64,000 bases of DNA, from assembly GCA_048938895.1 (NCBI GenBank), contig JBHLLU010000009.1, positions 35,800-99,799 on the forward strand. The letters are read 5' to 3'. This document shows, piece by piece, positions 1-64,000 of the stretch. The notes beneath the pieces are model-generated. The model made no database searches. It was not told the DNA's origin and saw nothing but the letters and a program-made list of their open reading frames with translations. The position numbers were made by a program, and so were the translations under genes. The stretch comes from Promethearchaeota archaeon. Its GTDB lineage: Archaea > Asgardarchaeota > Lokiarchaeia > Sigyniarchaeales > SOKP01. Position 1 is the stretch's first letter; every line of letters starts with the position of its first letter.

Positions 1-1772
1 ACCTTAATAGCTGCTCCTGTTATATGCGGATTTGAAACACAACTACCAACATTAACTAAACACCCTCTATCAAAATCACCAGGAAATCTGTCATATAACG
101 TCTTGCCTTCCTCATCTTTGACAAGACCAATATCCATTGCTCCGCAACCAGATACAACTACAATATAATTTCTTATTAAGAATTCCTCAGCCATTTTATA
201 TAGTTCTTGAATTTCATGAGCATAGTTACCACACCCTATAATCGCTACAATACCAGGGATTTCTCCCAGAACGATTGGGGCCCCTACATTGCGGATCTCT
301 GTGTCCATAATTGGACCACGCCCTGATCTACAATTATATTTCTCTGTTTTGATATATTCTCTCCCAGCATATTGGATAAGAGTCAATGGAGATACATTTT
401 TCATACAATCAGATTCACATCTACCACATCCTAAACAATCATGAAAAATACTTTCTAAAACGGAGAAATCCGCGTCTTTTGCTAATTTGACACCTTCCAC
501 AAGAGGTAGATCATTTGGGCAGTTTCTTTGGCAGTTTCCACATCCATTGCATCTCATAGCCATTTCTTGGCATCCTTTTTCATCTGGGACACCACTTTTA
601 CCTTTTCTAATTGGTTTTATCTTAATTGCCGTTTCTGCTGCTACTTCTCCAGCTTTAATAGGATCTAAAATTAAAACACCGTCCATTTTACCACTAACCA
701 AATCATCAACAATCTCCATCATGGGATCATCGGTCCTATCTGGAAAGCCACCCATTATTTTTTCATTGGTGGTAATGTATGGTGCTCCTACAGCTTTTGA
801 TTCTTCATAAGTTCTCAAATTGACACATTGTTCATCAACCATTACTACATCAGCTAAACCAGAACGGATATAATGTAGTTGTCTTGAATAAGAACCAATT
901 ATTTTTGCTCCATCATAGTAACGAGTAAGATCATGAGCTGTACAGCAAATTGCACCCACATCAACCTTATCTTCATAGCCCTTTTCTCGTATGTAATCAA
1001 CTAATTCAACTCCTGGAGCAACATTATGCCCAATCATCAAGACAGTTGCCTTATTTTCCGTATCCATTGTACCCATTCCTAATTCAACTATAGGTGCTTC
1101 TGGATCCCCCAATGGCATACCATAAGCAGCAATTTGTATAGCATCAGAAATTTCCATTCCGACTGAATCACATAAACCAGCAAGAAAGCTTTTTGCTTCA
1201 TAATCAAGATAACTAGATTCTTGACCTGTATGACCTGCGGCTAAAAGTTGTGTTAAAGTATAATGAACGTAATCCATAGCAGTTTCTAAATCCTCCAAAT
1301 TCTGAGGCTTCATCCCAACCACTAAGCGTGTATGAGGCATCTCAACGGCAATATTATTTCCGAAGTTAATCGGGACGTTCCCATATTTCTCTTTTAACCA
1401 ATGTAGAAGATGATCTCCATGAGCACTATGACACGCTGCACCTATACAACACGCAATTTCAACAATTCTTGCCTGCTGAGTTTCCATATTGATTCCGCAT
1501 GCTCCTGTTCTTCCTTTGGAAAGATTACATTTCCCATACGTACATAAACAGCACATATCACAAATGGGCATATAAAATGGTTTATAACGATCCATAAGCT
1601 TGAAAAACCAAGATCTAAGATCTCTTAAATGTGGAGAAGGATGAGGCCCCATAGGTTCCCATTCAGTCTCGTCACCATAAGAAATTTTTCCAGTTGTAAG
1701 TTCGAAGCCTTTAATAGAACCAAGAGGTCCTTTATACTCATCTATTTTTAGTTTTGCGCCTTGTTTTTCCAT
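1..1772 (-). CDS. cdhA: CO dehydrogenase/acetyl-CoA synthase complex alpha subunit (3' end runs off the window)
   Basis: Missing from the ORF track. My translation from ATG at 1772 gives MEKQGAKLKIDEYKGPLGSIKGFELTTGKIS...EPMGPHPSPHLRDLRSW...PFYMPICDMCCLCTYGKCNLSKGRTGACGI...GAACHSAHG, the archaeal CdhA signature, with later ferredoxin-type Cys clusters (CNGCGNCQRNCP, CLGCGRCESDC). Confidence 0.95.
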   Translation of the reverse strand, partial: MEKQGAKLKIDEYKGPLGSIKGFELTTGKISYGDETEWEPMGPHPSPHLRDLRSWFFKLMDRYKPFYMPICDMCCLCTYGKCNLSKGRTGACGINMETQQARIVEIACCIGAACHSAHGDHLLHWLKEKYGNVPINFGNNIAVEMPHTRLVVGMKPQNLEDLETAMDYVHYTLTQLLAAGHTGQESSYLDYEAKSFLAGLCDSVGMEISDAIQIAAYGMPLGDPEAPIVELGMGTMDTENKATVLMIGHNVAPGVELVDYIREKGYEDKVDVGAICCTAHDLTRYYDGAKIIGSYSRQLHYIRSGLADVVMVDEQCVNLRTYEESKAVGAPYITTNEKIMGGFPDRTDDPMMEIVDDLVSGKMDGVLILDPIKAGEVAAETAIKIKPIRKGKSGVPDEKGCQEMAMRCNGCGNCQRNCPNDLPLVEGVKLAKDADFSVLESIFHDCLGCGRCESDCMKNVSPLTLIQYAGREYIKTEKYNCRSGRGPIMDTEIRNVGAPIVLGEIPGIVAIIGCGNYAHEIQELYKMAEEFLIRNYIVVVSGCGAMDIGLVKDEEGKTLYDRFPGDFDRGCLVNVGSCVSNPHITGAAIK

Positions 1773-1936
1773 TTTTTAATCAGTTTTTTTAATTTTTTTA
1801 ACTAAAATAATAATTAGATTAATACTATATTCTATTTTAAAATTTCAAATTTCCTATTTGGGATATCTTTTAGTGAATTTAAAAATTAATTATTATATTA
1901 GAAAAAATATAGAGCGAAATTGGTTAAAATAAAAAA

Positions 1937-1952
1937 GTGTGAAACTTCACAC
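1937..1952. promoter_or_regulatory. Palindrome GTGTGAA-AC-TTCACAC, candidate transcription factor operator
   Basis: Perfect 7-bp inverted repeat in the divergent cdhA / DUF1295 intergenic region. Confidence 0.45.
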
Positions 1953-2052
1953 AGCTTTAAATTAGGACTTTGATATTTATTGTATAAAACCCTTTAATTT
2001 TATTATCTTTATTTAATTAAAAATCGATAACTAGGGATTATGTGATTGGTAA

Positions 2053-2964
2053 ATGAAGGAGAGAGATAAAGAAAACCGCATGATTAATGCTTATATGTTC
2101 CTTGTTTTTTCTTATTTTATTGCATTTCTCATTTCAATTTTTATGGGAATTATTTTTTATTCCCTCCATTCACTTTTAATGATTCTATTAGCGGATATCG
2201 CAGGAACTTTGGTTATATTTATAATAAGTACAATCATAAAGAATACTAGTTTATATGATCCTTATTGGAGTGTTGCACCTTTAATAATTGCGTTATTTTT
2301 TCTATTATTTCCCCAAATTGTTGAAACTAGTAATATGCGTTATCTCGTTGTTTTCATTATTATAGCAGTCTGGTCTATACGGCTTACTTTTAACTGGCTG
2401 CGGCAATGGGGTGGATTAAAGCATGAAGACTGGAGGTATATGTATTACAGGAGAAAAATGGGAAGAAAGTTCTGGTTCATTAATCTTACGGGATTACAAT
2501 TAATGCCTACTATTTTAGTGTATTTAGGCTCAATTTCAATATACCCTATAATTTCCTTGAGAAAAAATTCGTTTAATTTTCTTGATATCTTGGGTATAAT
2601 AATAACAATTGGAGCGATACTTATAGAAACAATATCTGATCAACAATTACACAATTTTATAGAAAATCGTGAATCTTCTCAGCAATTTATTACAAATGGT
2701 TTATGGAAATATTCAAGACACCCCAATTATTTTGGAGAAATTCTATTTTGGTGGGGTTTGTATATCTTTGCTTTGGCATCAGATTTATCCTTTTTTTGGG
2801 CTATAATTGGCCCTATTTCTATTACATTACTTTTTCTTCTTGTTAGTATCCCTTTAATGGAAAAGAGGAATTTAGAGAGGAAACCTGAATATATTGATTA
2901 TATACAAAAGGTCTCAAGATTACTACCTTGGTTACCAAAGAAGCGGTTTGAAAAAATGAATTAG
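2053..2964 (+). CDS. DUF1295 family membrane protein (steroid 5-alpha-reductase/ICMT-like)
   Basis: Motifs NTSLYDPYWS, HEDWRY, SDQQL, GLWKYSRHPNYFGE; multiple TM helices. Confidence 0.85.
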   Translation: MKERDKENRMINAYMFLVFSYFIAFLISIFMGIIFYSLHSLLMILLADIAGTLVIFIISTIIKNTSLYDPYWSVAPLIIALFFLLFPQIVETSNMRYLVVFIIIAVWSIRLTFNWLRQWGGLKHEDWRYMYYRRKMGRKFWFINLTGLQLMPTILVYLGSISIYPIISLRKNSFNFLDILGIIITIGAILIETISDQQLHNFIENRESSQQFITNGLWKYSRHPNYFGEILFWWGLYIFALASDLSFFWAIIGPISITLLFLLVSIPLMEKRNLERKPEYIDYIQKVSRLLPWLPKKRFEKMN

Positions 2965-3040
2965 AATCTATAGATACATTTATTAATTTCTTTCAACAAG
3001 TAATATCTTAATTTATTATCATCTGAAATATATTTTGAAT

Positions 3041-3649
3041 TCAATCCCCCACACTGGCTAAATGCGCAATATGAATTAAACCAATGATTATTAAAAATAT
3101 TAAATTATTATGTAATTTGGTTAGAAATCGTTTTAGTTTTATGTATTTTTTGACCTTTCTAAATACCGTTTTAATTAAAATACCTGAGATTACATAATAA
3201 AAATAAATATAAGCCGTAATCCAACCGATAAGAATTGTGCTCTGTGCCTCATAGCCTAATATAGTTATACCATGTATAAATAAAAATATAAGAGCTGCGA
3301 TTGCTCCAATATAATGTAAAACTAAAAATGGTTTTCTCACTTTAATAAAAAGGTCTCTTATAAAGTCTCGAATTCCTTTAAAAAATAAAATCTTTTTTGG
3401 AAATATCTTTCTTGAAATTATAAAACTCTTATAAAAAATGACATAAAGAAGAGATACTACAACTAAACCTACAGAAACCCAACCAAAATTTCTGGCAATT
3501 CCCCCTTCACCTTCATTGTCTTCTCCTCCTTCTTGGGCGATTGATTTTAAGATAAATTGGGAAAAGATCAAAACTATTAATAAAACGATTACAATATTTC
3601 TAAGATGTTTTTGCCATGAAGAATGTGAGATAGAAGTGTTTTGATACAT
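3041..3649 (-). CDS. Membrane protein, possible di-heme cytochrome b (ferric-reductase-like TM domain)
   Basis: About five TM segments with His pairs H-x13-H (LHYIG...FIHG) and H-x12-H (LHNN...LIHIAH). Confidence 0.5.
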   Translation of the reverse strand: MYQNTSISHSSWQKHLRNIVIVLLIVLIFSQFILKSIAQEGGEDNEGEGGIARNFGWVSVGLVVVSLLYVIFYKSFIISRKIFPKKILFFKGIRDFIRDLFIKVRKPFLVLHYIGAIAALIFLFIHGITILGYEAQSTILIGWITAYIYFYYVISGILIKTVFRKVKKYIKLKRFLTKLHNNLIFLIIIGLIHIAHLASVGD

Positions 3650-3692
3650 ATTTTATCAATTCAGTATATATTAAAATTAAAAACTAATATGC

Positions 3693-4286
3693 TCACAGAG
3701 TAGATAAAAATTCAGAAACGTTTTCTTCAGACTCTTCGTCAATTAAACTATCATCAAATTCTCCACCAATATAATTGAATCTATATGTACACTTTTCTGC
3801 ATCCAACAAGGCACAATTAATTTCTTCTCCGTCAACGTCTAGTTGCAATACATCAAAAAGGCCATTAAATATTCCTTGGTATAACAGGCATAGATTTTTT
3901 GCCATGATATTATCAGATTCCTCACAGGCAAGTGAACCCTCTACGTCTATTATAATGTGGTCTTTTTTGAACTTGCCTACCAATTGACCGTAACCCATAA
4001 GCTCTAATGCTTCAAGAGCTCCCAATAACACTTCTTTTCGAGTTGCTAAAGATTCACTTGACCAATCTTTACTATAGAAGAATTTTTCCATAAAATCTTT
4101 CCCAAGAGACTTCCCAACCCAAATCAGGATATCATCTGCATTTGTACCGGCAAATTCAGAAAATTCAATTATATCGAGAGGTCTTAACATAAGCAATTTC
4201 ATATCTTTCTTTTTATCACCAAAGAATAAGTGCCCCTCTTTATCATCAAACATAATATTTAACTCTTTTCGTAATCTTTTCGACAT
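3693..4286 (-). CDS. V4R domain protein (Bet3/TRAPP-related fold)
   Basis: MGYGQL, C-x4-G-x3-G (LCLLYQGIFNG) and E-x2-C-x6-C (EEINCALLDAEKCTYRF) are typical of V4R. Confidence 0.8.
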   Translation of the reverse strand: MSKRLRKELNIMFDDKEGHLFFGDKKKDMKLLMLRPLDIIEFSEFAGTNADDILIWVGKSLGKDFMEKFFYSKDWSSESLATRKEVLLGALEALELMGYGQLVGKFKKDHIIIDVEGSLACEESDNIMAKNLCLLYQGIFNGLFDVLQLDVDGEEINCALLDAEKCTYRFNYIGGEFDDSLIDEESEENVSEFLSTL

Positions 4287-4428
4287 TATTATTCCCTAAA
4301 TCGATTTTCTCAGAGGTTTGATAAATAGTTATTAAGATGTTATTTCTTATAATAGAAATTTAAATCCCTAGATATTTAAACTTAATGATTGGATCATTAG
4401 GTTTTAAAATTTACTAGAATATTAAGCT

Positions 4429-5448
4429 CTATTTTTGGATATGGTTATACTTTGACATTAAATCGAAGATCATTTCAACCGTTTTTTCAATGTTGTGATT
4501 TGTTTTTACCGAAGTAAACAGGAATTGCCAATTCCTGTTCTTAATTTTTTCGAATCCAAAATATGTAAATACGTCTTTTTTTAATGTTTCAAGATTTTTA
4601 TCTGATTGTCTAATTAAGTCACTTTTATTCCCTAATATCAATAGAGGAACTGCTTCCAACTCCTTATTATTTAGTATTCTCCAAAGTTCTCTTTTTGATT
4701 CTTCGAATCTTCTCTGATTTGCAATGTCTAGCATGTAAATAAGTATGTTAGAATCCTGTAAACCTTTCAACCACTTAGATCTGAAAATAGATTGTCCTGG
4801 AAGATCCCAAATAGCTAATAATCCTCCCTGATCTTCATGAATATATTCTATATTAAATTTTCTTGTAGGTGTAAAGTAGTTGTCATTGTACTCTCCAGTT
4901 TTTAATCGTCTTACAAAACTTGTTTTTCCAACATCATCAATTCCAAATAAAAAAACTTTAAAAAATGCTTCTTTCTCGTAGTAATATTCTAATTCTGGTG
5001 TTTTTTCTACAACTTCATCACCAAATCTTCGAAGATCAATAAACATCGAAATCAATAAGTTATCTATTTCCATTTCTTCTTCAAAGGAATATCCATTACC
5101 ATTATTCAGCAATTCACATAATAATTCTTCAAATATGTCCTTATAATCATATGGATTATCTTCTTCCTCAAAGATCAGTCCCACAATTATATCCTCGTCA
5201 ATACAAGAAGTATAGATATTGAAGTCATTAATATATTGAGCTATTGGTTTTTCAATTCTAAAATGGTTTGAAGATCTATATGTTGAGGGAGTGCTTTTGA
5301 TTTCTGCTTCTTTTTTTTGATCATGTCCTCTGATGATACTATTAATGAGGATTCTATTGTTGTTATTAATAATTTCTTTAGGGTAACAATAAATATTGAG
5401 ATCCTCTAAATCCTTCTTACCCTTGAACAAAAAGATATTATGTAACAA
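4429..5448 (-). CDS. Arf-like small GTPase with N-terminal longin-like domain
   Basis: G1 GIDDVGKT, G2 PTRKFNIE, G3 WDLPGQ, G4 NKSD, G5 TSVK. The N-terminal ~150 aa has a beta-beta-alpha-beta-beta-beta-alpha-alpha pattern (IIVGLIFEEEDNPYDY), which I infer to be longin-like. Confidence 0.85.
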   Translation of the reverse strand: MLHNIFLFKGKKDLEDLNIYCYPKEIINNNNRILINSIIRGHDQKKEAEIKSTPSTYRSSNHFRIEKPIAQYINDFNIYTSCIDEDIIVGLIFEEEDNPYDYKDIFEELLCELLNNGNGYSFEEEMEIDNLLISMFIDLRRFGDEVVEKTPELEYYYEKEAFFKVFLFGIDDVGKTSFVRRLKTGEYNDNYFTPTRKFNIEYIHEDQGGLLAIWDLPGQSIFRSKWLKGLQDSNILIYMLDIANQRRFEESKRELWRILNNKELEAVPLLILGNKSDLIRQSDKNLETLKKDVFTYFGFEKIKNRNWQFLFTSVKTNHNIEKTVEMIFDLMSKYNHIQK

Positions 5449-5617
5449 TTAAAATTTCCGAAATTCTTAATTCCTATAAGGTAAAAAATAAAAACTATTT
5501 AAAAAAAGTTTGGAATCTTGCAGACTTTGTATCTTTTTAAAGTTTTTGGTTTACCTTATAAAAGACAAATATCCTTATGATATTTATAAATGAACAATAA
5601 AATGTAAATTCAAAAAT

Positions 5618-7033
5618 TTAATCTTCTTCTTGCGCATCAGGTTCTTCTGGAGGTATCTCTTCTTTACTTTCCTCTGATTCTTCAATAGTTTCTTCGTTTT
5701 CTTCTATAGTTTGTTCTACTTCTACTTCAGGCTCAACTTTTGCACCTACAGGAGTTTCACAATGAGGACATTTACTCCACCCAGGTCTTAGTGCATAACC
5801 ACATTTCACACATTCCTTCAAGTCTTTATCTGGTTCCCATTCAGGAATATCCAAACCACCTTGTCTTTTTCGAGCTAATTCTTGTAAATCTTCTTCAGTC
5901 CAAACCTCCATTCCTTCAGGTAAACCCACACTCCGCTCAGATGCGAATTTATTTAATTCTTCCTCTGTCCATTCTGGCATACTTGGTTGAGATTCCATTC
6001 TTTTTTGAGCTTCCGAAGCTAGTTCTTCAGCAGTCCAAACTTTTAGCTCTTGACCTCCAGGAGTCCTAGATAGTGGGGGTGATACCTGCCCTGGGGTTTG
6101 AGGAGGTTGAGAGGGCACCCCAACAGAAGGAACATTACAAGATTCAGCAGAAAACTTTAATAACGCTTCAAAACATCTAGAATACTTGTTTGGGTCTTTT
6201 CCCTCATCGAGAACTAAAAGTAATGTAGTCTTTTCAGAACTATGAGGTACAGCAATACTGAAGACAGCGATATCTGAAGAAATTCTGTCTGATTCTAATC
6301 CTGAAGTTATTCTTTCCATTGAGTTCATGAGTTCATTATCTTTCATTAAAAAATCACATATTGGATCCCCATGTCTTTGATAAGCTTCATGGTATTTAGC
6401 AAGATGATTTTTTGTTATTGTTGAATCTAATGAGGTAATTAAGGCACTTACATAAGAATAGATTTGAGATTTGGGATCTTTTTGAGATTCATCAAGTTTA
6501 TAAGCCCCTAAATCGATTGGTCCCATAATTGGTGCAAATAATGGTTTCTCTCCTTTTGTTTTCCCAAAGATTATTGAACGTGAGAGAAGGCACTTTACTT
6601 CACCATAATACGCAATTGAGTTGTCTAAAAGCTCAAGTTTCTTATCGAAAACTATACGAGGGACAGTTCGAAATATCACATCAACCCAGGGCATCTCTTT
6701 TACAGGGATAATTGCAATACATGTTTTTTCAATGAGTTCACGTAAAAGTTTGACAAAACCCTTCAATTCTTTTTTTATATCTGCATAATCTTCATTTACT
6801 AGTTCTTCATTAGCTCGTTCTTCGAGCTCTTTAAATTTCTCTTCATTAACTTTTAGATTTCCTCCGAAAGATTTGACATCACCTACGATATTATCTTTCA
6901 ATATTGCAATTGCATTTTCAATCGCTTTTTTCTGGAAATCTGTAAGATCGTGGTCTTCACTGGCTACTATGTAATCAGCAGGATCAAATTCTAACTTATT
7001 TTGGAACACTTGAAAAAGTTTCTGTTCTGACAC
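5618..7033 (-). CDS. Hypothetical protein with tandem WTxE(E/D)L repeats, zinc ribbon and acidic tail
   Basis: 471-aa ORF with Pro-rich linker, three W-T-x-E-[ED]-L units, CVKC...CPHC and a Glu-rich C-terminus. Confidence 0.7.
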   Translation of the reverse strand: MSEQKLFQVFQNKLEFDPADYIVASEDHDLTDFQKKAIENAIAILKDNIVGDVKSFGGNLKVNEEKFKELEERANEELVNEDYADIKKELKGFVKLLRELIEKTCIAIIPVKEMPWVDVIFRTVPRIVFDKKLELLDNSIAYYGEVKCLLSRSIIFGKTKGEKPLFAPIMGPIDLGAYKLDESQKDPKSQIYSYVSALITSLDSTITKNHLAKYHEAYQRHGDPICDFLMKDNELMNSMERITSGLESDRISSDIAVFSIAVPHSSEKTTLLLVLDEGKDPNKYSRCFEALLKFSAESCNVPSVGVPSQPPQTPGQVSPPLSRTPGGQELKVWTAEELASEAQKRMESQPSMPEWTEEELNKFASERSVGLPEGMEVWTEEDLQELARKRQGGLDIPEWEPDKDLKECVKCGYALRPGWSKCPHCETPVGAKVEPEVEVEQTIEENEETIEESEESKEEIPPEEPDAQEED

Positions 7034-7756
7034 TTCTTTTCACTTTAACTAGTTTATAGTTTTAAATAATAGATATTTATAAATATAGCAACGAAATGAC
7101 TATAAAAATTTATTTGAATCCGCCTTTTATCGAAATTTAAGAAAAAAGATTAATACTTTAGAAATCAGGTTATGAAAACTATAAATAATCCTACAAGTCG
7201 ACAAGTAAAGATTCTCTTCCTCATTACTGAAGACAATAAAGGATTATTTAATATTTCACACAAAAATTTTCTAGAATTTTTGCAGTGTGTAATAGCTAAA
7301 AATGGTTATTAGAACCTAAATTATAGTTAATATAAAGCTTTAATTTTAATTTTGTTTAACTAAATGTCTATTTGAATTAAGAAAATATTTGTGATTATTT
7401 AAATAAATAAAAAATGTTTATTTAAACTCAATATTTTTTATGATCATTTTAATTTACATTTGAAGCTAGGTAAAATTTTTTTAAACAGGTTTATATAGAT
7501 ATTAAAACTCCAAAAACGACATTAAATTTGAGGAGTATAGCATTGTTCTTAAAATTAACATATTAATATACATTTTGGAATTGGAAAGACATGACAAAAT
7601 AGTATTGCTTTAAATATATTAATACGATAAAAAAAAATGTTTATATATTATCTTATCATCTATGATCATATAAAAAAAATTGTGGTTTAAGGCGATTGTT
7701 TTAAAAAAGGCATTAGACAATTTGCCGAATCTTGATTTTGATTGAGGAGAAGTGAA

Positions 7757-8047
7757 ATGAAAATTGTTACCGTTAATATACCTGAAACTTATCTCGAAAG
7801 TATTGAGAGACTCATAGGGGAGGATGGATTATATCCTTCACGATCTGAATTAATCCGTTGTGCGGTTCGTGATTTTTTAATAAAAGAATTAAAAAGAGCG
7901 AATGAAATGATAAGATATAAAGAAGTCGAGGTTGAGGAACTTGACGATAAAAATTACGTAAGGGTTCCTGTAGAAAAAGTCGACGAAAATAATGAACCTG
8001 TTCGAGAATTTAAGACTTATAAGATAATAAAAAGACTTGAATATTAA
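7757..8047 (+). CDS. Ribbon-helix-helix (CopG/CdrS-like) transcription regulator
   Basis: MKIVTVNIP...GLYPSRSELIRCAVRDFL; ATG at 7757 is preceded by GAGGAG. Confidence 0.8.
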   Translation: MKIVTVNIPETYLESIERLIGEDGLYPSRSELIRCAVRDFLIKELKRANEMIRYKEVEVEELDDKNYVRVPVEKVDENNEPVREFKTYKIIKRLEY

Positions 8048-8362
8048 AATTTTAAAGGATTTTTAGGTTTGAAGGTTTCCACCTTTCCTCATTTTCTTTT
8101 TTTGATATTATGTATTATGTAATGAACTATTTTTAAAATTGGAAGTTTAAATTGTCTAACTTTTGCTTTTTTTTGAATTATAATAATTGGGGTAGAATTA
8201 TTACTATGTACAACTAATTAGTTATTTAAGTAAGAAATGAATTTACTAATATTATTATGATATAAGATAATTCAATGAGAAAGAAAAATAGAGGTAATTT
8301 TTATCCCTCATAGAAATAAAAACACGAAAAAGAATGATGCTCAAGGATTTGTCCCTAACTTT

Positions 8363-9589
8363 ATGGAATGGGGTATCATTTCTAAAGAAAACTTTAAAGA
8401 TATTTATGAAATACCAATTAAGCGTTGGGATCCTCTTTCTACAATAAAGATCACTTCAAAAGATTTTGGTCTTCGAACCGAGCACACAAGATATTATGGT
8501 CATTATTCCTACATATCTCCAATTAGAGGTAATCGCCCGAAGGGTTTTAAATCAGAAGAGGAGGAGAAACAATTTTATGATTGCTCAAAAAGAACAAAAC
8601 TGAAGCATAAAGATGTCTTTTCTTCGGTTATAGAAGGAAAGCAAGTTTATGACAATTGGGGAATGCCTATTGGTGATGGGTATACAATTATTATCAATCA
8701 GGATGAAATTAGGAGAGATAATCCTTTTTCTAAGAATCCCCATAGAATTGATAGAATTCCAGAGGAAAGTAAAGCTCTGACTTTAATTAATAGATACCCC
8801 TCAATGGCACGAATAGTTGATCCTGAAATCGATAAATATGTAAAAAGTAAATTACCTTCTCACCTGAAATTATCAAGGGGGATTAATTTGGTAACAATTT
8901 CAAGGAATTTCTATCCTTCATTATGTTTCAATTTAATCCCTGCAGATTTATTATCAGGAATTTTTCTTTCTATGAAAGCAGCAATTCTTTATTGTGTTGA
9001 AGAAGCAATTGAGAATGATTATTATGATATCCCTGTCGTGCCTTTCTTTAATATCGGAAGGAAAGTTGGTGGTTCCCAACCTCGGATTCATAGCCAAACT
9101 TATATAGATTTGAATATGGATGGACATGGAAGTCGATTAGAAGGATACCTTGAAGCATTTAAGGGAATGGGAGATGAATGTCATTTATGCAAAACTTCAC
9201 ATGGAGATACTGATAGAATTATCCTAAATTCTGATTTTTGGACATTTTATACTACTGGAAGTCCCGTGCGAAATTATCATATAAGATTTCACCCAAATGA
9301 ACATATTAGACGGTTTTCTCAATTAAAGGTTAATCAAATTGACGATTTAGCTTATTCTTTAAAAATTATCTTCCAAGCTTTAGATGATATTAATATTGAT
9401 AAGAATAGAAATATCTTGTTTAACTCTTGTCCATTTGGTTATGATGCCAATTTCCATTTGTTTGCTGATATAATCCCTCATGAAACTATTGGAGGTGCTG
9501 AGATGGCAGAGGATATGAGAGTCGCCCGAAAATTACCACATATTGCCGCAAAAGAAATAAGAGAATCATTAGAGAAGTATACGAGATAA
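8363..9589 (+). CDS. GalT-like HIT-superfamily nucleotidyltransferase
   Basis: NRYPS, FFNIGRKVGGSQPRIHSQ (GalT N-x-G-x3-G-x-S-x2-H-x-H-x-Q variant), CHLC, FHLFADIIP. Confidence 0.7.
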   Translation: MEWGIISKENFKDIYEIPIKRWDPLSTIKITSKDFGLRTEHTRYYGHYSYISPIRGNRPKGFKSEEEEKQFYDCSKRTKLKHKDVFSSVIEGKQVYDNWGMPIGDGYTIIINQDEIRRDNPFSKNPHRIDRIPEESKALTLINRYPSMARIVDPEIDKYVKSKLPSHLKLSRGINLVTISRNFYPSLCFNLIPADLLSGIFLSMKAAILYCVEEAIENDYYDIPVVPFFNIGRKVGGSQPRIHSQTYIDLNMDGHGSRLEGYLEAFKGMGDECHLCKTSHGDTDRIILNSDFWTFYTTGSPVRNYHIRFHPNEHIRRFSQLKVNQIDDLAYSLKIIFQALDDINIDKNRNILFNSCPFGYDANFHLFADIIPHETIGGAEMAEDMRVARKLPHIAAKEIRESLEKYTR

Positions 9590-9737
9590 TTGTTTGAAGA
9601 GGCTCTATTTATTTTATTTTAATAATTTTTTTATATCAAATAAAATTAGATTTATAACTATTGTATCTGATATATATAGTGTTTGTTATCTTAATGAATT
9701 CATTTATTATCTTTCTTAAGGAATATTTTAATTTACT

Positions 9738-10889
9738 ATGACTCGTGAATGGTCTGCCATAATACTTGCTGGTGGTAAAGGCGAGAGATTGATGCCTTTG
9801 ACCTCTTTAATTCCAAAACCTTTAGTAAAAGTAACCAACGTTCCTATGGTCGATTATGCTATTGCACATCTTGTTTATGCAGATATTAAGCATATAATTC
9901 TTGCTTTAGCATATAAAGGAGATTTATTAAAGAATTATATTGAAAAAACTTGGACTGCTGATAGACTTGGTGATGTTGAACTGGAATGTGAGATACAAAA
10001 AAGTAATGGAACTGCTGATGCATATAGGTTACTTACAGATAGAATTGATTCCGAAAAAGTTGTTGTTAGCATGGCAGATATTGTCACTAATTTACCTATG
10101 AAAGATTTTATGGCATTTCATTCAGAAAAAAAAGGTCTGGCTACAATATCGATGAAAACTGTGGAAAGCCATACATCTCAATATGGAGTAGTTCTTTTAG
10201 ATAAAAACCGTAAAATTTATCTTTTTCTTGAGAAACCAGCCCCAATGGAACTATATGTAAGCAGCATGGCTCAGAGAGCCGATCTTTTTCTTCATACTAA
10301 CATTATAAATACTGGGATTTATTGTTTTAATAAGGATATAGGAAAGATACTTCATGAAACAGGTTTAATGGATTTTGGTGGTGAACTTTTTCCATATCTT
10401 CTTGAAAATCAATATAATTTATATGGGTTTGTTAAAAATTATTACTGGATGGATGCGGGGAATTCTACCACCTATTTATGGGTAAACTGGGATCTACTTC
10501 GAAAGTATGCATGGCCTATTTTACCGAACGGTGTAGAATATGATGGAATTTATGTTATGGGAATTATTAATTCTGGTCAAAATATTGAAATCCAAAAACC
10601 AACTTGTTTTGCAGAATTTGTGCAATTAGAAAATCGTGTCAAGATTAAAGAACTCTCTTCCATTGGACATAATGTTATTATAGGAGAAGACAGTGTAATT
10701 GAGAAAAGTGTAATTTGGGATAATGTGAAGATTGGAGCAGGCTGTATTATTACGGAAAGTATAATTTGTGATAATTGCACTATTGGCGAAAACGTTGTTT
10801 TAGAGAGATCGATAATTGCACCAAACTGCAGAATTGAAAATAATTCCCAATTACGAGATAAGACCTTGGAGCTTGGAACAAATATTTAG
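9738..10889 (+). CDS. NDP-sugar pyrophosphorylase (mannose-1-P guanylyltransferase / glucose-1-P adenylyltransferase-like)
   Basis: AIILAGGKGERLMPLT...PKPL, GTADA, FLEKP, NTGIY, DFG, YWMDAG, and a C-terminal hexapeptide beta-helix. Confidence 0.9.
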   Translation: MTREWSAIILAGGKGERLMPLTSLIPKPLVKVTNVPMVDYAIAHLVYADIKHIILALAYKGDLLKNYIEKTWTADRLGDVELECEIQKSNGTADAYRLLTDRIDSEKVVVSMADIVTNLPMKDFMAFHSEKKGLATISMKTVESHTSQYGVVLLDKNRKIYLFLEKPAPMELYVSSMAQRADLFLHTNIINTGIYCFNKDIGKILHETGLMDFGGELFPYLLENQYNLYGFVKNYYWMDAGNSTTYLWVNWDLLRKYAWPILPNGVEYDGIYVMGIINSGQNIEIQKPTCFAEFVQLENRVKIKELSSIGHNVIIGEDSVIEKSVIWDNVKIGAGCIITESIICDNCTIGENVVLERSIIAPNCRIENNSQLRDKTLELGTNI

Positions 10890-10945
10890 GAAATCATTTT
10901 TTAATATCTGTGGGGATATTATCTCGTAAACTGATGAAAAATGAA

Positions 10946-10956
10946 ATATTTATATG
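10946..10956 (+). promoter_or_regulatory. TATA-box-like ATATTTATATG of a probably leaderless gene
   Basis: Lies 22 nt before ATG 10979. The identical 11-mer at 14975-14985 lies 20 nt before the paralog's ATG at 15006. Confidence 0.5.
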
Positions 10957-10978
10957 TTCAAATGTAATTAATACAATT

Positions 10979-11383
10979 ATGCCTTATTGCATTGAGTGTG
11001 GACTGAAAATTGAGGAAACTTGGAATATTTGTCCTCAATGTGGAAAAGAACTTAAAAAACAAGAAATCCATCAACCTCAGCCACTCCCACGATTCCAACC
11101 ACAACCAACAGCACCTAGAGTTCCTACTTATCAAAAATCTTCTTCCATGGCAGGGCAAAACACTTATGGTGCTGTTGCTTTAGTATGTGGTATTGTAGGT
11201 TTGTTCTGTGGAGGAATTGTTTTTGGAGTTATAGCTATTATAATAGGCGGTCTTGGATTAAATAGAGATGAGAATTCTGGTATGGCAGTAATAGGTTTGA
11301 TTTTAGGTGTTATAGATATTACGTGTTTCTTTATTTCTTGGTTCTGGCTTTTTAGTTGGTTTAGCTTTCCATTTCCATACTAA
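10979..11383 (+). CDS. Zinc-ribbon plus DUF4190-like membrane protein
   Basis: MPYCIECG...CPQCG, Pro/Gln linker, then GAVALVCGI...AIIIGGLGL...AVIGLILG. Start moved to ATG 10979. Confidence 0.75.
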   Translation: MPYCIECGLKIEETWNICPQCGKELKKQEIHQPQPLPRFQPQPTAPRVPTYQKSSSMAGQNTYGAVALVCGIVGLFCGGIVFGVIAIIIGGLGLNRDENSGMAVIGLILGVIDITCFFISWFWLFSWFSFPFPY

Positions 11384-11418
11384 ATATAAGTATCTTAAAA
11401 ATATAATTCTGGTTTAAG

Positions 11419-12093
11419 TTGAATTCGATAAATAATAATCAATATCATAATCAATTGGAGGATCCTAGTTCACTTTCTAGTGATGGGCAGGAAAATGGCA
11501 GATTTAAGAAGATCTTATTGTATGTTAAAAGTTTTCTCCCTTTTTTTTTAAGTCATCATCCTGAATGTAAATATTTCAAGGGTCATACCATAAATTGTGG
11601 TAAAATCAGGTTATGTATTGGGTGTTTTATTGGTTATCCTACAGTATTCCTCACAGTTTTCCTTCTTGCAATGCTAGATACAAATAACTTCTTTAGTTCT
11701 GATTTTTTTTTTATATTAAGCTTTGTCTTTTTAGGAACTTTTTTTCTTAGTTTGCTAAATCTTACCAAAAAAAAAAAAATTAAAATTATACAGAAATTTT
11801 TGATTGGTGTAGGTGCAGCCCTATTATATAATTGGATAATGAAATGTCCTAATCCGAGAAATATAAACTCAAAAACTGCATTTATAATATTCTACCCTCT
11901 TTTAATTATCTTAAATTTATACCATGCTTATGGCATCCTCGGCTCTTGCTATAAATGTGAAACTCCATTTAACTGGGGAATATGCTCTGGTTTTAATAAT
12001 ATAAGAGAAAGAATGAAAAATAATAATTTGGAGAACTTCTTATTAAAGTTTGAGAGTTTTTCATTAAAATTGCAAGAGAAAAGAGCTAATTAG
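11419..12093 (+). CDS. Membrane protein with Cys/His motifs (DUF2085-like)
   Basis: SHHPEC...RLCIGCFIGY, four TM segments, C-terminal CYKC...C. Confidence 0.6.
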   Translation: MNSINNNQYHNQLEDPSSLSSDGQENGRFKKILLYVKSFLPFFLSHHPECKYFKGHTINCGKIRLCIGCFIGYPTVFLTVFLLAMLDTNNFFSSDFFFILSFVFLGTFFLSLLNLTKKKKIKIIQKFLIGVGAALLYNWIMKCPNPRNINSKTAFIIFYPLLIILNLYHAYGILGSCYKCETPFNWGICSGFNNIRERMKNNNLENFLLKFESFSLKLQEKRAN

Positions 12094-12104
12094 GAAAAAT
12101 AATT

Positions 12105-13682
12105 ATGATTCTTGGATATTTTGGTTTAATTCTACATGGGCATATCCCATGGTGTAAGAAATCAGGAAGATGGCCTGCTGGAGAGGAATGGCTATTTGAA
12201 GCTATGAATGAGACATATATCCCATTTCTTAATGTGTTGAGAGATCTTAAAGAAAAAGGAATAAAAACGGCCATAACAATTAATATTACTCCAATATTAG
12301 CCGAACAGTTGGCAGATGAATATATGAAACAACAATTTTCGGGATATATGGAGAATCTGATTTCACGAGCTCAACAAGATATAAAACGTTTTGAGAACAA
12401 TCCTCAAAGAAAGGCAATTGCTAATTTCCATTTAGCTAAATTCAAGTATAATTTAGAAACTTTTTATCATAATTATTATAGAGATATTCTAGGAAGCTTT
12501 AAATGGCTCCAAGATGAAGGAATGATTGAATTGATCACTTGTGGAGCAACACATGGATTTTTACCTCTGTTTGAAAGTAATTCTGGAGTTTTTTCCCAAA
12601 TTCAATTAGCTGTAGACGCTCATAAAAAATATTTCAATAGAGAACCTAAAGGGATTTGGTTACCTGAATGTGCTTATAGACCCAAAGAATATAAGAATGG
12701 AAAAGTTAGAGAAAGTATTGATTACTGGTTAAATAACTCAGGAATAGAATACTTTTTTGTTGATTCGCATGGAATTTTGGATGCTGAGATTCTTGAAACT
12801 AAAAATGAAATTGGGTTAAATACTAGTTTCGGATATAATTTAGAAAGTAATGTCTCAGTTTTTGGACGAAATAAAAATACGAGTAGACAAGTCTGGGATG
12901 CTAATATTGGATATCCCGGGAATGAATATTATAGAGAATTTCATAAGAAAGATCATGAATCTGGATTGCATTATTGGAGGATTACAAAAAAACAAGAGAA
13001 GCAGTTATATGATATCGAAAAAGCTGGCAAAAAAGTAGATGCTGATTCAAATCATTTTATGAACCTTGTTGAAACAGAATTACTAGACTTTTCAAATGAG
13101 ACTGAGCTCAATGGAATTATAATTTCGATGTATGATTTTGAGCTATATGGTCACTGGTGGGGCGAAGGAATAGATTGGTTAAAGAAAGTTTTTGAACTTA
13201 TCATTAAGAATCCCAGTATTGAAATGATAACTATTTCAGATTACATTGGCAAAAACAAAAACAACTTCTCTGTTATTTCAATGAAGGAAAGTAGTTGGGG
13301 CGAAGGGGGAGATTTCAGAGTATGGAAAAATCAAGATCATGGATGGCTTTGGCCCTATATCAATAGTTCGATGAAAGCATTTGAACAAGTATTAGAAAAT
13401 AATCCTAATCCAAACGGATGGGAACAACAGGTGCTTAAACAAATTGCGAGAGAGTTGATCTTAATGGAGGGAAGTGATTGGCCATTTTTACTCTATACAG
13501 AACAGGCTAAGGAATATGCTAATCAAAGATTTCATCACCATCATCAACGATTTCTTAAATTGATATGGGGCGCGAAAGATTTTACTGATCAAAATAGAAT
13601 TAATCTACAAGAATTAGAAGAAATTGAATCAATTGACTCATGCTTTCAGGAAATTAACATAGATTATTTCAGAAAAAAGTGA
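12105..13682 (+). CDS. GH57 1,4-alpha-glucan branching enzyme (DUF1957 type), copy 1
   Basis: LHGHIPW, GEEWLFEAMNETYIP, TCGATHG, GIWLPECAY (nucleophile Glu), DFELYGHWW, SDWPF. Confidence 0.92.
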   Translation: MILGYFGLILHGHIPWCKKSGRWPAGEEWLFEAMNETYIPFLNVLRDLKEKGIKTAITINITPILAEQLADEYMKQQFSGYMENLISRAQQDIKRFENNPQRKAIANFHLAKFKYNLETFYHNYYRDILGSFKWLQDEGMIELITCGATHGFLPLFESNSGVFSQIQLAVDAHKKYFNREPKGIWLPECAYRPKEYKNGKVRESIDYWLNNSGIEYFFVDSHGILDAEILETKNEIGLNTSFGYNLESNVSVFGRNKNTSRQVWDANIGYPGNEYYREFHKKDHESGLHYWRITKKQEKQLYDIEKAGKKVDADSNHFMNLVETELLDFSNETELNGIIISMYDFELYGHWWGEGIDWLKKVFELIIKNPSIEMITISDYIGKNKNNFSVISMKESSWGEGGDFRVWKNQDHGWLWPYINSSMKAFEQVLENNPNPNGWEQQVLKQIARELILMEGSDWPFLLYTEQAKEYANQRFHHHHQRFLKLIWGAKDFTDQNRINLQELEEIESIDSCFQEINIDYFRKK

Positions 13683-13696
13683 ACTAAAAATTAGAT

Positions 13697-14218
13697 TTAC
13701 CGTATCACTAATACATCACATGGGACATTGGCTACAACATATTTAGCTACTGAGCCTATTACTAGTTCTCTTAATTTAGAGTGGAGCCCGCTATATCCCA
13801 TTACCACAAGGTCAAACTTTTTCTTTTTGACAATTCTTTCTATGTAATGTTCTGGATCTTCCTTGATGATTAAACGTGTTTTTACAGGTACTTGAACTTC
13901 ATCAAAAAATGCTTTTGTTCCATTTAATATATTTTCGCCTATTTCTTCAATCTCCTCATCATCTAAACGTAATATCTCTGAGTTATCTTGTATTAATACC
14001 CCATCGGGTATTGCAGTTGCAGTAATATTATAATAAGCATTAGAAGTATAGGGTGCAGTTAACCCATGAGACGGGGGAGTAACTTTTTCTGCCAAATGTT
14101 TAACAGAATGAAAAATCCTAATTTCACTACCCCATTTTTTATAAAAAGATATTATAACTGCAGTTGCTCTCTTCATGGAAGAATGACCATCTGTAGCTAG
14201 TAGTATTTTCTTATACAT
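13697..14218 (-). CDS. Universal stress protein
   Basis: MYKKILLATDG...DLVVMG...IGSVAKYVVANVPCDVLVIR. Confidence 0.92.
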   Translation of the reverse strand: MYKKILLATDGHSSMKRATAVIISFYKKWGSEIRIFHSVKHLAEKVTPPSHGLTAPYTSNAYYNITATAIPDGVLIQDNSEILRLDDEEIEEIGENILNGTKAFFDEVQVPVKTRLIIKEDPEHYIERIVKKKKFDLVVMGYSGLHSKLRELVIGSVAKYVVANVPCDVLVIR

Positions 14219-14250
14219 ATAATCACAATTAGAATTTAGTTGTAATGAAT

Positions 14251-14292
14251 TAGCAAATATGAATTATTAAACTTACTTTCTTTATTTTATAA
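14251..14292 (-). promoter_or_regulatory. Conserved upstream (promoter) element of the minus-strand USP genes, copy 1
   Basis: 35/42 identical to 22891-22932, at the same distance (33-34 nt) from the respective ATG. Confidence 0.55.
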
Positions 14293-14479
14293 AAAGCATC
14301 TTTCCGTAATCTTATGTATTCATTAGGAAAAATGAATTTTTTTTTCTTAAATTCAAAGAGTAAATTGCTTGATTAATGAATGAAAACAAGAAATGATATA
14401 CATTAATGGAACTAATATTTTGGAATAATCATGTTTATTACTGTATTTATTTTATATAAAAAATAATTAAAAAAAACTT

Positions 14480-14905
14480 ATGGGTGATGCTGTTATTTAT
14501 GATAAAATATTAATAGGGGTTGATGAATCAGAGGAATCTAAAAAGGCAACTCAGCGTGTTTTAGAAATTCAAAATGAGTTTGGTGGGAATACAGTTGCAT
14601 TTCACTCTGTTTTACATGGTTTTTTAAGTAGAGAATCAGTTAAAGAAGAGCATATGAATGAGGGAAAGAAAATTTTAAATAATGTTGAGAAACTCTTTCA
14701 AGATGCAAATCTTAAGATCGAAACAAGGCTGATAGAAGATGTTCATCCTGAAGTTTTCATAAAAAACGCTGTCGAGAGAGAAAACTTTAATTTAGTTGTT
14801 CTTGGTAATAAGGGTAAGCATAAACTTTTGAGTGGTTCGGTAATGGGTTCTATCCCTACTAAGGTAATGGATAGTGTTTTATGTGATGTGCTAATTGTGC
14901 GATAG
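14480..14905 (+). CDS. Universal stress protein
   Basis: YDKILIGVDES...LVVLGNKG...MGSIPTKVMDSVLCDVLIVR. Confidence 0.92.
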   Translation: MGDAVIYDKILIGVDESEESKKATQRVLEIQNEFGGNTVAFHSVLHGFLSRESVKEEHMNEGKKILNNVEKLFQDANLKIETRLIEDVHPEVFIKNAVERENFNLVVLGNKGKHKLLSGSVMGSIPTKVMDSVLCDVLIVR

Positions 14906-14921
14906 ATTTTTCTGCTTAAAA
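14844..14921 (+). repeat. Direct repeat A, copy 1 (3' end of USP gene plus downstream bases)
   Basis: 78 bp, 76/78 identical to 16500-16577. Confidence 0.95.
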
Positions 14922-15005
14922 GCTATTTGAATAAACGCTTAGGTTCTCAAGCTTTTGATCAATAAATAGTAAGGATATTTATATGATTGAAGCTTAAAAA
15001 TATAT

Positions 15006-15428
15006 ATGGATAATTATTGTTCTAAATGTGGAACAAGCTTAAAACCAGAATGGAAAGCATGTCCTAATTGTGGAAACACCATTCTTGAAAAGAAAAATCC
15101 ATTCCAGGAAAGTAAGGTTTCTACTCTAATAAATAACGTGAATCCATATCATATAGTCAGTGCCTCAAAACTTCAAAAATCTAGAAAAAAAAAATATGGG
15201 GAGATCTACGGATTTTTTGCATTAATATTTGCTCTAGTAGGTCTCTTTTTTGGGTATCCCATAGGGATTGTAGCAATAATCATTGGTGCACTTGGAATTA
15301 ATAAGGTAGATCTCACGTATATGTCATATAGTGGGATATTTATTGGAATTGTTGATTTGATTTGTTTTTTTATAGCATCTTCTGTATCGTATTTTTCTAT
15401 TTGGGGTATTTTTGGTTTAATATGGTAA
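15006..15428 (+). CDS. Zinc-ribbon plus DUF4190-like membrane protein
   Basis: YCSKCG...CPNCG followed by TM hairpins; paralog of 10979..11383. Confidence 0.75.
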   Translation: MDNYCSKCGTSLKPEWKACPNCGNTILEKKNPFQESKVSTLINNVNPYHIVSASKLQKSRKKKYGEIYGFFALIFALVGLFFGYPIGIVAIIIGALGINKVDLTYMSYSGIFIGIVDLICFFIASSVSYFSIWGIFGLIW

Positions 15429-15641
15429 GTTGAGGTATAACTACTGACCAATCAAAAAACAAAAGAATTTTTTTGCCATTCTTTCTCTAACACATTCATA
15501 TCTAATGTAATAATTATCTATAAGACATTAAATAAATTTTAAATAAAATATAAGCATAGTTAGTCATAATAAATTTTTAATTTTAAAATCTTTTAGACAA
15601 AAATCAAGCACGCAATTAATTCTAAAGAAAAGGTAATTAAT

Positions 15642-16394
15642 TTGAGTAATGTAACCATTGTAAAAAACGATTTATTTTCCCTAATGGAGAATAAGAAAGC
15701 TAAGAAATTAGCAAAAACCTTAGGAAAAATGATAACTCTTCCTGATATTCCCTTAAATGAAATTTATGACATGATTGGGGAATTATTAATCAAAGATTCT
15801 GAATATTTTATGGAAAATGTCTACCCGCTTTTACTAAAATCACTCAAGAGGATTGATAGTTCCCAGATGACAGAAATGGATATATACATCCTCAGGAATT
15901 TTTGCTTTTTGGAGGAAGAGGAAATAGTTGCTACATTTTTTGGATCGATATTAGAAAGTAAGGTTACGTCAACAGGTCGAATTTATTTAACAAATTATCG
16001 ACTAATATTAAGTGGGACGCAGGAAGTACGTTCAGCACAGTCTAAAATGGTTGGCCCTGGAAGACCAGGTTTGATTGGAATGGCATTTAGGGCCGGTATT
16101 ACACGTCATCGTAAAGCAGTACGTAGAGCTATTACAAAAGCTCTTCGAAAGGATATCGAATCACTAAACCTTGTCGAATGGGGTTATTATTTTCCAATAC
16201 ATGAAGCATATGATATTCAAATAGTTAAAAATGGGATTTCTTATTCCGTTACTGTCGAAACGGAAAAAAAACCAATGATAATGTCAATGTCAATAGTCCC
16301 ATTAAGAATTAAATCAAAGTCTACTGAAGAATTTCTATTAGAGAAGGAACAATTGCAATCTCAAATACAAGACTTATTACTGAAATATAAATAA
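15642..16394 (+). CDS. Hypothetical protein with possible GRAM/PH-like domain
   Basis: FLEEEEIV...STGRIYLTNYRLIL resembles the GRAM/PH-fold motif G-x-L-x-L-T-N-x-R-L-I-F. Confidence 0.6.
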   Translation: MSNVTIVKNDLFSLMENKKAKKLAKTLGKMITLPDIPLNEIYDMIGELLIKDSEYFMENVYPLLLKSLKRIDSSQMTEMDIYILRNFCFLEEEEIVATFFGSILESKVTSTGRIYLTNYRLILSGTQEVRSAQSKMVGPGRPGLIGMAFRAGITRHRKAVRRAITKALRKDIESLNLVEWGYYFPIHEAYDIQIVKNGISYSVTVETEKKPMIMSMSIVPLRIKSKSTEEFLLEKEQLQSQIQDLLLKYK

Positions 16395-16412
16395 TTTTTT
16401 TTTTTTTTTTTT
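16395..16412 (+). terminator. T18 tract, archaeal-type terminator candidate
   Basis: 18 consecutive T immediately after the stop codon. Confidence 0.55.
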
Positions 16413-16461
16413 ATTTTTTAACAAATGGTTCGATCCAATATTTGGTCAATAAAAAATTGTT

Positions 16462-16497
16462 TATAGTCTTTTACTTGGAAATCCATATTTACAAAAA
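16462..16497 (+). repeat. Direct repeat B, copy 1
   Basis: tatagtcttttacttggaaatccatatttacaaaaa, 34/36 identical to 17983-18018. Confidence 0.9.
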
Positions 16498-16499
16498 TT

Positions 16500-16577
16500 T
16501 GGGATCTATCCCTACTAAGGTAATGGATAGTGTTTTATGTGATGTGCTAATTCTGCGATAGATTTTTCTGCTTAAAA
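16500..16577 (+). repeat. Direct repeat A, copy 2 (orphan USP 3' fragment)
   Basis: Encodes GSIPTKVMDSVLCDVLILR-stop with no upstream ORF; 76/78 identical to 14844-14921. Confidence 0.95.
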
Positions 16578-16593
16578 TTTTTGTTTAGCAAAA

Positions 16594-17736
16594 TTATGTA
16601 TTTATGTGGATTAATTTTGCGGGGGGGAATCCATTGAAATTTGTTGCGGAAGCATTAGTATAAGCACCGACATTTTCAGAATAGAGTAGATCTTCTATAT
16701 CTAAATCAGGTAATTGTTCATTAAGCGAAATCTTATCTAAGGCATCACATGTTGGGCCTACAACAGCAGATTCTTTCGGTAAACCTTCTTTAAAAGCTTT
16801 AAAATGATATTGGACATGGTCGAAAATAACTCCTGAAAAGGTATTATAGATACCATCATTAACATAATAATATACTTTGTTGTTTCTCATAGCTTTACCG
16901 TTAATTTCGACAATAGCAATTGCAGTGGTGGCAACAAAAAAGCGACCGGGTTCTGCTATTATTTTCATCTTGGCAATATCAAAATATTCAGAGATGTTTT
17001 CATTAATTACCTCTGCTAAAGATTCAAATGAGGGAACATTTTCATCATAAGGAACAGGAAATCCCCCACCTATATCTAAAAAAGTTAATTCTTGTCCAAT
17101 ATCCTTAGCTTGTTCGAATATATTATGAGCAATTTGAATAGCTTTAAGATAATTATCAATATTACTACATTGACTACCAACATGAAAGCTAACTCCTTCT
17201 ACATCAAATCCCACCCTTTTAGCATAACTTATTAAGTCTAAACAAATCTTAGGATTAGCTCCAAATTTAGTTGAGAGTTCCACAACTGAACCAGTATTAG
17301 GAACATCCACTCTTAAAATCAAACGACTGTTTTTACAGTATTTAGCAATCTTATCAATTTCTACATAATTGTCAAATGTCATACGGATAGAATATTCATC
17401 AAGTTTTTTTAATGATTCAATTCTTTTTACAGGATTTGCATAAATTACGTTTTCATTAATAAATGCTTTTTTCTCCTCATGGTTTCCCTTAATGGTATTA
17501 TAAACAATCATAAATTCTTCCCACGATGCAACATCAAATCCACAACCTTCATTATACAATGTTTCTACAATTTTTGACTCGGGATTAGCTTTAATTGCGT
17601 AAAAAGGTTTAATATAGGATAGATTCTTACAGAATTTTCTGTAATTCATTTTAATTAAATTATGATCAATTACAATCAAGGGAGTACCATGCATATTTAC
17701 AAGGTTTAGTAAAGTTGATTTATCAGTCATTTTCAT
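16594..17736 (-). CDS. Fold-type III PLP-dependent ornithine (lysine/ornithine) decarboxylase
   Basis: PFYAIKAN, GFDVAS, IYANPVK, KFGA, SFHVGSQ, DIGGGFP, EPGRFFV, GPTCDALD, GAYT, FNGF. Confidence 0.92.
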   Translation of the reverse strand: MKMTDKSTLLNLVNMHGTPLIVIDHNLIKMNYRKFCKNLSYIKPFYAIKANPESKIVETLYNEGCGFDVASWEEFMIVYNTIKGNHEEKKAFINENVIYANPVKRIESLKKLDEYSIRMTFDNYVEIDKIAKYCKNSRLILRVDVPNTGSVVELSTKFGANPKICLDLISYAKRVGFDVEGVSFHVGSQCSNIDNYLKAIQIAHNIFEQAKDIGQELTFLDIGGGFPVPYDENVPSFESLAEVINENISEYFDIAKMKIIAEPGRFFVATTAIAIVEINGKAMRNNKVYYYVNDGIYNTFSGVIFDHVQYHFKAFKEGLPKESAVVGPTCDALDKISLNEQLPDLDIEDLLYSENVGAYTNASATNFNGFPPAKLIHINT

Positions 17737-17982
17737 ACTGAATTTTCATTTTCAATTTTGATTTAAATAAGGATGCATGATTAAAATCTTTTTAATAATT
17801 TTAACTTCTAAACTAAATTTCTTTTAAGCAGTTCTTAACTAATATTTTAGGGATGTCTTTTCTCCTACAGTAAAAATTCCTTAAGAGTTCAAGTGCTCTT
17901 TGGAATGATAACTATAAAATTAGATCATATGTTTAGCTAACAAAAGATTAAACATTTTTAAAAACATTTATAAATATTTTAA

Positions 17983-18018
17983 TATAGTTTTTTATTTGGA
18001 AATCCATATTTACAAAAA
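17983..18018 (+). repeat. Direct repeat B, copy 2 (immediately upstream of the SBP gene)
   Basis: 34/36 identical to 16462-16497. Confidence 0.9.
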
Positions 18019-18032
18019 AGAGTAGAGATTTA

Positions 18033-20786
18033 ATGAGAAAGTCTTTAAAAGTAATTGTTTTTTTTTTCTTACTTATATCCATAATTAACCCTATTCTACT
18101 TATTAGAGTAGCAAATGTTCTGTCTGATGAGGAACAGATGTCAAGCCCTTCAATTATAGAACCTGCTGCACCAAGTATTTTTGTTGTAGGTGCTTGTGGG
18201 CCACGCAACATAGCACACTGGGATCCATGTACTTATGTAACCAGTACGGGAGATTATTATTTGGATAATGCTCTTGAATGCTTATTTGCATTTCCATATA
18301 ACACAACAGGCGACCTTGATGAATTACAACCAGTACTTGCAACCAGTTGGACGTATGAATATAGGCCAAATGAAATGAATGTTGATGGTTTTGTAAATTA
18401 TGACGGAATTAAGTCAATGGAGATAACGCTTAGAGCTGGTGTTCAATTCCACGATGGTTCAGATTGGAATGCAACAGTATGCAAATGGAATATTGATAGA
18501 CTTATGACAATTTTGGGAAATATCAGTGGTGTTCTGACATACATTGATGCGAATATACATTCTGCACAAGATAATTATTGGTTGCAAGTAGATGATTGGG
18601 CTGAATTTGAAACCGCCAGTTGGAATGTTACACAGTTTAATGGAATCCCTTCCAGCTATGCAGAATATGGGATTTCTGGAGATTTAATCAGTCGCTTTCC
18701 TCGCTTTGCAAATGTAACAATTATAGAAGATTTACCATCAGGAGGAAAAGTCAAAATCTATTTTAATGATTGGCGTACTGGTCCACACTATCTCAAGGGA
18801 ATAGAGATGATCTCAATGTACAGTTATGTAGATTATTTTGATACTATTATCAAAGGTTATGGTGATGATCCCGCTTTTCCACAAGATAATCCTGCAGTTT
18901 TTCCTGGACACTTAATAGGTACTGGTCCTTATATTTTTAATGAACATGTAATGGATGTTGGTACAATGACAAGATTTGATAACTGGTGGAATGCCACTGC
19001 TCAACAGGCTGAGGGTTTTCATAGTGTTCCAGAAGTTGCTTTGGCTACATTTGCCCACACAGAAGCAGGATATCAAGCTAGAAGTACTGCTATGGTTACT
19101 GGGGATGTTCACTTCGCTTATGATCGAGCATGGGAACCCCTTAATTATGATGATATGATTGCAGCTCCAAATGTAAACTATATACCTCTGGGAGTTGAAA
19201 GTTACGGAGAGAATATCATTTTAAATTGCATAAATGAAACAATTATGAAAAGTTTTTATGCTGATCTAGGTATAGATATGAGTCCCTACTACGCACCTTT
19301 CCAAGCGTCATTCATAGCTTCAGGAATTATGAATTCGGATGGTACAATAAACGTGCATGGGGTGAATCGAGCGTTTAGGAAAGCGATTTCTTATGCGTTT
19401 GATTATGATACATATATTCATGTTGCCTTCAATGATCGGGTGGTACGTTCGGGAGGACTTCTTGGAAAAGTGAATCCGTATTATAATAGCTCCATATCGA
19501 TTGCTACTCAAGATCTCACTATAGCACGTCAAACCCTTTTAGATGATCCATTTTGGGGACCAAAATGTGCTGCTAGAGGCCTTGATATAAGTAGTGCAAC
19601 AAGTGAATGGAATGCAGTAGCGGATATCAATCCTATTTATACTATGGAGTATAGTTGGGATCAAGCCCATTTAGAAGCATATAGTGTATTGACAGCAAGC
19701 CTTAGAGATATTGGATGTAGTATAGATGGTTGGGAAGATATACCTGATACATACTCTAAAATGACTGCATATTTTACTTTTCCTTGGTTCACAACCGATG
19801 GTTTTGCCATGAAATTTTATTATCCCCCAATAGAGGTTCTTCCTTACATTGAAGCCTATTATAAGAGTCCCTCTGGATCTATACCACTCTGGCCATATAA
19901 TCAATTTTACAATATGGGCTTTAACTATAATTCAACGTGCGATGATTTAATTGAAAGACTAAAATTTCAAAACAGTACTGGAATACAGGATTTATACAAT
20001 AAACTAGCTCATTGGGTTCAGAACTATCAATATCCATGTATATATTTAGCAAACGATTTGATTGGGTATGCCATTAATGAGGATTTTGAATATACCTGGT
20101 ACTGGGAGACCTTCAAGTATAATTTAGTTAAAGCTGCTCCAAATCTATTGCCAGAGGCTGATTTTATAGTTGATACTACAAATATCATAGAAGGTGAATC
20201 AGTGAACTTTACATTTACTGGTAGTGAAGGAGATCCTTCAGCAACATATCAATGGGATTTTGGGGATGGATATTATTCTGCAAATCAGAATCCAACTCAC
20301 CAGTATACTACAGCGGGAATCTATACTGTCAGCTTATATATTATAGATGCTAATGGTGATTCTGATAATGAGACAAAGGTAGATTTTATAACCGTAGATC
20401 CAGATTTGGTTCCGCATTCTAATTTTACTACTGATACCACAACAATTGTAAAAAATGAATGGATAGAATTTGAATTTACTGGAACTATAGGGAATTCTCC
20501 AGCGACTTTTCTTTGGAATTTTGGGGATGGCTTAACTTCTACAATTCAGAATCCAACTCACCAATATACGACAGTAGGAACTTTTAGTGTTAGTTTAATT
20601 GTAATTGATAAGAATGGGGATTTAGATACAGAAACTAAAACAGATTATATTATTGTTGAAGAAACTCCGTCTGATGTGGAAATATTTGGATATGAGACAA
20701 ATCTCATCATTGGAATTATTGCCATAACAATTGCTGTAATAATCCTTAAAAAACCCAAGTTTAAAACCAAATTAAAAGGAAGATAA
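18033..20786 (+). CDS. ABC transporter substrate-binding protein (family 5) with two PKD domains and a C-terminal membrane anchor
   Basis: Signal peptide; LQPVLATSW, LRAGVQFHDGS, GTGPY, FRKAISYAFD; two W[DN]FGDG...NPTHQY...G PKD repeats; tail IFGY-TM-KKPK. Confidence 0.9.
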   Translation: MRKSLKVIVFFFLLISIINPILLIRVANVLSDEEQMSSPSIIEPAAPSIFVVGACGPRNIAHWDPCTYVTSTGDYYLDNALECLFAFPYNTTGDLDELQPVLATSWTYEYRPNEMNVDGFVNYDGIKSMEITLRAGVQFHDGSDWNATVCKWNIDRLMTILGNISGVLTYIDANIHSAQDNYWLQVDDWAEFETASWNVTQFNGIPSSYAEYGISGDLISRFPRFANVTIIEDLPSGGKVKIYFNDWRTGPHYLKGIEMISMYSYVDYFDTIIKGYGDDPAFPQDNPAVFPGHLIGTGPYIFNEHVMDVGTMTRFDNWWNATAQQAEGFHSVPEVALATFAHTEAGYQARSTAMVTGDVHFAYDRAWEPLNYDDMIAAPNVNYIPLGVESYGENIILNCINETIMKSFYADLGIDMSPYYAPFQASFIASGIMNSDGTINVHGVNRAFRKAISYAFDYDTYIHVAFNDRVVRSGGLLGKVNPYYNSSISIATQDLTIARQTLLDDPFWGPKCAARGLDISSATSEWNAVADINPIYTMEYSWDQAHLEAYSVLTASLRDIGCSIDGWEDIPDTYSKMTAYFTFPWFTTDGFAMKFYYPPIEVLPYIEAYYKSPSGSIPLWPYNQFYNMGFNYNSTCDDLIERLKFQNSTGIQDLYNKLAHWVQNYQYPCIYLANDLIGYAINEDFEYTWYWETFKYNLVKAAPNLLPEADFIVDTTNIIEGESVNFTFTGSEGDPSATYQWDFGDGYYSANQNPTHQYTTAGIYTVSLYIIDANGDSDNETKVDFITVDPDLVPHSNFTTDTTTIVKNEWIEFEFTGTIGNSPATFLWNFGDGLTSTIQNPTHQYTTVGTFSVSLIVIDKNGDLDTETKTDYIIVEETPSDVEIFGYETNLIIGIIAITIAVIILKKPKFKTKLKGR

Positions 20787-20814
20787 TAAATCTTCTATAT
20801 ATTTTTTTTTCTTA

Positions 20815-22212
20815 CTATAATTTGCATAGTTCCAAAATTCTTCCCCAACAGGGATACAACTCAGGAATTAATAATTGATTGCGTCTAACAATATATTCTT
20901 TATCTCCTCCTTGTTCCAATATTTCTACGAATCGAGAACCTTCTAAATTTAGATTCCATAATGGGATAACTTTTTCAGTTTTATTAAAGCTGCTATTTAT
21001 AATTATCAATAGGGTCTGTTTAGTAGAACGTCTAAAATATGCTATAACGTTTTTATCTGCAAAAACAGGTGTTAGGTCGCCATGTGTTAATGCATGATTA
21101 TTTTTTCTTATCTCTATAAAGTTTTGGATGTTTCTAAAGATATCGCTACTCATTGAAGGCCATCCATCATAAGAGCTTGGCATCGGCTGCCTTACATCAT
21201 CATCAGAGTACTTTGTTTTTATTCCCCTAAGGCCTATTTCATCACCATAATAAATTTTAGGAATTCCATTAGCAGTAAGAAGGAACATAAATGCAGGAAA
21301 AATATATCTGTCATCCTTGAGAACAGAGCGAATCCTCGTACAATCATGATTTCCTAAAAAATTTAAAAAAGTTATGTCTTTAAATAAACCCCATTTAGGA
21401 TGAAATGATCTCTCTAAAACCGCTTTCAGCTCATATATATTATTAGAATTTATCGCACTCCAAATGGATTTATAAACATGATATCCAGTCCCCGCATCTA
21501 ATAATTCTGGTCCCACCCATTTATTATAAGGTTCACGAATCAATTCTCCAACTAAAAGGCAATCAGGTTTGGCTTTTTTGCAAACTTGTCTAAATTCCCG
21601 CCAAAAACTAGCATGTATTAAATAAGCTACGTCTAAACGCCAACCATCTATTCCAATTTCTTCTAACCAATATCTACAAACAGAAAAAATATATTCTCGT
21701 ACATCTTTTTCGGTTAGGTTTAACTTTACAAGTCCATAATGTCCTTCCCAATTTTTGTAGTCAAAACCATCATTATATGGATTATTTCTTGAGAAATCAA
21801 TAAAGTGCCAATGTTTTCGCCAAGATTTTTCCCGGTAGATTTGTATATCTTTGAATGATTCAAATTCCCTGCCGACATGGTTAAAAACGCCATCAATAAT
21901 AACTCTAATATTCATATTGTGTAGTTCAGTAATAATTTGTTTAAACAAATCATTGTTTCCTAAACGATGGTCTATTTTCATGTAATCTTTTGTATCATAT
22001 CCATGCGAAACGGATTCAAATAATGGTCCAAACTGAATCACATTAACTCCTAAATTCTTGAAATGATCATAGAAATTTCTAATTTCCGCTAAACGATCAA
22101 CCTGCCCATTTTCAGCCGTATTATATTTAGGAGCTCCAAAAAAGCCTAATGGATATATATGATATAGGATTGCTGTCTTTGCCCATTCAGGGATATAATC
22201 AATTTGTTCCAT
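20815..22212 (-). CDS. GH13 alpha-amylase family (cyclomaltodextrinase/neopullulanase-like)
   Basis: HGYDT, DGVFNH, GIDGWRLDVA, GE, NHD, GIPKIYYGDE. Confidence 0.92.
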   Translation of the reverse strand: MEQIDYIPEWAKTAILYHIYPLGFFGAPKYNTAENGQVDRLAEIRNFYDHFKNLGVNVIQFGPLFESVSHGYDTKDYMKIDHRLGNNDLFKQIITELHNMNIRVIIDGVFNHVGREFESFKDIQIYREKSWRKHWHFIDFSRNNPYNDGFDYKNWEGHYGLVKLNLTEKDVREYIFSVCRYWLEEIGIDGWRLDVAYLIHASFWREFRQVCKKAKPDCLLVGELIREPYNKWVGPELLDAGTGYHVYKSIWSAINSNNIYELKAVLERSFHPKWGLFKDITFLNFLGNHDCTRIRSVLKDDRYIFPAFMFLLTANGIPKIYYGDEIGLRGIKTKYSDDDVRQPMPSSYDGWPSMSSDIFRNIQNFIEIRKNNHALTHGDLTPVFADKNVIAYFRRSTKQTLLIIINSSFNKTEKVIPLWNLNLEGSRFVEILEQGGDKEYIVRRNQLLIPELYPCWGRILELCKL

Positions 22213-22341
22213 TGATGAATAAAATAGTCCCTAGTTAATCTATTTTGTTTTAATTGGGAAAAGAATCAAAATCTATTTTTTTACAAAACCTTTAAGGTTG
22301 TGCTATTTAGATTCTTGCTTTCAAGAAGATAAGTTAGGTTT

Positions 22342-22857
22342 TTATCTGATTACCATCACATCACAAGGAGCATTCTTCACTACAGCTTCAGCTACAGAAC
22401 CTAAAAATACTTGGCTAAGCTTTGAATGAACCCCTTTAATACCAATAACAATGAGATCATATTTCTTTGCAACTTTTTGAATATAATCTTCAGGGTTATC
22501 ATTTTTTACCAACTTTATTTTCGCTGGGACTTGAACTTCATCAAATATTGCTTTTTTTTCCGTTAAAATATTCTGCGCTATTGTAAAAACCTCAGAGAAG
22601 CTTAATCTTTGTATTTCAGGCTCATCTACTCCTTTTATTAACATCGGTTGACTGATAACCCTACCAGTAAGATATGAATTAGCATCATAGGGAATAGTCA
22701 AGTTAGGAGAAGTTGGGGAAACTTTTTTTAGCATATGCTTGATTGAATGAAAGATAACAATTTTACTCCCCCATTTTTTATGAAAACCAATAATAATTGG
22801 CGCAGCTCGGTTTATATGCTTGCTCCCATCAGTGGCTATTAGAATTTTCTTATACAT
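22342..22857 (-). CDS. Universal stress protein
   Basis: MYKKILIATDGS...LGSVAEAVVKNAPCDVMVIR. Start set at ATG 22857 by comparison with paralog 13697..14218. Confidence 0.92.
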   Translation of the reverse strand: MYKKILIATDGSKHINRAAPIIIGFHKKWGSKIVIFHSIKHMLKKVSPTSPNLTIPYDANSYLTGRVISQPMLIKGVDEPEIQRLSFSEVFTIAQNILTEKKAIFDEVQVPAKIKLVKNDNPEDYIQKVAKKYDLIVIGIKGVHSKLSQVFLGSVAEAVVKNAPCDVMVIR

Positions 22858-22890
22858 AAGATTTCTCTCAAGGCTATCTTTTATAAAAAC

Positions 22891-22932
22891 TAGCAAGTGT
22901 TAACTTTTAAATTTACTTTCTTTAATTTATAA
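22891..22932 (-). promoter_or_regulatory. Conserved upstream element of the minus-strand USP genes, copy 2
   Basis: 35/42 identical to 14251-14292. Confidence 0.55.
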
Positions 22933-23070
22933 TATTAGAACCAGTTATTCCAATTAACATCAAAAGTTCAATTATAATAAAAGATTTATATTTTTTTATA
23001 ATCACCTTTATCTACTATTCTGGGTTTTTTATATAGATACAAGTTGTAATTAATTGGAGGTGTTAAACCT

Positions 23071-23475
23071 ATATTTAACAAGATCTTAATTGGAATTGAT
23101 GAGTCAGAAGGATCGATAAAAGCAGCTAAAAAAGTGATTGAAATTCAAAAAGGTTCTGAAGGTAAAGTAATAGCATTTCACTCAACTGAGCATCGAAAAT
23201 CAGATTCAGATGCTAAAGATAATGAAGAACACAGTAAAAAAGTCTTTTCTGAGGTAGAAAAATTGTTAAAAGAAGCAAACATTTTATTTGAAAAAAGGCT
23301 TATCACTGATATTAACGCAGAGGATTATATAAAAGACATTGTTGAAAAGGAGAATATTAGTCTTGTCGTCCTCGGTTATAGTGGGAAGCATGGAATTCTA
23401 AAAAGGAGAATACTAGGTTCCATTCCAACCCAAGTCATGAACAATGTATTATGTAATTTACTGATTGTAAAATAA
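23071..23475 (+). CDS. Universal stress protein (probable ATA start)
   Basis: The frame upstream of GTG 23134 reads IFNKILIGIDESEGS, the USP beta1 strand. GGAGGTG at 23056-23062 lies 8 nt before ATA 23071; in-frame stop at 23047. Confidence 0.85.
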   Translation: MFNKILIGIDESEGSIKAAKKVIEIQKGSEGKVIAFHSTEHRKSDSDAKDNEEHSKKVFSEVEKLLKEANILFEKRLITDINAEDYIKDIVEKENISLVVLGYSGKHGILKRRILGSIPTQVMNNVLCNLLIVK

Positions 23476-23574
23476 ATTAATTGAAAACAAACTCTAAAAA
23501 AATATCCAATTATATTTTATTTTACCTTACATTCTCTAAATTATTTACGAGCATAATGGTTCGAGAATTAAGGA

Positions 23575-25287
23575 TTATTTTTTAGCAAAGGGTTCAAGAT
23601 CTAGTGCTTCAAATAATCCATCATTCGCTTCAATCGTACCTAAAAAGTGCCACTCCCCTTCTTCAACATTTTGACCATTTGCATATGTATTTGCCATATT
23701 ATAGAGCCTGTTAAAATTGTCATAGTGAAGAGCTATCCTGTTTTCAGCATAATCTCGCGCAGACCAAGTTGTTATTAAGAATTGCCAATCACTGCTCTCA
23801 AGTAACAATAATTCTCGTGCCATTTGCTTGAGGATTTTAATCAGATTAGGATCATGTGAATATTTATGTTTAGCTATAATCTCTTCACTCTTAGCTTCAC
23901 ATTCATAAATTCTAGACCACGTCCACGTTGTCCATTCATTAAGCCACACCCAATGAGATGATGCTTGACCCCACGATCCCTCAATCACACTAACAACTTT
24001 ATTTGGGGGATTATTTTCTGCGTAAATTCTAGTATTTGTTAGATTTATTTCAGGATCATCTTCCATCCATCTAAGGATGCGTGATATCCACCAGTTTCCT
24101 TCAAACCACCAGTGTCCGAAGAGTTCTGCATCGTAGGGTGCCACTATAATACCCTTTCTTTCAAATCGATGTTTATAATCTCTTAATATGTCTTTAGCTA
24201 GATTTATGTAATGACTAGCATTCTCATCTAGTTTGTTTGGAACATCTTCTGGCCAATAAAGCATTTTCTTACCTAGATCGAGTTTTGGGCTCGTAACCTT
24301 CCAGTACTTCAAACCTCCAGGAAAATGTTTCTTATGGAAGTCTAAATATTCTGCACAACCGGGATAACCATGTTCCCCCGACCAAACCACTATACCCGTT
24401 TTTTCATCTCTAGTAAAGAAACCAACTGGACCGGGAGTGCTGGGATCAGTGGAAACCAAGTAAGGTTCATATTGTGATTTTTCAAAAGAAGTTGGAATTT
24501 CTTCATATTGTGATTCAAATTGCTTCCATAATTCAGCTAGCAAGGGAAAACGAGCAGCATAAACACCCTGTGATTTTCCGCCAAGCAATAAAGCAGTATC
24601 AATGAAGAAGTATTTTAATCCATTTTTCGCTAGGAAATATTCTAAACCAGGTCTATCATATTCCTCACCAGTTATTGGATTTTTCCATCGGTATCCTGGA
24701 CGATAAGCACATTCAGGCAACCAAACACCTGTAGGAGATCTTCCAAAATGTCTTTTATAATTATCAACAGCTGTTTTAAATTGAGCATCAATAGAACTTT
24801 CCTTAGAAAGAAGGGGTGCGTATCCATGGGTTGCTCCGCAGGTTATAATGTCTAATAAACCCATATCTTGTAGTTTTTTAAACTCACCTACAATATCTTT
24901 ATTATATCGGTGTAGGAAATCTTCCTTTACTCGGGAATAGAACTCCTGCCACCATTTCGTTAGTTTAATCCTTCCTTCTTCATATTTATTTTCGGTGAAA
25001 TCATTGTAATCATAAACAGCGGCGTTATATTTCTCATCTAAATACCCTTGAAATCCATCAATAAAGGTGGGATGACGTAACATCTCACATAAAACAGGAG
25101 TAAGGGTTAATGTCAATTTTGGTTTATATCCATCATCAACAAGTTTATTAAGTTCCATCAATAAGGGGATATAAGTTTCAGCTGCTGCTTCATTGAGCCA
25201 ATCTGTCCCATGGGGCCAGACGCCATGATTAAGAACCCACGGTAAATGAGCATGAAGCGTCAGGCAATAACTACCAATTTCACTCAT
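23575..25287 (-). CDS. GH57 1,4-alpha-glucan branching enzyme (DUF1957 type), copy 2
   Basis: LHAHLPW, ETYIP, TCGATHG, GVWLPECAY, DAELFGHWWFEG, SSDWQF. Confidence 0.93.
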   Translation of the reverse strand: MSEIGSYCLTLHAHLPWVLNHGVWPHGTDWLNEAAAETYIPLLMELNKLVDDGYKPKLTLTLTPVLCEMLRHPTFIDGFQGYLDEKYNAAVYDYNDFTENKYEEGRIKLTKWWQEFYSRVKEDFLHRYNKDIVGEFKKLQDMGLLDIITCGATHGYAPLLSKESSIDAQFKTAVDNYKRHFGRSPTGVWLPECAYRPGYRWKNPITGEEYDRPGLEYFLAKNGLKYFFIDTALLLGGKSQGVYAARFPLLAELWKQFESQYEEIPTSFEKSQYEPYLVSTDPSTPGPVGFFTRDEKTGIVVWSGEHGYPGCAEYLDFHKKHFPGGLKYWKVTSPKLDLGKKMLYWPEDVPNKLDENASHYINLAKDILRDYKHRFERKGIIVAPYDAELFGHWWFEGNWWISRILRWMEDDPEINLTNTRIYAENNPPNKVVSVIEGSWGQASSHWVWLNEWTTWTWSRIYECEAKSEEIIAKHKYSHDPNLIKILKQMARELLLLESSDWQFLITTWSARDYAENRIALHYDNFNRLYNMANTYANGQNVEEGEWHFLGTIEANDGLFEALDLEPFAKK

Positions 25288-25452
25288 AATTTCTCAATGA
25301 ATAAATTATAGTATAGTATATAATTCTATCTTAAATACTTAAAAGATAATGATGATTAATTAAAAACGGTAAAGTTATATAATGTAGTTTAGTTAGGTAT
25401 TATTATTATATCCAATCAAAAATAAATCATAAATTTAAAATTGCAATCTTAA

Positions 25453-26841
25453 ATGACTCTTACACCAATAAAAAATCTTAATGAACTGAACAAAAACGGG
25501 AGAATTATTGGTAAGGCAAATTATGTTTTCACACCAGAAATATCAAGTTCAATTGGTTCTATCCATGGGAGTTTATTTAATCAGAATGAATCTATTGTTA
25601 TGGGAAGAGATTATCATAATGATAGCAGAATGTTGAAAAGGGCATATACATCTGGTGTGATGTCTACAGGAATTAACCTTCTAAATTTATCAGATAGTAC
25701 TTTTCCCCTGGTACAATTTACAATTAGACGATTTGGAGCTAGTGGTGGTGTATACTTTTCAGGAGGTCATCTATTTAGTGAAGATGTGGGAATAAGGTTC
25801 TTAGATGCTGGAGGAATAGAAGTTTCAAAGAGCCAAATTCAAAAGATAATTGATTCTTATAATTCCTATCCAAAGCAAGTAAGGAGAGTTGATCCGAATG
25901 AAATTGGACAAATTACCACTATTTATCAGACTTCTGACATTTACATTAAGTCTTTACAACAATTTGTCGATAAGAAAAAAATTAAGAAAGCTAACTTAAA
26001 AATAGTTGTAGATTGTTCATATGGTCCTACGGGTAAGATAACTCCACTTCTAATAAACGAAATCGGGGTTGAAGTAATTGCTTTGAATACTCATTACCGT
26101 GAAAGGTCTTCTAGTCCTGTACCAAGCATCAATACTATAAGAAATACTGCGGATATAGTTAAGGCTTCAAATAGTCATCTTGGAGTGTGTTTTGACGTAG
26201 ATGGTTCACGAATATTGGTTGTTGATGAAAATGGTTTAGAGATTTGTTTTGAAGATTTACTTATGTTATTTGTAAGTTTTGATAAGCGTATCCAAAACTC
26301 AAGAGCAAATACAATTATAACAACACCTTCAATTCCTCCTGTGGTAAAGGATTTTATAGAAAATGGAGGTTTTCCTATTAAACAAGTTGAGAATTACCCT
26401 GGGGAAATTTCTAGACAAATTAGAGAGGAGAGAGCTTGTTTTGCCGCAGCAGACACGTTGAAGTTTTATTTTCCAGAGTGGGCTCCTTTTTCTGATGGTA
26501 ATTTTATTTTACTTAAGATTCTTGATATAATGACAAATCAAGATGATCTACTCAGTTCTCTAACTAAAGGATTTCCAAAAGGTACAAAGATTAATAAAAC
26601 AGTTCCAATTTCTCAAGATCTTTTAGACAATATACATAATCGATTAAGAGAGGCTGCCGAAGAATCAGGATATAGATACCATGATATCATAAATGAATTA
26701 AAAGTCATAGACAATAATGGTTATGCTCTGATAAAAGTGGCTTTACATAGGAATGCAATACTCTTATCTGCGGAATCCGTGCATAAAGAGGAAGCTCAGA
26801 AAATGATTGATAAGCTAGAAAAGATAATTTTAAAACTCTAA
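25453..26841 (+). CDS. Phosphoglucomutase/phosphomannomutase-fold protein lacking the catalytic Ser motif
   Basis: GRD, LKIVVDCSYG and FDVDGSR are present, but SGGHL stands where TASHN is expected. Confidence 0.8.
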   Translation: MTLTPIKNLNELNKNGRIIGKANYVFTPEISSSIGSIHGSLFNQNESIVMGRDYHNDSRMLKRAYTSGVMSTGINLLNLSDSTFPLVQFTIRRFGASGGVYFSGGHLFSEDVGIRFLDAGGIEVSKSQIQKIIDSYNSYPKQVRRVDPNEIGQITTIYQTSDIYIKSLQQFVDKKKIKKANLKIVVDCSYGPTGKITPLLINEIGVEVIALNTHYRERSSSPVPSINTIRNTADIVKASNSHLGVCFDVDGSRILVVDENGLEICFEDLLMLFVSFDKRIQNSRANTIITTPSIPPVVKDFIENGGFPIKQVENYPGEISRQIREERACFAAADTLKFYFPEWAPFSDGNFILLKILDIMTNQDDLLSSLTKGFPKGTKINKTVPISQDLLDNIHNRLREAAEESGYRYHDIINELKVIDNNGYALIKVALHRNAILLSAESVHKEEAQKMIDKLEKIILKL

Positions 26842-26976
26842 GTTCACAAAAGAACTTAAAGATCTAATTCAAATTATTAAAATTATATTATTATATTTAG
26901 AATTAAAAATTTAAAACAAAAGCAACTAATTATATAATAATATAAATTAACTTAAGAACAAGTAAAAGATGATTTT

Positions 26977-27636
26977 ATGGTCGATGCTAGTGCTGTTATC
27001 GTTATAATTACTTTTTTTGTGATTTATGGTATATTTTTGGTTTTTGATCTATTCAAAAGAAATGAAAAATACGCATATTTAAGCTATATTGTTGCAGTGC
27101 TTCCTGTCAACTTCTATTGGGGTTTAGGCTACGATGTTTTATTTGCTTACGTTATTCTTTTCATCTTATGGATCATCAGCTTATTACGAGACACAATTGC
27201 TATGTATCTCAAAAGAGATAAAGAGATAAATGAGATTCTTTTGTACCTAACACTTGCTATTATTATTCAACTAATAATTAGTGCAATATTACCAGAAGTA
27301 AATTCTGATTTAACGAATTACACCGAACAAGTATTATACTTTTGGTTACCAAACGTTCATTCTGCTGTTTTCAGAGAAAGTACAGCAATAATCTTTAAAG
27401 TGACCGCGACAATATTGGTACTCTTAGTGATTGTCCCTTTAATCATAGATATAAGGGATGAAGAAGCAACATTACCCGTCTTAATTTTATTTGTTGCCAT
27501 ATTTATACTCCCCTTTCTATATTTAAGCTATATATGGCTTCCTGAGGCAATGGGTGTTATGACATTTTTATTTTCAGTAGTACTCTTTTTAGTTTTGCTT
27601 CTTATAACGCGGTCTGGCAAGGAAATAAAAAAATAG
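26977..27636 (+). CDS. Hypothetical multi-pass membrane protein
   Basis: 219 aa, about seven hydrophobic segments. Confidence 0.7.
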   Translation: MVDASAVIVIITFFVIYGIFLVFDLFKRNEKYAYLSYIVAVLPVNFYWGLGYDVLFAYVILFILWIISLLRDTIAMYLKRDKEINEILLYLTLAIIIQLIISAILPEVNSDLTNYTEQVLYFWLPNVHSAVFRESTAIIFKVTATILVLLVIVPLIIDIRDEEATLPVLILFVAIFILPFLYLSYIWLPEAMGVMTFLFSVVLFLVLLLITRSGKEIKK

Positions 27637-27741
27637 TCTGTAATTCTTCAAACAACTTTTTCTTATTATTTTTATATTTATTTCACGAATAAATAGTACT
27701 TTATGAGGAATTCAAATAGTAATATTTCTTTATATTCTGTA

Positions 27742-28740
27742 ATGGCAAAAAAAAAAGTTAGTGTTGATTCTGAAAATGAGGGTGTTGAGCCAATATCCAA
27801 ATCTTCTTATAGTTTAAAAGACCTTCCTGGTGTTGGAGATGCAACCTTAAAGAAATTAAAAGATGCAGGTATATTATCAGTTAGGACTTTAGCGATGTAT
27901 CCTTTGAGTAAACTGACTGATGAGGTCGGATTAGGAGACAAAACTGCTGAAAAATTAGTTAAAACTGCTCAAGACGTAGAAAACATGAAATTTAAATCTG
28001 CTGATGAAATTTGGGAAAAACGTAAACTATTAAACAAACTCTCTACAGGTAGCCAGAATTTTGACGATTTATTAGGTGGAGGAATTGAACCTGGTGCGGT
28101 TACTGAGCTTTTTGGTGAATACCGTACAGGAAAAACTCAATTAGCCCATCAATTATGTGTGAATGTACAGTTACCATATGAGGAAGGTGGGCTTGAGGGT
28201 AATGCTCTCTATATCGACACTGAAGGTACATTTCGACCAGAAAGAATTATTCAGATGGCGACTGCGTTAGATTTAGATCCAAATGAAACATTGAGAAATA
28301 TAACTGTTGGAAGAGCCTATAACAGTGATCATCAAATACTTTTAATTCAAGAATCTCCTAAAATTATTGAAGATAAAGCTATTAAATTAATTATTGTAGA
28401 TTCATTGATTGGACATTTCCGAAGTGAATACGTTGGGAGAGGAACTTTAGCATCACGTCAACAAACTATAAATTCACATATACATGATCTACTAAGATTA
28501 TCAGAAGTATATGATGAGTTAGCAGTTCTGTTCACAAACCAAGTTTCCGCTAAGCCTGATGTATTCTATGGAAATCCTTTAACTCACACAGGAGGTCATG
28601 TCGTCGCTCATGGTGCAACAATAAGAATCTTTCTAAGAAAAGGAAAGGGGGAACAACGAATTGCTAAAGTTGTTGATGCTCCAAATATTCCTGAAAGTGA
28701 TACTGTTTTTAGTATAACAGAAGATGGAATAAAGGATTAG
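27742..28740 (+). CDS. radA: DNA repair and recombination protein RadA
   Basis: N-terminal HhH (LPGVG), Walker A GEYRTGKT, YIDTEGTFRPER, LIIVDS, GRGTLASRQ. Likely start ATG 27742. Confidence 0.96.
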   Translation: MAKKKVSVDSENEGVEPISKSSYSLKDLPGVGDATLKKLKDAGILSVRTLAMYPLSKLTDEVGLGDKTAEKLVKTAQDVENMKFKSADEIWEKRKLLNKLSTGSQNFDDLLGGGIEPGAVTELFGEYRTGKTQLAHQLCVNVQLPYEEGGLEGNALYIDTEGTFRPERIIQMATALDLDPNETLRNITVGRAYNSDHQILLIQESPKIIEDKAIKLIIVDSLIGHFRSEYVGRGTLASRQQTINSHIHDLLRLSEVYDELAVLFTNQVSAKPDVFYGNPLTHTGGHVVAHGATIRIFLRKGKGEQRIAKVVDAPNIPESDTVFSITEDGIKD

Positions 28741-28786
28741 AAATGATTATATTAACTATTTCTAAAAAAAAACTGTTAAGGAATAC

Positions 28787-29224
28787 TTAATATGCTAATT
28801 TGACGTTCACTTCAAAGCCAGCTCTTAATGATTCTGCTATAATGCAATATTGTTCAAAAAATTTAGAACATTGATCTGCTCTTTTACGCATTTCGGGAGA
28901 GTCAATCAGAGGAAATATTTCTATATCAATTTTATTAACTCTCCAAAATCCCTTATTATTTCGAGCAATAGTAACTTCTGCGTTCCCATTTAAACCTGTT
29001 AAAGAAAAATTTTTTTTTTGCAAACAAAATGAAAAACTGGCTGCTAAACAACCTAAGACAGATAATCCAAGTAGTTTAGCAGGAGAGGGACCTAATTTTT
29101 CACTATTTTTTTCGTTTTTTTCATCTATGTATAAATTCTCCACTTTAAGGCTCCCAAGTCCACATTTAAATACCATTTCTTCTTCTTGTGTTAAATTAAC
29201 TCTAGTTTTCATTTCAATTGGCAT
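28787..29224 (-). CDS. OsmC/Ohr family protein
   Basis: GPSPAKLL...GCL and C-terminal YCII; two-Cys OsmC fold. Confidence 0.85.
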   Translation of the reverse strand: MPIEMKTRVNLTQEEEMVFKCGLGSLKVENLYIDEKNEKNSEKLGPSPAKLLGLSVLGCLAASFSFCLQKKNFSLTGLNGNAEVTIARNNKGFWRVNKIDIEIFPLIDSPEMRKRADQCSKFFEQYCIIAESLRAGFEVNVKLAY

Positions 29225-29270
29225 ATATCTATCGCTTTTTAGTGATATTATTTCGTTATATTAAATTTGA

Positions 29271-29747
29271 TTACAAATCAAGATTTACATTCACTTCTAT
29301 ACCAGATCTTACAGATTGAGTAACAATACAATATTGCTCAAAAAAACTTACACCATCCTTTGCTGCTTTTAAACACTGTTTTGCTCTTTTAAGGGTAGCA
29401 GGATCAGTTATTTTTGGTTGTATATTGACATCAATTTTTTTAATTCTCAAAAATCCTTTCTCATTTCGAGAAATAATTACTTCTGCTTCAGCATTAAAAT
29501 CATCAACACTGAAATTCCTTTTTTTTAAACAAAAAATAAAACTTGCACTTAAACACCCTAAAATCCCTAATCCTAATAATCTTGAGGGATTAGGACCAAG
29601 CATATCAACTTCTTGGTGATGCTCTTCGTCAATATAGCAATCTTTTACCAGCATATTTCCTAAATCACATTTAAAAATCATCTGGGATTCAGCTTCACCC
29701 AATGTTATCCCAACTTTAGTTTTTATTTCTTCTGAAATACCAACCAC
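29271..29747 (-). CDS. OsmC/Ohr family protein (tandem paralog)
   Basis: GPNPSRLL...GCL and YCIVTQSV. Confidence 0.85.
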   Translation of the reverse strand: MVGISEEIKTKVGITLGEAESQMIFKCDLGNMLVKDCYIDEEHHQEVDMLGPNPSRLLGLGILGCLSASFIFCLKKRNFSVDDFNAEAEVIISRNEKGFLRIKKIDVNIQPKITDPATLKRAKQCLKAAKDGVSFFEQYCIVTQSVRSGIEVNVNLDL

Positions 29748-29845
29748 CTTGCAATATCAATATAAATTACTTTTTTTATCTATTTTTGAATAGAAATAAT
29801 TTTTGCTTATTTTTTATTATATAAAAAGAATTTAATAGATTTCCA

Positions 29846-30436
29846 TTAGTGGGATTCAATCTTTTTTAGTACAAAATGATGGTACAAATGGAATGTAAGA
29901 AAGACAAAATAGATTGTGATTAAGAATAAGTACTGGAATGCAAATACAGAAATACTTATCAACATGATTATAAATATCAAGACTTCCATTACTAAACATC
30001 CAATATTACCGTAATATTTTCTGTCAAAGAAGGATTTTGGATTTTTATATTGAGAAGTATACTTAGAAAGATTCATTGACTCCTCTTTTGTCATTAATAG
30101 TTTAAAACCTACTTGTTTTTTAAAAAAAAAAAAAAAATTTGTACCCCAATCAAATGCATCGATAATAATATGAACAAGATAACTAAATCCACTAATAATC
30201 AGAACAATCCAATTAATGAGAATTCCTAAAATAGTAATTATAAGCCCTGGAATAATTGAATGTGTAATTAACATTCTATGATTATTGTTTAAAGCGAATC
30301 TTGATAAAAAAATATCAAAATCACAGAGAAAAGAAAAAAACATAACAATTATAAACTCGAAGAAATTAAATCCTAAGAAGTGTTTGGATATGGAAGCAAT
30401 AATAATCCCTATACCTACATGTAAGTTTATGTGAAT
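29846..30436 (-). CDS. Membrane-bound metal-dependent hydrolase (YdjM-like), probable ATT start
   Basis: Extending upstream of ATG 30343 gives IHINLHVGIG, the first His motif; then CDFD, HRMLITHS, HIIID. GGGTGA lies 6 nt before ATT 30436. Confidence 0.75.
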   Translation of the reverse strand: MHINLHVGIGIIIASISKHFLGFNFFEFIIVMFFSFLCDFDIFLSRFALNNNHRMLITHSIIPGLIITILGILINWIVLIISGFSYLVHIIIDAFDWGTNFFFFFKKQVGFKLLMTKEESMNLSKYTSQYKNPKSFFDRKYYGNIGCLVMEVLIFIIMLISISVFAFQYLFLITIYFVFLTFHLYHHFVLKKIESH

Positions 30437-30451
30437 GAGAGGTCACCCAAT

Positions 30452-31435
30452 TTATCTAATATACTCCTTTTTATTCAATCTCTCAATAACTTTTGTTTTA
30501 ACAACAAATCCAGATGGCCCTTTTTTTTCCACTAAAAAGGAAGCCGCTGCTGAAGCAAGAAAAGCACAATGTTTAATCATTGTCCAAGATTTATCAGATT
30601 GCAGAAGCTCATATAAAAATATTGAAAAATATACATCCCCTGCCCCTGTTTCGTCACTGACTCGTTTTGGTTTAAATGCAGGAACCTTTAAAACTGGATT
30701 ACCCTTTTTATAGATCATTGAACCTTGTTCTCCTAGGGTCATAATGAATAAACCATTAGAATTATACTTTTTAAAATGTAACATTACTCGTGAAGGATCC
30801 TGATATTCGGCTGTAAATAATCTCATTTCTTCTTCTGAACCTTTAAGAATTAATTTATCTCTAAATAAATCTATGATATTTTCAATAGTTGAGATAACCT
30901 GATCATTATAGAGATATGAAATTTTTCCATTCTCATCAATAGTTCTAAGGAATCCCTGCAAATCGATTCCAAGGTAAACATTAGGGAAGTTTTTAGAGAT
31001 TTGTGAAATATATTCAAAAGAGATTTCATTACATAATGGGACAAGAACAAAGATATCGGGAGGATTCTTAAGATATTCAGAAGGAATGTGTTTAAACTCA
31101 AGATTTGGGCTTTTTGATCGGAGTGTTAAGGTTCGAGCATGATCAAAATAATCCAACACAAAATTGGTGTTTTTTACCTCTGAATATTTTATTCCTCTCA
31201 AATCAATGTTTTTGTTTTTAATAGGAGCTAATAACGAATTTTTCAAGTTTTTTGTACCCACATGAGAGATAATGCTTATTTTAGCATTCTGAGTATATTT
31301 TCTTAATGCTAAAGAGCAATACGAAACACTTCCACCCAAAGTAGCCTTGCTTATACGTTTAAATCTTATGATATTATCGATAGCAAAATGCCCTATAAAA
31401 AATAGAGAGGTAATATTCGTATTTTGATAATTCAT
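30452..31435 (-). CDS. PfkB family carbohydrate kinase
   Basis: IGHFAID, LGGSVSY, TLGEQGS, DETGAGDVY. Confidence 0.9.
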   Translation of the reverse strand: MNYQNTNITSLFFIGHFAIDNIIRFKRISKATLGGSVSYCSLALRKYTQNAKISIISHVGTKNLKNSLLAPIKNKNIDLRGIKYSEVKNTNFVLDYFDHARTLTLRSKSPNLEFKHIPSEYLKNPPDIFVLVPLCNEISFEYISQISKNFPNVYLGIDLQGFLRTIDENGKISYLYNDQVISTIENIIDLFRDKLILKGSEEEMRLFTAEYQDPSRVMLHFKKYNSNGLFIMTLGEQGSMIYKKGNPVLKVPAFKPKRVSDETGAGDVYFSIFLYELLQSDKSWTMIKHCAFLASAAASFLVEKKGPSGFVVKTKVIERLNKKEYIR

Positions 31436-32563
31436 TTATGAGGATTTTAATTCTTCTATAATTTTATTCTTTTCTTCAATTGTTATTTTTAATTTGTTGA
31501 TAGTTGTCTGTAAATCCTCTACTAAATTAGACACCGGACCTTGAGGAGTGTTAGCTTGAATTTGTTTGGCTGTTCTTAACTCTGTTATAACTTGGTCCCT
31601 TTGTTTTATCTGCGCTTGTAGATTTTCGACTAATCTTTCAGATTCTATAAGAGAAAGCTTTTCTGCTGTCGTTTTTTGTTTTGATTCAAGTTTATTTTGT
31701 ATTTGGGTGAGTTCTGATCTTAATTGTTCATTTTCCTCTTTTAACTCTTTTAATTCTTCTGGTTCAAGTTGAAAACCACCTTGTTCTATAGTTTGTTGAA
31801 GTTTAGATTTGTCTCTATTCAAATTCTCTACAATTTTCTTGTACTTATTCAAATCTGCTTGAAGGTCTTGACAGAGTATTTCTAAAGTAGCTGAGGATGT
31901 TTGAGCGGGTTGTGGTTTAATGACAGCACTCTTAGAAGCTTCAATAGGGATAACATAATCTACTTGTGAATGAGTTTCTTTATCGATTAGTTTCTCGTTT
32001 AATTGTGAAATAACAGTATTAAGTTCAACAATCTTTTGGTCTTTTTCTGCTAACTGAGACTTTTTCTTTGATAATTCAGATTTTAAATCTTCAATTAGTT
32101 CTTGTGAAACATCAGGAGAATCTTCAGGAGCTGTATCTGCCATGAATTGAAGAGCTGAATTTGCTTCCTTTAGCTTTAATTTCAACTCATTAATTTCATT
32201 TTCTTTAAGATTCAAAACGTTATCTTTCTCAGTTATGCTTAAAGTAAGACGTTTAATATTATTACTTAGATTAAGATTTTCTTGTTGAATATCACTTATA
32301 CTCCTTCCACCAATTGATCCTAACTTTTTTAACTCCTCTTTTAACATCTCGTTTTCTTCAATTGTTTTCCTTATAATTTCTTCTGTTTTGCTAATTAAAT
32401 CGATATTCGCCTCGATTTTTTTCCTCAACTGTTCATTTTCTTGTTCAACTTCTTGAACTCTTTTAAGCGTATCTCCAATGACACTAGGTTGATTAGATTC
32501 ATTTAACATCTTTTTACGCCATAAACTTATGAAATCCTCAACTTTATCTTTATCTTCTGGCAT
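31436..32563 (-). CDS. Long segmented coiled-coil protein
   Basis: Heptad-rich E/K/L/Q sequence interrupted by Pro-containing linkers. Confidence 0.75.
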   Translation of the reverse strand: MPEDKDKVEDFISLWRKKMLNESNQPSVIGDTLKRVQEVEQENEQLRKKIEANIDLISKTEEIIRKTIEENEMLKEELKKLGSIGGRSISDIQQENLNLSNNIKRLTLSITEKDNVLNLKENEINELKLKLKEANSALQFMADTAPEDSPDVSQELIEDLKSELSKKKSQLAEKDQKIVELNTVISQLNEKLIDKETHSQVDYVIPIEASKSAVIKPQPAQTSSATLEILCQDLQADLNKYKKIVENLNRDKSKLQQTIEQGGFQLEPEELKELKEENEQLRSELTQIQNKLESKQKTTAEKLSLIESERLVENLQAQIKQRDQVITELRTAKQIQANTPQGPVSNLVEDLQTTINKLKITIEEKNKIIEELKSS

Positions 32564-32599
32564 TTCTACAAATCTTTTTGTTAATTAATCATTTAAATA

Positions 32600-33496
32600 T
32601 TAGATTATTGTTATTCCTGAAAAATAACCAACACAATATCCATCTATTATTCCTGTTCTTTCAGAACTCGCATAATATTTCAATAATTCACCATGAGTCG
32701 CATTAAGATTTTTACTTATTAACATCATGGTGGTGATCGTCTGAGGTCCACAAATTGATGTTTGTAAAGCCCTATTTAGCGTTTTTTCAGGATCTAAGCT
32801 TTTAAATGCGTCGATTACATCTAAATCAATTTTTTTAAATTTTTCTAATTGTTCTTTGTTGTTTACTTGTTTATGAGACATATCTGAAGATGCAACGATA
32901 ATCACGTCTTTATTTGATGAGCTAATTGCCTTAGCAATATCATCGGCAATTTCATTTAGTACTTTATAATCTCTAGTTCCCGCAATTTTGATGGTTACAA
33001 TTCTTACCTCTTCACCAAGAGAACAATATTTTATAAAAGGTAATTGAATTTCGATATTATGTTCTTGTTCGGAATACCCAATAAATAAGGATTTATCATC
33101 TTCAATTATTTTGCTAGAATTTACTATTGCTTCAGATAATTCATGATCGATAGTAAGATTTCCTAGTGGAGTTTCCCATTCTCCGTTCGAAATTAACGCA
33201 ATTTTATGAAAGCCAATATGATCCGTACCAAGAATTATAACAGTATCAGGAATTTTTTCTTTAAATAAGTTAAAATAAGTGTGAGCAGCACAAGGACCTG
33301 AATAGGTCATTCCTGCATGTGGAGAGACTCCTCCTAAAATTCTTCTTTCTTCTTTATGTAGAGTTGTAGGTAATTCTCCAGGACCAAAATGAATATCTGT
33401 AAAATATTCTTTTAAAGCTTCAAGTAAGCTAGTTTTCGTTCCGGGATACCAAGTCCCTGCGTGGGTTGCTCGTCGTATGATCATTTTTTTAGTCAT
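32600..33496 (-). CDS. amrB: AmmeMemoRadiSam system protein B (MEMO1 family)
   Basis: RRATHAGTWYP, SPHAGMTYSG, WETPLG, EHNIEIQLPF, ASSDMSH, ICG, VGY. Confidence 0.92.
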   Translation of the reverse strand: MTKKMIIRRATHAGTWYPGTKTSLLEALKEYFTDIHFGPGELPTTLHKEERRILGGVSPHAGMTYSGPCAAHTYFNLFKEKIPDTVIILGTDHIGFHKIALISNGEWETPLGNLTIDHELSEAIVNSSKIIEDDKSLFIGYSEQEHNIEIQLPFIKYCSLGEEVRIVTIKIAGTRDYKVLNEIADDIAKAISSSNKDVIIVASSDMSHKQVNNKEQLEKFKKIDLDVIDAFKSLDPEKTLNRALQTSICGPQTITTMMLISKNLNATHGELLKYYASSERTGIIDGYCVGYFSGITII

Positions 33497-33604
33497 TGAT
33501 CATTTATATCTCAATATTAAATTTATTATTTTTGAAGCTTAATTAATTTACTCTAATCAATGAAGAATTGTAAGATTTATTAAGTTATAGTTAATATCTC
33601 TTTA

Positions 33605-34213
33605 ATGATGGATCAAGCAAAAGATAATCGGGTTAATCTTGATGACATTGAACTACCAGAAAGAATACCTACCAAGTTCATTAATTCAAGAGTGATTGTT
33701 TTTAATCCGCTTTTTGCGTCTTATTTATATGTCAAAGGTATCAATGGTCAACGATTTTTCGGATCACCTTTAGGAATAAATAAGCCTCGATTAGAGTATT
33801 TTTCAAAACCTTCTGAATTATCACTTATAGAAGCATATTATTTATTAGAAAAAGACTACATTACAATTTTTGACGTCGAAGCAGATAAAAATTTAGTAGC
33901 TAAAGAATTTTATATTATCGCTAAAAAAATTCATCACAAATTTGAAGAAAAGTATAAAATCTATAAAGATTTAAGAGAAAAAAACTATATACCAAGACCC
34001 GGATTAAAGTTTGGGGCTGATTTTGTCGTATATCGTCAGGGACCAGGTCTAGAACATTCTCTTTTTATGGTACATGTTTTACCTCATGATTCTGAAATTA
34101 CAGCAATTGATATGGTTAGAGCTGGGCGCTTAGCAACATCGGTGAGAAAGAAATTTGTGATCGCAAATCCGCTTACGTGTAGTTACTATTTTTTTGAATG
34201 GTTTAAGCCATGA
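33605..34213 (+). CDS. endA: tRNA-intron endonuclease (single-unit type)
   Basis: LSLIEAYYL, YKDLREKNY, GLKFGADFVVY, EHS, RLATSVRKK (Tyr/His/Lys triad). Confidence 0.92.
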   Translation: MMDQAKDNRVNLDDIELPERIPTKFINSRVIVFNPLFASYLYVKGINGQRFFGSPLGINKPRLEYFSKPSELSLIEAYYLLEKDYITIFDVEADKNLVAKEFYIIAKKIHHKFEEKYKIYKDLREKNYIPRPGLKFGADFVVYRQGPGLEHSLFMVHVLPHDSEITAIDMVRAGRLATSVRKKFVIANPLTCSYYFFEWFKP

Positions 34214-34244
34214 ATTTTATAGACTTTTTTCCAACATAACATAT

Positions 34245-36062
34245 TTATTTTACAAAAAGTAATTTTAAGGTCTCATCGAGAAGTCTATCTTTTAATTTTT
34301 CAATTTCAGTAAAATTTTCGTTTGGTATAGAGTGAGTAGCTTCAATTATATCGTTCATTACCTCATCTTCTTTCGAATCTTCGAATTTATAGCCTTCTTT
34401 TAAGAGTTTCTTACCCTCATTGAACAGTAAAAGAATTATTTTAATAATTCCTAATAACTTTTTATAATCTGTAAAATTATCAATTTCTTCAAAAGCATTT
34501 TGAATTAAAAAACCATTCCTAATCAAATTGGCAATGAAAAGGTGTAATCTTTGATCATCCGGTAAATTTTTTTTTCCAACAAGTTGCATTACAGATACCA
34601 AGTCAGTTTCTTTTGATAATATCTCATCTACTTGTTTTCTACATCCTACCCAAGTAATATCTATCATTGGCCAATAAAAGTCTTTTTCTAACCACCATTC
34701 TGAAACGTAATCAGGATAATTAGAATATGATTTTAACCAATTAATGGCAGGATAGTGCTTTAGGTACGACAGACTCATATCTAAAGTTAATAATCCTTGA
34801 ACTAAACGTTTAGTAGCAGCTGTTACTGGTTCGCTTAGATCTCCTGCGGGAGGTGATATTGAACTAATAATTGTTAATGATCCGATACTATGTTTACCTA
34901 AATTATCTGTTCCTAAAGATTTAATAACACCAGCTCGTTCATAGAAGCTAGAAAGTCTTGTGGGTAAATAAGCAGGATATCCTTCTTCTGCGGGCATTTC
35001 TTCTAGTAATCCAGAAATTTCTCTGAGAGATTCTGCCCATCTTGAAGTACTATCAGCGATAACAGCAACATCATATCCCATTTCTCTATAATACTCTGCA
35101 AAAGTGACTCCTGAAAAAAGACTTGCTTCACGAGCCGATACAGGCATATTTGAAGAATTAGCTATAACAATTATATGTTCTAATAAGGGGCGTTGGTTTT
35201 TAGTATCATAAATTTCCGCAAATTGTTTTAAGATATTAGCAATTTCATTACCTGGTTCGCCACAACCAATAAAAATAATTATATCTACATTAGAAAATTT
35301 TGCTATGGTTTGTAATAGAACAGTTTTTCCAGTGCCAAATCCTCCAGGAATAGCAAATGTTCCTCCCTTTGCAAGTGGAAATAACAAATCTATTACCCGT
35401 TGACCTGTTATTAATGGTTTAAAAGGCTTAATTTTACTACTATAGGGTCTAGTTCTAAAAACTGGCCATTTTTGTAGCATAGAAAAAGAAAGTTCTTGAT
35501 CATTTCCTACCAATCGATAAATTTCATCAATTATAGTATAATCTCCCTCTCCAGCAATAAAAGATATTTTTCCAAAAGATCCTGGAGGAACCATAATCTT
35601 ATGTTCAATTATCGGTGTTTCTTGAACAGTTCCAATAATATCCCCACTATTTACTATTTCATTTACGTTTCTCAATGGTTTAAAATACCACTTTTTAGTT
35701 CGTGATAATGGTGAAAATTCAATCCCACGATTTAATTTACCATCTTTATTTTGATTAAAAATCTTTTTTAAAGGCCTTTGAATCCCATCAAAAACATTTG
35801 TTAATAAACCAGGACCTAATTCCATAGATAATGATTCTTGAAGGCTTATAACCTTATCATTTAATTTTAAACTTTGAGTGTTATCAAAACATTGAGCGAC
35901 AATATAATTCGAATATATTTGAATGACTTCACCTATAATGTTATATTTAGTAATTTTAATTAAATCATGAAGTCGTATTTCTCCCTCTAATCCTTTCACT
36001 TCAATTAAAGAACCCTTAATTGATTGGATTATACCATATGTAGATCCATCCTCAAATTCCAT
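34245..36062 (-). CDS. A/V-type ATP synthase subunit A paralog (GCGEPGNE variant)
   Basis: Full-length homolog of 40837..42687 with P-loop GGFGTGKT, DSTSRWAE and PAEEGYPAYL; conserved GER replaced by GEP. Confidence 0.92.
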   Translation of the reverse strand: MEFEDGSTYGIIQSIKGSLIEVKGLEGEIRLHDLIKITKYNIIGEVIQIYSNYIVAQCFDNTQSLKLNDKVISLQESLSMELGPGLLTNVFDGIQRPLKKIFNQNKDGKLNRGIEFSPLSRTKKWYFKPLRNVNEIVNSGDIIGTVQETPIIEHKIMVPPGSFGKISFIAGEGDYTIIDEIYRLVGNDQELSFSMLQKWPVFRTRPYSSKIKPFKPLITGQRVIDLLFPLAKGGTFAIPGGFGTGKTVLLQTIAKFSNVDIIIFIGCGEPGNEIANILKQFAEIYDTKNQRPLLEHIIVIANSSNMPVSAREASLFSGVTFAEYYREMGYDVAVIADSTSRWAESLREISGLLEEMPAEEGYPAYLPTRLSSFYERAGVIKSLGTDNLGKHSIGSLTIISSISPPAGDLSEPVTAATKRLVQGLLTLDMSLSYLKHYPAINWLKSYSNYPDYVSEWWLEKDFYWPMIDITWVGCRKQVDEILSKETDLVSVMQLVGKKNLPDDQRLHLFIANLIRNGFLIQNAFEEIDNFTDYKKLLGIIKIILLLFNEGKKLLKEGYKFEDSKEDEVMNDIIEATHSIPNENFTEIEKLKDRLLDETLKLLFVK

Positions 36063-36099
36063 TACAAATCGTAATTCTCTGTATTTTTATGAATTCAAA

Positions 36100-36501
36100 T
36101 TATTTAATTGAAGCACCACAAATGGGGCATTTTTTTACATAACTCGCAATTACCATTCCACAATTTTCACATTTTTTGATAAGAGGTTCTCGATATTTAA
36201 AATTAAGACTAATACCAGCGAGTTTCTTTAAATCAGGCTCTGGTTTGTACTCTTCTCTCCTCTTGATAGGTTGAGTTCTTCTTTGTTTTTCAGGAAAAAG
36301 ATCATCATACATTTTCTTTTTTTTCCTGTTTCTAAAAATGAATCCTAAAAATGTTAAAAAGATAAAACTGATAATTAAGATAACAATTATGATATTTGTT
36401 TTAAATTCAATTAAAATATAATAGAGAATAAATAATCCTATTAGTAGTAGAACTAAAGTGACCGTATTTTTCTTTGAGGATTTTTCTTTATTATTCTCCA
36501 T
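36100..36501 (-). CDS. Two-TM membrane protein with C-terminal zinc ribbon, inside the ATP synthase operon
   Basis: Two hydrophobic helices, then CENC...CPIC. Confidence 0.7.
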   Translation of the reverse strand: MENNKEKSSKKNTVTLVLLLIGLFILYYILIEFKTNIIIVILIISFIFLTFLGFIFRNRKKKKMYDDLFPEKQRRTQPIKRREEYKPEPDLKKLAGISLNFKYREPLIKKCENCGMVIASYVKKCPICGASIK

Positions 36502-36529
36502 AATAATTTAGTCCAATAAAAAACTTAAG

Positions 36530-38785
36530 TTATAAATATTTTTTTGATATATATTTTTCAGCTTCGACAATATCCTTTTGGGTTTTCTTTGATTCAATTT
36601 CTCTTTCAATTTCTTCAAATATTACATCTTTATCTACACTTATTTTAAATTCAATCTTCGAAAAGTTGTTATCTAAATAGAATGGATAAAATTGGGTTCC
36701 GGAACCATGAAAAAACTTGAAAAAGAATTCATAAAAATTTAATCGCAAAGCGTTTAAGAAAACTAATAAGGCTTCGATAAGTATAACGACGAGGTTGCCA
36801 AATGTTAAGCCTATAAGCCTTACTAATTCAGCAAAAAAATCCTCCCCATGGATTAAATTAGCCATTGCCTCTATAGCAATCATTAAAGCAATATGTGCTA
36901 ATGCTAATGCTAAGAGTCGGACATATGAGGCAACATTACTTATTATAGATAACATAGTTTCAAAAGTTTCCATTGATCCTTCTCCCAATAGTTCTTTATA
37001 GGTTTCTCTTTTTAAGTAGGATACATGAAATATCTTACCAAGAGGTTTTAAAATAATTAATAATATCCCCGGTATTAGGGGTAATAAAATCGGATATGGT
37101 GGTGCTAGCCATGCGTTTAAATCAAATTTATATACAAATACTAGAACAGTACCGCCTGTTAATAACAATATCTTGATTAAAGAATCTGAAATTGCTAAAT
37201 ATTTCCTTGATTGTCTCCAATAATTCAAAAATTGTATAAACCAACCTAAATTAATATGTAATACCCCAATTATTATTGTGAATAAAAATACAGTTATAAT
37301 ATTTCCTAGGGGATTAGTCCAGATAGGATGTAGCTGAAATAGAACATTCCCACCAATTTCTATTTCTTGCATTCCAAAAAATTCTCCGTACAACAAGCCA
37401 AATAAACATGCTCCCCAACCACAATAGAAGATAATCCAACAAAAATTTAGAAAATCTGTTCCTTTTTTATTCCTAAAAATAATTGCACCTATTAAACCTG
37501 CGATTATTAGTACGATTCCATGGCCTATATCCCCAAACATCATCCCAAATAAGAGAGGAAAGATGATTGCTAAAAAGGGTGTAGGGTCAATTTCAGCATA
37601 AGAAGGGGTACCATACATTCTAGTTAAAGTTTCAAAAGGTCTTACAAAAAAATTATTTTTCATTATTCGTGGGGTTTCATCTCTTAAATCTTTATTTATG
37701 TCTAGTTCTTTTGATTTAAAATCTTCGTCTTTAAAAGATTGACCTCCTTTAGCTTTTTTTGGATTTAATTCCTGTTCTTGTTCTTCAGGTAAAACAAGTG
37801 GCTTTTTTGAAATTTCAACTGAATGAATTGTTATCTGATCTTTAAAAATATCCATTAGTCTCCGTTGTACAGGCTCTTTTTTATCCTCTGGAATAAAAAA
37901 TTCGATTTCGGATCGATTTTTAGATATTTCCTTGAATTGCCTTTCAGCCCAATTATACTCTTCAACATTTGTAACTATTTCATACATAGCGGCGAATAAT
38001 ATTAAATTGTCATCTCTTAATCGTTCTAATTCTTTTACGTACCTTTCAAACGTGTTCTTTATCAAGTTTAGTTCACTGTTGATCCTAGAGATATTAATCC
38101 CGTCAGAAAGTAAATACTTCTTCAAAATTGGTATTTCTTCAGCATGGGTTATACGAATTCTTTCTTTTAAATCATCTTCTTTATCTACTGGATAAATTGT
38201 ATAAAAAAGGATTCTATCATCTGAAATATCTTGAGTTTCATAAAAATTTGGAAATTTTGAGAAATCAAAAAGATTTTTAACATTAATTAAGTTTTTCGAA
38301 AACGTGACGAATACTCTAAAGGCTAATACATCTAAATTTGATAAATCATCTCGGGAAAGATTGATCTTTTCTAAAAATGTGTAACCTTCCTTAATAGTCT
38401 TCATTTTATTTAGTTCAATTTCCACTTTTGCAATATACCTTTCTAATTCAGCAACACGGTTGCTATAAAAATCTACTTCTTCTAACATATGGTTAATTAA
38501 TTCATCAATATCTTTCACAGTGAACTCTTTTCGTTCATCTTTATGAGGCCTAATATTCTGTAAATCGATAACTGAGATTTTGAGTGATTTAAATAATTCT
38601 TCAGTATTAGCTCTCAATCTCTTAATTCTTTCAATAATATTGTCTCCTTTTTTTTGAGGTTCCTCGGTTTGCTCTTTTGGTTTTATATGAATTAAATTTA
38701 TTTGAGACAATTCCTGAAGAAGAAGATCTTTAAAATTATTACTTATAGTAACATCGAATAAACACATCATTGTCTTATTTGTCAT
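36530..38785 (-). CDS. atpI: A/V-type ATP synthase subunit I (a)
   Basis: PFETLTRMYGTPSYAEIDPT, FGMMFGDIGHG, SYVRLLALALAH (essential Arg), LRLNFYEFF. Confidence 0.95.
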   Translation of the reverse strand: MTNKTMMCLFDVTISNNFKDLLLQELSQINLIHIKPKEQTEEPQKKGDNIIERIKRLRANTEELFKSLKISVIDLQNIRPHKDERKEFTVKDIDELINHMLEEVDFYSNRVAELERYIAKVEIELNKMKTIKEGYTFLEKINLSRDDLSNLDVLAFRVFVTFSKNLINVKNLFDFSKFPNFYETQDISDDRILFYTIYPVDKEDDLKERIRITHAEEIPILKKYLLSDGINISRINSELNLIKNTFERYVKELERLRDDNLILFAAMYEIVTNVEEYNWAERQFKEISKNRSEIEFFIPEDKKEPVQRRLMDIFKDQITIHSVEISKKPLVLPEEQEQELNPKKAKGGQSFKDEDFKSKELDINKDLRDETPRIMKNNFFVRPFETLTRMYGTPSYAEIDPTPFLAIIFPLLFGMMFGDIGHGIVLIIAGLIGAIIFRNKKGTDFLNFCWIIFYCGWGACLFGLLYGEFFGMQEIEIGGNVLFQLHPIWTNPLGNIITVFLFTIIIGVLHINLGWFIQFLNYWRQSRKYLAISDSLIKILLLTGGTVLVFVYKFDLNAWLAPPYPILLPLIPGILLIILKPLGKIFHVSYLKRETYKELLGEGSMETFETMLSIISNVASYVRLLALALAHIALMIAIEAMANLIHGEDFFAELVRLIGLTFGNLVVILIEALLVFLNALRLNFYEFFFKFFHGSGTQFYPFYLDNNFSKIEFKISVDKDVIFEEIEREIESKKTQKDIVEAEKYISKKYL

Positions 38786-38790
38786 TTAAA

Positions 38791-39447
38791 TCACACATTA
38801 ACTAATTTTTTTTTATAAATTAAATCTTTAGTATTTTTTAATCTTACGAAACTCTCTCGTTGAAGTTCTTCTAGTATATCTTTAATTTTTTTAATTTCTG
38901 AACTTAGTGAGGGAATAATTATATTTTCTAATCCATGAATCCTTCTAGTTATCTTTTTATAGCTTAAAGAATGTTTTAACATTATATCTTCAATTTCAGA
39001 TAAACTAATCATTTTTTTAAAAAGTAGAACTAACATAGGTGTTAAATCGTCTAGAAAATGGCTTGTATTTTCGAATGAATAAGCTGGAAGATTCTCATCT
39101 TTTATAAGTTCATACTCTATATCTGGTACTATGTTTCCGATTCTTTTTATATATTTAATATTAATTGATGGTCTAAATTGGATTTTACTTAAGCTACTGA
39201 TAATTTTAAAATGATTTTTTCCCATTTCTTTATAAGTTTGATGTAATGTAATCATAACTTTAGTTAATAAATTTAAAAACTCTTTGCGTAGCTTTTTATA
39301 ATCATTCCATAAACTTTTAATCTCAAATATTAATTGCTCTTGTTTTAACTCTAAAAAACTTACTCCCTTGACAGCAAAAACTAACCTTTTTTGTAAACTC
39401 AATAAGTTTGTTTTTGTGGGCTTAAATTCTCTAAAACTAATTGTTAT
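38791..39447 (-). CDS. atpD: A/V-type ATP synthase subunit D (probable ATA 39447 or ATT 39441 start)
   Basis: The upstream extension gives FKPTKTNLLSLQKRL...G..LELK, the canonical subunit D N-terminus; also RRIHGLENIIIP and RESFVRLK. Confidence 0.9.
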   Translation of the reverse strand: MTISFREFKPTKTNLLSLQKRLVFAVKGVSFLELKQEQLIFEIKSLWNDYKKLRKEFLNLLTKVMITLHQTYKEMGKNHFKIISSLSKIQFRPSINIKYIKRIGNIVPDIEYELIKDENLPAYSFENTSHFLDDLTPMLVLLFKKMISLSEIEDIMLKHSLSYKKITRRIHGLENIIIPSLSSEIKKIKDILEELQRESFVRLKNTKDLIYKKKLVNV

Positions 39448-39448
39448 T

Positions 39449-40840
39449 TTACACCTGTTCTGTATAATATTTATTTATTAAATTTTGGTGGATTCTGAAT
39501 AATTGATTTTTAGGAATTTCAGACAAAGCTGTCCAGGCAATGTCAAAACTTTCTGAAAAACTTCTATTTTCATCAATTCCTTGATTCAAAAATTTAGTCT
39601 CAAAAACTTGTCCAAATTTTAAATTGGCTTGCTGATTAAATGTTAATCCATCCTCTCCCACAATTGAAATAAGATCTCTAACTTCAAGGGAATTAGAATA
39701 CGAAGCAAGTAATTGGGAACTTATATCGCTATGATCTTCTCTTGTTGTATCTTTACCAATAGAATCCTTCATAAGTCGAGAAATTGATGCTAAAACTTCA
39801 AAAGGAGGGTATATTCCCATTTTATGTAAATTTCTGTTAAGTACCAATTGTCCCTCAGTTATATATCCTGTAGTATCTGGAATCGGATGGGAAATATCAT
39901 CATTTGGCATTGTTAAAATCGGTATCTGGGTTATTGTTCCTTTTTTACCCTTAATTTTACCTGTTCGTTCATATATGGAGGCGAAATCGGTATAGAGATA
40001 TCCAGGATAGCCTTTTCTGCTGGGGATCTCTTCTTTTGCTGAACTTAGCTCTCTTAGAGCTTCTGCATAGTTAGTCATGTCAATTAAAATTACAAGAACA
40101 TGCATATCTTTATCAAAAGCAAAATACTCTGCAGTAGTTAGAGCAACTCTTGGAATAATCAAACGTTCCATTATTGGATCATCCGCAAAATTAATAAAAG
40201 AAATAATATTTTGAATGTTTCCACTTTCTTGAAATCTATTTAAAAAATAAATTGCTTCGTCTTGAATAATCCCAATGCCACAAAAAATAATTAAAAAAGG
40301 TTCTTCAGTTAAGACTTTAGCTTGAGTCACAATTTGAGCGGCTAATGCATTGTGAGGCATCCCTTGCCCACTAAAAATTGGGAGTTTTTGTCCTCTTATT
40401 AGAGTAAAAAGCCCATCTATTACGGATATACCTGTTTGTATGACTTCAGAGGGATAATCTCTGGCAAATGGATTAATAGGAGAACCATTAATATCGCGTT
40501 CTACTTCAGTTATTAGTTCAGAATCTAGAACTTTCTTAGTATTTATATCAATAGGTTTTCCAATTGAATTGAAGGTTCTACCAAACATATCATTCGATAG
40601 TTTAACTTTAAAAGTATCTTCTGTGAAAAGAATTTTAGAATTTTCGGAAGATAATCCTCCTGTATCTTCAAATACTTCTATTACTATGGTTTCTTCATTT
40701 ATTTTAACAACCTGACCACTACGTTCCATTCCATCATTTGTAATAATTTTAACTATCTCCCCATACTGGACATCATGTTCATTACTTAAAAAAATCAGGG
40801 GCCCTACAATCTGTTGTATCTTACCGTAAATTACACTCAT
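39449..40840 (-). CDS. atpB: A/V-type ATP synthase subunit B
   Basis: QTGISVID, RGQKLPIFSG, DMTNYAEALRE, GYPGYLYTD, HPIPDTTGYITEGQ, SISRLM. Confidence 0.96.
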   Translation of the reverse strand: MSVIYGKIQQIVGPLIFLSNEHDVQYGEIVKIITNDGMERSGQVVKINEETIVIEVFEDTGGLSSENSKILFTEDTFKVKLSNDMFGRTFNSIGKPIDINTKKVLDSELITEVERDINGSPINPFARDYPSEVIQTGISVIDGLFTLIRGQKLPIFSGQGMPHNALAAQIVTQAKVLTEEPFLIIFCGIGIIQDEAIYFLNRFQESGNIQNIISFINFADDPIMERLIIPRVALTTAEYFAFDKDMHVLVILIDMTNYAEALRELSSAKEEIPSRKGYPGYLYTDFASIYERTGKIKGKKGTITQIPILTMPNDDISHPIPDTTGYITEGQLVLNRNLHKMGIYPPFEVLASISRLMKDSIGKDTTREDHSDISSQLLASYSNSLEVRDLISIVGEDGLTFNQQANLKFGQVFETKFLNQGIDENRSFSESFDIAWTALSEIPKNQLFRIHQNLINKYYTEQV

Positions 40841-42687
40841 TTCTCTTTTAACACACCATATGATAATTTTAACTTTTCTATTTCATTAACAAGCTTTTTC
40901 TTTAAATTTTCTATTTTGGAAAATTCATCATTAGAGATTGAATAACTAATTCTTAGGATGTCATCAACCACATCAAGATCCTTAATATCTTCAATTAAAT
41001 AACCCGATTTAATTAGTTCTTGCCCTTCTTTATATAATAAAAGAATTAACTTTATTTGCCCAATTAACTTTTTGACGTTGGTGAAATTATCTATATGATC
41101 AAAGGCATTTTGAATTAAATAGCCATTTCTTATCAATCTTGTAATAAAAAGAATTAATTGTTGTTCTTCAGGTAAATTTTCTTCACCAATTAACTGCATT
41201 ATATTTTTCAATTCATTCTCTTGTGAAAGAATATTATTTATTTGATTTCTGCATTCATACCAATCGATGTTGATCTCTGGCCAGAAAATATCCTTTTCAG
41301 CCCACCATTCAACTATATAATCTGGATAATTTGAATATGAATTCAACCAATTTATTGCAGGATAATGTTTAGAATAAGCTAAATTTGCATCCAGAGCCCA
41401 AAAAGCTTGGACAAATCGTTTTGTCGTTGCGGTTACTGGTTCACTAAAATCTCCAGAGGGTGGTGATACGGATCCTATAATCGTTAAAGACCCAAATCTT
41501 TCTTTATTAGAATTATTTTCCCCTAAAAGGTTTACAACTCCAGCTCTTTCATAAAAACTTGAGATTTTTGATGGTAAATATGCGGGATATCCCTCTTCAG
41601 CAGGCATTTCTTCCAACAAACCTGAAATTTCTCGTAAAGATTCTGCCCATCTGGAGGTACTATCTGCTAGTACTGCAACATCATACCCCATATCACGATA
41701 ATATTCCCCAATTGTTACTCCAGAAAAGATACTTGCTTCTCGGGCAGATACAGGCATGTTTGATGTATTTGCAATCAGTATTATGCGATCTAATAATGGT
41801 CTTCCACTTTTTGGATCTGTCAATTCTGAAAATTGCTTTAAAACATCTGCAATTTCATTTCCTCGTTCTCCACATCCAACAAAAATTATTACGTCAGCAT
41901 TACACCATTTAGCTAAAGATTGTTGTATAACAGTTTTTCCAGTTCCGAATCCGCCTGGCACAGCTACAGTTCCTCCTTTTGCTATGGGGAATAATAAATC
42001 TATAACACGCATACCGGTTATTAATGGTTCAACCGGGCTTTCTCGCCTTTTATAGGGTCTACTTTTAGTTATTGGCCATTTTTGGAGCATTGAGAAAGAT
42101 TTTTCACTACCATTGGTATGAACAAAATAAATTTCATCTTCGATCGTATATTCTCCTTCTGGAACCATATGTGTTAATTTTCCAGAGATTCCGATTGGTA
42201 CGAGTATTCTATGTTCAATTAGAATAGTTTCCTGTACAGTTCCAATAATATCTCCACTACTCACGAAATCACCAACTTTTTTTAATGGTTTAAAATACCA
42301 TTTCTTAATTCTAGATAAGGATGGTAGATCATTACCTCTTTGTAAAAACCCTTTATGTGTACTTTTAAAAGTGATGTCCAATGGCCTCTGAATACCATCG
42401 AAAACGTTGCCTAATAATCCAGGACCCAATTCCATTGATAACGGTTCTCTTAAATTAACTACATTTTCCCCGAGTTTCAAATTATCAGTATTCTCGAAAC
42501 ATTGAGCAGTCACATGATTTGAATAGATCTGGATCACTTCCCCCAAGATGTTGTGTTCTGATTCTCTTATTAGGTCATGAATGCGAACTTCTTTCTCAAA
42601 TCCTTTTATTTCAATTAATGAACCATTTATTGATGATATATACCCAGATGTAGGTTCATTATACAATTTGTTGTTTGTTTTAGTCAT
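40837..42687 (-). CDS. atpA: A/V-type ATP synthase subunit A (canonical)
   Basis: GGFGTGKT, GCGERGNE, ANTSNMPVSAREAS, DSTSRWAE, SPPSGDFSEPVT. Confidence 0.96.
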   Translation of the reverse strand: MTKTNNKLYNEPTSGYISSINGSLIEIKGFEKEVRIHDLIRESEHNILGEVIQIYSNHVTAQCFENTDNLKLGENVVNLREPLSMELGPGLLGNVFDGIQRPLDITFKSTHKGFLQRGNDLPSLSRIKKWYFKPLKKVGDFVSSGDIIGTVQETILIEHRILVPIGISGKLTHMVPEGEYTIEDEIYFVHTNGSEKSFSMLQKWPITKSRPYKRRESPVEPLITGMRVIDLLFPIAKGGTVAVPGGFGTGKTVIQQSLAKWCNADVIIFVGCGERGNEIADVLKQFSELTDPKSGRPLLDRIILIANTSNMPVSAREASIFSGVTIGEYYRDMGYDVAVLADSTSRWAESLREISGLLEEMPAEEGYPAYLPSKISSFYERAGVVNLLGENNSNKERFGSLTIIGSVSPPSGDFSEPVTATTKRFVQAFWALDANLAYSKHYPAINWLNSYSNYPDYIVEWWAEKDIFWPEINIDWYECRNQINNILSQENELKNIMQLIGEENLPEEQQLILFITRLIRNGYLIQNAFDHIDNFTNVKKLIGQIKLILLLYKEGQELIKSGYLIEDIKDLDVVDDILRISYSISNDEFSKIENLKKKLVNEIEKLKLSYGVLKEK

Positions 42688-43405
42688 AATTTTTCAAATA
42701 TTCTTTAATAGCCAATTTTTGATTCTGGATAAATTTTTCATAGTTTTGAACTATTTCGTTAATTTCTAAATAAATGTTTGAGAATAATTTTGAAAACTCA
42801 ATTTCAATTAGGGATCTTTTTTTATTTATTAAACTTGTAATCGAGAAATCATAAGAAATATTCATCTTAGTTTGCAAAATTCTAAATCCTCCAATAAACT
42901 CATCTTTGGAAGGATTTAATGTTACTTTATTTTCAAATATTTTTTGAATTTCCTCGAAATTTTGGATAAAATATTCATAATCTCTTGAATTTAAATTAAT
43001 AACAATTTCAGGTGGTTTATCTATTAAATGTTTTATTGAATCAAAGATACCCAATAAGAATTTTACATAATTTGCATAATTATCATGTATCTTCTTTTCG
43101 AGTTCCTTATTTAAATCAGTAATTAGATTTGAAATTAGTAGGTTTTTAACATTTAAAGTCTCCTCCTTTATTTTCAAAAGAGTTGAAGATAAGGCATTAT
43201 TTAGATGTTTATTATAAGTTTCAATGAAATTGGATTTTATTTTTGAGGAACTCTCTTCTATTCTTTCCTTATATCTCTTTCTTAATTCTGCAATTTGAAA
43301 GAGAGCCTGCTGATCTAGCTGTTTAATCTCATCTTTAGCTTTTTCAATAAGATATAATCCTAGCTTTCCAAATCTTTCTTTTGAAGTGCTAATTTCTGAT
43401 ATAAT
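42680..43405 (-). CDS. atpE: A/V-type ATP synthase subunit E (probable ATT 43405 or ATA 43402 start)
   Basis: C-terminal FIGGFRI...YDFSI. The frame stays open 76 codons upstream of TTG 43177 and encodes the N-terminal coiled coil (LIEKAKDEIKQL...). Confidence 0.85.
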   Translation of the reverse strand: MISEISTSKERFGKLGLYLIEKAKDEIKQLDQQALFQIAELRKRYKERIEESSSKIKSNFIETYNKHLNNALSSTLLKIKEETLNVKNLLISNLITDLNKELEKKIHDNYANYVKFLLGIFDSIKHLIDKPPEIVINLNSRDYEYFIQNFEEIQKIFENKVTLNPSKDEFIGGFRILQTKMNISYDFSITSLINKKRSLIEIEFSKLFSNIYLEINEIVQNYEKFIQNQKLAIKEYLKNYD

Positions 43406-43406
43406 T

Positions 43407-43736
43407 TTACATCTCCGAACTTATAATTTGTTCTATTGCTTCAAAAATTTTATTAAAAAATATGTCTCGGTTCTCAATATCGGATTGAAATATGTTTGGT
43501 ATTAAATAAATAAATGGAGTTTTATTGCTCATCTTGAATTCTAAAATAGTATCAATAATTTCTGTTGGCAAATCCAAAAAAATAATTATCATTCCTATTG
43601 AAGGTTCTTTAGTCAATATATCAAAGTTCTTAAGAAAATCCTCTTTATTTTCAATAATTGTACCATCTATTCCTAGAAGTCCAAATAGTAAGACAATATC
43701 TTCCTCACCTAATATATGTATTTTTTGATCAACCAT
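43407..43736 (-). CDS. atpF: A/V-type ATP synthase subunit F
   Basis: KIHILGEEDIVLLFGLLGI...IGMIII...P...IP; operon position. Confidence 0.9.
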   Translation of the reverse strand: MVDQKIHILGEEDIVLLFGLLGIDGTIIENKEDFLKNFDILTKEPSIGMIIIFLDLPTEIIDTILEFKMSNKTPFIYLIPNIFQSDIENRDIFFNKIFEAIEQIISSEM

Positions 43737-44047
43737 TAAAAATCAAATCCAATATCTTTTATTAATAGTTTAAATAAAGCTTTTTTAGAGCTTTGATATT
43801 GATTATCCATTTTATTCTTGAAATCTTCTATTTTTTTTGCAATAAAGGAATTTTCGTCGCTTAATATTTTTAGTTGAGAATTTAAAGCGGATTCAACTAT
43901 TTTATTGTTATTTTCTATTCTGTTTTCCATATACTTTTCTTGTTCAATTCTTAGATCTTCCAATTCAGTTAGATTTAAACTCTTAGCTTTATCAATTAAA
44001 TCTTTATAAATATTCTCGATTTCCTTAACCCATTCAAAAATTTCCAT
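43736..44047 (-). CDS. A/V-type ATP synthase peripheral stalk subunit H/G (probable)
   Basis: 103-aa helical charged protein (VKEIE...LIDKAK) within the operon. Confidence 0.65.
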   Translation of the reverse strand: MEIFEWVKEIENIYKDLIDKAKSLNLTELEDLRIEQEKYMENRIENNNKIVESALNSQLKILSDENSFIAKKIEDFKNKMDNQYQSSKKALFKLLIKDIGFDF

Positions 44048-44066
44048 GTTTTTCTCAATATCCTTT

Positions 44067-45125
44067 TCAATTAATTAACTTCAAATTTTCATATTTCTTG
44101 TTTATAATTTCAATTACTTTAGGAATTATCTCAAATCGAATCTCATTCTCTTTTTTGATTATAAGTTCTAATATTCTGAAAATTGTGATTAAATCAATAT
44201 CGTCCATCTGTATTTTTAATTTTCTAAAATAGTATTTTAAATATATCTTTTCAATTGAGTGGACTAAATGTTCTTGGTCAATGACTACGTTTTTAAAAAA
44301 TCTTTTTATTTCTCTTATGTTTTTGATATAATTTTCTATTAAAGACACTAGTTTGTCAGGATCTTCAATAGTTAATAAATAATCAATTTTTCCCTTATCC
44401 AAAAATAAGTAATAATCTACTATAAACTGGGTTAATAATTCCTTTTCAATTTTATTTTTTAAGCCTCTATAGATAGTATTTATATTGTAGATTTCTGTTT
44501 TGTATTTAACAAAATCAGTTATTATTTTTTGTTCTTTTGTATTCAAATTCTTTAATTGACTTATCATTTTTTCATAATAAAATTTATCTAAAAAAGCTTC
44601 TAAAACAAAAATTTCATTATAATTTTTAAAGTAAGTAAGTCCTTCACTAATAGGGATATTATAACTAGTTTTTTTAAATATTAATTGAAATTCTTCCAAA
44701 GAACTAATTTTTAGCAAATCTTCAATAAATTCTATGTTATCTAAATACTCTTCAACTTGGAAATTTACTTTCTGTCTTTTACTTTTGAGATCCATTCCTA
44801 AGATTGACGCAATTATAATTTGTTTAATATTCATTATTTCGAATTTTTGAAGATAATTTTTTAAAAATACTCTCATGTTTTGTGGTGAATAAAGTATGAT
44901 TTTCCCAACCAGTTTGATATAATTAGAATATAAGGCTAATTCGATGTCTTCGATAGTTTTAGCCTTAACTTTTAAATCAGGATAAAATGGTGTTATTAAA
45001 TCTAAGACTTTATTGATATTTTTAGCATTATAAAAATCCTGTAAAGATGTATCATCCATAATTAGGCTTTTTAAAAAAGCTAATTTAATATATGTATATG
45101 CGTAGGAAGGAACTATTGTACTCAA
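44067..45125 (-). CDS. atpC: A/V-type ATP synthase subunit C
   Basis: YAY..., EIMNIKQII, LEAFLDKFYY, EIYNINTIYRG, KENEIR. Start likely TTG 45125 behind GGTGA, which removes the overlap with K. Confidence 0.88.
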   Translation of the reverse strand: MSTIVPSYAYTYIKLAFLKSLIMDDTSLQDFYNAKNINKVLDLITPFYPDLKVKAKTIEDIELALYSNYIKLVGKIILYSPQNMRVFLKNYLQKFEIMNIKQIIIASILGMDLKSKRQKVNFQVEEYLDNIEFIEDLLKISSLEEFQLIFKKTSYNIPISEGLTYFKNYNEIFVLEAFLDKFYYEKMISQLKNLNTKEQKIITDFVKYKTEIYNINTIYRGLKNKIEKELLTQFIVDYYLFLDKGKIDYLLTIEDPDKLVSLIENYIKNIREIKRFFKNVVIDQEHLVHSIEKIYLKYYFRKLKIQMDDIDLITIFRILELIIKKENEIRFEIIPKVIEIINKKYENLKLIN

Positions 45126-45181
45126 AAAATAATCACCAAATTGTTGAAAATATGAAAAATTTATACATTTAAAGACAGAAT

Positions 45182-45541
45182 TCATGCATATCCAGGAATC
45201 AATGTCCATAAAAGTATAGCAATTATTAGCCCGTATATTGCTAATGCTTCACATAAAGCAACAACTAAAAAGGCTTTAAAAAATGTTTCTTCTCGTTCCG
45301 AAAGTGAAGAGATTGCTGCAACACCAACAGTTTTTAAAGCGATTGCACTCCCTAATACTGCAGCTGCGACTGAGATTGATGCCGCTATCCCTAGTAATCC
45401 TGCAGTTGTTGTGTTATAGTAATCATAAGTACCTTGAGCAGATGCAAATGTTATTAAGCCATCGACTGAAAACAACACGATAAATATCAATACAATTTGG
45501 AATATTCCTAATAATAGATAAAATTTTTTTTTTCCATTCAA
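45182..45541 (-). CDS. atpK: A/V-type ATP synthase subunit K (c), single hairpin with N-terminal leader
   Basis: AAVLGSAIA...GVAAI...LCEALAIYGLIIA; hydrophobic N-terminal extension ending ASAQ. Confidence 0.92.
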   Translation of the reverse strand: MNGKKKFYLLLGIFQIVLIFIVLFSVDGLITFASAQGTYDYYNTTTAGLLGIAASISVAAAVLGSAIALKTVGVAAISSLSEREETFFKAFLVVALCEALAIYGLIIAILLWTLIPGYA

Positions 45542-45864
45542 TTGAACTCATCTTAGCTTGTTTTAAATAATTTAAATTATAAAAATAAAATTACCCGTAT
45601 AAACTTATCTATTAGGAATAGAAAGGACGATTGGTTGTCCTTCAAAAGGTATTTGCAAATTAATTGATGACTTTAAAAGAGATATTATTCTATTGAATTT
45701 TATCATTCTAATTTGCTGAGGTTCTAGTAGTGAGGTTAATCAAGATAATAAATTAATTGTAATCGTCTAAAGTTTTCTAAATTAGGTAAATTTTAATTTA
45801 CAATAATAAAGTATTAATTTTTTTCTTTTTTCTTTCAAAGTATATTAAAATAAGTTTTTCAAAC

Positions 45865-47343
45865 ATGATTTTTCAAGGATTATTTAATATTTTAGAATTG
45901 TACTTGAACAACATTGATTCTTTTTATAATAGAATAGATGACTATTTTAAAGCAAAGATCTTAGATCATTTTGGTAATAGGGTACTAGAGAAAGAAAATT
46001 TAGATATGTTTTATAGCGAATTCTGTTTATTCCTTAAAAATCATTTTATTGAATTAGGCTTTAAACCAACGGAAATTGAGAATAAATTTTCAGATCCATA
46101 CTTGGAATTAAAGGATCAAGAAAAAGATTTTATATCATCGGTTGTAGAACTTTATGAAAAAAAAACAGCTCCTTTAATGTATGAGTTTTTTTTAGAAAAT
46201 ATAATTACTTATCTTGCGGAAGTAGGAACTGCTCCTCTTATGCTAAAATTTAAAGATGAGGGGTTTCTTTCGATTGAATTTATAATAGAATTAAGAAATT
46301 TAAAAAGTCTTATTGAAAGAGTTCCCGAAAAAATGGAAAACCTAAGAAAATATATTAACATTCAAGATAAAGTTATTGATAAATTAATAAAAAGTAAGGA
46401 AGAAATTGAAAGGTTGGAAGATTTAGAAGAACCCCAATATAAACTTCAGCTAATATATTTAATTTATAGAATTATTGATTTCTTCCATCTCCAAAAGTTA
46501 TTCGATTTTTCTCATATAAAATCATATTTAGAAAAGAACATTGACGAATGGTTAATAGATGTTCCATTAGTTTCTTTAAAGAACCCTGATATTTATTTTT
46601 GTGGGATTTATCTAGCAAAATCTTTGAATGTAAAAGTAGATAAAAGTAAAATTACAGATTTTTTGTTATCATTATTGGATGAAGTTCAAGAAAGATATGA
46701 GTCTCCTATTCTCGAAGCTACGGATGGTGCTTACTATTTTTTTAAATCAACGATATTAATGAACTTGTGGTTAAAGAATGAACAAATAAGTAATTTAATT
46801 AGATTGGAACCAAAATTTTTTGAATCAAGTTATCTACAAAATCTTGAAACGTCGCAATTGGTAGTAATTTTAAAAATTTTCAGACAATTAGGTATTGGAG
46901 ATATGGAAAATGAAACTAAAACGATTTTAGAAGAACTTGAAACACGAATCAATCCTCAAGGAATACGGCAGTATCGTGATGGATTTATTACTTCTGAAGC
47001 TATTTATTATGTTCTTTTTATAAATTTTATGCGAAACACTCTCGAAAAGCTAACAGATTATGAATTATTGAATAATATTGTTCAAAGAATTTACAGGAAT
47101 TTAGAACTACTTGATATTTCTGTAGATACAAATTATGATTTGATTAGTGAATTATTTTACTCAATTGAAAGTTTAAAATTATTAAATTGCATAGAAACCA
47201 AAGAAATGATAATTCATCTCGCTAAATATTTGTTCCCTGATGAAATTATCACAAAAATAGTGACTAGTGATGTAATTGCTCGAGGAAGTGCTCGTTTTCG
47301 ACACTTTAAAGTTAATAGAATTACAGGAGAAACAGTATATTAA
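45865..47343 (+). CDS. Hypothetical alpha-helical protein
   Basis: 492-aa ORF with no motif I recognise with confidence. Confidence 0.7.
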   Translation: MIFQGLFNILELYLNNIDSFYNRIDDYFKAKILDHFGNRVLEKENLDMFYSEFCLFLKNHFIELGFKPTEIENKFSDPYLELKDQEKDFISSVVELYEKKTAPLMYEFFLENIITYLAEVGTAPLMLKFKDEGFLSIEFIIELRNLKSLIERVPEKMENLRKYINIQDKVIDKLIKSKEEIERLEDLEEPQYKLQLIYLIYRIIDFFHLQKLFDFSHIKSYLEKNIDEWLIDVPLVSLKNPDIYFCGIYLAKSLNVKVDKSKITDFLLSLLDEVQERYESPILEATDGAYYFFKSTILMNLWLKNEQISNLIRLEPKFFESSYLQNLETSQLVVILKIFRQLGIGDMENETKTILEELETRINPQGIRQYRDGFITSEAIYYVLFINFMRNTLEKLTDYELLNNIVQRIYRNLELLDISVDTNYDLISELFYSIESLKLLNCIETKEMIIHLAKYLFPDEIITKIVTSDVIARGSARFRHFKVNRITGETVY

Positions 47344-47447
47344 TTCCTTTTGTTAAACATTACTCCACTTAAAGAAAGGATGTATTCATTATATACTTTA
47401 AAAAATTAGGATAAAGTAATAAATAAAATCTCTTATTAAGTTTAATT

Positions 47448-48119
47448 ATGTCTTATGTCTACATGAAATCTTTGGAGAAAAAAGCTGAAAGATATGATAA
47501 AGGGATTAAGACCTTAACTTTAGGTAAGTATCCAAAAATTAAACATTATATTGCAAATAATTACCTAAATGATGGAGAGAATCTTTTAGATATTGGAATG
47601 GGCACTGGTACATTTGCCATCCTAGCAGCTAATAAAGGTTTAAATGTTACAGGTATAGATTATTCTGAAAAAATGTTAATTATAGCACAAAAAAAAATTA
47701 AAGAAAAAAAATTATCTGAACAGATCAATATAAAGAAAATGCCAATTATCAATTTAGATAAAGAATTTGAAAGTAATTCGTTTGATAAGATAACTGCTAT
47801 GTTAGTGTTTAGTGAATTATATGAAAAGGAACAAGATTTTACTTTAGATCAAATTTTTCGAATTTTAAAGGATACTGGTGAATTTATTTTAGTAGATGAA
47901 GTAAAACCTAAGGTATTTTGGAAAAAAGTCCTTTATTTCATTATAAGGATTCCTCTTGTTATTCTAACCTTCTTAAGATCTCAATTGACTACGAAAGCTC
48001 TAAAAAATTTTGAAGAAAGTTTAAAAAACCATCGATTTGAAATTGTTGATGAGAAATATTACTTATTAGATACTTTGAAATTATTCAGGATAAAAAAAAG
48101 AGGTGATAAGAAGGATTGA
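47448..48119 (+). CDS. Class I SAM-dependent methyltransferase (corrinoid-protein-associated, CpaM-like)
   Basis: LLDIGMGTG, GIDYSEKML, FDKI; its stop overlaps the start of the HgcAB-like gene. Confidence 0.85.
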   Translation: MSYVYMKSLEKKAERYDKGIKTLTLGKYPKIKHYIANNYLNDGENLLDIGMGTGTFAILAANKGLNVTGIDYSEKMLIIAQKKIKEKKLSEQINIKKMPIINLDKEFESNSFDKITAMLVFSELYEKEQDFTLDQIFRILKDTGEFILVDEVKPKVFWKKVLYFIIRIPLVILTFLRSQLTTKALKNFEESLKNHRFEIVDEKYYLLDTLKLFRIKKRGDKKD

Positions 48120-49207
48120 GTATGAAAGAAGCTTTAAAGTTAATTGGGGGATATTTCTTTAGATGGATTGGGTTTTCTAAAGAACCAAATCTAATAAAAG
48201 TTGGAAATCCAAATAAACAAAGCCCGGTGTTTCTAACATGCAATTTTAATATAACTGTGAAAAGAGTGATAAAAGCGCTCAAGGGAATTGATTGCTATTT
48301 ATTAATTTCTCCTTCAAAGGGGATAAATGTATGGTGTGGAGCATGTGGTGATGATTTTAATACGGATTCAGTAATTTCAATAATAAAAACCAGCGGAATA
48401 AATGAACTTGTGAATCATCGGAACTTAATTGTACCACAATTAAGCGCCCCTGGAATTGATCCATTGATTATTAAGAAAGAGTTAGGTTGGGAAGTCATAT
48501 TTGGGCCTGTTTACGCTAAAGATATTAAAAGCTATATTAAACATGATTTTAAAAAGACAGAACAAATGCGCGAAGTAAAATTTACAATTTCAAAGCGAAT
48601 AGAAATAGCTAATATGTATTTCTTTACGTTATTCCTTGTATTTACCTTGGGATTTTGTATATATGCGATAATCATAACTAAATTCGAAATATTACTCTTT
48701 TTTGATAATCTGGTAATCTTAGCTGTAATTATTTATGGTGCTCTTATTATTTTACCAAGTATTAAAACTAAAACAGGGAGACCTAAAGCATTACTATTTG
48801 AAGCTATCTTAATTGGTTTAATTATTATCTTCAATATTCTCATTATTCCTAACCTATTTTATTTAATCTGGAATATAATTGTTTCTTTGGTTGTCTCACT
48901 TATCTTAATAGAAGATTTCAATGGATTAACTCCTATTTATAAGAGTGAACTAGGGGAGAAAACTTGGAGAAAAGGTGAAAAAGAAATGAGATTTATGGGA
49001 ATGAAAATAAAATTACAACCTTATGGGAATATTAAAATTGATCGTGATAGATGTATAGGATGTAAAGTTTGCATTGAGGTATGCCCCAGAAATCTCTATA
49101 AATTTAATGAGGATGATAAAAAAGTGGATTTATATAATCCTGAGAATTGTATAAATTGTAATGCTTGCGTCAAACGATGTCTAGCTCATTGTCTTGAAAT
49201 AAAATAA
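48116..49207 (+). CDS. HgcA-like corrinoid protein fused to TM region and 2x[4Fe-4S] ferredoxin (HgcAB-like fusion)
   Basis: VGNPNKQSPVFLTCNF, cap-helix-like GINVWCGACG, IVPQLSAPG, FGPVYAKDI; about four TM helices; CIGCKVCIEVCP and CINCNACVKRC. Confidence 0.88.
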   Translation: MSMKEALKLIGGYFFRWIGFSKEPNLIKVGNPNKQSPVFLTCNFNITVKRVIKALKGIDCYLLISPSKGINVWCGACGDDFNTDSVISIIKTSGINELVNHRNLIVPQLSAPGIDPLIIKKELGWEVIFGPVYAKDIKSYIKHDFKKTEQMREVKFTISKRIEIANMYFFTLFLVFTLGFCIYAIIITKFEILLFFDNLVILAVIIYGALIILPSIKTKTGRPKALLFEAILIGLIIIFNILIIPNLFYLIWNIIVSLVVSLILIEDFNGLTPIYKSELGEKTWRKGEKEMRFMGMKIKLQPYGNIKIDRDRCIGCKVCIEVCPRNLYKFNEDDKKVDLYNPENCINCNACVKRCLAHCLEIK

Positions 49208-49259
49208 TGTCTAAATAGCTGATCATATGTTCTTTTATAACTTCTTGTTCATAGACAAT

Positions 49260-49580
49260 TTATTCGATTTGGACACTTAATTTCTCGATCTCCTCTGCTT
49301 TTTCCTTCTTAAGTGCAGTTAATCTTTGTTTCAGAGATTTTTTTTTGTTTCGAGTCAATATTTTAATTTCTTTTTTAAATAATTTCAAGATAGTATTTAA
49401 TTCTGCGATTCTATCCTTTAGTTCTCTTTTTTCTTTCTTAATAGCCCCCAAATCACGGTAGTCTTGTTCATATTTAGAATAGATTTTATTAAGAACAGAA
49501 TCAAAATCTATTGAAATTTCTTTTTGAACTTCAGCTTCTTTTTCCTTATATTTTTTTTCAATTTCATCTAAAGTTGTCAT
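49260..49580 (-). CDS. Small coiled-coil hypothetical protein
   Basis: 106 aa, K/E-rich. Confidence 0.6.
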   Translation of the reverse strand: MTTLDEIEKKYKEKEAEVQKEISIDFDSVLNKIYSKYEQDYRDLGAIKKEKRELKDRIAELNTILKLFKKEIKILTRNKKKSLKQRLTALKKEKAEEIEKLSVQIE

Positions 49581-49717
49581 ATAATATAATTTTCTGATAA
49601 AAACAATAAAAACATATCGTCTAGAAAATTCAAATTTTATTTTGTGCTGAAAAAGTAAATTTTAAGAATTAAATTTTCCAAAGCTCTTCTTTCCTTGTAT
49701 ATATTCAAAAAAAAGTA

Positions 49718-50359
49718 TTATTGATAGAGAAGAATTCTTATATTATCTGCCAGATCATGAATTCTATCCGCTAGTTGCTCGAGTAAAACAATACTATCCC
49801 TGATTCTGAGGAGTTTCCTCACATCTAAATTCTCATCTGAATATAAAAATTCAAGAAACTGGCGATATATTGTATCGATTTCATTTTCCAGTTCATGAAT
49901 TGTAGTGGTATTTTCAAATACAATTTGAGTTTTCTGATCCCGAAGGCTTTTAATTGTTGATTTTAACACATCTGCCATATTCATAATTTTATTGATTAAT
50001 TTATCATATCTTTTTTTGATTTCTTCATCCGTTCCACCTTCGAGTACGATGTTTGACAACATATCCACAAACTCCAATGGATAATTAATAGTATTATCCA
50101 TACGGAGAATTAAAGCCACATAATCCCCCAATCCCTGTGCACCTGCTTCAGCATAATTTTGGATCAATCGAATTTTAATACCATCCGCATCTTCCTCACG
50201 TAATTGCATTTTACCTTTTTTCTTTTCTAAAAAATCTTTATTTGCCTCGTAATCTTTTGCCCAGGTTGAATAATAAACACCCATATCAGAAATAACGGAA
50301 TAAATAATCCTAGAATGTTCAATCAACATTGAAATGATTTCTTCTTTAATCTTATTCAT
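49718..50359 (-). CDS. DUF47 / PhoU-like phosphate transport regulator family
   Basis: EEDADGIK...IHELENEIDTIYR...LEQLADRIHDLAD. Confidence 0.85.
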   Translation of the reverse strand: MNKIKEEIISMLIEHSRIIYSVISDMGVYYSTWAKDYEANKDFLEKKKGKMQLREEDADGIKIRLIQNYAEAGAQGLGDYVALILRMDNTINYPLEFVDMLSNIVLEGGTDEEIKKRYDKLINKIMNMADVLKSTIKSLRDQKTQIVFENTTTIHELENEIDTIYRQFLEFLYSDENLDVRKLLRIRDSIVLLEQLADRIHDLADNIRILLYQ

Positions 50360-50443
50360 AAGAATTCTATAAAATTATTTTTTTACTGATATAAATATTA
50401 ATAATTAGGTTATTAAAAATTTAGTATTTCTGATATATAAATT

Positions 50444-50472
50444 GGAAACAGAGATAATTTATTTCAGTTTCC
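50444..50472. promoter_or_regulatory. Imperfect palindrome GGAAAC-A-GAGATAA-T-TTATTTC-A-GTTTCC
   Basis: Inverted repeat in the divergent DUF47 / enoyl-CoA hydratase intergenic region. Confidence 0.4.
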
Positions 50473-50566
50473 GAATTGGTATTTACTTTTTCAAGGATAA
50501 TTAATTTAAAAAATTTAATAAATCATCAAAAATAAATTTAAAATCATAATTTTAAAATGGTTAGAT

Positions 50567-51352
50567 ATGGAATATAAAGACTTAATTATTGAGAAACGTA
50601 ATGATCATATCGCAATTGTTACCCTAAATCGTCCAGAACAGTTAAATACCCTTACATTAAATTTAATGAGAGAAATTGAACGATTGACAGAAGATTTTCA
50701 AAAAGATACGGAGACTCGAGTTGTAATTTTCACAGGTGCAGGAAAACACTTTTGTGGTGGAAGAGATTTGAGAGAACAAGGAAACCCTACGACTGTACTT
50801 GAACAGCAACGGGCAATCCAGAATGGTCCAAGAATGGTTCGCAAATTATTTATGATGGATCAAATAACCATTGCAGCAATTAATGGAGGTGCCTTCGGGG
50901 GAGGATGTTGTATTACTTCAGCTCTTGATTTTCGCATTGGAGATGAAAGATGTATGTCGGGGTTCCCAGAAAGTCGTTTAGGGATGAGTTTAAGCTGGAC
51001 AATACTCCCCATAATTGTACATCTAATTGGTCCTACATTTGCAAAAGAGATGACAATATTAGGGAAAAATAATGATGCCCAAACATTATTAAAATGGGGA
51101 TACTTAAGTGAAGTAGTACCAAGAGAGAAATTACTAGATCGAGCAATCGAAATTGCTAAATATTATGCTGTAATGCCCCCTATTCCTGCCCAAATGATTA
51201 AGAAAACAATTAACCATATTGTCAGTGCGCTAGATCAAGCGATAATGCATATGGATATGGATCAATTGATGTTAACTCTTCAGACAGATGATCTGAAAGA
51301 AGGAGTTGCTGCCTTCTTCGCAAAACGCGATGGAAAATTCAAGGGTAACTAA
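50567..51352 (+). CDS. Enoyl-CoA hydratase/isomerase family protein
   Basis: TLNRPEQLN, FCGGRDL, IAAINGGAFGGG, FPESRLG, EGVAAFFAKR...FKG. Confidence 0.92.
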   Translation: MEYKDLIIEKRNDHIAIVTLNRPEQLNTLTLNLMREIERLTEDFQKDTETRVVIFTGAGKHFCGGRDLREQGNPTTVLEQQRAIQNGPRMVRKLFMMDQITIAAINGGAFGGGCCITSALDFRIGDERCMSGFPESRLGMSLSWTILPIIVHLIGPTFAKEMTILGKNNDAQTLLKWGYLSEVVPREKLLDRAIEIAKYYAVMPPIPAQMIKKTINHIVSALDQAIMHMDMDQLMLTLQTDDLKEGVAAFFAKRDGKFKGN

Positions 51353-51570
51353 TATAAGATTTAGTAGGACAGAAAAAGCAGTATATAAGAGCAATAACTT
51401 TTTAAAATTTCTCTCTATTTATTTTACAAAAAGAATAAAGCTGTATAACTCGCTATAAAAAATATAATAAAGATAAAGTATAATACTTATTAATACTTCA
51501 AAACAAATTTATGGACTAATAATTTAAAAAACGTAATCTTTTATTTTAATTAGAGTTTTAGGCTATAGAA

Positions 51571-52248
51571 TTGGGAAATTTTCGTGAAAAATTAAAGAAA
51601 TGGAAACAATACTCAAAAATGGCAGATTTGGGTATAATAGCAAGACGAAAATTCTTTAATAATGCTTTCGACGGTGCTCTTACCTGTGCTGGAATTGTAA
51701 GTGGAATTTTTATTATTTATTTAAACAATCCAGATCAATTCACACCTCAAAACGTTATAGTTACCGGATTTGCTACAGCATTGGCTATTGGTATAAGTGG
51801 GTTATGGGGTGCTTTTCTATCTGAAGAGGCTGAGCGAAGAAAAAAAATTATAGATATGAATAAAGATATGGCTATAACTGATGATGAGGAGGAGGAAGAT
51901 AATAGTCTTTCTAGAGAAGGAAAAGTTAAAAATGAAAACAATAAAAAGAATAAAAATAAAAAAAAGACACTTTTACAAAAAGCAGAGGATTTTGCTACAA
52001 TTGTTGCTTCCCTTGTTGATGGGGGTGCACCAGTATTAGGATCCTCATTACCATTGATTCCATTTTTCTTTGGTATTGAATTAAGTATACTTCATTTCAT
52101 AGCTTCCTACCTAATTCTAGCAGCTCTGCTTGTGTATTTAGGTAATTTTTTAGGAAAAATTTCAGGAGGGGGAAGGATTAGGTATGCGTTGCACTTAGTT
52201 GCAGCCGGAGTTATTACTCTCCTAGTCTCAATACTACTTGGGATCTAA
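51571..52248 (+). CDS. VIT1/CCC1-like (TIGR00267-type) membrane transporter
   Basis: RRKFFNNAFDGAL, ISGLWGAFLSEEAE, LPLIPFF. Confidence 0.8.
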   Translation: MGNFREKLKKWKQYSKMADLGIIARRKFFNNAFDGALTCAGIVSGIFIIYLNNPDQFTPQNVIVTGFATALAIGISGLWGAFLSEEAERRKKIIDMNKDMAITDDEEEEDNSLSREGKVKNENNKKNKNKKKTLLQKAEDFATIVASLVDGGAPVLGSSLPLIPFFFGIELSILHFIASYLILAALLVYLGNFLGKISGGGRIRYALHLVAAGVITLLVSILLGI

Positions 52249-52283
52249 AAAGCCAATAATAAATTAGAAACGATTTAAATAGA

Positions 52284-52988
52284 ATGTTCGAAAAATTCAA
52301 AACCTATTCAAAAATAACTAACCTCTGGGCAATCGCAAGACGCTATTTTGTAAATAATTTTTATGATGGAATGCTAACTGTTTTAGGTATATTACTGGGA
52401 TTCTTTACTTTGATTTTAAAAGAAGGAGAAGTCTCAGTTGCAAGTCATCTTGTAATTCTGACAGGAATGGGAACTTCTATATCAATGTTCATTTCAGGGA
52501 TATCTGGATCTTATCTTTCAGAAAGAGCAGAGCAGAAGAAATTAAAAGAAGAATTAAAGAGAGCTATGGTAATTACTGAAGATTCTGAAGAAGAATTGGA
52601 TGAGAGTGTCATGGAAATTGAAAAAGCTATGTTAATACATATCAATAACCAAATTCAACCGAATCAGAGGAAAGAGGTGAAAAACAAAAGAAAAATAAAA
52701 AAAAAAACACTTCAAGAGAAAGCTGAAAGTTTTGCGATTCTTATTGTATCAATTATAAATGGCTTATCACCATTTTTAGGAGGGCTTGTTCCGATAATCC
52801 CTTTTTTCTATGCACCATTAGCAAACCTCTATATTTTTGTAATATCATTTTCTATCATTCTTATCTGTATAATTTTTTTGGGTATCTTTCTTGGGGTTGT
52901 ATCTAAGGAATCTATACTTAAAAATGTAATTCAAATGGTTTTCGCATTTACATTAACACTGATTATTTCTATATTCCTATTAAGTTAA
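52284..52988 (+). CDS. VIT1/CCC1-like membrane transporter (tandem paralog)
   Basis: RRYFVNNFYDGML, SGISGSYLSERAE, VPIIPFF. Confidence 0.8.
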   Translation: MFEKFKTYSKITNLWAIARRYFVNNFYDGMLTVLGILLGFFTLILKEGEVSVASHLVILTGMGTSISMFISGISGSYLSERAEQKKLKEELKRAMVITEDSEEELDESVMEIEKAMLIHINNQIQPNQRKEVKNKRKIKKKTLQEKAESFAILIVSIINGLSPFLGGLVPIIPFFYAPLANLYIFVISFSIILICIIFLGIFLGVVSKESILKNVIQMVFAFTLTLIISIFLLS

Positions 52989-53069
52989 ATTAAATTTTTG
53001 AGTTTGATCACAAATTTTATTTTCTGATTTTCATTTAACCATACAACAATATTTAGGATTAGTGATGAT

Positions 53070-53849
53070 TTGAAGTCGTTTATCGGGTTGGATATCGGTT
53101 CTTTAGCTACTAAAATTGTCTTATTAAATGAGGGAAAATTAGTTGATCATCGGGTTGAAAGATCCACATTTGATTTTAAAAGAGTTGGTAATAATCTTTT
53201 TAATGATGTTTTAGAAAAGAATAATTTAAGTAAAAGCGAAGTATTTGTAATGAGTACCGGCTACGGTAGAAATACTATAGACGTAGCTGATGACAGAATC
53301 ACAGAAATTACAGCACATGCCCGAGGAGTACAATATTTTTTTCCAGAAGCACGCTCTGTTATTGATATAGGTGGTCAAGATTCCAAGGCAATTCTGATTT
53401 CCAAAAAAACAGGTAATGTTATGGATTTCCAAATGAATGACAAATGTGCTGCTGGTACAGGCAGATTCCTCGAAGTTATGGCCCATGCACTTGAAGTTCC
53501 AATTGAGGAAATTGGAGAGCTAGCATTGAATTCAAATAAACCATCTGCGATTAGCTCTACCTGTACAGTATTCGCTGAAAGTGAGGTAATTTCTTTATTT
53601 GCCAGAGGCACTGGAAAACATGATATTGCTGCAGGTATTCATAAATCCATTGCTAGGAGAGTTGCAGGAATGGCTAAGCGTATAGGAGTCTCACCTTTAC
53701 TAGTCTTTTGTGGTGGCGTAGCAAAAAATGTTGCTGTCAAAAAGTTTCTAGAAGAAGAGTTAGGATATGAAATAGTAATTCCAGATCATCCTCAACTAAC
53801 TGGAGCAATTGGTGCTGCATTAATTGCTCAAGAACACAATGGGAGATAA
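53070..53849 (+). CDS. 2-hydroxyacyl-CoA dehydratase activase (HgdC/BadF-type ASKHA ATPase)
   Basis: GLDIGSLATK, TGYGR, EITAHARG, IDIGGQDSK, MNDKCAAGTGRFLE, STCTVFAESE, GGVA. Confidence 0.95.
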   Translation: MKSFIGLDIGSLATKIVLLNEGKLVDHRVERSTFDFKRVGNNLFNDVLEKNNLSKSEVFVMSTGYGRNTIDVADDRITEITAHARGVQYFFPEARSVIDIGGQDSKAILISKKTGNVMDFQMNDKCAAGTGRFLEVMAHALEVPIEEIGELALNSNKPSAISSTCTVFAESEVISLFARGTGKHDIAAGIHKSIARRVAGMAKRIGVSPLLVFCGGVAKNVAVKKFLEEELGYEIVIPDHPQLTGAIGAALIAQEHNGR

Positions 53850-53939
53850 TAGTCATTCTATTTAATTTTTATATCAATAAATTTTATGAACAAATAACTC
53901 TTTTTTAATCAATAATTTAATATATTTACATTTAGAAAA

Positions 53940-55070
53940 ATGAAGAATCTCGAGTTTTTAACTGAATACTATATGTTTCTTAAAGAGAAAAAGGATGAGG
54001 GAAAAAAGGTTATAGCATTCATGTCTCATGATAATGTACCCGAGGAGTTAATTGATGCTGCTGGTTTCATACCTTTAAGAATGATGTTTGCAGGGAATGA
54101 TGAATTAATGGATGCAAGTCATGATTTTTTACCACCCTCAACTTGTTCATTTGCTCAATCTTGTATTGGGGCTTTTTCCATAAAACCGAGTATTCTCAAG
54201 TTTTTAGATTTGGTTGATTATTTTATTATCTCAAATCATTGTGTTTCAGATATCTGTGCCTCAGAAATAATTTCAAAATATTACAACATTCCCCGCATTA
54301 ATTTTTATGTATCATACACAAAAACAGAAAATAGTCTAAAATACTTTAAGCTAGAACTTGTTGAATTAAAGGAAAACCTTGAAGATATTAAGGGTTCTGA
54401 AATATTAAAGCAAGATTTAATAAACAGTATCATTAAATACAATAATTTTAAAAAAAAATTATTAGAAGTAAGTAATTTAGCCATTCCGGGTTCAGAAAAA
54501 CTAGAGTTGCTTCAAAAGGCAATTTTATACGGTCCTGAATATTTACCTGATTTAGAAAATTTCCTTCAACTCCAAAAGAATGCTCAGATTGATAATAATT
54601 CAAAACCAGTTTTACTAACAGGATGTTCAATTTTTATTAATGATTTTTTAAATGATCTAATAGAAGACAGTGGAGGAAATATAGTTTTTTTTGATACCTG
54701 GATCGGTTTCAACTATTATTCACAAATTTTTGATGACGAAATTCTAAATTCCTCAAAAGATCCTATTGAATTGCTGGTAGAGCGATTTAAAAATAATAAA
54801 TATGGAGATCATTCTGTTCCTGATTTCTTGGAAACTAAAATCTCTCAGATAGAAGAATTTTCAGAGAAATACAGGAGTTCTACAGGTAAAAATTTAGGAG
54901 TAATAAATCATATCATTAAGTTCTGTGATCATATGTCAATGATGTCTTCCCATTTGAAAAATCGATTACAAGAAAATGGAATTAAAGTATTAAACCTGGA
55001 AAGGGATTATTCAAGAGCTAACAGAGGGCAATTAGAAACGAGGATACAAGCATTTATAGAGATGATGTAA
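53940..55070 (+). CDS. 2-hydroxyacyl-CoA dehydratase subunit (HgdB/BcrC family)
   Basis: VPEELIDAAG, TCSF, KFCD, LERDY...GQLETRIQAFIEM. Confidence 0.88.
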   Translation: MKNLEFLTEYYMFLKEKKDEGKKVIAFMSHDNVPEELIDAAGFIPLRMMFAGNDELMDASHDFLPPSTCSFAQSCIGAFSIKPSILKFLDLVDYFIISNHCVSDICASEIISKYYNIPRINFYVSYTKTENSLKYFKLELVELKENLEDIKGSEILKQDLINSIIKYNNFKKKLLEVSNLAIPGSEKLELLQKAILYGPEYLPDLENFLQLQKNAQIDNNSKPVLLTGCSIFINDFLNDLIEDSGGNIVFFDTWIGFNYYSQIFDDEILNSSKDPIELLVERFKNNKYGDHSVPDFLETKISQIEEFSEKYRSSTGKNLGVINHIIKFCDHMSMMSSHLKNRLQENGIKVLNLERDYSRANRGQLETRIQAFIEMM

Positions 55071-55073
55071 TAG

Positions 55074-56432
55074 ATGAGTTTAGTTGCTGATGAATTGATA
55101 AGATTTTCTTCGGTGTTGAGGATTGCTTATAATTTCTTGACCGGTAGGGATTATCTAAGGAGGAAAAAGTTTAGAGAGAAGAAAAAATTAATATCAGTTG
55201 CATTACCTTTCTCAGACCTGGTTTATGGATTTCCAGATTTGGTCCCAGTCTTCCCAATCAGAATGCATGAATTTAAAATTCACAAATACCTCACGTATTT
55301 AGGTTCTGCGTCCAATATTTTCGGTTGGAATCGTGTTTCCAACTTTTTGGGCTTTGTGAAAGACCTAGGTATAAAAGATATAAGTCAAACAGTTGATACT
55401 ATTATTGAAGATGTTATAGCAACAATAAATGAAAAATATAATGAAATGTATGAGTTTGGTGAGGAATGTGGGATTCCAACTGACTTTTGTTATGGTGTCA
55501 AATCACTTTATGGTATGAATGTATCAAAAGGGAAGAATTGTGATGCGAATTTAAATTATACGATTCGTTGTAGTGCTTGGAATAAGTATTTAGAATCAAT
55601 AAAGGCAATAGGGAATCCAGCTAAACAAATATGGATTGAAATGCCTCCCAGAAATATAGGGAATTCTTTAGAACTTTTTATGGATAATATTGCCAATGGA
55701 ATAAAAGAATTGGAAGAAATAAGTAATTATAGTTATAGCGATAATGCATTAAGAGAACATTTTCAGATAGCTAATCAAATTCACCAATCATACAAAAAAA
55801 TAATATATGATATTAGTACAGCAGATTTCTATCCTTGTAATCCTGCCACTTATAGTGAAATTCTCGCATTATTAAACATTAGCTTTCATGATTATAATTC
55901 AAATGCTAAACGATTTAGACATAATATCAATTCATTATTAGAAGAAATGAAAGGGAGAATGAGAAAAGGAATTGGAATGGATGTGTCAAAAATGCCCAAA
56001 ATTCTTATCACGCCTATGTTTGGGGGATGGGAACCAAAAACTCATGAAATTATATATGAATTAGGAGGAAGAGCTTTATATGGGGATTGGGATCTTCTAG
56101 GATTTTTAGACGATATCCCAATTTCAAATAGAACTGATCCTATAGAAGCCTATGCTCAATTTCTTATGAACATCAATTCCAATGGGATTGGGTGTAATAA
56201 TGATACTTTAACAAACTCCTACGTAAAGTTAGCTAAAGATCTAAAAGCTGATGGACTTGTTTTTGTTCAATTGTTTGGATGCCACTCTATTTCAAATTGC
56301 TATACTATGCTAAAGGAAAAAGTTCGGAGGGAATTAGAAATACCAAGCATTGCAATAAATTTTAACAAAATGGGTGAAAATGTTGAACAAGTGAAAACTC
56401 GACTGGGAGCACTCATGGAAATATTGATTTAG
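55074..56432 (+). CDS. 2-hydroxyacyl-CoA dehydratase subunit (HgdA/BcrB family)
   Basis: DFCYGVK, ADGLV...GCH, QVKTRLGALMEIL. Confidence 0.82.
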   Translation: MSLVADELIRFSSVLRIAYNFLTGRDYLRRKKFREKKKLISVALPFSDLVYGFPDLVPVFPIRMHEFKIHKYLTYLGSASNIFGWNRVSNFLGFVKDLGIKDISQTVDTIIEDVIATINEKYNEMYEFGEECGIPTDFCYGVKSLYGMNVSKGKNCDANLNYTIRCSAWNKYLESIKAIGNPAKQIWIEMPPRNIGNSLELFMDNIANGIKELEEISNYSYSDNALREHFQIANQIHQSYKKIIYDISTADFYPCNPATYSEILALLNISFHDYNSNAKRFRHNINSLLEEMKGRMRKGIGMDVSKMPKILITPMFGGWEPKTHEIIYELGGRALYGDWDLLGFLDDIPISNRTDPIEAYAQFLMNINSNGIGCNNDTLTNSYVKLAKDLKADGLVFVQLFGCHSISNCYTMLKEKVRRELEIPSIAINFNKMGENVEQVKTRLGALMEILI

Positions 56433-56507
56433 TAAATATTTTAGTAATTTTTTAATAGTATCTCTTTTTAATATAACAAAAAATTTAGGAGTTAATATTG
56501 AGATTCT

Positions 56508-57971
56508 ATGTTATTCCACCAAAAAACAAATGATATAGAACAAGATCCATATGAGAATTATCAAGTTTTATGTGGGATTGAAGAAGAATTCCTAATTATT
56601 AATAAGAATGGCACTTTAGCTAAAGTTGCAGATGACATAATGGTGAAATCCGCGGAAATTCTCGAAAGAGATCAAAATTTTCTTAGCTCACTTCAAGTCA
56701 GAATACGAGGGTTGGATGCAGAACCTTCACCTTCACAAATTGAGTATGTTACTTTACCCTTACCTCCAGAATCATTAAATCAAGCTGTAACAGAAGGGAG
56801 AAAATTATTAACAGATGCAGCAAAACAGTTGGGTGTTAAAATCCTTGCTCAAAGTCTACATCCAGTACAAAGTGATCCAAATCCTATCTGTGGAACTCAT
56901 ATTAATGTATCTGTTCAGAGAGAAGGAGGTTTAATGACTCCTGAAGAGATGAAGGTAGTTTATAATTATCTTTGGAATTATCTTCCAGAGATTATAGGCA
57001 TCTCGGCAAATTCTCGTATATATAAGGGAAATTTAAATAATGTTGCTAGTAATCGTTGTGCTAATAGTACTGTTCTAAAACCAAATGGATTTGCAGTTAT
57101 AGAAATTCCTGAAAATCGTCCAACATTAGTTCCGATGAGATATTACGGTCGTATGAGATATAAACTTAAAATAGGGTTTGAAAAGGATGAGTTTTCTAAG
57201 AAAGTCATTACCAATAGTCGTGGGGATCGTCTAGTTGATATAACTCCTCGTGGACCTTTTACGAATCTTAGTGATGATAATGATGAATTACCCTCCAGAA
57301 ATCGTATAGAGGTTCGAATAGTAGATGTGCAATACGATACTGAAGATTTAACTGAAATTGCATATCTTTGCTGCGCTTCAGCCCTTCATGCTATTAGACT
57401 TCAAAAAACAGGAGAGATTTTACAGGATCCTTATCATGGGGCAAATATTGAAAATGCCAAAGCAAATGGAACCAAAGCAATTTTCCAGAGACCAAATAGT
57501 CTAAAACAATCATTAGAAGACAGCGTCTCCATTTGGATAAAAGAAATTGAAAAATATCAGAATTATTTGGGTATAAAAATTAAAAATCTTCCATTTAAAA
57601 AACTTCAAGATGACCAATCTCAGAAAGAACTCGAAATTGAATACCAATCCAGAAAAATTGAGAAACTCAGACAACAAGGGAGAACTTATGTAATTATAGA
57701 ATTAGTTGATCCTAGAGTTGTAACCGACCGAAAGGGAAATCGTTATAAAATCACCAGCGGTACACAGGTTCGAGGAACGTTAGAAGTAAAATATAACTTT
57801 TCTTATGATGATATAGATGGGATGGTGACCAATTTTAAAGGAATTAAGGTAATTAATAATCTTGTTGTTCAAAATCTTAAAATCCCATTGAGGGAAAATG
57901 ATCACGTATTAAGAGTTCAATCTGAATCTGAATCTTTAATTGATAGATTATTTGGAGATTTCTTTCGATAA
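56508..57971 (+). CDS. GCS2/YbdK-type carboxylate-amine (gamma-glutamyl) ligase with C-terminal extension
   Basis: CGIEEEFLII, SQIEYVT, CGTHINV, ISANS, RIEVRIVD. Confidence 0.82.
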   Translation: MLFHQKTNDIEQDPYENYQVLCGIEEEFLIINKNGTLAKVADDIMVKSAEILERDQNFLSSLQVRIRGLDAEPSPSQIEYVTLPLPPESLNQAVTEGRKLLTDAAKQLGVKILAQSLHPVQSDPNPICGTHINVSVQREGGLMTPEEMKVVYNYLWNYLPEIIGISANSRIYKGNLNNVASNRCANSTVLKPNGFAVIEIPENRPTLVPMRYYGRMRYKLKIGFEKDEFSKKVITNSRGDRLVDITPRGPFTNLSDDNDELPSRNRIEVRIVDVQYDTEDLTEIAYLCCASALHAIRLQKTGEILQDPYHGANIENAKANGTKAIFQRPNSLKQSLEDSVSIWIKEIEKYQNYLGIKIKNLPFKKLQDDQSQKELEIEYQSRKIEKLRQQGRTYVIIELVDPRVVTDRKGNRYKITSGTQVRGTLEVKYNFSYDDIDGMVTNFKGIKVINNLVVQNLKIPLRENDHVLRVQSESESLIDRLFGDFFR

Positions 57972-57989
57972 TTAAATAATGGTGAAAAT

Positions 57990-58343
57990 ATGGAAAAAAA
58001 TGATAAGTTAAACAGGCTTTTTGTCTATGGTACGTTACAACATGGTCAAAGTCGCAATTATATTCTTAGAGGATTAGAATTCGAAAAAGCAGTTCTATTA
58101 AATTATAGAAAAGTAAACCCACCTTCCTTAGGGTTTCCGATTATCATTCGAAAGGAGGGTTCAAATGTTAATGGTGAAATATACTACAATTTACCTCCTT
58201 CCCTAATCAATCATATCGATAATATAGAGGGAGAGGGAGAGCTATATCATAGAATTAAAGTTACAGTAAAATTAGAAAATGGGAAAGAAGTAGATGCTTT
58301 TACCTATTATCCTTCTGCAATTTTAATCAAAAAATTTACTTAA
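57990..58343 (+). CDS. Gamma-glutamylcyclotransferase (AIG2-like/GGACT family)
   Basis: LFVYGTLQHG, VNGEIY, IDNIEG...YHR, AFTY. Confidence 0.9.
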   Translation: MEKNDKLNRLFVYGTLQHGQSRNYILRGLEFEKAVLLNYRKVNPPSLGFPIIIRKEGSNVNGEIYYNLPPSLINHIDNIEGEGELYHRIKVTVKLENGKEVDAFTYYPSAILIKKFT

Positions 58344-58360
58344 ATATAAGGAGAGAGAAA

Positions 58361-59098
58361 ATGGTTGATGACACTTTACCTGAAAATGGAAATCAAACTA
58401 AAATTCTTCTTATAGACAATTATTCTCGTGGCTTTCCAACCGATCGAATTACACGAATCGAAACTATTATTAAAGAAAGTATAGCACAAGTGGAGTTTAA
58501 AACTGTACATTTTACCCATTTTAAACCAAAAATAGCAGAAAATTATTCAGGCATAATTTTATCGGGTTCTGAATTGAATGTCTCAAGTTTTTATTACGAT
58601 GAGAAATTAAAGAAAAAATTTAATGATCAGTTAGCATTAATACGGAATAATAACCAAATCCCAATTCTTGCGTTATGCTTTGGATTTCATTTAGTAGCAT
58701 ATGCCTTTGGTGCTCAGATTTCTCGGATGAGAATTTTTGATCTAGGAGGGAGGATTATATTCATTCTGATTAAAAAAACTGATGAATTAATGACTCAAAA
58801 AAACATACCCGTTAATGTCCATCATATGGATTTTGTTTCTCCTAACGATTGTAAGATCCAGAAAAATTTCAAGATCCTCAGTACTTCAAGAACAATTGGC
58901 TATAACATGGTTCAATATATGAAACACAAAAAAAGATCAATTTTTGCCCTTCAATTCCATCCTGAGACTCACAATGCGTACTATTTTCATCCTAGCTTAT
59001 TTGATGAACGAATTGCTAATAAAACTAGGACAATTGGTCAAGAAATTATTGAAAATTTTCTGTGGCTTTGCTCTTACAATAAACAACAAAAGTTATAA
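58361..59098 (+). CDS. Class I glutamine amidotransferase-domain protein (stand-alone)
   Basis: LLIDNY, GIILSGS, PILALCFG (Cys nucleophile), QFHPE. Confidence 0.88.
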   Translation: MVDDTLPENGNQTKILLIDNYSRGFPTDRITRIETIIKESIAQVEFKTVHFTHFKPKIAENYSGIILSGSELNVSSFYYDEKLKKKFNDQLALIRNNNQIPILALCFGFHLVAYAFGAQISRMRIFDLGGRIIFILIKKTDELMTQKNIPVNVHHMDFVSPNDCKIQKNFKILSTSRTIGYNMVQYMKHKKRSIFALQFHPETHNAYYFHPSLFDERIANKTRTIGQEIIENFLWLCSYNKQQKL

Positions 59099-59129
59099 AA
59101 GTTAAATACGACGGTCGTTTATAATTCAC

Positions 59130-60092
59130 ATGGACGATAGAAATTACTTGATTTTATATATTGTTGGGTTAGCTATAACCACTGTTTTAATGTTTTTAAT
59201 CCTGTTTAGCGTAAATGTCTTGTCTATAAGCTTTTTATTATTTTTTTGGATCATAAAATTTCTTTCTGGATTTGGATTAATCTTAAGTATAGCAAATGGT
59301 TTTCTTATCCTCCTTGATAAAACAAAAGAAAAAATGGCAAAAAGCAAAAAATTTGTGAATTTCATTATTATATTCCAGATTATAATTCCTATAATCCTAA
59401 TATGCTATGCCATTTATGCTATATTTTCTAGTTATTACGAATGGGGCGGAACTCAAAAAGGAATTGGATTATGGTTCAATTTAATCTTGTATATTTACGG
59501 AATTGCTTCATTATTGTTGACATTGTATGTTATACCAATTATACGGGAGGAATTTCAAGATGCGGTTGATCAAGGAGCTTTCAAGAGATTTAAGAAAGGT
59601 GCTAAACAAGTTGGTAGGGGTATTAAAAAGAAGTATTATGGATTCAGAAAAGAATATGCCAAAAAACAGATACAGGATCAGAAGACATTAAAGGATTTAT
59701 TAGCAGTTTGGCGACAAAAATTTGCGATATATCTTTTAATTCCACTGGCAATTGGTACACTTATTTTTACACCTATAGCGTTTGTATGCTTGTTATTCTG
59801 GATAAAGATTTTTATTATTGACAAAGATCCTGAGATCTACGAAAGATATGCTTTACTTGTTTCAATTATTTGTAGTGGATTAATAGCAATTTTATCCCCA
59901 ATCGTTAGATTTGATCTTTATATTACAATTGAAGATCTTCTATGGACTTTGAATATCTTCTATCTTATAGGGATTGTCCTAGCGTCAATTATATTTGTAA
60001 CCAAACTCTTAAAGTTACAAGGAATAATGATTGAAGATATCAAGGGTAAAATTAAGGAAACATTCTCTAAAGATGAGAAAGGAGAACAATGA
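59130..60092 (+). CDS. Hypothetical multi-pass membrane protein
   Basis: About seven TM segments with a Lys-rich cytoplasmic loop. Confidence 0.7.
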   Translation: MDDRNYLILYIVGLAITTVLMFLILFSVNVLSISFLLFFWIIKFLSGFGLILSIANGFLILLDKTKEKMAKSKKFVNFIIIFQIIIPIILICYAIYAIFSSYYEWGGTQKGIGLWFNLILYIYGIASLLLTLYVIPIIREEFQDAVDQGAFKRFKKGAKQVGRGIKKKYYGFRKEYAKKQIQDQKTLKDLLAVWRQKFAIYLLIPLAIGTLIFTPIAFVCLLFWIKIFIIDKDPEIYERYALLVSIICSGLIAILSPIVRFDLYITIEDLLWTLNIFYLIGIVLASIIFVTKLLKLQGIMIEDIKGKIKETFSKDEKGEQ

Positions 60093-60150
60093 TAGACAGA
60101 ACCGAGAACATAGTAAACCACATTAAAATGAAAATTTTTTTATATTCTTA

Positions 60151-61251
60151 TTAAATAAGAACTTCTTGTTTAATATCTAAGTCTATCAGATCTTCAGTTT
60201 TTATCCGTTTCTTAATGTAATCTACTAAATTTAAATTTGTTATTGTTCTTCCTTCTATCCTGAAATCTCGACCGCATAATATTGATGAGAGAGTTATTAT
60301 AGAATTTATTATAGGTGTTTTAATCCCCAAAAATGCTGCTAAAGAAGAAATAGGGACAAGTCCTGTAGGGACATCTTCTGTGAAATATCTAGTAATTAGT
60401 TGTTTTGGTGCACTTATATTTTTATAGGATTTTATATTTTGTATGGTCGTGTAAATACAATTTTCATTTATACCATAGGTTTGTTTAGCCCATTTACAAA
60501 ATCTTAATTGTAATAACCCCAATTTTCCAAATATTGTATTAAGTTCATTTTGAACCATCTCAAGAACTTCACATGTCCGAGGGGTCGCACCTTCTGCATA
60601 AAATTTGAATTCTTTTCTACTATCCATAATACCTGCATTTAATAATGAAAGCGTTGGATGTAAGAGCATCCCAATATTATTAAGTGTCATTTGTAAGTAA
60701 TCTTCTACCATATTTAAATGAGGAAATATGTCTTTTAAAGTATCGTATATAAAAAAAGAATCTTTTTCTGGAAATGCTGCAAAATCAACAACATCTTTAA
60801 TTTTGAGAATTTCTACTTGATTCTTTTTTAATTGCCTTGATGTAAAAAGTAGTGTTTGAGTTTCCGCAATGAAAACAGGAAATAAAACACCGCATTTTTC
60901 AATTTCTCGTCGAAATTCTACAGCACCAAAGGTTCTTCCAGGATTTAACATAATTATTTGATCTTGGGAGAGGAATTTTGCTATTTTACTAGCAATTTCT
61001 TTATGTACTGAAGCAGGAACAACAATTAATATAACATCAACATCTTTCAAAGCTAACTTTATATTCTGGGTAATTAAATTACATCGAAAAAAGCCTTTTA
61101 TCTCTCCAAAGGCTTTGATTCCTCCTCTCTTCTTTATATCTATTATTCTTGAAAGTGAACGATTATAGAGATTCACTTTATGACCTTTTGAGGAAAGATA
61201 TGCTGCGAATGCGCGACCCCCATTTCCAGCTCCGATCACACAAAATTTCAT
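60151..61251 (-). CDS. NAD(P)-dependent opine (octopine/nopaline) dehydrogenase family
   Basis: VIGAGNGG, LNPGRTFGA, AETQTL, NIGMLLHP, FYAEG, RYFTEDVPTGLVP. Confidence 0.9.
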   Translation of the reverse strand: MKFCVIGAGNGGRAFAAYLSSKGHKVNLYNRSLSRIIDIKKRGGIKAFGEIKGFFRCNLITQNIKLALKDVDVILIVVPASVHKEIASKIAKFLSQDQIIMLNPGRTFGAVEFRREIEKCGVLFPVFIAETQTLLFTSRQLKKNQVEILKIKDVVDFAAFPEKDSFFIYDTLKDIFPHLNMVEDYLQMTLNNIGMLLHPTLSLLNAGIMDSRKEFKFYAEGATPRTCEVLEMVQNELNTIFGKLGLLQLRFCKWAKQTYGINENCIYTTIQNIKSYKNISAPKQLITRYFTEDVPTGLVPISSLAAFLGIKTPIINSIITLSSILCGRDFRIEGRTITNLNLVDYIKKRIKTEDLIDLDIKQEVLI

Positions 61252-62978
61252 TTTTGCGCCACCTCAAATTTAGGATTTTTACTTAGCTTTATTGTTGTAT
61301 CGATATTAGAAAAAATATCTTGAATTCTTTGAATTTCATTATATTTCTTATCTCTCATTTCGTCCCATGAGCAGCATGCTCCATCTATTATTTTCGTTTG
61401 AATTTTGCCTAAAGCATAATCATTATTAATCAAATGCGGTGCATCGAATATGCCGTATTTTATAAGACGATTTAACACTTTATAATTAATATATGGATTT
61501 TTTAGCTCATTTTTATTCTTCGCTAAATTTGGTACTAAATCAATGACAAATTTGGCTTGTTTAATGAGTTCTTCTTTTCTTTTTAATATTCGCTCATTTA
61601 TTAGGTCAATTTCACTCGAATAAACTTTATTTATAACCTGATCTACAATTTTGCAACTTTCAATTACATCATTCGGGAATGCCGCATGATCTGCTTCTGA
61701 AAAACTTACAATATGAACAATATCGGGTTTTATTGCCAATTGCACCATAGTTGCGACTGCTAATTGTCCTTTTGCTTTATTTAAGTCTAACGGAAAACTT
61801 GCAAGACCTGTTCTTACTTGCTTAATGATGGAGAAATTTTTATTTGTTAATGTGTGAAGTAACTCATTTTTTGCCAGAATTTTAGCCAAATCCATATTAA
61901 ATGAACTTGATGGCGGTGTGTTAAACATATACTGAGCAATAAAGTGTCTTACTCCCAATTTTTTTGCAATTATTCCACAAAGATACATATCTGCTACAGC
62001 TATGGCATCCGGTGCATCTCTAAGGCTCCAATGATGAGAATCATTGATTTCAACTGGAATACCATTGTCAGCATACCACTTGATTACTTTTAGGTGTTGT
62101 TTTATTGACTTTTTTAGAGTTAGAGGTCCTCTTCCATCCATTTGATTAAACCAAAAAATTGGGATAGCACCCCAAGCATTATTTATGGTTTCCTTATATA
62201 ATTGAGCTAACTTTATAAAATCTCGAGTACCAGCATAAATCCGTAATAATGGGTAATTTCCTGTTAATCTGGATCTGTGTATTCTTAAGAAGTCTTCCTT
62301 AGACCTGATAGGTACACCTCCTGCTCCAGACAACTCTTTAACTTGATCTTCGGGATGATAATAATTAGCTTGAGTATTTTGATCAGGGGCTATTGAGATT
62401 ACATCTAGTACTTCTGCATTCGAGATCATATTTATCCCTTCAAGAGTTTCCTTCATACTTGGTAATCCAAAATGAGCCCTAATTACGGGATAAGGCTTTT
62501 TCCATTTTATACGAGAAATTAAATCATTAGGTGCTTGTCGAGTTTTCTTCTTAGTATTTAACTCCTCTCTTAAAATCGAAATTATATTGTGTTTTGATTC
62601 TCCCCCTATAAAATAATGATGAAAAAGGTCAAATTCTTTTGCCACCTTAACATCTTCTTGGATTCCTGCAAATATTAGTTTAGCTGGCTTTTTTTCCAAT
62701 TTGCTATATTTCTCCTTAAAATCAATTAATATTGGTCTCAAAGTATCTGGAGTTAATCGATAACTAAGCCCCAAAATTTCAGGTTTGAATATATTCATTT
62801 TATTAATAATAGTAGAATTTGAAGTCGCTGGTCCTAAAAACATGCACTCATATCCTAACTGAGATGCTATATTCATAAAATTATAAGTTCCTGCAACATG
62901 TACACATTGACCGATACACGCTGTTAGTATTTTGGATCTTTTTTCCTTTCTATTAAAACTATTATCTTCTGTGATCAT
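61248..62978 (-). CDS. Cobalamin-binding domain protein with large C-terminal catalytic domain
   Basis: N-terminal B12-binding Rossmann domain (GQCVHVAG, FLGPA, LGLSYRL, FAG), followed by a ~400-aa domain (RAHFGLP, GAGGVPIR, MDGRGP, HHWSLRDA). Confidence 0.8.
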   Translation of the reverse strand: MITEDNSFNRKEKRSKILTACIGQCVHVAGTYNFMNIASQLGYECMFLGPATSNSTIINKMNIFKPEILGLSYRLTPDTLRPILIDFKEKYSKLEKKPAKLIFAGIQEDVKVAKEFDLFHHYFIGGESKHNIISILREELNTKKKTRQAPNDLISRIKWKKPYPVIRAHFGLPSMKETLEGINMISNAEVLDVISIAPDQNTQANYYHPEDQVKELSGAGGVPIRSKEDFLRIHRSRLTGNYPLLRIYAGTRDFIKLAQLYKETINNAWGAIPIFWFNQMDGRGPLTLKKSIKQHLKVIKWYADNGIPVEINDSHHWSLRDAPDAIAVADMYLCGIIAKKLGVRHFIAQYMFNTPPSSSFNMDLAKILAKNELLHTLTNKNFSIIKQVRTGLASFPLDLNKAKGQLAVATMVQLAIKPDIVHIVSFSEADHAAFPNDVIESCKIVDQVINKVYSSEIDLINERILKRKEELIKQAKFVIDLVPNLAKNKNELKNPYINYKVLNRLIKYGIFDAPHLINNDYALGKIQTKIIDGACCSWDEMRDKKYNEIQRIQDIFSNIDTTIKLSKNPKFEVAQK

Positions 62979-63324
62979 AAATTTCCCCCTTATCGGAGAG
63001 TTTAAGATTTATATTCTTAACTATTAATTTATCGACTTATGTATTTCTTCACAAGTCGAGTGTTTGATTCAAAATTAGTCGTTTTGAATGTGTCTATATA
63101 AAAATACATAATGAACACTATATAATTATATAAATGATTGATATTTAAACGTAATGTTTATTTAAATATTAGTAAATATACTAAATAATTAAATAAATAA
63201 TATTTTAGTAATAATAATTAATTACATATTAAATAGATTTATATTCATTTATATATAATATTTACATAAATAAGTATAGACTAATTGGTGGGGGAATATT
63301 TCTAATAGTCAAAGAAAAAGTACT

Positions 63325-63516
63325 TTGAAAATTGTGGAAAATATATATAAAGCTTTAGATGATGGAGGCTATCATACAATTAGTGATATTGCTCAAAAAT
63401 CAAACTCAAATTGGAGCACAATAAAAAATCAAGTTAAACTTATTCAAAAAATTCAAAGTTTACCAAAACTAGAAATTATTCATGCATCAAAACAGATTTT
63501 GGTTAAGAGAGAATAA
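63325..63516 (+). CDS. Small helix-turn-helix protein
   Basis: IYKAL...TISDIAQKSNSNWSTIKNQV has an HTH-like pattern. Confidence 0.55.
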   Translation: MKIVENIYKALDDGGYHTISDIAQKSNSNWSTIKNQVKLIQKIQSLPKLEIIHASKQILVKRE

Positions 63517-63547
63517 TTAAAACACCTATTGAGCCTGGTTGTCTACT

Positions 63548-64000
63548 CTACTTAGGTGAGTCAGAATTTAGGAAAAACATCTTTCTGGTTTTATGAACTC
63601 TGACAAAATTTTCCTTATACATCTGTAATTCGTCATGGATTTCTTGTAATTCTTTATTTTTTAACATGCTATCAAAAAAATGAAGGACAGATAAATATAA
63701 TTTAGGAACAAAAGTATCAATTTGAGACAGTTCATATGAAACTTCTCTAATAGGTTCAAAATCTATTTTTAAATTAATCTCCCTCCTTTTTAGTCTCTGC
63801 AGTATTTCATTTTCAAGTTTTTTTCTAGAAATATTGCTCCATATTAGCTCATAAATAAAGTAATTTACAGATTGAACCGCTTCAGTTACAAGTGCCGCTC
63901 CTGTAGCTAAAGCGATACTTCCGGTGAAAATAAATACTGTTAAAGTTCCTAAAACTAAGGTTATTGCCCTATAAATTAGGGTTTTTATTACACTTTGCTT
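63548..64000 (-). CDS. DUF2061-like membrane protein (5' end outside the window)
   Basis: Missing from the ORF track. My translation gives KQSVIKTLIYRAITLVLG...FTGSIALA...YFIYELIWSNI..., open for 150 codons to TAG at 63548-63550. Confidence 0.7.
   Translation of the reverse strand, partial: KQSVIKTLIYRAITLVLGTLTVFIFTGSIALATGAALVTEAVQSVNYFIYELIWSNISRKKLENEILQRLKRREINLKIDFEPIREVSYELSQIDTFVPKLYLSVLHFFDSMLKNKELQEIHDELQMYKENFVRVHKTRKMFFLNSDSPK

What the first reader, a model, noticed from the sequence alone, without database searches (positions are those of the whole stretch)
34245..36062. Second full-length ATP synthase subunit A with the catalytic-site Arg replaced by Pro (GCGEPGNE)
Seen: the operon ends with a diverged but intact copy of subunit A. 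It keeps the P-loop and the catalytic Glu, but GER becomes GEP (CCA versus CGA in the canonical copy), and there is only one subunit B. Established: this Arg (equivalent to beta-Arg182 in E. coli F1) is nearly invariant and needed for phosphate binding and catalysis. Inference: a nucleotide-binding pseudo-catalytic subunit could enter the A3B3 ring as a brake or assembly factor, which would suit an energy-limited organism. It would parallel the ancient duplication that produced non-catalytic subunit B.
Basis: partly seen in the sequence, partly recalled or inferred. Interest (0 to 1): 0.78.

Follow-up and report, generated by a model that had tools for sequence, protein, structure and literature searches.

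The report
Arginine-less second ATP synthase head subunit
One family of Loki-type Asgard archaea ends its only rotary ATP synthase operon with a well-preserved second copy of the catalytic subunit in which the arginine that grips ATP's last phosphate is always proline, so it is probably a structural but nearly inactive head subunit that throttles or re-gears the motor.

Summary
Window 34245-36062 (minus strand) is an intact 605-aa paralog (A') of ATPase subunit A. It is 64% identical to the canonical A at 40837-42687 and reads GCGEPGNE (CCA) where A reads GCGERGNE (CGA). There is one subunit B.

It is not a private mutation or an error:
- All 32 of 32 second copies I extracted from related genomes have Pro, and all 48 of 48 first copies and outgroups have Arg.
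- All four Pro codons occur.
- The exact motif is in 80 of 135 genomes of the family and in no atpA-like gene of 265 other genomes of the phylum.

A' is under purifying selection (omega 0.10-0.28, against 0.06-0.13 for A). Only two columns separate A' from A: R to P and I to L. Extra divergence sits in the nucleotide-binding domain and the rotor-contact loop. The N-terminal barrel and the "bulge" are as constrained as in A.

My best reading, which is inferred and not shown, is that A' assembles with B into the head as a nucleotide-binding but nearly inactive subunit.

I found no published description. This scan has reported the same paralog seven times in other genomes.

The parts
34245..36062 (-). 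A': second subunit-A paralog, 605 aa, last gene of the ATPase operon
   Evidence: ORF. 64% identical to A. Pfam PF02874/PF16886/PF00006/PF22919. NCBIfam NF003220 690 bits against a cutoff of 470. Best PDB match is P. horikoshii A, 1VDZ/3M4Y, E about 1e-160.
35253..35255 (-). CCA = Pro270, in place of the phosphate-binding Arg of the GER motif
   Evidence: Pro in 32 of 32 A' and Arg in 48 of 48 A. Pro codons: CCT 17, CCA 13, CCG 1, CCC 1.
35256..35258 (-). GAA = Glu269, the retained catalytic glutamate
   Evidence: The motif GE[PR]G[NS]E is found in 32 of 32 A'.
35322..35345 (-). Walker A / P-loop GGFGTGKT (residues 240-247)
   Evidence: G.FG.GK[TS] is found in 32 of 32 A'. Two genomes have GKS.
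35118..35120 (-). CTT = Leu315, the only other fully diagnostic A' residue (Ile in every A)
34569..34571 (-). AAA = Lys498, at the first position of the DELSEED-equivalent rotor-contact loop. A has Glu here.
   Evidence: A has Glu in 40 of 40. A' has K 24, R 2, G 2, Q 1 and never Glu. The position aligns with E. hirae Asp480 of 480-DSLSDND-486 (my alignment by eye to PMC3879392, passages).
36100..36501 (-). Small membrane protein with a C-terminal zinc ribbon (133 aa), directly upstream of A'
   Evidence: It is present after subunit I in every family operon examined, with or without A'. No NCBIfam match.
36530..38785 (-). Subunit I (membrane a-subunit)
   Evidence: PF01496.
38791..39402 (-). 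Subunit D (rotor)
   Evidence: PF01813.
39449..40840 (-). Subunit B, the only copy in the genome
   Evidence: Pfam. Own-genome search.
40837..42687 (-). Canonical catalytic subunit A, GCGERGNE (Arg275 codon CGA at 41863-41865)
42680..45541 (-). Upstream operon genes: E (42680-43177, frame open up to 43420), F (43407-43736), putative H (43736-44047), C (44067-45209), K/c (45182-45541)
   Evidence: Pfam. The order K-C-H-F-E-A-B-D-I-Zn-A' is conserved.

Best explanation
A' is a functional, vertically inherited paralog of catalytic subunit A. It arose once inside one family of Lokiarchaeia (Asgard archaea) and is co-transcribed as the last gene of the organism's only A-type ATP synthase operon.

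Shown: it keeps the whole A architecture, the P-loop and the catalytic Glu, but it always has Pro instead of the Arg that binds the gamma-phosphate or Pi. It is under purifying selection. Its assembly-type regions are as constrained as in A, while its nucleotide-binding domain and rotor-contact loop are relaxed.

Inferred: A' pairs with the single subunit B and takes one or more of the three A positions in the A3B3 head. Without the arginine, that site can still hold nucleotide, probably MgADP better than MgATP. It cannot bind Pi or stabilise the transition state, so it turns over 1,000- to 10,000-fold more slowly, if at all. A head that contains A' would therefore hydrolyse ATP poorly, acting as a built-in throttle, and would make fewer ATP per turn when driven by the ion gradient.

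Repeated loss of A' says the role is accessory or regulatory, not essential.
For: (1) Conservation of Pro. 32 of 32 second copies have GEP, against 48 of 48 GER in first copies and outgroups. All four Pro codons are used. 72 of the best 120 public homologs have GEP. The DNA motif is found in 80 of 135 family genomes, and G134 has the variant GEPGSE.

(2) Selection. In the closest genome pairs omega(A') is 0.10-0.28 against omega(A) 0.06-0.13. dN(A') exceeds dN(A) in 97.8% of 406 pairs, with a median ratio of 1.22.

(3) Only 2 of 601 columns are diagnostic, R to P and I to L. 166 columns are at least 95% conserved with the same residue in both A and A'.

(4) Domain pattern. The A'/A ratio of mean pairwise divergence across 27 genomes is 1.07 for the N-barrel, 1.02 for the linker, 0.96 for the bulge, 1.43 for the nucleotide-binding domain, 1.66 for the P-loop-to-arm segment and 1.98 for the DELSEED-like loop. 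The invariant Glu of that loop is never Glu in A'.

(5) Operon. The order K-C-H-F-E-A-B-D-I-Zn-A' is conserved, and the gap from the Zn stop to the A' start is mostly 16-50 nt. In the one split operon, A' stays with I-Zn.

(6) In genus g19, A and A' were partly homogenised (81% identity, dS about 0.45). Even so, Pro270, Leu315, Leu434 and Lys498 were kept.

(7) Role of the Arg. E. hirae A-Arg262 binds the gamma-phosphate in the tight form (PMC5095293, passages). E. coli beta-R182Q has ATPase 0.020 against 42 units, no synthesis and no Pi binding, while MgADP binding is unaffected (PMC3268026, passages and Table 1). Arg is at this position in 139 of 148 diverse 50%-cluster representatives, and none has Pro.
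Against: - There is no direct evidence that A' is expressed, binds B, enters the head or is inactive.
- No residue in B, D, E, F, C, H, I or the Zn protein co-varies with the presence of A'. Nothing in the partner subunits therefore marks a special A' position.
- If the aim were only to kill catalysis, many residues would do. Strict Pro suggests a more specific structural role that I cannot name.
- A' is absent from 54 of 135 family genomes by the exact motif. It is cleanly deleted in at least seven operons, so cells do well without it.
- F1 point mutants in catalytic residues still rotate (PMC5380711, passages), so "dead" may be too strong.
- All genomes are metagenome bins, and my trees are quick LG+G4 searches.
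Confidence: 0.55

Rival explanations
1. A' is an alternative, still active catalytic isoform. It would form its own A'3B3 heads under some conditions and have changed kinetics, for example weaker ATP or Pi affinity or resistance to product inhibition. Another residue or bound water would stand in for the arginine.
For: The P-loop, catalytic Glu, Walker B segment and nearly all other conserved A residues are kept. omega is low. F1 catalytic-site mutants keep slow unidirectional rotation (PMC5380711). Strict Pro, rather than any residue, hints at a tuned site and not a broken one.
Against: No compensating basic residue appears among the diagnostic or gained columns. In E. coli even the conservative beta-R182K abolishes synthesis and Pi binding (PMC3268026). 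The nucleotide-binding domain and rotor-contact loop of A' are relaxed relative to A, the opposite of what a working motor subunit would show.
Confidence: 0.2
2. A' works outside the rotating head. It could be an assembly chaperone or storage partner for B, or a nucleotide sensor that docks on the stator, and it is not a stoichiometric ring member.
For: It is dispensable in many genomes. It sits after the membrane subunit I and the Zn-ribbon protein, not beside A-B-D. In the split operon of G006 it travels with I-Zn.
Against: The whole A architecture is kept. The N-terminal barrel and bulge are as constrained as in A. Only two columns are diagnostic. The Zn-ribbon protein is present with or without A', so it is not an A'-specific partner.
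Confidence: 0.12
3. A' is a decaying duplicate with no function.
For: It evolves somewhat faster than A and has been lost several times.
Against: All 32 copies examined have intact frames. omega is 0.10-0.28. Pro is kept through synonymous turnover. It is retained across at least seven genera of the family. Its tree mirrors the A tree.
Confidence: 0.03
4. It is a sequencing or assembly error, or a private mutation of this bin.
For: The bin has 7.5% estimated contamination.
Against: Both copies lie on one contig in one operon. The same motif is found in 80 of 135 independent genomes and in a 96%-identical public protein.
Confidence: 0.01

Closest known systems
Catalytic subunit A of A/V-type rotary ATPases (AtpA/NtpA). 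Solved examples: Pyrococcus horikoshii 1VDZ/3M4Y/3I4L, Enterococcus hirae 3VR2, Thermus thermophilus 3A5C.
   Same: Full-length homology (E about 1e-160 to 1VDZ). Same four domains. P-loop, catalytic Glu and Walker B segment are kept. Same operon. Passes NCBIfam NF003220.
   Different: The Arg after the catalytic Glu (P. horikoshii Arg264 by my count on the alignment; E. hirae Arg262) is Pro in every A'. The first acidic residue of the DELSEED-like loop is lost. A' is a second copy beside a canonical A.
Non-catalytic subunit B of A/V-ATPases and subunit alpha of F-ATPases, the ancient inactive paralogs in the ring
   Same: The concept is the same: a duplicate of the catalytic subunit that keeps the fold and ring interfaces but loses catalysis (PMC10656485, passages).
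   Different: A' is young and confined to one family. It is 64% identical to A but only about 35% identical to B over part of its length. It keeps an intact P-loop, which B lacks. It is lost easily. There is no sign of a fixed alternating position.
Engineered E. coli F1 beta-Arg182 mutants (R182Q, R182K)
   Same: The substitution hits the equivalent GER arginine. The equivalence is by motif and is recalled, not tested here. These mutants lose ATP synthesis, Pi binding and most ATPase activity while MgADP binding is unaffected (PMC3268026).
   Different: They are laboratory mutants in which all three sites are changed. A' is natural, selected, carries Pro, and coexists with wild-type A.
Arg-less A-like proteins of eukaryotes, such as Paramecium tetraurelia XP_001447142.1 (P0212) and Luapelamoeba hula (P0234)
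   Same: They are A-homologs that keep the Glu but replace the following Arg: ES, EQ, and EK and EH in two unnamed records.
   Different: They are only 33-40% identical to A'. None has Pro. They are eukaryotic or of unknown origin. They are independent events, and I have not seen them characterised.

Membership tests
A/V-type ATPase subunit A (sequence family) | Domain architecture: N-terminal beta-barrel, the A-specific barrel-sandwich "bulge", the nucleotide-binding domain and the V/A C-terminal domain | tested here: met
   PF02874, PF16886, PF00006 and PF22919 all score above their cutoffs. NF003220 scores 690 bits against a cutoff of 470.
A/V-type ATPase subunit A (catalytic subunit) | Walker A P-loop GxxGxGK[TS] | tested here: met
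   GGFGTGKT at residues 240-247. Found in 32 of 32 A'.
A/V-type ATPase subunit A (catalytic subunit) | Catalytic glutamate of the GER motif | tested here: met
   Glu269. Found in 32 of 32 A'.
A/V-type ATPase subunit A (catalytic subunit) | Phosphate-binding arginine next to the catalytic Glu (E. hirae Arg262, E. coli beta-Arg182) | tested here: not met
   Pro270 in 32 of 32 A'. Arg in 48 of 48 A and in 139 of 148 diverse representatives.
A/V-type ATPase subunit A (catalytic subunit) | Walker B segment (ADSTSRW) | tested here: met
   At residue 336 in the window's A'. My regular expression matches 30 of 32 A' and 43 of 46 A.
A/V-type ATPase subunit A (catalytic subunit) | Encoded with B, D and the stator and membrane subunits in one operon | tested here: met
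A/V-type ATPase subunit A (catalytic subunit) | ATP hydrolysis or synthesis activity within an A3B3 head | not testable with these tools
No RNA run was listed.
NCBIfam TIGR01043 (archaeal ATP synthase subunit A, equivalog) | Score above the curated equivalog cutoff of 972 bits | tested here: not met
   A' scores 675.6 bits. The canonical A of this genome also fails, at 776.4 bits, so this does not discriminate between them.
Non-catalytic subunit B | Degenerate P-loop and closer similarity to B than to A | tested here: not met
   A' has an intact P-loop. It scores 122 bits on the B model NF003235 against 690 bits on the A model.

The most novel reading that the evidence does not exclude
A' is a natural gear-shift. 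By replacing one or two of the three A subunits with a site that cannot make or split ATP, the cell lowers the number of ATP made per rotor turn from 3 to 2 or 1. That raises the ion-per-ATP ratio without changing the c-ring. ATP synthesis could then run at a smaller ion-motive force, and wasteful ATP hydrolysis would be blocked at the same time. The amount of A' relative to A would set the gear. This would be a new way of tuning the stoichiometry of a rotary ATP synthase. The "re-gearing" wording also appears in earlier notes of this scan.
Probability: 0.15. Interest if true: 0.9.

Novelty: new variant of a known kind. Interest (0 to 1): 0.7.

Why it matters
All known rotary ATPases have three identical catalytic subunits. 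The only inactive ring members, B and alpha, date from before the last universal common ancestor. Here a second, much younger loss of a catalytic residue has been fixed and held by selection for the whole history of a family of Asgard archaea, inside the operon of their only ATP synthase.

If A' enters the head, it is a natural experiment in mixed-site rotary catalysis. It would also be a possible means of controlling ATP hydrolysis or the ion-to-ATP ratio in organisms that live near the thermodynamic limit.

The question is directly testable. A, A', B, D and F can be expressed and reconstituted as was done for E. hirae V1. Only two residues, R/P and I/L, define the difference.

Tried and rejected
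- RNA evidence: no RNA holder was listed for the A' gene. This is no evidence either way.
- The AlphaFold2 monomer of A', built from a 31-row alignment, had mean pLDDT 62.6 and scored below 50 around residues 268-272. That is too poor to use. I note only that the model puts Pro270 in the loop just before helix 272-283. The alignment used for it (A2) also holds some GER rows: Pro270 is only "nearly invariant" in it.
- Co-variation: no column in C, H, F, E, B, D, I or the Zn protein, and one weak column each in K and A, separates the 22 operons with A' from the 8-9 without.
- Independent origin of A' in genus g19: the free tree joins the g19 A' to its own A (SH-aLRT 94). However, monophyly of all 32 A' is not rejected (AU p = 0.196), and the g19 A' is A'-like at 8 of 10 discriminating columns. 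I therefore read this as partial gene conversion.
- The one motif hit outside the family (G324) lies on a different contig from that genome's A-like genes. The reversed control pattern gave 7 hits in 400 genomes. I treat the G324 hit as chance and did not inspect the locus itself.
- Literature: six searches and passages of PMC10656485, bioRxiv 10.64898/2026.10.01.756066 and PMC7997004 gave no description of this paralog. Supplements were not opened. Subscription-only papers are outside the library.
- I did not use the promoter/terminator scan, because it models bacterial signals.
- I did not run codon-model (PAML-type) branch tests. NG86 dS is saturated beyond the closest pairs.

Full report
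**What is there.** On the minus strand of the window lies a complete A-type ATPase operon: K/c (45182-45541), C (44067-45209), a 103-aa ORF in the place of H (43736-44047), F, E, A (40837-42687), B (39449-40840), D, I (36530-38785), a 133-aa membrane protein with a zinc ribbon (36100-36501), and finally the gene in question (34245-36062). I call this last gene A'.
- A' has 605 residues and no internal stop.
- It is 64% identical to A over 594 positions without a gap.
- It has the same four Pfam domains as A.
- It passes the NCBIfam subunit-A subfamily model NF003220 at 690 bits; A scores 781 and the cutoff is 470.
- Its DNA reads GGT TGT GGC GAA CCA GGT AAT GAA, where A reads GGA TGT GGA GAA CGA GGA AAT GAA.
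- The P-loop GGFGTGKT, Glu269 and the ADSTSRW segment are intact.
- The whole 4.65-Mb assembly holds only these two A genes and one B gene.

**It is not private and not an error.** I searched the genomes of relatives and fetched the operons.
- Every operon with two A genes had the order K-C-H-F-E-A-B-D-I-Zn-A'.
- All 32 second copies read GE-P-G. All 48 first copies and outgroup copies read GE-R-G.
- One further genome, G134, reads CCGEPGSE.
- The Pro codon is CCT in 17, CCA in 13, CCG in 1 and CCC in 1. The residue has thus been held through synonymous change.
- Of the best 120 public homologs of A', 72 carry GEP. Where sources name them, the names are Lokiarchaeota or Promethearchaeota bins.
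- A scan for the DNA motif C-G-E-P-G-N-E in 400 genomes of the phylum found it in 80 of 135 genomes of the window's family, in 0 of 26 other genomes of the class, and in 1 of 239 others.
- That single hit (G324) is on a different contig from that genome's A-like genes. The reversed control pattern gave 7 hits. I take the hit as chance, but I did not open the locus.

**History.**
- In a quick maximum-likelihood tree of 79 A and A' sequences, 30 of 32 A' form one clade (SH-aLRT 90) nested among the family's A sequences. Its stem is short (0.055), and its inner branching mirrors that of A.
- The two A' of genus g19 join their own A instead. There, A and A' are 81% identical with dS about 0.45 all along, against 57-70% identity and saturated dS elsewhere.
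- The g19 A' nevertheless has the A'-typical residue at 8 of 10 discriminating columns, including Pro270, Leu315, Leu434 and Lys498. An AU test does not reject a single A' clade (p = 0.196).
- Seven operons end cleanly at I-Zn with no A': G012 of the window's own genus, and G056, G055, G054, G050, G081 and G046.
- On a tree of A alone, presence or absence of A' needs at least 5 changes. This is consistent with one gain after the g13/g14 genera split off, followed by about four losses.
- By my hand count on the table, with G134 added, 43 of 63 family genomes at 95% completeness or better have A'.
- In the one single-contig genome of the genus (G006) the operon is split: E-A-B-D lie at one place, and I-Zn-A' lie 0.86 Mb away.

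**Selection.** In the closest genome pairs, where dS is not saturated, Nei-Gojobori omega is 0.10-0.28 for A' and 0.06-0.13 for A. dN of A' exceeds that of A in 97.8% of 406 genome pairs, with a median ratio of 1.22. A' is thus somewhat relaxed but clearly under purifying selection.

Out of 601 comparable columns, only two separate all A' from all A: R275 to P270 and I320 to L315. 166 columns are at least 95% conserved with the same residue in both.

The extra divergence of A' is not spread evenly. Across 27 genomes, the A'/A ratio of mean pairwise divergence by region is as follows.

| Region | A'/A ratio |
|---|---|
| N-terminal barrel | 1.07 |
| Linker | 1.02 |
| A-specific bulge | 0.96 |
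| Nucleotide-binding domain | 1.43 |
| P-loop-to-arm segment | 1.66 |
| C-terminal domain | 1.33 |
| Loop around residues 490-510 | 1.98 |

In that loop A has an invariant Glu (40 of 40). A' never has Glu there: K 24, R 2, G 2, Q 1 and others. By my alignment the position matches Asp480 of the E. hirae 480-DSLSDND-486 sequence, which its authors equate with the DELSEED rotor-contact loop (PMC3879392, passages).

From recalled structural knowledge, not tested here, the barrel crown holds the hexamer together and the bulge region faces the peripheral stalks. On that basis the parts needed to sit in the head are kept as strictly as in A, while the parts that do chemistry and push the rotor are relaxed.

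**What the arginine does.**
- In E. hirae V1 the gamma-phosphate in the tight site is held by A-Lys238, A-Arg262 and the B-Arg350 finger (PMC5095293, passages).
- By the alignment, the residue is Arg264 in the closest solved homolog, P. horikoshii A.
- The equivalent E. coli F1 residue is beta-Arg182. This equivalence is by the GER motif and is recalled.
- R182Q and R182K lack ATP synthesis and Pi binding. R182Q F1 has 0.020 units against 42 for wild type. The residue matters for MgATP binding but not for MgADP binding (PMC3268026, passages and Table 1).
- F1 mutants in other catalytic residues still rotate, 1,000- to 10,000-fold more slowly (PMC5380711, passages).
- Among the best 150 representatives of 50%-identity clusters, 148 cover the site. 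139 have Arg, none has Pro, and four keep the Glu with S, K, H or Q after it. Two of those four are from eukaryotes, Paramecium tetraurelia and Luapelamoeba hula.

**Reading.**
- Shown: A' is a conserved, selected, operon-linked A paralog without the phosphate-binding arginine.
- Inferred: it pairs with the single B, occupies A positions in the head, binds nucleotide but barely turns over, and so limits ATP hydrolysis or changes the ATP yield per turn.
- Open: expression, stoichiometry, and why it is Pro and nothing else.
- No partner subunit shows residues that track the presence of A'. This fits interchangeable A and A' positions, but it is no positive evidence.
- The rivals are an active isoform, a role outside the ring, decay, and artefact. 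They are weighed in their own sections of this report.

**Novelty.** My six literature searches, and the passages I read of three papers on ATP synthase evolution and Asgard transporters, gave no description of this paralog. PMC7997004 states that a Loki bin holds both an A-type and a V-type ATPase (passage). That statement might stem from the two A copies, but I could not check it.

This scan has already reported the same paralog in seven other genomes, with the same reading. My tests here were run independently of those notes, except that the re-gearing idea also stands in them.

**Limits.**
- All genomes are metagenome bins behind anonymous handles.
- The trees are quick searches under LG+G4.
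- dS is saturated beyond the closest pairs.
- The complex predictor was unavailable.
- No RNA run was listed.
- The monomer model was too poor to use.

Noticed in passing
window 36100-36501 (-): A 133-aa protein with two predicted membrane helices and a C-terminal CxxC...CxxC zinc ribbon follows subunit I in every operon of the family that I examined, whether or not A' is present. It has only sub-threshold Pfam zinc-ribbon hits and no NCBIfam match. It may be an undescribed accessory subunit of the Lokiarchaeial ATPase.
   Followed up: partly
L045 and L046 (G006, single-contig genome): The ATPase operon is split. E-A-B-D lie at about 2.19 Mb and I-Zn-A'-EndA-Memo at about 3.06 Mb, so A' stays with the membrane subunit and not with A-B-D.
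   Followed up: partly
L061, L062 (genus g19): A and A' of the same genome are 81% identical with a uniform dS of about 0.45, against 57-70% identity elsewhere. This looks like gene conversion between the two copies that spared the diagnostic residues.
   Followed up: yes
P0212, P0234, P0189, P0249: Other A-like proteins keep the catalytic Glu but lack the Arg (ES, EQ, EK, EH). They include an uncharacterised Paramecium tetraurelia protein and one from the amoeba Luapelamoeba hula. Arg-less A paralogs may have arisen several times.
   Followed up: partly
G018 (same genus, 98% complete): No match to subunit A at E <= 1e-10 in the whole assembly. Either the operon is unassembled or withheld, or this species lacks the A-type ATPase.
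   Followed up: no
L075/L079 (G082) and many representatives of about 1100 aa: The single subunit A of G082 lies in an 1157-codon open frame and matches in two pieces. It probably carries an intein shortly after the P-loop. That genome has no A'.
   Followed up: no
L053 (G022, contig C77): A third A-like gene (GER, 47% identical to A') sits with its own B on another contig of one bin. It is either a second ATPase of a different type or contamination.
   Followed up: no
window 42680-43420 (-): the ORF listing gives subunit E as 165 aa from a TTG, but the frame is open for 247 codons up to a GTG at 43420 and has no ATG in the first 80 codons. E probably starts at an alternative start codon overlapping the end of F.
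   Followed up: partly
window 33605-34213 (+) and 32600-33496 (-): A tRNA-splicing endonuclease gene and a Memo-like gene flank the operon end in most genomes of the family. In some (L059, L060, L063) the pair lies upstream of K instead, so the operon has been inverted relative to them.
   Followed up: no

What the first reader, a model, noticed from the sequence alone, without database searches (positions are those of the whole stretch)
47448..49207. SAM methyltransferase translationally coupled to a fused HgcAB-like corrinoid/ferredoxin protein with a variant cap helix
Seen: the methyltransferase stop overlaps the start of a protein with a corrinoid domain, TM helices and two CxxCxxCxxxC motifs. 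The cap helix reads NVWCGACG and there is no multi-Cys C-terminal tail. Established: mercury-methylating HgcA has N(V/I)WCA(A/G)GK and a separate HgcB with C-terminal cysteines; organisms with fused hgcAB that were tested have not been shown to methylate Hg. Inference: a membrane-bound SAM-to-cobalamin methyl relay acting on an unknown acceptor (metal/metalloid or membrane substrate). The additional Cys could be a substrate ligand. This bears on the origin of Hg methylation, and the genome also has Wood-Ljungdahl cdhA.
Basis: partly seen in the sequence, partly recalled or inferred. Interest (0 to 1): 0.7.

Follow-up and report, generated by a model that had tools for sequence, protein, structure and literature searches.

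The report
CpaM methyltransferase with HgcAB-like corrinoid protein
This is a two-gene unit in an Asgard archaeon, a SAM methyltransferase next to a membrane-bound vitamin-B12 and iron-sulfur protein related to the mercury-methylating enzyme; the pairing is already catalogued and widespread, but what it methylates is still unknown.

Summary
Window 47448..48119 (+) encodes a 223-aa class I SAM methyltransferase. Window 48116..49207 (+) encodes a 363-aa protein with a corrinoid domain, four membrane helices and two CxxCxxCxxxC motifs.

Both genes pass curated NCBIfam models. The first is CpaM, "corrinoid protein-associated methyltransferase" (250.7 bits, cut-off 180). The second is "HgcAB-like fusion protein" (372.5 bits, cut-off 285). 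It fails the true HgcA model (172.5 bits, cut-off 275).

The pair is strongly conserved:
- In 80 related loci from other genomes, 65 are HgcAB-like. Of these, 47 have CpaM directly upstream, 11 have it fused in the same reading frame, 3 have it further upstream and 4 have none (2 of those lack upstream DNA).
- None of the 15 true-hgcA loci has CpaM.
- In 121 sampled Asgard genomes, all 22 with HgcAB-like have CpaM adjacent.

The "variant" cap helix NVWCGACG is the norm in this subclade (97 of 120 close homologs).

Best reading: CpaM loads a methyl group from SAM onto the cobalt, the ferredoxin domain supplies electrons, and the acceptor is unknown. This is inferred, not shown. The locus is a new member of a known, uncharacterised kind.

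The parts
47448..48119 (+). cpaM: class I SAM-dependent methyltransferase, 223 aa
   Evidence: NF043040 CpaM scores 250.7 bits against a cut-off of 180. Pfam Methyltransf_31/11/25 match. The model has pLDDT 87.0 and a Coq5/UbiE-like fold, best match 4obw_B at E 2.4e-13.
47586..47609 (+). SAM-binding motif I (LDIGMGTG, residues 47-54)
   Evidence: G50, G52, T53 and G54 are invariant in 20 CpaM sequences. So are D71, S122 and E123 (A3).
47910..47987 (+). Family-specific hydrophobic helix insert of CpaM (residues 155-180)
   Evidence: Hydropathy segment 155-180. The model has a helix at 157-178 with lower confidence. P169 is invariant; R167 and T182 are nearly invariant. Its role is unknown.
48100..48124 (+). 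Gene junction: GAGGTGA, then TTG start overlapping the TGA stop (TTGA); alternative ATG at 48122
   Evidence: Sequence read. L023 has an ATGA overlap at the same position. P0001 is 361 aa, which fits the ATG start.
48116..49207 (+). HgcAB-like fusion protein, 363 aa
   Evidence: NF043039 scores 372.5 bits against a cut-off of 285. HgcA NF040863 scores 172.5 against 275. In the tree it sits inside a Promethearchaeota/Odin clade (100/98) on the HgcAB-like side.
48176..48571 (+). Corrinoid-binding domain (about residues 21-152)
   Evidence: PF03599 matches residues 21-139. Foldseek matches the CFeSP large subunit (4c1n_G, 2ycl_A, 4djd_C, 2h9a_A) at E about 1e-7, rmsd 2.6-2.9 over 125-129 columns, and the HgcA model 9a0b_A at E 2e-10.
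48326..48349 (+). Cap-helix motif NVWCGACG (N71-G78); C74 is the presumed cobalt ligand and C77 is the extra cysteine
   Evidence: G69, N71, W73 and C74 are invariant in 45 diverse fused proteins. NVWCGACG occurs in 97 of 120 close homologs.
48587..48910 (+). Four predicted transmembrane helices (residues 158-265)
   Evidence: The model has helices at 158-186, 192-215, 221-242 and 247-265. Hydropathy agrees.
49022..49204 (+). C-terminal 2x[4Fe-4S] ferredoxin domain (about residues 303-363) with extra C359
   Evidence: Fer4 families match 306-361. It aligns to true HgcB but stops before their GVGC and CC tail.

Best explanation
This is a self-contained two-gene module, CpaM plus an HgcAB-like fusion protein, in an Asgard (Promethearchaeota) genome.

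Shown here:
- Both proteins belong to these two curated families.
- The two families are adjacent or fused almost wherever the second one occurs.
- The second protein keeps a CFeSP/HgcA-type corrinoid domain with the invariant cap-helix cysteine, four membrane helices and two [4Fe-4S] motifs.

Inferred mechanism:
1. The corrinoid is held by the N-terminal domain, with C74 as cobalt ligand.
2. The ferredoxin domain lies on the same side of the membrane, because the number of helices is even. It reduces Co(II) to Co(I).
3. CpaM binds SAM and methylates Co(I).
4. Methyl-Co(III) passes the methyl group to an acceptor at the membrane surface. That acceptor is not identified.

The module is a sister system to the mercury methylase HgcAB, not that enzyme itself.
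For: Family membership: for both cut-offs.

Adjacency across 80 loci from other genomes, classified by NCBIfam:
- 65 loci are HgcAB-like; 60 of them score above the cut-off.
- 47 have a separate CpaM directly upstream on the same strand, with an aligned gap of at most 118 nt.
- 11 have CpaM in the same open frame.
- 3 have CpaM 704-1784 nt upstream.
- 4 have none.
- All 50 separate candidates pass the CpaM cut-off at 232.6-302.1 bits. All 11 fused ones score 258-281 bits.
- None of the 15 true-HgcA loci has CpaM.

Independent protein-level fusions: 8 CpaM+HgcAB-like triple fusions pass both cut-offs.

Genome level:
- In 121 sampled Asgard genomes, 22 have HgcAB-like over the cut-off. All 22 have CpaM next to it on the same contig.
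- In an 81-genome sample of the family of L089 (Methanosarcinaceae per the tree label), 2 genomes have HgcAB-like. Both have CpaM adjacent. Three genomes checked with below-cut-off, HgcA-type partial matches (positions 12-282) have none.

CpaM features: it has intact SAM motifs and no cysteine. This argues against CpaM itself binding a soft metal(loid).

Precedent: SAM was shown to be the methyl donor of purified HgcAB through methylcob(III)alamin (Zheng et al. 2024, PMC11588087; abstract and passages read).
Against: - No biochemistry exists for either family in anything I could read.
- No class I SAM methyltransferase that methylates a corrinoid protein is known to me (recalled, not searched).
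- True HgcAB uses SAM without a separate methyltransferase, so a helper is not obviously needed.
- The cap helix region is the least confident part of the corrinoid domain in the model (block pLDDT 66). No cofactor was modelled.
- The complex predictor was not available, so the CpaM-corrinoid interface is untested.
- L079 (4 kb of upstream DNA) and L045 (966 nt) have HgcAB-like without CpaM nearby.
Confidence: 0.6

Rival explanations
1. CpaM is the terminal methyltransferase for a small molecule or lipid, as its UbiE/Coq5-like fold suggests. The HgcAB-like protein is a redox or reductive partner, for example a corrinoid reductase or dehalogenase. In this reading the methyl group never passes through cobalt.
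For: The nearest folds and sequence relatives are small-molecule methyltransferases such as Coq5, phosphoethanolamine N-methyltransferases and MitM. A 2026 preprint reports CCl4 dechlorination by heterologous HgcAB (10.64898/2026.04.26.720869; abstract only). CpaM has a conserved hydrophobic helix that could sit on the membrane.
Against: Fusion order is always CpaM, then corrinoid domain with a short linker. This fits direct hand-over between the two. No third conserved gene supplies a substrate pathway. CpaM occurs only beside HgcA-type proteins wherever this could be assessed.
Confidence: 0.17
2. It is a working mercury methylase, a fused HgcAB variant, with CpaM delivering the methyl group from SAM.
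For: It has the same corrinoid domain, the invariant cap-helix cysteine, a membrane domain and a dicluster ferredoxin. SAM is the donor for HgcAB.
Against: - The HgcA model scores 172.5 bits against a cut-off of 275.
- The cap helix lacks the GK ending that all 15 true HgcA proteins here have. None of the 65 HgcAB-like proteins ends in K.
- It has no HgcB-type GVGC cysteine or CC tail.
- Two cultured organisms with fused hgcAB did not make methylmercury (PMC5893877; PMC10087281).
Confidence: 0.1
3. The corrinoid protein takes a methyl group from a methylated substrate, so the methyl flows in the demethylase direction. CpaM then acts on another step or regenerates a cofactor.
For: Corrinoid proteins in O-demethylase and methylamine systems work this way (established knowledge, recalled).
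Against: Those systems use TIM-barrel methyltransferases, not class I SAM enzymes (recalled). CpaM keeps every SAM-binding motif. Making SAM from SAH and methyl-cobalt is energetically unfavourable (inference).
Confidence: 0.05
4. The adjacency is chance or an annotation artefact with no functional link.
For: None found.
Against: 61 of 65 loci across many archaeal and bacterial phyla have CpaM upstream or fused. All 22 Asgard genomes with HgcAB-like have CpaM adjacent. Triple fusions arise in at least two tree positions.
Confidence: 0.01

Closest known systems
HgcAB-like fusion protein (NCBIfam NF043039), called 'fused HgcAB' in the mercury literature (Podar 2015, Gilmour 2018, Capo 2022, Lin 2023 preprint)
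   Same: Full-length match at 372.5 bits. Same architecture: corrinoid domain, membrane helices and 2x[4Fe-4S]. It lies in the Asgard clade that Lin et al. describe in their fused subtree (10.1101/2022.11.21.517362, passages read).
   Different: Nothing essential; it is a member. Its subclade carries two extra cysteines, C77 and C359, which co-occur in 109 of 117 close homologs with a cap motif. Most of the wider family lacks them.
CpaM, corrinoid protein-associated methyltransferase (NCBIfam NF043040, 'hypothetical equivalog')
   Same: 250.7 bits over positions 1-215 of 216. It lies directly upstream of a corrinoid protein, as the family name implies.
   Different: Nothing; it is a member. 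No function has been tested in any text I could search.
HgcA/HgcB mercury methylase (NF040863 and NF040864)
   Same: Homologous corrinoid domain with the cap-helix cysteine, a membrane domain and a dicluster ferredoxin partner. SAM is plausibly the methyl source in both.
   Different: - Below cut-off: 172.5 against 275 for HgcA, and 45.8 against 99 for HgcB.
- Cap helix NVWCGACG instead of NVWCAAGK.
- The ferredoxin is fused and lacks the GVGC cysteine and CC tail.
- It has four predicted membrane helices.
- A dedicated SAM methyltransferase is attached, which none of the 15 true hgcA loci has.
Corrinoid iron-sulfur protein large subunit (AcsC/CdhE) of the Wood-Ljungdahl pathway
   Same: The B12-binding domain matches: rmsd 2.6-2.9 over 125-129 columns at 26-32% identity, and profile E 2e-18 to 9e-17.
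   Different: Only that domain is shared. NF003195 scores 81.7 against a cut-off of 306. The rest of CFeSP is missing. CFeSP receives its methyl group from methyl-tetrahydrofolate through MeTr, not from SAM (established knowledge).
Reductive SAM-dependent remethylation of cobalamin in methionine synthase (MetH activation domain with flavodoxin)
   Same: Works alike in principle: an electron donor plus SAM turns an inactive cobalt state into methyl-Co(III) (recalled knowledge).
   Different: The folds are unrelated, and in MetH this is a repair step, not the main methyl supply. This is an analogy only and was not tested here.

Membership tests
HgcAB-like fusion protein (NF043039) | Score at or above the curated cut-off over the full length | tested here: met
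   372.5 bits against 285; residues 10-360 match profile positions 4-349 of 350.
HgcAB-like fusion protein (NF043039) | One polypeptide with a corrinoid domain carrying the cap-helix cysteine, membrane helices and two [4Fe-4S] motifs | tested here: met
   
HgcAB-like fusion protein (NF043039) | Branches with fused proteins, apart from true HgcA | tested here: met
   The tree has 80 rows (L023 and L053 dropped as too short). True HgcA form one group (100/96). The window protein is on the other side of a 100/94 split.
CpaM (NF043040) | Score at or above the curated cut-off | tested here: met
   250.7 bits against 180.
CpaM (NF043040) | Class I SAM methyltransferase fold with SAM-binding motifs | tested here: met
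   The model has pLDDT 87. Its top Foldseek matches are SAM methyltransferases. The GxGxG motif and D71 are invariant.
CpaM (NF043040) | Encoded beside a corrinoid protein | tested here: met
   Stop and start overlap or lie 2 nt apart.
CpaM (NF043040) | Methyl transfer from SAM to the corrinoid | not testable with these tools
   Needs biochemistry.
HgcA mercury methylation corrinoid protein (NF040863) | Score at or above the curated cut-off | tested here: not met
   172.5 bits against 275. The 15 true HgcA proteins score 351-496.
HgcA mercury methylation corrinoid protein (NF040863) | Cap helix N(V/I)WC(A/S)(A/G/S)GK (Capo 2022) | tested here: not met
   NVWCGACG has G at position 5, C at position 7 and G at position 8.
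HgcA mercury methylation corrinoid protein (NF040863) | Separate HgcB with a conserved post-cluster cysteine and C-terminal cysteines | tested here: not met
   The ferredoxin is fused and ends before those residues.
HgcA mercury methylation corrinoid protein (NF040863) | Mercury methylation activity | not testable with these tools
   Needs an assay.
CFeSP large subunit (NF003195) | Full-length match including the parts outside the B12 domain | tested here: not met
   81.7 bits against 306. Only profile positions 325-447 of 450 match.
Arsenite methyltransferase ArsM | Score at cut-off and cysteines that bind As(III) | tested here: not met
   The best ArsM-type models score 33-42 bits against cut-offs of 240-575. 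CpaM has no cysteine. The cysteine requirement itself is recalled.

The most novel reading that the evidence does not exclude
CpaM plus HgcAB-like is a complete, portable, membrane-bound methylating machine. It takes methyl from SAM through a Cys-ligated cobalt and puts it on a soft metal(loid) or another electrophile that is not mercury.

The mercury methylase would be a derived branch of the same machine that lost the separate methyltransferase.

In the Asgard subclade, the two extra cysteines (C77 on the cap helix and C359 behind the second cluster) would form part of the acceptor site.
Probability: 0.15. Interest if true: 0.75.

Novelty: new member of a known kind. Interest (0 to 1): 0.4.

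Why it matters
The natural job of the HgcA family is an open question, because mercury methylation gives the cell no known benefit. The fused branch is widespread and its function is untested.

Its near-obligate link to a SAM methyltransferase fits the 2024 finding that SAM, not methyl-tetrahydrofolate, feeds HgcAB. It also gives a simple two-gene (or single fused-gene) construct for testing acceptors.

For this particular locus the value is modest. It is one more member of families that NCBI already names.

Tried and rejected
- **RNA evidence:** no RNA holder was listed among 12 runs.
- **Riboswitch or other RNA element** upstream of cpaM:
  - Nothing credible in window 45400-49700. The one hit was a nematode snoRNA model at E 0.63.
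  - Nothing upstream of cpaM in 16 bacterial loci, chosen out of the 65.
- **Conserved third gene:** clustering of flanking ORFs of the 80 loci and the window found none. The next cluster after the pair occurs in 11 loci.
- **Literature:**
  - 'CpaM' with 'corrinoid' gave 0 papers.
  - 'corrinoid protein-associated methyltransferase' and 'HgcAB-like fusion' gave 0 occurrences.
  - 'HgcAB-like' gave 8 papers. I did not search them for the methyltransferase neighbour.
  - None of the passages on fused hgcAB that I read in the papers opened mentions a methyltransferase neighbour.
  - Haft & Gwadz 2023 (J Bacteriol, PMC9879109), cited by Zheng 2024 and possibly describing these families, is not held. 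I could not check it. The NCBIfam curators' comments are also not visible.
- **First wide alignment (A1)** was too diverse for the locus scan. A closer one (A2) was used.
- **N-terminal extensions** of about 140-190 aa on some database HgcAB-like proteins (P0290, P0297, P0313, P0323, P0330, P0355) have no Pfam or NCBIfam match. In GC-rich loci the stop-to-stop frame simply runs upstream over cpaM. I therefore take them as probable start-calling artefacts, not proven.
- **ArsM reading of CpaM:** rejected.
- **C359 as the equivalent of the conserved HgcB cysteine:** rejected by alignment.
Full report
**What is there**

Two same-strand ORFs lie at the stated coordinates. The first is 47448..48119, 223 aa. 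The second is 48116..49207, 363 aa from a TTG start.

The junction reads gga-TTGA-gt-ATG. The TTG start overlaps the TGA stop by 4 nt. An ATG at 48122 lies 2 nt after the stop. The database copy of the protein is 361 aa (P0001), which fits the ATG. The nearest relative, L023, has an ATGA overlap at exactly this position, which favours the overlapping start.

In 20 relatives inspected, the stretch between the cpaM stop and the start of the HgcAB-like coding sequence is short (starts were not called individually). The aligned gap is at most 118 nt in 47 loci.

A GAGGTGA lies at 48100-48106. Upstream there is a 104-nt AT-rich spacer after a 492-aa ORF with no Pfam match. Downstream there is a convergent gene. 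The unit is therefore a two-gene operon candidate.

**Identity**

The first protein passes the curated model NF043040, "corrinoid protein-associated methyltransferase CpaM" (250.7 bits, cut-off 180). The second passes NF043039, "HgcAB-like fusion protein" (372.5 bits, cut-off 285). The second fails the mercury-methylation models: HgcA scores 172.5 against 275, and HgcB scores 45.8 against 99. It also fails the CFeSP gamma-subunit model at 81.7 against 306.

Pfam sees CdhD (PF03599) at residues 21-139 and dicluster Fer4 families at 306-361.

The AlphaFold model, built from a 16-sequence alignment, has pLDDT 83.1 and pTM 0.77. It shows an alpha/beta corrinoid domain, four long helices (158-186, 192-215, 221-242, 247-265) and a small ferredoxin fold. 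An even helix count puts both soluble domains on the same side of the membrane (inference).

Foldseek's best matches are as follows:
- the published HgcA model 9a0b_A, E 2e-10;
- the CFeSP large subunit 4c1n_G, 2ycl_A, 4djd_C and 2h9a_A, rmsd 2.6-2.9 over 125-129 columns;
- dicluster ferredoxins.

CpaM folds as a class I SAM methyltransferase (pLDDT 87.0). Its best matches are Coq5 and other small-molecule methyltransferases. It keeps the GxGxG motif and D71. It has a family-specific hydrophobic helix at about 155-180, with P169 invariant and R167 and T182 nearly invariant. It contains no cysteine.

No member of either family has a solved structure by sequence search.

**Organism**

Close homologs of both proteins are named by NCBI as coming from Promethearchaeota, Thor-, Odin-, Heimdall- and Hermodarchaeota MAGs. 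Many already carry the names "HgcAB-like fusion protein" and "CpaM".

The window is G000:C83:35800-99799 of a 4.65-Mb assembly with 98.7% completeness and 7.5% contamination.

**Is the pair conserved?**

A scan of one genome per prokaryote species found 588 relatives, of which the best 80 loci were kept. By NCBIfam, 65 of the 80 are HgcAB-like. Sixty of these score above the cut-off. The five below are two truncated copies and three CpaM-HgcA-like fusions without a ferredoxin. The other 15 loci are true HgcA.

| Situation in the 65 HgcAB-like loci | Loci | Source |
|---|---|---|
| Separate CpaM directly upstream, same strand | 47 | |
| CpaM in the same open frame | 11 | |
| CpaM 704, 1245 or 1784 nt upstream | 3 | |
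| No CpaM found | 4 | |

Further details:
- The 11 same-frame cases are 8 triple fusions and 3 without a ferredoxin.
- Of the 4 loci with no CpaM, L017 and L069 have under 150 nt of upstream DNA. L045 has 966 nt and L079 has 4 kb.
- All 50 separate candidates pass the CpaM cut-off at 232.6-302.1 bits. The 11 fused ones score 258-281 bits.
- None of the 15 true-hgcA loci has a CpaM hit.

The hosts span many archaeal and bacterial phyla.

Eight further triple fusions among database representatives pass both cut-offs.

At genome level, I sampled 121 Asgard genomes. Twenty-two have HgcAB-like over the cut-off, and all 22 have CpaM beside it on the same contig, 7 of them in one frame. Three more genomes have CpaM over the cut-off. 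Two of these sit beside a partial or ferredoxin-less HgcA-like gene, and one sits on a truncated hit.

In an 81-genome sample of the family of L089 (Methanosarcinaceae per the tree label), 2 genomes have HgcAB-like over the cut-off. Both have CpaM adjacent. Three genomes with below-cut-off, HgcA-type partial matches (positions 12-282) were checked and have none.

Nothing else in the neighbourhood is conserved. No riboswitch was found.

**Cap helix and cysteines**

All 15 true HgcA proteins read NVWCAAGK. None of the 65 HgcAB-like proteins ends in K.

G69, N71, W73 and C74 are invariant across 45 diverse fused proteins.

NVWCGACG is found in 97 of 120 close homologs, and NVWCASCG in 12. The "variant" is therefore the subclade's norm.

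The second cysteine (C77) and an extra cysteine four residues after the last cluster ligand (C359) occur together in 109 of the 117 close homologs that have a cap motif. Among 150 representatives clustered at 50% identity, 12 lack the cap motif; in the other 138 both cysteines are uncommon.

The protein ends before the GVGC cysteine and terminal CC that all 13 aligned true HgcB proteins carry. I had no coordinates, so I could not measure whether C77 and C359 come close to each other.

**Phylogeny**

The tree used the soluble corrinoid domain and has 80 rows. L023 and L053 were dropped as too short.
- True HgcA form one group (100/96).
- The window protein sits in a Promethearchaeota/Odin clade (100/98) inside the HgcAB-like side (64 rows, 100/94).
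- Triple fusions need at least two origins.

The root is at the midpoint only, so no direction of evolution is claimed.

**How it most likely works**

Shown: family membership, architecture, and the near-obligate genetic coupling, including fusions.

Inferred: CpaM uses SAM to methylate Co(I) of the Cys-ligated corrinoid. The fused ferredoxin supplies low-potential electrons. Methyl-Co(III) then methylates an unknown acceptor near the membrane.

The inference leans on the fusion order (always CpaM, then the corrinoid domain), on the absence of cysteines in CpaM, and on the demonstration that SAM methylates the cobalamin of purified HgcAB (Zheng et al. 2024, PMC11588087; abstract and passages).

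Rivals are given with odds in their own section. The strongest is that CpaM methylates a small molecule and the corrinoid protein plays a redox role.

**Compared with what is known**

Fused hgcAB is well known in the mercury field:
- Two cultured carriers did not methylate mercury (Gilmour 2018, PMC5893877; Capo 2022, PMC10087281).
- An Asgard clade of fused genes has been reported (Lin et al. preprint, 10.1101/2022.11.21.517362).

The CpaM link exists as an NCBIfam name. I found no mention of it in the passages I read, and term searches found nothing. One possibly relevant paper, Haft & Gwadz 2023, is not held.

**Verdict**

Noticed in passing
Outside the window, same contig: G000:C83 about 3815-5757 (-). 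In locus L010: 460..2139 (-) and 92..397 (-): There is a second, different system in the same genome. It is a 559-aa fusion of a CpaM-like methyltransferase with an HgcA-like corrinoid and membrane protein. All three NCBIfam models fall below cut-off: CpaM 136.7, HgcAB-like 175.2, HgcA 170.4. Its cap helix reads NVWCAARG. A separate 101-aa HgcB-like ferredoxin follows, and it does carry a GC(G)C and a terminal CC. The family has 523 proteins at E <= 1e-20. All 120 listed have NVWCAARG. NCBI names them only 'methyltransferase domain-containing protein'. Similar below-cut-off hits occur in about 17 of 121 sampled Asgard genomes. In the tree it sits on a very long branch next to true HgcA, so its placement is unsure. 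This looks less catalogued than the finding itself.
   Followed up: partly
L059, L068, L074, L079, L080 (C-termini of their HgcAB-like genes): This bacterial subclade of HgcAB-like proteins (100/99 in the tree) has a cysteine-rich tail...G.CSCPTC.... L079 is also the one locus with 4 kb of upstream DNA and no CpaM.
   Followed up: no
Many loci, e.g. L032, L035, L038-L040, L044, L046 (C-termini): Another large subclade has a conserved C-terminal extension after the ferredoxin, PFDALYF..P.GE.I.PE.IRKFKLNLMGKR. It lacks one cysteine of the first cluster motif, so only one full CxxCxxCxxxC is found.
   Followed up: no
P0386 (database representative, 477 aa): This is a true HgcA (446.7 bits) fused at its N-terminus to an ArsN2-like arsenic-resistance N-acetyltransferase domain (63.9 bits, below the cut-off of 125).
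   Followed up: no
G034:C139:5677-6843 (another Asgard genome): A CpaM over the cut-off is followed by an HgcAB-like match of only positions 3-138, with an in-frame TGA. It could be a broken gene, a contig effect or a recoded codon. I did not look further.
   Followed up: no
window 1..1736 (-): The 3' part of cdhA (CODH/ACS alpha subunit) lies here. The whole gene is at G000:C83:35265-37535 and scores 1052.8 bits against a cut-off of 781.3.
   Followed up: partly
window 43736..45541 (-) and 51571..52988 (+): There are A/V-type ATP synthase subunit genes (AC39 85.6 bits, subunit c 52.9 bits) upstream on the other strand, and two tandem VIT-family membrane protein genes downstream. A DUF47/PhoU-like gene lies at 49718..50359 (-) and an enoyl-CoA hydratase gene at 50567..51352 (+). 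None is conserved next to the pair in other genomes.
   Followed up: partly
window 45865..47343 (+): A 492-aa ORF directly upstream of cpaM has no Pfam match. Among the 80 loci it has a counterpart only in the nearest relative, L023.
   Followed up: no
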